Source: Octopus bimaculoides (Eukaryota). Taken from it: a DNA stretch of 43,675 nucleotides. Of the stretch, positions 1-43,675 are shown in pieces. The notes under the pieces are model-generated. The model saw nothing but the letters and a program-made list of their open reading frames with translations, was not told the origin of the DNA and did no database searches. The translations under genes were made by a program, and so were the position numbers. Numbering within the stretch: the stretch's first letter is position 1; the number at the start of each line of letters is the position of its first letter. The stretch covers positions 12,593,764 to 12,637,438 of the forward strand of contig NC_069006.1 of the NCBI RefSeq assembly GCF_001194135.2. The letters are read 5' to 3'.

Positions 1-458
1 GCCCTGCCATCACATATTTCTTCTAACACCTTGGTTTAGCATTCACACAGAACCTCCTCTCCCTCCTCCCCTCAGTCTCTTCTACTACTCTGACTTAGTG
101 GTTTGACTAAACAAGATCAATAAAATAAGTACCAGAATGCAACTTGTGCTGGCGATCAATATAATTGACCTGCATCCCCTCCAACCCTTTGTTGAAGTTG
201 ATACTCCAGCATGACCTGCACTCTGAATGAAACTGTTAAAAAAATGAAATAGTGTTTTTGGATATGTATAGATGTGTGTGTGTGTGTGTGTGTGTGTTAT
301 CCCAGAGACTTATTCTATTGTTCTGTGGCTCTTATTTTAAATCCTGTTATCAATAATCTGATTAAGAATACTCTTTAACCAGTGACCTACATCGGTTGCT
401 TTATATTATTTCTCATTTTTCTCCTTTCTCTCCCTGCACTCCCCCTCTTTTTTCTTCT

Positions 459-700
459 ACTCTCCCCACTCTTTTTGTCTCCCTTTCCCCACTCTTTTTG
501 TCTCCCTCTCCCCACTCTTTTTGTCTCCCTCTCCCCACTCTTTTTGTCTCCGTCTCCCCATTCCTTTTGTCTCCCTCTCCCCACTCTTTTTGTCTCCCTC
601 TCCCCATTCCTTTTGTCTCCCTCCCCACTCCTTTTGTCTCCCTCTCCCCATTCCTTTTGTCCCCTTCTCCCCATTCCTTTTGTCCCCTTCTCTCCACTTC
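459..700. repeat. 23-bp pyrimidine-rich minisatellite (CTCTCCCCACTCTTTTTGTCTCC), about 10 copies
   Basis: The unit is directly visible and explains the overlapping low-complexity ORFs at 382-807. Confidence 0.9.
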
Positions 701-929
701 TCCCATTCTCCTGTCTCTCTTCACCCACTCTCCCTACCCCCTCTTCTCTCTCTTTAATCGGAAGCAGTAACATGGTATTAGAAACCCAATTTACAATTCC
801 ACTCTGAAACCCATTTCACAATACATTGGCTGCTAGCCTTGTCCACATCCTTCATCCTCTTTCTGTATCCATAAAGAGGGCAATCTACAACAGAAGAGAT
901 GATGTCCATTCAACATTGACCAGTTCATT

Positions 930-967
<38 letters not shown>

Positions 968-1230
968 TTAACATCTGTTGTCCATGCTGGCATGAGTTGG
1001 ACGGTTTAACCAGGGCTGGTAAGCCGGAAGGCTGCACCAGGCTCCAGTCTGATTTGGCATGGTTTTCTACAGCTGGATGCCCTTTCTAATGCCAACAACT
1101 CTGAGAGTGTAATGGGTGTTTTTACGTGCCACCAGCATGGGTGCCATTTGTGTGACACCAATATCTGCCATGAATGATTTCTCTTGGCTTGACTGGTCTT
1201 CTTCACAAGCACAACATAATGCCAAAGAAT
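930..1230 (-). mobile_element. RTE-tailed SINE/short retroposon, older copy
   Basis: (CAT)n tail, then TTTAACATCTGTTGTCCATGCTGGCATGAGTTGGA...CTGGATGCCCTTTCTAATGCCAAC, matching the family at 19047, 35775 and 43525. Confidence 0.85.
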
Positions 1231-1634
1231 TTCCTGAGCATCTGTCCCTTACTTAACCCTGTACCATTCAGATTACTCTGTCAAATGTAAGGCATAGTTA
1301 TTCACGTTTTTTTAATTTTTATTAATCATGCATTATCTCAAAATTTCAAGATTTCAATGATGTGATTGTTTATTTTTAGAATGACATTGTAGGGTAGGTG
1401 TGAGATGCTGGATCTGGCTGGTTTGAACATNNNNNNNNNNNNNNNNNNNNNNNNNNNNNNNNNNNNNNNNNNNNNNNNNNNNNNNNNNNNNNNNNNNNNN
1501 NNNNNNNNNNNNNNNNNNNNNNNNNNNNNNNNNNNNNNNNNNNNNNNNNNNNNNNNNNNNNNNNNNNNNNNNNNNNNNNNNNNNNNNNNNNNNNNNNNNN
1601 NNNNNNNNNNNNNNNNNNNNNNNNNNNNNNNNNN

Positions 1635-1946
1635 ATTAACGTGCAAGTGGCTGAGCACTCCACAGACACGTGTACCCTTAACGTAGTTCTCGGGGATATT
1701 CAGCATGACACAGTGTGACAAGGCTGACCCTTTGAATTACAGGCACAACAGAAACAGGAAGTAAGAGTGAGAGAAAGTTGTGGTGAAAGAGTACAGCAGG
1801 GTTCGCCACCATCCCCTGCCGGAGCCTCGTGGAGCTTTAAGTGTTTTCGCTCAATAAACACTCACAACGCCTGGTCTGGGAATCGAAACCGGGATCCTAT
1901 GACCGCGAGTCTGCTACCCTAACCACTGGGCCATTGCGCCTCCACC
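1635..1946 (-). mobile_element. tRNA-derived SINE (3' end lost in the gap)
   Basis: Minus strand GGTGGAGGCGCAATGGCCCAGTGG (A box) ... GGTTTCGATTCCC (B box-like), followed by a non-tRNA body. Confidence 0.85.
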
Positions 1947-1956
1947 TAAGTTTGGG

Positions 1957-2076
1957 ATGCTTACAGCACCTAGGTTTCCCAAGCGGTCACCCATCTAAGT
2001 ACTCACTAGGCTCGATGTTGCTTAACTTCGGTGATCAGACGAGAACCAGTGCTCTCAGCGTGATATGGCCGTAATC
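1957..2076 (-). rRNA. 5S rRNA, full-length 120-nt copy (orphan gene, pseudogene or SINE head)
   Basis: The reverse complement reads GATTACGGCCATATCACGCTGAGAGCACTGGTTCTCGTCTGATCACCGAAGTTAAGCAACATCGAGCCTAGTGAGTACTTAGATGGGTGACCGCTTGGGAAACCTAGGTGCTGTAAGCAT. It is colinear with metazoan 5S and has recognisable box A (AGTTAAGC) and box C (TAGATGGGTGACC) regions. No oligo-T terminator follows. Confidence 0.95.
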
Positions 2077-2989
2077 ATAAAACAAGTATTTGGGTCTGAT
2101 ATGACTGGTTTAAATGCTAAAAGGTTAACCAACAAATAGCTTGGCCAATAATTCACTTACAGCATTGACCAACAAACTTGTCCAATAATTTGTAATATTC
2201 CACTTTGAGAATTTAAAAAATTCCAAGTTGGCACGAACATCCCTGACATGATAAATCAAGAAATATTTCATTTGAAACTGAATTCTTAATAATGAAAATA
2301 ATTGTTATCAATAACCCTGGGCAAAAAAGACAGTAGAAGTAACTGGAATTTTAATTAAAATTAAAAGCTTTTTCTGTTGCCCATCCTCTCTTGTTCCCAA
2401 GCAAAGAAATATTTTCCCATGGCCAGACTTGTTTATTGGAAACAAAATATACCACTTGCATCATCATGACACTTATTTACAAATGTCACACAATGTCAAG
2501 ACAAGGCATACACACACACACACACACACACACATTTATACACAATGGGTTTCTTTCCGTTTCTATCAGCCAACCCACTAACAGGCTTTGTTTTGCTTGG
2601 TGTTATAGAAAAACACACTTTCCCAAAATTGCCATACAATAGGGCTGAACCTAAAACAAGCTTCTTCACTGCACAACCATACCTGTACCTTTCTCTTTCT
2701 CTCTCTCTCACACACACACACCTTTTGTAATATACAAGATTCCATATACAAGATTGATTAAAGTTATTGTACTAAATTGTCCTAATTCTTGATTACTTTT
2801 TAAATGAATTAAAACCATTCATTTCATAAGGAATACAGTCACAGAAAGTTTCAAGTCTTTGTTGAACTCTATGCACCTGCCTGACAAAACAGTGGTGTGG
2901 ATGGTGAGGAGTAGGTGGAGGGTATATTGTGTGAAGATATATTGTCATTTCACAACAGGTGAAGATTAAGGGATTAAGGTTTACATATA

Positions 2990-3232
2990 GGCCAACATCG
3001 TGAGTGTATATGGCATCAGCTTAATAACAACGTTATTTAATTCCTCGTTATTTTTCTAAATTAATTGAAGCTGAGTTGGTGTATCTCAAGAGAAATATGG
3101 TAACAAAAGGGTTAAAGTGATCTAAGCCAAAAGTTTCTTTCAAAATTTCATAATTTTACTAAATACATCATTTTCAAAATCAAAACAAAGGAAGTGTGTT
3201 TCAAGAGAAATGTGGTAATAAAAGGGTTAAAA
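2990..3232 (-). mobile_element. Two partial piggyBac-type MITEs (family A)
   Basis: Both end in GAAAT(A/G)TGGTAA(C/T)AAAAGGG-TTAA, the reverse complement of the left end of 5528 and 5781. Confidence 0.7.
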
Positions 3233-3249
3233 TGACCCAAGTAAAAACC

Positions 3250-3552
3250 AACCGTCTTCTCTGCCCACTATTCCTGAGAGGGTTGTTGGAGTAGATTCCT
3301 CAGACACCTCCCCTATAAAATCCTTTCAGAAGCAACCAACATTACACTTTCTGGTTGGATCCCAAGATATAATCAACTGAGACTATGGCTATTAGCCAAC
3401 CCTCTTGTTCTTGATTTACATCTGTGTTTCTTGCTGGTTGTCTCTGCTTAAAGAATCCATCTTGTGATTCTTTCCTGTGACACTCTAATCACATGTCTGT
3501 ACTACTGGAACTTTGTCCTCTCAATGTGAAGTAGCAACAGCTCAACTTCAAA
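3250..3552 (-). mobile_element. RTE-clade LINE 3' fragment (Rex3/Expander-like), decayed
   Basis: One minus-strand frame reads EVELLLLHIERTKFQ*YRHVIRVSQERITRWIL*AETTSKKHRCKSRTRG...LGIQPE...CLRNLLQQPSQE*. This matches the RTE C-terminal pattern LLHIERSQLRWxGHxxRM...GxRPRGRPRTRW...LLPPRP, with 4 premature stops. Confidence 0.8.
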
Positions 3553-4469
3553 CGACTCTTCGTTATTTTCAAAATTAATGGAAACAAAGGTAGTATATTT
3601 CAAGAGAAATATGGGAACAAAAATGTTGGATATTCTTAAAGGCAATGATCAAACTTTGAATTAAGAATAATGACAAACATCAGAAAAGAGTTAAAAAGTT
3701 ACAAACATTGGTTTATACTGGGTGACATATCAGAAATGCAAATTGTAAGGTTCATGAATAAGAGAATATTTGAAATATATCTATTTATAGAAATTTAACA
3801 TAAAAGAAACTTGTTTTGGACATCATAATGGTTATTTCTTTTCTTTATGATGTAGAAATATGTCCCATTATGTCACACTGTAGAAGCCATCGTTCCATTT
3901 CTATTAACAAAATAAATGACCGTTAAATTTTTCATTTTACCCAGCACAATGTATAAACTAGAAAAAAAATTTAGCACAATACCATCACTTTACCCAGAAA
4001 CTTGTATTTTTATTTTCAATTCTCTACCTTGGTCCATTATGCTCTTGTGACCTGGTTCATGTTTCCAGTATGCAACGCATATAACTAAACTGTCTAGTTC
4101 ATTAATAATGTGTTTATAACATACCATTTTGTTACGGTCTATGTATGTAGCTATGGGGTGAAATCAGACATAATTTATTAAAACACTATTTATTTGCAAA
4201 GACAATTGAAGATAAACTGCGTTTATTTGTTCTTTAATTCTACATCTGTTTCTCCATGCTTGCATGGGTTGGATGAATGTTGTTTGAGGTATTGTTTTAC
4301 AGAGAGATGCCTGTCCTGGCACTAACCCTTACCTGTATTATAAGTAAAGGATCTTTTATTCCACATGACTTCAAAGACACAAAGCTCTCTAATTTGTTGA
4401 TGAGAAATTGCCTACAGCACTTTTGTACAAGCGGTTGCAGATGTAAACAAATGCATCCACTTGCATATA

Positions 4470-4608
4470 CATACGTGTGTGTGTGCAGATGGCATGTAAA
4501 AAACACCATTTTGAGCGTGGCTGTTGCCAGTACCGGTTCACCAGTCCTCAGTCAAATCGTCCAACCCATGCTAGCATGGAAAGCGGACGTTAAACGATAA
4601 TGATGATG
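4470..4608 (+). mobile_element. RTE-tailed SINE, 3' part
   Basis: Ends in GTCCAACCCATGCTAGCATGGAAAGCGGACGTTAAACGATAATGATGATGAT. Confidence 0.85.
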
Positions 4609-4629
4609 ATATATATATATAGATAAGCT

Positions 4630-5000
4630 AGGTGCAGACATGATTGTGTAGTAAGAAATTTGCTTCCCAACTACATGGTTCTGGGTTTAGTCCCACTACA
4701 TGGCACCTTGAGCAAGTGTCTTTACTGTAGTTTTGGGCCAAAAAAGCCTTGTGAGTAGATTTGATAAATGGAAACTGGAAGAAGCCCTTCATATGTGTCT
4801 GTGTTTGTTCCTCCCACCATCAATTAACGTTAAGTGTTGGTTTGTTTATGTCCCAGTAACTTAATAGTGCAGCAAAAGAAACTGACAGAAAAAGTACCAG
4901 GCTTAAAAAAAAGTAGATACTGGGGTCAGTTTGTTCAACTAAAATTCTTCAGGGTTGTACCCCAGCATGGCCACAGCCTAATGACTGAAACAAGTAAGAG
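4630..5000 (+). mobile_element. tRNA/CORE-type SINE (octopus OR-like), full length, diverged
   Basis: tRNA-like head, core-like GGCACCTTGAGCAAGTGTC, and tail CAGCATGGCCACAGCCTAATGACTGAAACAAGTAA. Confidence 0.8.
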
Positions 5001-5231
5001 ATATGTATATATGATTTTTTTTTACATCTCTATTATGTATTATTTACCATGGCTGGCTGTAATTGAAAAAGGCAAACATGCACTGAAAAATTCCATGATG
5101 GAATGAAAGTACGTGTCAGTATAAATGGTAAACTTTCTGAACATCTGCTGCAAGAGGAACTCATCATCTTTGCAAAAGAATGTAGGTCTCTAGAAGGACT
5201 GAAAAGTTACATCCATGCTGCTCATGGTTAA

Positions 5232-5452
5232 CCCTCTGGCATTTAGATTGCTCTGTCAAATGTAATGCTTACTTATTCAAATGTTTTGAATTGATCATAC
5301 ATTGCCTCATACCTCTGAGATTTCAATGATGTGATTGTTTATTTTTCTCAGATGACTTTGTAGGGCAGGTGTAATAGGCCAGATCTGGCTGGTTTGAACA
5401 TAAAACAGGTTGAATATTTGGGCCGGATATGGCTAGTTTAAATACTAAATGG
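5232..5452 (+). mobile_element. piggyBac-type MITE (family B)
   Basis: TTAA-CCCTCTGGCATT left end, TCAA at the right end; colinear with 36244-36464. Confidence 0.8.
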
Positions 5453-5527
5453 TCAAGAGAATCAACTGATGGCATTGCTTGAAATTGCGTTGCAGTGATC
5501 ATGTATGCATTACTGGGTTTTCTTTAA

Positions 5528-5749
5528 CCCTTTTGTTACCATATTTCTGCTGAGATGCTTTGTGTTTCTTTCAATTAATTTTAAATATAACAAAGAATTT
5601 AGTAAATTAACTTAGCTATCATTTACCTAGTGTTAGGAACATAAATTGTGACTAAGGTTTGATGGAAGATTTTAAATCAGAGCTTTTGTAAACAAGACAT
5701 TTGTACTACAGAACCAGAGATGGTTTCAGCTGGGTTGGTATCAAAAGGG
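5528..5749 (+). mobile_element. piggyBac-type MITE (family A), copy 1
   Basis: TTAA-CCCTTTTGTTACC ... GGTATCAAAAGGG inverted termini. Confidence 0.8.
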
Positions 5750-5780
5750 TTTGGAATTGTTTCTCTATCATATATTTTAA

Positions 5781-6000
5781 CCCTTTTGTTACTATATTTC
5801 TGTTGAGTTGCTTTGTGTTTCTTTCAATTACTTTAAATCTAACAAAGAATTTAGTAAAACAACTTAGTTATCATTCAGCTAGTGTTAGGAACATAAATTG
5901 TGACTAAGGTTTGGTGGAAGATTTTAATTCAAAACTTACGTAAACAAGACATTTGTACTCGGAGCCAGAGCTAGTTTCAGCTGGGTTGGTAACAAATGGG
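5781..6000 (+). mobile_element. piggyBac-type MITE (family A), copy 2
   Basis: TTAA at 5777-5780 and 6001-6004; termini CCCTTTTGTTAC / GTAACAAATGGG. Confidence 0.85.
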
Positions 6001-6014
6001 TTAAGTTTCTTTAT

Positions 6015-6150
6015 AAGAAATCCACTCACTAGACTTTGGTAAGCCAGGGACTATATGAGGAGGCACTTGCCCAAGAAGCTGTGCATTAAGACTGAACCTC
6101 AAACCATGTGGTTAGGAAGTGAACTTCTGAACCACATCACCATCTCTGCA
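6015..6150 (-). mobile_element. CORE-type SINE, head and core only
   Basis: Reverse complement of the head/core of 4630-5000. Confidence 0.7.
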
Positions 6151-6280
6151 CTTATGGAATGAAATCAGACTTAATCTCTTTCAGACACAGTATTTACGTA
6201 ATTTATATTGTTCATAAAACAATTGACTAATTAGTATTTTAAAAGAAATTGTGTTAAATATATATATATGTATTTTTTTA

Positions 6281-6474
6281 ATCTTTTACTCATTTGTCAC
6301 TGGGCTGCAGCCATGCTGGGGCACCACCTTGAAGGGTTTGATCGAGCAAACTGATTCCAATACTTATTAAAGTTTGGCACTTGTTCTATTGGTTGCCTTT
6401 GCCAAACTGCTAAGTTATGGGGATGTAAACAAACCAGCAGTGTGGGCAGGGACAAACACGAATATATGCACACT

Positions 6475-6511
<37 letters not shown>

Positions 6512-6667
6512 CTGACTTCCTCACAGTTTCCATCTAGCAAGTTCACTCACAAGGTATTGGTTGGTTTGGGGTTTCAGTAAAACACTTGCCCAGAATACTG
6601 TACCTTGACTGAACCCAAAACCACATACTGGCAAAGTGAGCCCCTTAACCACATGACCAAGCCTGCT
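6281..6667 (-). mobile_element. CORE-type SINE, full length, diverged
   Basis: Tail, internal (CA)n, core and head are all recognisable. Confidence 0.8.
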
Positions 6668-8484
6668 CCTATTAATGCTTTTATTTTTGTAATCCACATG
6701 TCATTGGGGTTGGCTGTTATACTCTTTTTGTTGGGATTTAGGGTTTGAGTCCAGCCATATGCTCCTTTCTCTATAAAAATAACAATTATAGTACAATACT
6801 AACATAGTCATAGCAGAATAATGTAATTGTCTTCAGTTTTGTTCCTTAGTTGTTTGTTTCATACATTATTCTTTCAACACATTTTTCCTAATTTTAATAA
6901 TATAGTCACAGTGGAAAGGCAAGGAGAAAGGAACTAGTTTTTCTTGTAGGCAATGTAGCTGTCATCACCAGAATATGTTGACTTCTTGACATAAAGACAA
7001 AAATAATAAGGTAGAAAAGGTGACAAGTTTATTGTTTTCAAAGGCTCCCTCTCTCTTTTTAGACTGCACTGTCACTTCTACTTATGTGGATTTACACCAT
7101 CTAAAAACTCCAATACTTCATAAAAAATACAATTTCAAAAGAAATTATGTATTTCATAGTTCTCTATAAACATCTAACAATCTTAAAGATTTTAAAAATA
7201 ACTAATTTCCACAAATGTGTACAAGAAGTATAGATAAGCTTTACCAACATACCTGTACCATAACAGAAGATAATGTTTTTGATTTTGTTCTATAGTCAAA
7301 ATTAAAACATTTGCTATGTAATTATGTTGTATACAATAGTATAAGCAGTATAAGATCAAACTAGCCATCTATGTATCATATTTAAAGCAGATACATTATG
7401 AAAGGCAAATTAAGTGCGCTATTTATCCAGAGGTAATATCCCTTGTGGACACAATAGTGGTGAGAATGCTAGATGCCTCATAGGACTTTGTTGGTAGCAT
7501 GTACCCACTGCCAGCTGTGGGTACATGCTACTAAAATCAATCACTGCTGATAGAGTAAAACAATGATTGAAAAACCACTGATTTTGCAATTAACCACTCG
7601 GCTGAATAAAAATCTGTTACAGGCAACAGAAGCAGTATTGGATTTAAATAGCCCAATGCAAATGCATTGGGAAAGGCAAATGAACTGCAGTATTTATCCA
7701 TGAATAATATTTATAAATGTGGCTATATTATTTGCTTTGTCAACCCTTTTTCAATAAGTTTCAATAATAACATTGAAAAGATCAGGGCTGAACCAGTTTC
7801 TTCTCATGAATTATATGTATCTACCTCTAGTGTATGATCACTTAATGTAACGACAAAAATAGCAACTCTTAAGATAGAAGACATGATAAGCATACAACAA
7901 TGGGTTCTCTCCTAGTACTGTATGTTCAGTACTGTATGTGTGAACTTTACGCCATCTCCAGAATCAAGCAGTCAAAAACATGCAGCTTCAATGTTTCTTT
8001 ATAAACTTCCAACAAATTCTGGTGTTCTTATACTTTGGGAATTTCCATATATACTGTGTGCAATGGAATTTTCATATGTACTGTGTGTAATAGAATTTAC
8101 CTGCGTACAGTTTATAGGAATTAACATTACTGTGTGTGATTGCATGCGGACTTATAAGTTAAATTTCATTACAGATATCCCATCCCTAACAGTTTTTATA
8201 CACTTGCAATCACCACCTCTGCTCTATAATAATCACTCCACCAGCTAGAAATTACAGTGAAATCCCCCCCACCACCAAGCCACACTTTGTCTTAAAAGAA
8301 GAAAGCATCAAATAATGTAGTCCTAGATGCACACTCTAAGACAGGATGGCCATGTTTGGAACATATTTGTTCATAAGTCTGTTGCATTTACACCAACATA
8401 TGATGACATATAACCTTGTCTGTCATATCTGGAAGCAAGGGCATTACTCAGAGTGGTGTAACTGTAGGAGTCAAGGGTGTTTTC

Positions 8485-8730
8485 ATTGTATGGTCAAGAC
8501 TGCTGTTGTGGCTGTGTGGTCAAGTGTTGTATTACAACTGAATGGTCAAAGGTGCTGTGTTGTGGGGTCAGGATTGCTGTATTGTATTACAGCGTTGTGG
8601 GATCAAGTTTGCTGTTGTGATCATGTGGTCAAGTGTTTTGTTGCTGTATGGCCAAAGGTGTCTTGGCTATGTGGTCAAGGTTGCTGTTTTGGCTGCATGG
8701 TCAAGGGTGTTGTGCTGTGGCTACAATCAC
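8485..8730. repeat. Degenerate minisatellite of roughly 25 bp with a TGGTCAAG core
   Basis: TG(T/A)GGTCAAG recurs about 9 times and explains the Cys/Val-rich ORF at 8346-8978. Confidence 0.7.
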
Positions 8731-8950
8731 CAGTTGCATTATTGACCACAAAGTCAGGAAGTCCAACATTTGCTCTAGCCACTGCAAATGACCTGTCGCC
8801 TTTTGATATCAGTTCTTGGTCTCAGTTATACTTTCACCCTTGTTGTTGTTTAGTCCTTGGTCAGTCCCGTTGCAGTATGCCTAGGATCAAAGGCATTAAA
8901 TTCAATGACCCTGGCACCTTTTTTGCCATCTTTTGTTTTTTCATCTATTC

Positions 8951-9206
8951 CAGTGGTTCTCAACAGCAATCCACTTGACCCTTGGAAGGTTCCATATAAG
9001 ATTTTGTTGTTAAAAATTATGTGCAATAAATTGATTACACTTTTACAATACTCAAAATATTAAAACAATTTTTTAATACAATTCCTAATATTTAATTATA
9101 AAAATATAATAATAGGATTTTTAAGAACTTCAAATGGTTATAAGGTCCACCCTAGTACAATATGAATCAAAGGGGTCTGTAGGAAAAAGTTGGTTGAGAA
9201 TCGCTG
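8951..9206 (+). mobile_element. hAT (Charlie-type) MITE
   Basis: TIRs CAGTGGTTCTCAAC / GTTGAGAATCGCTG. The flanking 8-mers ATCTATTC and TCCTAGAC both resemble the Charlie NTCTAGAN target but are diverged. Confidence 0.75.
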
Positions 9207-10180
9207 TCCTAGACAATGTATCTAGGGCTACACTATCAAATGGGTACTGTTATAATGGTAGTGAGGGCTATTTCTAGCAAGTGGGCTGACCACATAGAGG
9301 CTCCCTGTTTGACTGAACTATTTCACAGCTGAGTGGTTAGCAATATAGATAGGTATATAACCAGGTGTATGGCACAGGACCTACTTCTAGTAGTTTATGG
9401 CTGGGTGAGTTTACCTCAGTATGTTTTACATTTTATGGTTGAATTGTTTTCCTTGGTACCATTCACACATTTCACACTTGAGTGATTAGATAACAGCTAA
9501 ACCCTTTCTCTCTCATTAGTATTTAGATGAAGCCATGTTCAGTCAGCAAGTTCAAAGAAGTTTTCAAGCTGATGACGACGATGATGATGATGATGATGGT
9601 AAGAGGCTCCTGTTAAACCAATTAGCCCAGACTGGTTATCTGATACTTTAAAGTTTACATCACCATCATCAGCAGCACTCTCATCATCTTATGTTGACAT
9701 CATCCTCTCCTCCTCTTCCCTCCTCCTTATTGTCACCACCATCATGCTATCATCATCATCATCAGTGCCATTCTACCTCTTCCCTCTCAATTCCACCATT
9801 TCTTTCCCCACTACTTTACCCTTGCTCACTTCATTTTACCCCTGGTTTTTTCTGATCGATCAGACCTATATCTCAAAGCTGTTCCAAACAAAAGTATCCT
9901 GTTTTGGGTTTTTTTAAAAAACATTTTCTTTACTTATCGAAGGGTTATATTATACAATATGTTCTCCCTTTTCTTAACAGTGCAGTATGATGTGAGAGAT
10001 GTGGCTCCTATTTCTTGCAGGTTGAGTAACCACTTACTGGATGCTTTGTTGCCTTGTCCTGGCTGTATGCGTGAGAGAGAGTGGTGGGGGACTATTTTTG
10101 AAGATTCTTGAAGATATGTATGAAAAAGAAAGAAAACAGGGGGAAAAGATTGTGCGTGAGAGAGATAAAACTGAATATAC

Positions 10181-10211
<31 letters not shown>

Positions 10212-11231
10212 CACACATATATATATATATATATATATATGAATGTGTGTGTGTGAGAGAGAAAACTGTGTGAAAGAAAAAAAACTATGTGCAAAATAAA
10301 GAAGAAGAAGGGGAAGATGTGAATTTGAGAGAAAAGTGTATCTGTATATGAAAGTGTGTGTGTGTGTATGAGAAAGAGATAAAACTGTAAGAAAGAAATT
10401 GTATGGTAAGGGAGAGGAAAACTGAGTGTGAAAGATTTTGTTTGTGTGTGAGTGAGAATGGAGCAGAAATCTGTAGATTACTGACGCTGTGATCTGGCAG
10501 GAAGTAAAACACTTTTTCGACGATGTTGGAGAGTTAAGGATTATGGTCTGTTAAGATGTTCGGGACAGAAAAGAATGAGGGGTGTGTGTGTGTGAGAGAG
10601 AGAGCAAGCAAGCAGGTGAGAATTAAAAGTAGCAAGATTATCTTTCAAAGATACCAATCTTCAAATGGTACCGCTAATATAGTGTGAAGAATTATGATTT
10701 GGCAATTATAGGAGGTCATAGTAAATAGTAATCTTAGTTGATGAAAAGTGAGAAACTAGAAATAAATTTAGATGGGGGGATAGGGAAACAAAACTTGAAA
10801 GCTCAAAGTAAATTAAAGATTTCATTAAAGATTGGTTAATGAAGACAGTTTGTGACTATGAGCTAACCAGTGCCTTGTGAATGAATTTGAAAGGTGGAAA
10901 CTGTGGGGAAGCCTCTCAATATATATGAAAAAATTACGAACGACGTTTCTGATATTCTTTTTTCCACTTTAATAATCAGATAATTACAAATCATCAGATC
11001 AGAGGTTTTTCACATGGGTAGTACTCCCACCAAGGAGGCGTTGGACAAGGGGGTATTAGGCTTTACGGGGCAGTGAGGTAACATAACATACTAAATTTTG
11101 CCTATAGTAGCAATTATATTATACCTAATAAAACTAGTAATGGTTGTTAAAAGAAAATGTGATTTCATCAGGTACAGGGAAGTCATTAACTTGAAATGTT
11201 TAAAGTAAATTTACAATTTTTGTCTTCACTA

Positions 11232-11814
11232 TTTTACTTGTTTCAGTCATTATTTGACTGCGGCCATGCTGGAGCACTGCCTTTTAGTCGAGCAAATCGA
11301 CCCCAGGACTTATTCTTTGGAAGCCTAGTACTTATTCTATCGATCTCTTTTGCCGAACCGCTAAGTTACGGGGACGTCAACACACCATCGGTTGTCAAGT
11401 GATGTTGGGGGGACAAACACAAACACACACACACACACACACACACANNNNNNNNNNNNNNNNNNNNNNNNNNNNNNNNNNNNNNNNNNNNNNNNNNNNN
11501 NNNNNNNNNNNNNNNNNNNNNNNNNNNNNNNNNNNNNNNNNNNNNNNNNNNNNNNNNNNNNNNNNNNNNNNNNNNNNNNNNNNNNNNNNNNNNNNNNNNN
11601 NNNNNNNNNNNNNNNNNNNNNNNNNNNNNNNNNNNNNNNACATACATATATACGACAGGCTTCTTTCAGTTTCCGTCTACCAAATCCACTCACAAGGCTT
11701 TGGTCTGCCCAAGGCTATAGTAGAAGACACTTGCCCAAGGTGCCACGCAGTGGGAATGAACCCGGAACCATGTGGTTGGTAAGCAAGCTACTTACCACAC
11801 AGCCACTCTTGCAC
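11232..11814 (-). mobile_element. CORE-type SINE, young full-length copy with an internal gap
   Basis: CpG-rich consensus-like sequence on both sides of the N-run 11448-11639, which falls in the internal (CA)n. Confidence 0.9.
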
Positions 11815-12169
11815 TTATTTAATAATTTTTTTATAATTTCATAGTTAAATGCTTATACACTCCATTTTTAGAGTAAAATTTATAAATTATCATTAAATTT
11901 AACTTACATTGAAAATCAACAAACAAAGTTTGCTTTAGAAGCGTTGAGAAAGATACAGATAAGGAAATAATTTTATTCTCAAACGCAGGTTGATGCTAAT
12001 AATATAGCAGGAACAGGATGAAATGTCCAGATTTTGCAGAAAAATCTGTCGGCAGCCAGCCATGAGACTCAAACTCACATCCCTGTGCTAGGCATAACAA
12101 CTACTTAAAGTGGGGAGGGGGGTTGCTATAAAAAAAATTAGTAAGAAGCACTGCATTAGATGGTTGCGA

Positions 12170-12375
12170 ATTATTTGTGTGGTTGTGTCTTTGTGTCCAT
12201 GTTTGTCCTGGTTTTGGTGTGTTTATGTCCCCATAACTTAGCAGTTTGGTAAATGAGACCGATTAAACAAAGTACCAGACTTTAAAATAAGTACTTAGAT
12301 CAATTTGTTCAACTAGAAACCCTTCAAGGTGGTGCCCCAGCATGGCTGCAGTCCATTGACAAACAAATAAAAGAT
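12170..12375 (+). mobile_element. CORE-type SINE, 3' half
   Basis: Matches the tail of 20825-21285. Confidence 0.7.
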
Positions 12376-13432
12376 AAATACAACAGGTTTTTATAATTTC
12401 CATCTTCCAAATTTCAGTTGGCATTGATTGACCCAAGCTTTTAGTAGAGATTTCCACATAATGTCCTGCAGTGGGATTGAACCAGAAACTGCAGGACTGT
12501 AAATTGACCTTCTTAACTCCATGCTTGTTACTTATGTGTCTGAAGATTCAATCATGGGATAGTAAACGATGAACATAAGATTGTGGTTGGTGCAGTGTGG
12601 GCAGCAAGACTGTGGCAATGCAGAGTGCAAGACAGGGGTGGCACAGTGTGGGTAGTGAGACAGTGGTGCTGTAACATGGGTGGTGGTGCAGTGTAAGTAG
12701 TGAGACGGCAGGGCATTCACTGTGGCATTCATTTTGGCTCTTCATGTTCTGACTCAACTTTGCTTTTCATCTTTTTGATAAAGGCAAAGTTTTGATGCAG
12801 CTGATAAGATACCACTGAAGCAGTAGGGTTGATGGCATCAGCTAACCTCCTCCTCCTCCTCCTTCTCCCGAAAATTGCTGGCCTTGTGCCTGAATTAGAA
12901 ACTGTTATGACACTGTTCTGAACCATGGGTTGTGAAAGAGTGATGTAGTGAGGATGTTGCATTGCAATGAACATAGTGTATTGGTGTGCTGCTAATGAAA
13001 CAGTGGAATATAGTAAAGGTTGTAATATTGTGTAGTGTAGTGTAGCTGATGAAAGAGTTGTGTGGTAAACATTATAAGATTGTAGTGTGGGTAGTGAAAC
13101 TGGGTGTATACAGAATGATATAATAAAATAAACATTTTATAGAATGCCATGTGATTAGTTGACGGTACACAAGTGTTTATAAATAGTGTAAATAAAAGTT
13201 GAACTAGTGTACATATGTCTAACACATGTATTTGAAACAAACATTAGTGGTGTGTTGAGGGACATCCAAACCGTAAATTGCAAATGTTTTTTAATGAAAT
13301 AGATTGCATTTTTAAAATTATGTATGTATACATATGTTTGTGTGTGTGTATGGAACAAACAGGAGAAATAGAACTCGAGAATATATAAATATTTTTTGTT
13401 GGCTGTAAGACTTAAAGGCCAATAGTTTGGTG

Positions 13433-13469
<37 letters not shown>

Positions 13470-13849
13470 GTTGATTTTATTGTGGGTAATGAAACCTGGT
13501 GATAGAAAACAGCTGTGATTTGAAGATTTAATAATCAAAAGGGGAAAGGATCAGGCAGTGTTACAACCATTGAGTTGTAGCCCTAGATAAGGTATATCAC
13601 TCGCTTCTGTTAATCCTAATCTGGCCCCTAAACACTGCTCTAAAACTAGTTTCCACTCCCACCCTTCTGGGGTTGTTGTGTTCGTATGCTACATAAGCAT
13701 GTAAAAGGCAAAGATTTGTTTTGTTTCTTAAAGATGTGTTTATTATTGTTGCTGTTCAGCCACACACACACACACACACACACACTAGAAGAGCTTGCAA
13801 TAACCTAAGTAATTCCTGATGATATATACATGTATATATATATATATAT

Positions 13850-14017
13850 CATCATCATACATGTATATATATCATCATGATGCTGGTATGGGTTGAACAG
13901 TTTGATTGAATTTGACAGGTCAAAAGACCGTGTTGAGCTCTGTGGACTGTTTTTGGCATGGTTTCTGTAGCTGGATGTCCTTCCTAACTCCAATCACTTT
14001 ACAGAGTGTACTTGGTG

Positions 14018-14056
<39 letters not shown>

Positions 14057-14110
14057 GGCACAAGTGGAATTGCCAAGTATCTGCTAAATAGCTTGCAAGT
14101 CAAGGCCTCT
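13850..14110 (-). mobile_element. RTE-tailed SINE, old copy
   Basis: Contains CATGCTGGTATGGGTTGAA and CTGGATGTCCTTCCTAACTCCAA motifs. Confidence 0.7.
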
Positions 14111-14303
14111 TGATTGAGGGGTGTGTAGTATTGAGTGAGGTGACCTATGCCACATGTTGAGAGGCAAGGGTATGATAGGAACAAGTGTCTTGTGTAGGGA
14201 AGATACATGGCTACTCCAACTGGAAAAGGAGAGATGGTGGTGATGCAAATACATCTTAAAATTATTATACATTCATATATGTAAATTATGTATACACACA
14301 CAC

Positions 14304-14338
<35 letters not shown>

Positions 14339-14344
<6 letters not shown>

Positions 14345-14537
14345 TCCCCAAAAATGAAGAACAAACATACCAAGGAAAAAACAACAACACAAGGACGTGG
14401 TACATGCAAAGTATTAGCAGACGCTCAGGGAAGGAAAGAAAGGTAGTTTTATGTTTCGAGCAAAGCTCTTCTTCAGAAACAGGAGACGGAGGAAAGTCCA
14501 AGAGAAAAGGAAGACGGAAGGGAAAAATGCCAGTGAA
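14339..14537 (-). mobile_element. Penelope-like/retrozyme-like short element carrying a minimal hammerhead motif
   Basis: Homologous to 27757-27899 (GGACGTG..AGTATT..GACGCTCAGG.AAGGAAAG..GTTTCG.GC); bounded by (TA)n on the left and a short TA/TG tract on the right. Confidence 0.65.
14446..14480 (-). ncRNA. Minimal type I hammerhead ribozyme motif (one core-adjacent mutation)
   Basis: GTTT-CTGAAGA-A-GAGC-TTT-GCTC-GAAAC-AT-A-AAAC: stem I of 4 bp, CUGANGA, stem II of 4 bp, GAAA, and a UA cleavage site. ACAT replaces the usual palindromic ACGT. Confidence 0.7.
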
Positions 14538-14924
14538 TATGTGTGTGTGTGTGTAAATTAATATACATTAATATATAAAGCAGTCACCAACGTATATTAT
14601 GTGGTGAAGTGAAGAAACAAGAAATATTAAGTTCAATTACAGCTGTCGTAAGAAGATATTTATTAAGTCAATAACTAACTCCAATCAAGGAAGGCAAAGA
14701 AGGCAACTTCTGAATTTATATTACCATCAACTATAGACTACAGTGGGGAGGAAGAAGAGTGTGTCTGATAAATGGCAGTAGTGATAACTCAAGACATGTT
14801 TCTGTCTTATTGGACTGCATCAGTGAGGCTATTCTAAGTACAAGGTCTTAAAATGGCTAAACATATAAAAGACTTTTGTGAATGTACAGTGGATGGTGTG
14901 ATGAATGACTGGAAATTAGTTTAT

Positions 14925-15385
14925 CAAACCTAAGGCTAGGACTAAGAGGCTGTGTCTATTTTGTCAGATCAAGACATGGTCTAACTGTAACTATTTTGTC
15001 AAATCAAGACATGGTCTAACTGTAACTATTTTGTCAAATCTACCAAGACAGGTAGCAACTTGATGTGTCAATTGGATCAAACCTAGGACAAGACTAACTG
15101 GGTGTGTCTTTTATGAAACCTACCAAAACAGGGTCTAACTGGGTGTGTCTAATTTATCAAGCTTACTAAGGACCAATTGGATGTGTCTATTTTGTCAAAC
15201 CTACCAAAATGGACTAACTGGGTGTATCCTTTTATCAAATCTAAAACAGGGTCTAAGTAGGTGTGTCTATTTTATGGAAACTAAAACAGGGACTAACTGG
15301 GTGTGTTTCTTTTGTCAAACCAACTAAGCCAGAGACTAAATGGTTGCGTCTATTTTATGAAACCTAAAAAACTTGGTGTCTCGAT
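14925..15385. repeat. Degenerate 35-43 bp minisatellite, about 12 units
   Basis: Approximate consensus TTTTGTCAAACCTACCAAAACAGGGTCTAACTGGGTGTGTCTA. Confidence 0.85.
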
Positions 15386-17552
15386 AACTTTTTCAGTCTT
15401 TAATCAGTTTTTTTGTTTTGCATGTTTGAAAGCAAAGTTTTAATTGATAATTATCTAGTTAATTAGTGGTGTGAGTGAGAAAGAGGAAGATAGATAGAAA
15501 GAGAGATAAGGACCAAAACTGATCTGTTGTAAACCATTCCACCAGATGGTGGAGAAGTGTGGTGGTGGTGATGATGGTAGGGTACAATGGTGTGGTGTTG
15601 TGGAGCAGCGATGATTATATGTCTGACTCTGGCATTACTATGTTTTTCTGACTTTACTAACTACACGGCTTCTCTCTCCCCCCTGTCCCTCCTGTAGAGA
15701 TTACGGGTGGGTAGGTGGGGAGACTAATGATGTATGGGTGTGGATATAAGCTATCAAGTAACAATCTGAAGTTCTGATCAGGTATGCATATATTTGTGGG
15801 TATCTGTGTGTATACATATGTGTGTGCGTGTGTGTATGTGTTTGTGTATTTACATACACATTCACTCATGTATGTGATGTATATATATATATACACATGC
15901 ATACATTCATACACACACACACATAGCCTTGCACACATGCTGGGTTTTCCTCTTCCTGATTTCGGGTGGCTGGGAGGGGGGTTGTTACCTACCCACTATT
16001 CCCACCTCATGTCATCTCTCTCTCTCTCCCCAAACCCCCAAGTAATATGTGACTCCCCCCCCCGTACCTCTCTTTCCCACCCCCTGCCCACTCCCTCTAT
16101 CTCATCCTGTCTCCTACTCTTCTCCATCTCCCCATTACCCATCCCTCCCATNNNNNNNNNNNNNNNNNNNNNNNNNNNNNNNNNNNNNNNNNNNNNNNNN
16201 NNNNNNNNNNNNNNNNNNNNNNNNNNNNNNNNNNNNNNNNNNNNNNNNNNNNNNNNNNNNNNNNNNNNNNNNNNNNNNNNNNNNNNNNNNNNNNNNNNNN
16301 NNNNNNNNNNNNNNNNNNNNNNNNNNNNNNNNNNNNNNNNNNNNNNNNNNNNNNNNNNNNNNNNNNNNNNNNNNNNNNNNNNNNNNNNNNNNNNNNNNNN
16401 NNNNNNNNNNNNNNNNNNNNNNNNNNNNNNNNNNNNNNNNNNNNNNNNNNNNNNNNNNNNNNNNNNNNNNNNNNNNNNNNNNNNNNNNNNNNNNNNNNNN
16501 NNNNNNNNNNNNNNNNNNNNNNNNNNNNNNNNNNNNNNNNNNNNNNNNNNNNNNNNNNNNNNNNNNNNNNNNNNNNNNNNNNNNNNNNNNNNNNNNNNNN
16601 NNNNNNNNNNNNNNNNNNNNNNNNNNNNNNNNNNNNNNNNNNNNNNNNNNNNNNNNNNNNNNNNNNNNNNNNNNNNNNNNNNNNNNNNNNNNNNNNNNNN
16701 NNNNNNNNNNNNNNNNNNNNNNNNNNNNNNNNNNNNNNNNNNNNNNNNNNNNNNNNNNNNNNNNNNNNNNNNNNNNNNNNNNNNNNNNNNNNNNNNNNNN
16801 NNNNNNNNNNNNNNNNNNNNNNNNNNNNNNNNNNNNNNNNNNNNNNNNNNNNNNNNNNNNNNNNNNNNNNNNNNNNNNNNNNNNNNNNNNNNNNNNNNNN
16901 NNNNNNNNNNNNNNNNNNNNNNNNNNNNNNNNNNNNNNNNNNNNNNNNNNNNNNNNNNNNNNNNNNNNNNNNNNNNNNNNNNNNNNNNNNNNNNNNNNNN
17001 NGGGGAGTTCCCTCTTAGGAATTTGCCATAAATGGCACCTTCCATCTGTAATAGATCTGATGTCGGGTAGGGCCGGAGAATGGGGAGGGTCTACACACAC
17101 ACATCTTTTCGTTTCCCTTGGGGGAGGTGATCTGCTCTATCACCACCACCATCATCATCATGTCAGCTTTTGTTGAATAATTCACACCTCTCTCCCACTA
17201 TTCTCTCCATTCGTCCATCACACATACATTCTTATATACACTGATACACACACACACATCACATATTCATAAATACATACACACAAGCATACAAACACAT
17301 ACACAGTCCCATACATACCATTAGATGTATGCACACGCACACACATGCCCACAAACTTGCACATGTATACACCAAACATATACATTCATGTACATGTTCA
17401 CCCCCCCCCACACACACACACTCACATACATGTATACATACACACACACACATTTATACACAGTTCTGAGATTTCTTCCTCTGATAATTTCTTTTCATAG
17501 TTAGAAAGGGGACAACTGAAAACTCATTTGGAAATATGATTACTATAGATAC

Positions 17553-17660
<108 letters not shown>

Positions 17661-17914
17661 ACATACAATGTGTGTATGTATGTGTGAGAGGGGGTGAACT
17701 TGTGTGTGGGTGTCTATTGTAAATTTCGCGCCGCCTTTATTATGTTACATATACCATAGAGTGAAGTAAGCTATATATAGCCAAATATATATATATATAT
17801 ACCATATATAGAAGTAGGTGAATGTGTGTGTGTGTGTGTGTGTGTGTATTGTAACTTTTGCTTGTCTTCATTATATGTACTGTGTACACACACACACACA
17901 CACACAATCTCAAT

Positions 17915-18030
17915 TTGACATCCACCTTTCCATGCTTGCATGGGTCAAACGGAATTTGCTGAAGCAGATTTTCTGTGTCCAGATACCCTTTCTATTATTG
18001 CCAACCCTTGCCAGTTTCCAAGCAACTGAA
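17915..18030 (-). mobile_element. RTE-tailed SINE variant, 3' fragment
   Basis: GACATCCACCTTTCCATGCTTGCATGGGTCAAACGG matches the reverse complement of the 31600-31850 tail. Confidence 0.7.
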
Positions 18031-18641
18031 CATGTCTTCTGAACATGGAGAGCACAACAACCGGACATTATTTCATAGATTTTGAATCAACAGCACCATT
18101 TTTGTGTTATGTTTGTTTCTTTACAATGTCAAGACATGAACCTATGGATACCCAAACTTACACTAATACACATGTACTTAACCTCACTCTCTCTTTTTTT
18201 TTCTTCTTAGTATTTTATATTCCTATTTTATTTTATTTTATTATTTCATTTTTGTTATGTTTTTTTATTGTATTGTTTTTAACCACCAACTTAACACTAC
18301 ACACTGAATTGTGGCAAGGTATGGACGGATTCCGGAGTACCGAGAAAATTATGTATAAATATATCAAATTAAGAATTCTACGAGGTATGGTACAATGCAA
18401 AATACCAAACGGAACCTCACCTCTTATATCTCATCTTTCTTCCTCCTTTAACGCCTATGTGATATAATTCTTGGGAGAGAATACATAAATATTTGGCTGA
18501 AGATAGCTTTATATTGTCAATTATACACTGATGTAGCAACTATAAAACTATAAAGCTTGAAACACATGTACCGCAGAATCCTTTGTGTTTTTGTTTTTAT
18601 TTTTGCATTTACAATTTATATATATATATATATATATATAT

Positions 18642-19036
18642 CTGGTACGTGCCATCAGTAATTACTCAGGGTAGGCAGTTGGTGACGTTTATGTAGTAAA
18701 ACGCAAAAAAAAAAAAAAGTGAAACACAGGCACATGATTGAGTTGAAGGGAGAATTAATTCTGCCTTTATAGTGTGTAAAGAAAACGTGGTTGTAGGAAT
18801 GTATGCAGCACATGTACTACTGCAGTACTGTACGTAGTTTTAGTACTGAAATTGGACAGCGAGGGCAAATTATGCCTACAAAATCTTTTGCATTTTATGC
18901 ATACTAATCAGTGTAACCTTCATAATTTTATTGAATTAGGTGCATATTTTGCCATAAAAGGAAAATGTTGCTATCGATTTATTTTATTCGGGGCAAGCAC
19001 TGCTTACCTTGCCTACCCAGGCAGCATGTCCCTGAT
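18642..19036. mobile_element. Possible diverged hAT-like MITE between two (TA)n tracts
   Basis: The right end read inward is CAGGGACATGCTGCC-TGGGTAGGCA; the left end is CTGGTACGTGCCATC...AGGGTAGGCA (9/15 terminal identity plus an inverted GGGTAGGCA). Confidence 0.35.
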
Positions 19037-19046
19037 ATATATATAT

Positions 19047-19339
19047 ATCATCATCATCATCGTTTAACGTCCGCTTTCCATGCTAGCATGGGTTGGACGA
19101 TTTGACTGAGGACTGGTGAAACCGGATGGCAACACCAGGCTCCAGTCTAATTTGGCAGAGTTTCTACAGCTGGATGCCCTTCCTAACGCCAACCACTCAG
19201 AGAGTGTAGTGGGTGCTTTTACGTGCCACTGGCACGAAGGCCAGTCAGGCGGTACTGGCCACAGCCACGTTCAAAATGGTGTATTTTATGTGCCACCTGC
19301 ACAAGAGCCAGTCCAAAGGCACTGGCAATGATCTCGCTC
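19047..19339 (-). mobile_element. RTE-tailed SINE, young copy running into a gap
   Basis: Near-identical to 35775-36075 and 43525-43675. Confidence 0.9.
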
Positions 19340-20824
19340 NNNNNNNNNNNNNNNNNNNNNNNNNNNNNNNNNNNNNNNNNNNNNNNNNNNNNNNNNNNNN
19401 NNNNNNNNNNNNNNNNNNNNNNNNNNNNNNNNNNNNNNNNNNNNNNNNNNNNNNNNNNNNNNNNNNNNNNNNNNNNNNNNNNNNNNNNNNNNNNNNNNNN
19501 NNNNNNNNNNNNNNNNNNNNNNNNNNNNNNNNNNNNNNNNNNNNNNNNNNNNNNNNNNNNNNNNNNNNNNNNNNNNNNNNNNNNNNNNNNNNNNNNNNNN
19601 NNNNNNNNNNNNNNNNNNNNNNNNNNNNNNNNNNNNNNNNNNNNNNNNNNNNNNNNNNNNNNNNNNNNNNNNNNNNNNNNNNNNNNNNNNNNNNNNNNNN
19701 NNNNNNNNNNNNNNNNNNNNNNNNNNNNNNNNNNNNNNNNNNNNNNNNNNNNNNNNNNNNNNNNNNNNNNNNNNNNNNNNNNNNNNNNNNNNNNNNNNNN
19801 NNNNNNNNNNNNNNNNNNNNNNNNNNNNNNNNNNNNNNNNNNNNNNNNNNNNNNNNNNNNNNNNNNNNNNNNNNNNNNNNNNNNNNNNNNNNNNNNNNNN
19901 NNNNNNNNNNNNNNNNNNNNNNNNNNNNNNNNNNNNNNNNNNNNNNNNNNNNNNNNNNNNNNNNNNNNNNNNNNNNNNNNNNNNNNNNNNNNNNNNNNNN
20001 NNNNNNNNNNNNNNNNNNNNNNNNNNNNNNNNNNNNNNNNNNNNNNNNNNNNNNNNNNNNNNNNNNNNNNNNNNNNNNNNNNNNNNNNNNNNNNNNNNNN
20101 NNNNNNNNNNNNNNNNNNNNNNNNNNNNNNNNNNNNNNNNNNNNNNNNNNNNNNNNNNNNNNNNNNNNNNNNNNNNNNNNNNNNNNNNNNNNNNNNNNNN
20201 NNNNNNNNNNNNNNNNNNNNNNNNNNNNNNNNNNNNNNNNNNNNNNNNNNNNNNNNNNNNNNNNNNNNNNNNNNNNNNNNNNNNNNNNNNNNNNNNNNNN
20301 NNNNNNNNNNNNNNNNNNNNNTAATCATCCCTTCATCCATTATAAATAACATGTATATTATATACAAAAAACATCTTACATAAATTATCATTGTTTTAAA
20401 TTATCATTGTTTTAAATTATCATTGTTTTAAATACAATTTGAACGAAGTTTAAGTTTAAAATAATAATGAAGATAAAATTAGTACATATTTAACCGGTGT
20501 TATAGTTAAAGCTATACTATTTAAAGCTAAAGACGTTTATTTAATTATAATTAAAAATCTATTGAATAATAGAAAATACAAGATTATTTATTTCTACAAA
20601 CGTAATAATAAAAATATGAATGAAAAAATTATGAATGGAAAAATTATATATATATATATGCTCACATTCCAAAAGCTATTATTTAGCTTTTATATTGTTA
20701 TAATATAACATTATAAAAGGTGGTATTTGTTGTCAGAGGTAGCTTAGCATAATGGTACAGAGCGCTTGAGTGGCACAGAATTTGATTCTCTGTAGTGGCT
20801 TGCTGTATCTTGTGTTCAAAATTT

Positions 20825-21285
20825 CCTGGCAGTTCGGTAAGAAGCTCATTTCCCAACCACATGGTTCCAGGTTCAAGTCCCACTGTGTGGCACCTTGGAC
20901 AACTGTCTTCTTCTATAGCCTTGGACTGACCAAAGCCTTGTGAGTGGATTTGATTGACAGAAACTGAAAGAAGCCTGTCGCATGTGTGTGTGTGTGTGTG
21001 TGTGTGTCGCCATCACTTGACAACTAACGCTGGTGTGTTTATGTCCCTGTATGTGTATATATGTGTGTGTATATGTTTGTGTGTCTGTGTTTGTCCCCCC
21101 AACATCGCTTGACAACTGATGCTGGTGTGTTTATGTCCCCGTAACTTAGCAGTTCGGCAAAAGAAACTGATAGAATAAGTACTAGCCTTACAAAGAATAA
21201 GTCCTGAGGTTGATTTGCTCGACTAAAGGTGGTGCTCCAGCATGGCCATGGTCAAATGACTGAAACAAGTAAAATAATAAAAGAA
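20825..21285 (+). mobile_element. CORE-type SINE, full length
   Basis: Head (GGTTCAAGTCCC B box-like), core, (TG)n linker with a local duplication, and tail ending TGACTGAAACAAGTAAAA. Confidence 0.9.
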
Positions 21286-21998
21286 TATAAACATACACGG
21301 TGGTGCATCAGCATGGCCGCAGCTCTGAGCTGAAACTTTGAAATGAAATGAAAAATGCCAAATTATCTTCTGTAGATAGAAATAATGAAGAGTCTTAATT
21401 GATTTTCAACCTTTGTTGGGTTCTCATCAGAAGTGTTTACATCACTTGACCAATCCCAGAGAAACATGTAGCTAATCTGTTTATATACACATCAAATTTA
21501 GTAGCTCCAGTGTACTGATGCTACTAATTTACATGTTGTGATGAACACTTTATTTAATATTAGGGGTCTGTCAACAGGGAACCCTGTTCACAGAGTATCT
21601 CAGTATAAGTAAATCTACAAAGTAGACATACAAACATTCCAATTTTACCTATTTCTCCATAGGTTGAAACAATGATGAACAACATCTGCAATGGGCCTCT
21701 TTCTGTCTTTGTCTGCCAAATTCAATCACAAAGCTTTTGGCAGTCCAGAATTATTGTAGAAAATACTTCCTCAAGGTGGTATGTTGTGGGACTGAACCTG
21801 AAACAATAGGACTAACCCGGGAGGGATGAAAGAAAGGAAAGGGGCAAGGGGGAGAATATCACTCAACTAACTTGTAGCATCGGGAGAGAGTCTGAAAATA
21901 AAATGTTTGCCAAAACTCTGTGATTGGATCAGAAATGTTCTTGTAATGCTGTGTGTCAGTATCAACCATAACAGTGTTGGGAAAATGGCATGTTTATA

Positions 21999-22197
21999 TT
22001 CTTTTATTCTTTTACTTGTTTCAGTCATTTGACCGTGGCCTTGCTGGAGCACCACCTTCAGTTGAGCTAATCGACCCCAGGACTTATTCTTTGTAAGCCC
22101 AGTACTTATTCTATTGGTCTCTTTTGCCGAACCGCTAAGATACGGGAACATAAACACACCAGCATCGGTTGTCAAGCGATGTTGGGAGGACAAGCAT

Positions 22198-22237
<40 letters not shown>

Positions 22238-22441
22238 ACACACACACTCATATACACACACAAACATACACACACACACACACATACACACACACACACA
22301 CACATACGACAGGCTTCTTTCAGTTTCTGTCTACCAAATCCACTCACAAGGCTTTGGTCGGCCTGAGGCTATAATAGAAGACACTTGCCCAAGGTGCCAC
22401 ACAGTGGGACTGAACCCGGAACCTTGTGGTTGGTAAGCAAG
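21999..22441 (-). mobile_element. CORE-type SINE, nearly full length
   Basis: Reverse complement of the 20825-21285 family. Confidence 0.9.
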
Positions 22442-22659
22442 ATATATATACTGCCTTCTCAGTGCACTGAGGTTAACTGATGCTGGGGGAGAAAAACAAG
22501 ACAATGATTCTGAGAATTGTTACTAAAGGAGAGGCTTGCATGGGTGAGAGAGAAAGGGTTGGCACCTTTTGCTGTACTCAAGAAGACCCATCCTACACAG
22601 CAGAACTATTAAGGCTGCTCCCTCTGGTGAGGAGGATTGACCTGAAAGAATCCTGTGCC

Positions 22660-22855
22660 GGTCTCACATGAAAGCATTCATGTGGTGCCACATTAAAATC
22701 ACCCAGCACATACTGTAAAGTAGTTGGTGTTAGGAAGGGCATCCATCTGCAGAAACCAAGCCAAATCAGACTGGAGTCTGGTGGAGCTCTCCAGCTTGCC
22801 ATCTCCACTCAAACTGTCCAACCCATGCCAGCATTGAAAACGGGCATTAAAGGAT
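22660..22855 (+). mobile_element. RTE-tailed SINE
   Basis: GTTGGTGTTAGGAAGGGCATCCA ... GTCCAACCCATGCCAGCAT. Confidence 0.8.
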
Positions 22856-22872
22856 TTTGCTGTTTAAATTTA

Positions 22873-23075
22873 CAGTAATCTGTTGACTATCGCGGGTGTT
22901 ACATTCCAAAATCCCTAGCGATAGGTGAAAATCTGCGAAGTAGAAACAGTACTGTACTGTATATTTTTTATTATTTTTATAATTTGTATATATTTATTAT
23001 AAATGCAAAACAACATCAGAGGAATCGACAAGCTTAATTAATAAACCTCGATAGGTGAACCACGATATGGTACAT
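22873..23075 (+). mobile_element. pogo/Tigger-type MITE with a decayed right end
   Basis: TA-CAGTAATC..GACTATCGCGGG...GCGATAGGTGAAAATCTGCGAAGTAG is a typical Tc1/mariner-pogo terminus; the right-end remnant is CGATAGGTGAACCACGATAT. Confidence 0.65.
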
Positions 23076-23099
23076 GTAATAAATTAGTTAGACTTCTAC

Positions 23100-23246
23100 A
23101 ATGCACAAAATATTTTTAGAATTTTTAATGATATTTGATTATAAAAACATAATAGAGGTTTTTAAATGTCAACTGGTTATGAGTTTCCATCCTAGTAAAA
23201 TAGGAATTAAAGGGGTCCATGGGCAAAAAATGGTTGACAAACACTG
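23100..23246 (+). mobile_element. hAT-Charlie MITE, right-end fragment
   Basis: AAAGGGGTCCATGGGCAAAAAATGGTTGACAAACACTG parallels 9168-9206. Confidence 0.55.
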
Positions 23247-23839
23247 CTTTAGTAGCAGCAACAGATTAACCAGCGACTGGAGTTAACAGCTCTGCAGTTG
23301 AGAGTAATGAAGGATAGAAAGGCAGAGAAAGTAACTGGACCATCAGGGATAGTTGCTGGGATGATGCCAAAAATATCCCATCAAGTAGGCAACATGCTAA
23401 TTACTTGCAGAGTTTGAGACATTTTGGCACTGCCTATTTGGCATTACTGATTCAATGTTGACTTATTTGGCATCGGGCATTTTAAAGTTCCTCTTGTTTC
23501 CTCCCTCTCATTTTCTCTCTCCCCCTCTCTCTGTTTATATCAGTGTGAGTGTATTTCTCTTAATATGTATGAGGAGATGGAAAGTGTTTGTCATTTGTAT
23601 TCAATTAATAAATTGCAATGTCTCTTTCCTCTCCCCCTCTCTCTTCCTCCCTCTTTCTATCTTTCCCCCTCTCTGTATATGTATATTTTTGTGTCCACAC
23701 AAGTGTGTTAGCCTAAAAGTACTGTCACCAAAACAGGCCAGATTTCTGGTCAGCTGTGCCAAATCGTCTCTGCTCAAACAGCTGTACCCAATTCTCATTC
23801 TATTACTTGCATAGTTAATTAGGTAGTATGGAAATCCTC

Positions 23840-43675: not shown

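What the first reader, a model, noticed from the sequence alone, without database searches (positions are those of the whole stretch)
1257..2124. 5S rRNA fused to a tRNA-derived SINE and inserted as one block: candidate dimeric 5S-tRNA SINE
Seen: on the minus strand a complete 5S sequence (2076-1957) is followed, after a spacer of only 10 nt (CCCAAACTTA), by a tRNA-headed SINE (from 1946). The whole block interrupts a piggyBac MITE at a single point (..GTTTGAACAT | AAAACA.., compared with the intact copy at 5232-5452), and the 5S 5' end abuts the MITE directly. Known: 5S-headed SINEs and 5S+tRNA composites exist (SINE3, AmnSINE1, megabat MEG families). Inference: this is one retroposed transcript carrying both type 1 and type 2 Pol III promoters, and possibly a cephalopod composite family. 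I do not know whether it is already catalogued.
Basis: partly seen in the sequence, partly recalled or inferred. Interest (0 to 1): 0.75.

Follow-up and report, generated by a model that had tools for sequence, protein, structure and literature searches.

The report
Single-copy 5S rRNA–SINE chimeric retrocopy
A full 5S rRNA copy, still carrying the first bases of its gene's 3' trailer, sits head-to-tail against one copy of the genome's most abundant SINE inside a small DNA transposon, but this joint exists only once per genome, so it is a one-off retroposition product and not a new 5S-tRNA SINE family.

Summary
The sequence features are real. Rfam calls a complete 5S rRNA on the minus strand (2076-1958, 97.9 bits). 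Eleven nt later a SINE begins at its canonical 5' end (1945/1946); it has roughly 30,000 copies and a degenerate tRNA-like head. The 5S +1 base abuts the break point of a TTAA-flanked MITE whose two halves are exactly complementary.

The "10-nt spacer" is not a linker. It matches the native 3' trailer of a minor 5S gene class, which in other copies runs on into a T4-5 terminator. The window copy stops after TT.

The 5S/SINE junction is single-copy. One exact contig at single-copy depth occurs in one run, one variant contig in three other runs, and about 1-3 loosely similar crossings per genome at 80% identity. The MITE/5S junction is shared by at least 8 individuals of one species.

The best reading (about 0.55) is one chimeric retroposition event, in which a LINE reverse transcriptase copying a SINE RNA continued onto a primary 5S transcript, or a 5S read-through transcript was retroposed. 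Two sequential insertions (about 0.3) cannot be excluded, because the gap at 1431-1634 hides the SINE tail and the target-site duplications, and it could not be closed.

The parts
2125..2128 (.). TTAA target site at one end of the host MITE
   Evidence: Read directly; alignment with other MITE copies.
2077..2124 (-). MITE arm immediately upstream (5') of the 5S; on the + strand it starts ATAAAACAAG...
   Evidence: Aligns to the right part of the intact copy 5225-5460. 31-mers across 2076/2077 are held by 11 runs from at least 8 samples of organism A.
1958..2076 (-). Complete 5S rRNA copy. It differs from the genomic majority 5S at 7 of 119 positions (2, 19, 23, 29, 40, 73, 102); box A, IE and box C are unchanged.
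   Evidence: Rfam 97.9 bits, model 1-120; majority letters from raw reads; comparison.
1947..1957 (-). It matches the native downstream flank of a minor 5S gene class, cut short within the terminator T-run (TT instead of T4-5).
   Evidence: About 45-75 single-copy equivalents of 5S-like contigs run through it to 1948 and then continue TT(A/T)A(A/T)GGGGG. About 160 raw reads per run cover it, with majority C-N-C-A-C-A-C-(C/T)-T.
1635..1946 (-). Visible 312 nt of a very abundant SINE, complete at its 5' end, 6/312 (1.9%) from the family majority. It continues into the gap.
   Evidence: Word depth about 1e7 against about 60 in unique sequence; raw-read depth about 23,400 at roughly 0.7x coverage; loose ends start at 1945/1946; continuation consensus.
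1923..1933 (-). Pol III box A of the SINE head (TGGCCCAGTGG)
   Evidence: Exact match to TRGCNNAGTGG.
1879..1890 (-). Pol III box B-like motif (GGTTTCGATTCC; one extra T compared with GGTTCGANNCC)
   Evidence: part of the degenerate cloverleaf.
1431..1634 (.). Assembly gap (204 N, length estimated) hiding the rest of the SINE, its tail and any target-site duplications
   Evidence: Not closable with the available contigs.
1257..1430 (-). The other MITE arm, downstream (3') of the block; on the + strand it ends ...GGTTTGAACAT
   Evidence: 79-81% identity to MITE copies at 5240-5401 and 36253-36400; alignment.
1253..1256 (.). TTAA target site at the other end of the MITE
   Evidence: Read directly.

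Best explanation
This is a unique chimeric retrocopy, not a SINE family.

A primary 5S rRNA transcript from a minor 5S gene class was joined head-to-tail to a full-length RNA of the genome's dominant tRNA-like SINE. The 5S transcript runs from +1 and still carries its 3' trailer up to the first U's of the terminator. The pair was integrated in a single target-primed reverse transcription event into a piggyBac-like MITE.

The preferred mechanism is template switching. The SINE's partner LINE reverse transcriptase primed on the SINE tail, copied the SINE RNA to its 5' end, and then switched template to the 3' end of a nascent 5S transcript and copied it to +1, leaving 1-2 filler bases (A or AG).

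A sub-variant has the same outcome. A SINE had landed in or next to the terminator of a 5S gene, Pol III read through from the 5S promoter into the SINE, and that dimeric RNA was retroposed through the SINE tail.

Shown: the boundaries, the orientation, the trailer identity, single-copy status, and sharing among individuals. Inferred: that it was one event, and the RT template switch. The locus keeps an unmutated 5S internal promoter, SINE boxes A and B, and no T4 terminator in the visible 442 nt. It could therefore in principle be transcribed as a dimer, but there is no sign that it ever amplified.
For: The 5S is full length and starts exactly at +1 against the MITE break, which indicates an RNA intermediate and not a DNA copy of a gene. 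The major 5S genes have their own upstream flank (...TCTGAT|GTTTACGG).

The 11 nt after the 5S match the native trailer shared by about 45-75 single-copy equivalents of 5S copies. In those copies the trailer continues into T4-5 (CTT+TTAAGG.. or TTTATGG..). The window copy ends after TT, as expected for the 3' end of a Pol III primary transcript.

The SINE begins at the family's canonical 5' end, 1945/1946, in the same orientation.

The T-rich sequence typical of SINE upstream flanks lies upstream of the 5S (CTTGTTTTAT), not upstream of the SINE (CCCAAACTTAG).

The junction is single-copy. The MITE/5S junction is present in at least 8 samples.

The literature describes exactly this process as the proposed origin of 5S+tRNA composite heads and of small-RNA chimeric retrogenes (PMC4824008, PMC4758252, bioRxiv 10.1101/2025.02.02.635956).
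Against: The SINE tail and the 3' target-site duplication are in the gap, so a single TSD flanking the whole block is not shown. The visible 'AT' duplication is 2 nt and ambiguous.

Random adjacency is not negligible. I estimate about 0.1-0.4 such same-strand 5S/SINE neighbours per genome by chance (assuming a 2.7-Gb genome), and more if SINEs prefer T-runs.

The 5S part is 5.9% from the majority 5S while the SINE is 1.9% from its consensus. That could mean the 5S is older than the SINE, or only that it comes from a variant 5S gene class.

In mammalian 5S/LINE-1 chimeras the 5S part is mostly antisense and truncated (bioRxiv 10.1101/2025.02.02.635956), unlike here.

The strongly divergent second haplotype at the junction (4 mismatches plus 2 gaps in 61 nt) is unexplained.
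Confidence: 0.55

Rival explanations
1. Two sequential, independent insertions. A solo 5S retropseudogene (a primary transcript ending in its U-run) first landed in the MITE. Later a SINE inserted into the T-rich end of that pseudogene.
For: SINE copies prefer T/A-rich targets: the upstream flank consensus is T-rich, and the 5S trailer's T-run is such a target. Insertion there would split the T-run and leave 'CTT' upstream, as seen. The 5S is more diverged from its majority (5.9%) than the SINE is from its own (1.9%). Chance adjacency is about 0.1-0.4 per genome even without target preference. Two different haplotypes exist at the junction.
Against: It needs two rare events at the same few bases. 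A solo 5S transcript has no LINE-type tail to prime its own retroposition. The extra A/AG between CTT and the SINE 5' end is not explained by a clean insertion. The 5S divergence may only reflect origin from a variant gene class, since 17-20% of 5S reads share the window's letters at positions 19 and 23.
Confidence: 0.3
2. One reading: a member or master copy of an amplified dimeric 5S-tRNA SINE family (SINE3, AmnSINE1 or MEG-like) in cephalopods.
For: The architecture fits: a 5S head with intact box A, IE and box C, a tRNA-like module with boxes A and B, and no T4 terminator between them. At 80% likeness 1-3 further single-copy contigs per run cross from 5S into the first 10-20 nt of a SINE-like head. 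Loose ends after the trailer in other 5S copies are G-rich and faintly SINE-head-like.
Against: The exact junction is single-copy and indexed in one run only. Of about 23,000 raw reads per run over the SINE 5' end, the flank beyond 1945 is unrelated AT-rich sequence (agreement 0.36). The 5S copies that share the trailer continue into a T-run and heterogeneous sequence, not into this SINE. No such family is described in the cephalopod or mollusc SINE literature I could search.
Confidence: 0.07
3. Assembly artefact: the 5S/SINE join or the scaffold join across the gap is wrong.
For: An N gap lies inside the feature. The runs of the 2015 sample do not hold the exact 5S/SINE junction words, and X2 and X4, like X13, show a variant contig instead.
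Against: Independent run X1 holds the exact junction at single-copy depth. The MITE/5S junction is in 11 runs. The two MITE arms on either side of the gap are exactly complementary halves, which a wrong join would not produce.
Confidence: 0.03
4. A DNA-level fragment of a 5S gene with a neighbouring SINE was copied or transduced into the MITE without an RNA intermediate.
For: The trailer matches genomic 5S flank sequence. 'AT' before +1 also matches the native -2/-1 of the major 5S genes.
Against: The boundary falls at the transcription start. Beyond 'AT' the upstream sequence is MITE, not the 5S upstream flank. The T-run is truncated where a transcript would end.
Confidence: 0.05

Closest known systems
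Chimeric retrogenes / bipartite retrocopies made by LINE RT template switching (Buzdin et al. 2003, as cited in PMC4758252 and PMC4824008; U6/LINE-1 and 5S/LINE-1 chimeras in bioRxiv 10.1101/2025.02.02.635956)
   Same: A small Pol III RNA sits 5' of a retroelement copy in the same orientation, joined at RNA termini. Each chimera is a unique locus, and it is made in one TPRT event.
   Different: The 5S keeps a 3' trailer. In primates the 5S/LINE-1 chimeras are mostly antisense and truncated at positions 46 or 90. The single flanking TSD is not yet shown here.
AmnSINE1 / DeuSINE-type composite heads (5S rRNA + partial tRNA; Nishihara et al. 2006, as summarised in PMC4824008 and PMC4758252) and megabat MEG, zebrafish SINE3
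   Same: A 5S sequence with its internal promoter is fused upstream of a tRNA-derived SINE module. [quoted passage not shown]
   Different: Those are amplified families (hundreds to thousands of copies) in which the tRNA part is partly lost and the 5S promoter has taken over. Here the joint is single-copy, both modules are complete, and a gene trailer is retained. It looks like the unamplified first product of that process. The Deu domain was not tested.
Ordinary tRNA-derived SINE (SINE2) insertion next to a 5S pseudogene
   Same: The SINE part is a standard, near-consensus, 5'-complete copy of a family with roughly 30,000 or more copies.
   Different: The exact juxtaposition with a +1-to-trailer 5S copy at a single MITE break point.

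Membership tests
Composite 5S-tRNA / 5S-headed SINE family (SINE3, AmnSINE1, MEG type) | 5S-derived head retaining the type 1 internal promoter (box A, IE, box C) | tested here: met
   Rfam 97.9 bits, full length. Positions 50-64, 67-72 and 80-97 are identical to the genomic majority 5S. Promoter activity itself was not assayed.
Composite 5S-tRNA / 5S-headed SINE family (SINE3, AmnSINE1, MEG type) | Many dispersed copies sharing the same 5S-body junction, each with its own flanks and TSD | tested here: not met
   There is one exact contig at single-copy depth in X1, one variant contig in each of X2, X4 and X13, and 1-3 loose crossings at 80%. The junction words occur in one run only. SINE 5' flanks are unrelated AT-rich sequence.
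Composite 5S-tRNA / 5S-headed SINE family (SINE3, AmnSINE1, MEG type) | LINE-related 3' tail and flanking TSD | not testable with these tools
   The tail and 3' junction lie in the gap 1431-1634, and the contigs are too short to close it.
Composite 5S-tRNA / 5S-headed SINE family (SINE3, AmnSINE1, MEG type) | Deu central domain (for AmnSINE1/DeuSINE membership specifically) | not tested
Chimeric retrocopy (small Pol III RNA + retroelement, one TPRT event) | 5' partner is a small RNA copy starting at its transcription start, in sense with the 3' partner | tested here: met
   Model position 1 is at 2076 and abuts the MITE. Both parts are on the minus strand.
Chimeric retrocopy (small Pol III RNA + retroelement, one TPRT event) | Junction lies at RNA ends (3' end of one transcript, 5' end of the other), with at most a few filler bases | tested here: met
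   The trailer stops inside the position of the terminator T-run seen in sister 5S copies. The SINE starts at the family's 5' end, 1945/1946. There are 1-2 extra bases.
Chimeric retrocopy (small Pol III RNA + retroelement, one TPRT event) | One TSD flanks the whole chimera, and the 3' partner ends in its normal tail | tested here: inconclusive
   Only 'AT' is visible on both sides, and it is ambiguous. The rest is in the gap.
Chimeric retrocopy (small Pol III RNA + retroelement, one TPRT event) | Unique locus (not amplified) | tested here: met
tRNA-derived SINE (SINE2) | Internal box A and box B at tRNA-like spacing | tested here: met
   TGGCCCAGTGG at 1933-1923 and GGTTTCGATTCC at 1890-1879.
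tRNA-derived SINE (SINE2) | Recognisable tRNA cloverleaf homology of the head | tested here: inconclusive
   ARAGORN default and Rfam tRNA give no hit. A degenerate cloverleaf with an abnormal anticodon loop appears only on the majority-corrected head at 70% threshold.
tRNA-derived SINE (SINE2) | High-copy dispersed family with a defined 5' end and variable flanks | tested here: met
   Raw-read depth is about 23,400 at roughly 0.7x coverage, and flank agreement is 0.36. Contig depth is about 1e7.
Functional 5S rRNA gene | Native upstream flank and a T>=4 terminator just downstream | tested here: not met
   The upstream sequence is MITE. There is no T4 run from +1 to the gap. Other 5S copies do have T-runs. 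Position 2 (T to A) breaks a helix I pair.
piggyBac-type MITE (host element) | TTAA target duplication and CC(C/T)T...-type terminal inverted repeats; multiple copies | tested here: met
   TTAA at 1253-1256 and 2125-2128. The ends read CCCTGTACCATTCAG... and CCTTTTAGCATTTAA.... Copies lie at 5225-5460, 24270-24470 and 36240-36480, and word depth is about 1e5. No transposase relationship was tested.

The most novel reading that the evidence does not exclude
The locus is a living 'proto-SINE'. It would be a fixed, still promoter-competent dimer: an intact type 1 5S promoter, type 2 boxes, and no terminator in between. Pol III would transcribe it from the 5S +1 through the SINE. The second, strongly divergent haplotype and the 1-3 loosely similar junction-crossing contigs per genome would then be early daughter or sister copies. 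That would be the birth of a 5S-tRNA composite SINE caught before amplification, in an invertebrate.
Probability: 0.1. Interest if true: 0.6.

Novelty: new member of a known kind. Interest (0 to 1): 0.3.

Why it matters
Composite 5S+tRNA SINE heads such as AmnSINE1 are explained in the literature by an RT template switch from a SINE RNA to 5S rRNA, but only the amplified and already remodelled descendants are usually seen. This locus looks like the raw, unamplified product of that step. Both modules are complete and the 5S even keeps its gene trailer, which marks the 3' partner of the joint as a primary Pol III transcript. It is a useful illustration, and a reminder for annotators that a 5S-SINE neighbour is not a family until the junction has been counted. 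It does not change what is known about SINEs, and its single-event origin is still unproven.

Tried and rejected
- Gap closure failed. At 99% likeness the MITE-side contigs are 31-37 nt and multi-copy. On the SINE side only the family consensus extends.
- tRNA detection on the head was negative at default settings with both ARAGORN and the Rfam tRNA model.
- I first suspected that the roughly 50-75 5S copies sharing the 'spacer' were a 5S-SINE composite family, because their downstream loose ends are G-rich and one consensus resembled the SINE head. I rejected this. At 80% likeness they still do not align into the SINE, their continuation starts with a T4-5 run, and contig overhang lengths vary (0-98 nt).
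- I considered a Cassandra/Ajax/Helenus-type LTR element with 5S or tRNA in its LTRs (PMC10886601). There is no LTR structure here, and Ajax is reported only from nemerteans.
- Metagenome scans for the junction and for the SINE head were both empty, so they are uninformative.
- A full-text search for the SINE's sequence strings found nothing.
- The octopus genome paper and Buzdin 2003 are not held.
- ORF listing found no genes that could confirm the organism.
- RNA evidence was not obtained. No indexed RNA run holds the junction words (only 3 sampled words).
Full report
**What is there**

On the minus strand, Rfam finds one complete 5S rRNA at 2076-1958 (97.9 bits, E=2.9e-20, model positions 1-120). 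It is the only Rfam hit at gathering score in the 43.7-kb window. The sequence then reads T-CCCAAACTTA-G (1957-1946), followed by GTGGAGGCGCAATGGCCCAGTGG..., which runs for 312 nt to the assembly gap (1431-1634, 204 N).

Upstream of the 5S +1 base the sequence is the arm of a TTAA-flanked MITE (2077-2124, TTAA at 2125-2128). Beyond the gap lies the other arm (1257-1430, TTAA at 1253-1256). Aligned with the intact copy at 5225-5460, one arm ends ...GGTTTGAACAT and the other resumes ATAAAACAAG..., where the intact copy reads ...GAACATAAAACAGG.... The halves are exactly complementary, which also argues that the scaffold join across the gap is correct.

**The SINE**

Laying Logan contigs of four DNA runs of the same organism gives a word depth of about 1e7 over 1640-1945, against 55-100 in the unique flank 2147-2400. 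Raw reads from three 2026 runs (about 1.93 Gb read from each) give a depth of about 23,400 over the first 30 nt of the element. That is roughly 28,000-36,000 5'-complete copies if the genome is 2.3-3.0 Gb, which is my assumption.

In run X32, 14,058 reads lose similarity exactly at 1945, with smaller groups at 1944 (1,656), 1946 (1,567), 1943 (853) and 1947 (390). What follows is AT-rich with no consensus (agreement 0.36). So 1945/1946 is the family's true 5' end, and typical copies are not preceded by 5S.

The window copy differs from the family majority at 6 of 312 positions. The head carries a perfect box A and a box B with one extra T. Neither ARAGORN nor the Rfam tRNA model recognises it. 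Only the majority-corrected head yields a degenerate cloverleaf, at 70% of ARAGORN's threshold. 'tRNA-like' is therefore fair, but 'tRNA-headed' is not demonstrated.

**The 5S and its 'spacer'**

Raw reads give a depth of about 1,200 over the 5S core, or roughly 1,500-1,900 5S-like copies. The majority sequence is GTTTACGGCCATATCACGTTGAAAGCACCGGTTCTCGTCCGATCAC.... The window copy differs from it at 7 of 119 positions (2, 19, 23, 29, 40, 73, 102). None of these lies in the stretches that correspond to box A, IE and box C.

The major genes have their own upstream flank (...TCTGAT|GTTTACGG, agreement 0.57-0.69). Several 3'-flank classes carry T-runs, for example GCATC-TCACATTTTT.

About 45-75 single-copy equivalents of 5S-like contigs run through them to 1948. 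About 160 raw reads per run cover them, with majority C-N-C-A-C-A-C-(C/T)-T. Where those copies leave the window sequence, all four runs continue with TT(A/T)A(A/T)GGGGG. That means ...AAACTT+TT(T)A..., a T4-5 Pol III terminator.

The 'spacer' is therefore best read as the native 3' trailer of a minor 5S gene class. The window copy stops two T's into the terminator, then has A(G), then the SINE. No T4 run occurs anywhere from 5S +1 to the gap.

**Copy number of the junction**

- Run X1 holds a 56-nt contig covering 1922-1977 with 0 mismatches at depth 42.4, which is single-copy level.
- With only 10 nt of SINE in the target, depth over 1936-1944 is 42.4 in X1 and 0 in X2, X4 and X13.
- At 80% likeness, depth over 1927-1932 is 42.4, 0, 57.3 and 12.2, and about 3 contigs reach 1936-1944 in X1.
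- The three indexed 31-mers across the junction occur in X1 only, among all indexed runs of any kind.
- X2 and X4 show one single-copy contig over 1917-1977 with 4 mismatches and 2 gaps. The single contig that reaches 1927-1932 at 80% likeness in X4 and X13 is presumably the same variant. X1 lacks it.
- The two indexed words across the MITE/5S junction occur in 11 runs from at least 8 samples, all of organism A.

The 5S insertion is therefore shared, probably fixed, in this species. The 5S/SINE joint is one locus with two divergent haplotypes, and there is no amplified composite family.

**How it most likely arose**

Several points indicate a join between RNA ends:
- The 5S copy starts at the transcription start.
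- It ends inside the terminator position of its gene class.
- The SINE starts at its canonical 5' end, in the same orientation.
- The pair sits in one break of a MITE.
- The T-rich sequence typical of SINE upstream flanks lies before the 5S (CTTGTTTTAT), not before the SINE.

This matches the template-switch model that the literature uses both for small-RNA chimeric retrogenes and for the origin of 5S+tRNA composite SINE heads (PMC4824008, PMC4758252; 5S/LINE-1 chimeras in bioRxiv 10.1101/2025.02.02.635956). A read-through transcript from a 5S gene whose terminator had been hit by a SINE would give the same product, and it predicts a source locus. I give the single-event reading about 0.55.

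**What keeps the rival alive**

The tail, the 3' junction and any TSDs are inside the gap, which I could not close. The only visible duplication is 'AT', and the major 5S genes also have AT at -2/-1. Random same-strand adjacency within 12 bp is expected about 0.1-0.4 times per genome, and more often if SINEs favour T-runs. The 5S is more diverged from its majority (5.9%) than the SINE is from its own (1.9%). Two sequential insertions therefore get about 0.3. An assembly artefact is unlikely given.

**Comparison with known systems and novelty**

It works like a Buzdin-type chimeric retrocopy, and it resembles the hypothetical first step towards AmnSINE1, MEG or SINE3-like composite SINEs. It fails the defining test of a SINE family, which is many copies sharing the junction.

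I found no description of a 5S-tRNA composite in cephalopod or mollusc SINE papers. A curated O. vulgaris annotation lists one automatically classed '5S' SINE family with 7 recent insertions, but no composite (PMC13282606).

It is a new instance of a known kind and of modest interest. It would become more interesting only if the locus proves to be transcribed as a dimer, or if daughter copies turn up in a complete assembly.

**Limits**

- The organism is coded in the read tools, and no gene in the window allowed me to confirm it.
- Contig depths are k-mer depths summed over contigs.
- rest on 3 and 2 sampled words.
- The letters of the variant haplotype and any RNA evidence could not be obtained within the read laying cap.

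Noticed in passing
window 930-1203 (minus strand), and copies at 28484-28737, 35772-35968, 19047-19229, 43523-43675, 37890-38031, 22679-22841, 31458-31595 and others: A different, very abundant SINE-like 3' module (...GGCATCCAGCTGTAGAAA...CATGCCAGCATGGACAACAGATGTTAAATG) ends in an (ATG)n microsatellite tail. It has at least 10 copies at 78-86% identity in the 43-kb window. None of them carries the head found at 1635-1946, so it belongs to another family or consists of 5'-truncated copies.
   Followed up: partly
window 1917-1977: There are two haplotypes of the 5S/SINE junction. The window's version occurs only in run X1. X2, X4 and X13 appear to carry a single-copy variant with 4 mismatches plus 2 gaps, although the flank 2099-2400 is 100% identical in all four runs. 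Gene conversion from another 5S or SINE copy, or a difference in T-run length, is possible. The variant's letters were not seen.
   Followed up: partly
window 1958-2076 used as a probe (genome-wide): The genome holds roughly 1,500-1,900 5S-like copies in several classes with different 3' flanks and terminators. Examples are GCATC-TCACATTTTT, GCAT-TTTATATGC, AGCA-AAATCTTTTTTT, and the CCCA(C/A)AC(C/T)TTTT class. About 17-20% of them share the window's variant letters at positions 19 and 23. A few reads show 5S units separated by only 18 nt (joint 2074 to 1965).
   Followed up: partly
window 5225-5460, 24270-24470, 36240-36480: These are further copies of the TTAA-flanked MITE. The copy at 24270-24470 has internal deletions, one of which removes the very segment where the 5S-SINE block is inserted. 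Contig joints show many such deletion variants genome-wide (joints 1405 to 2087-2108).
   Followed up: partly
window 1431-1634, 11448-11639, 16152-17001, 19340-20321, 26853-27174, 30975-31124, 38594-38650: There are seven N gaps in 43.7 kb, several of them bordered by dinucleotide or trinucleotide microsatellites (for example the (TA/TG)-type runs around 26853-27174). The window has no credible protein-coding ORF.
   Followed up: no
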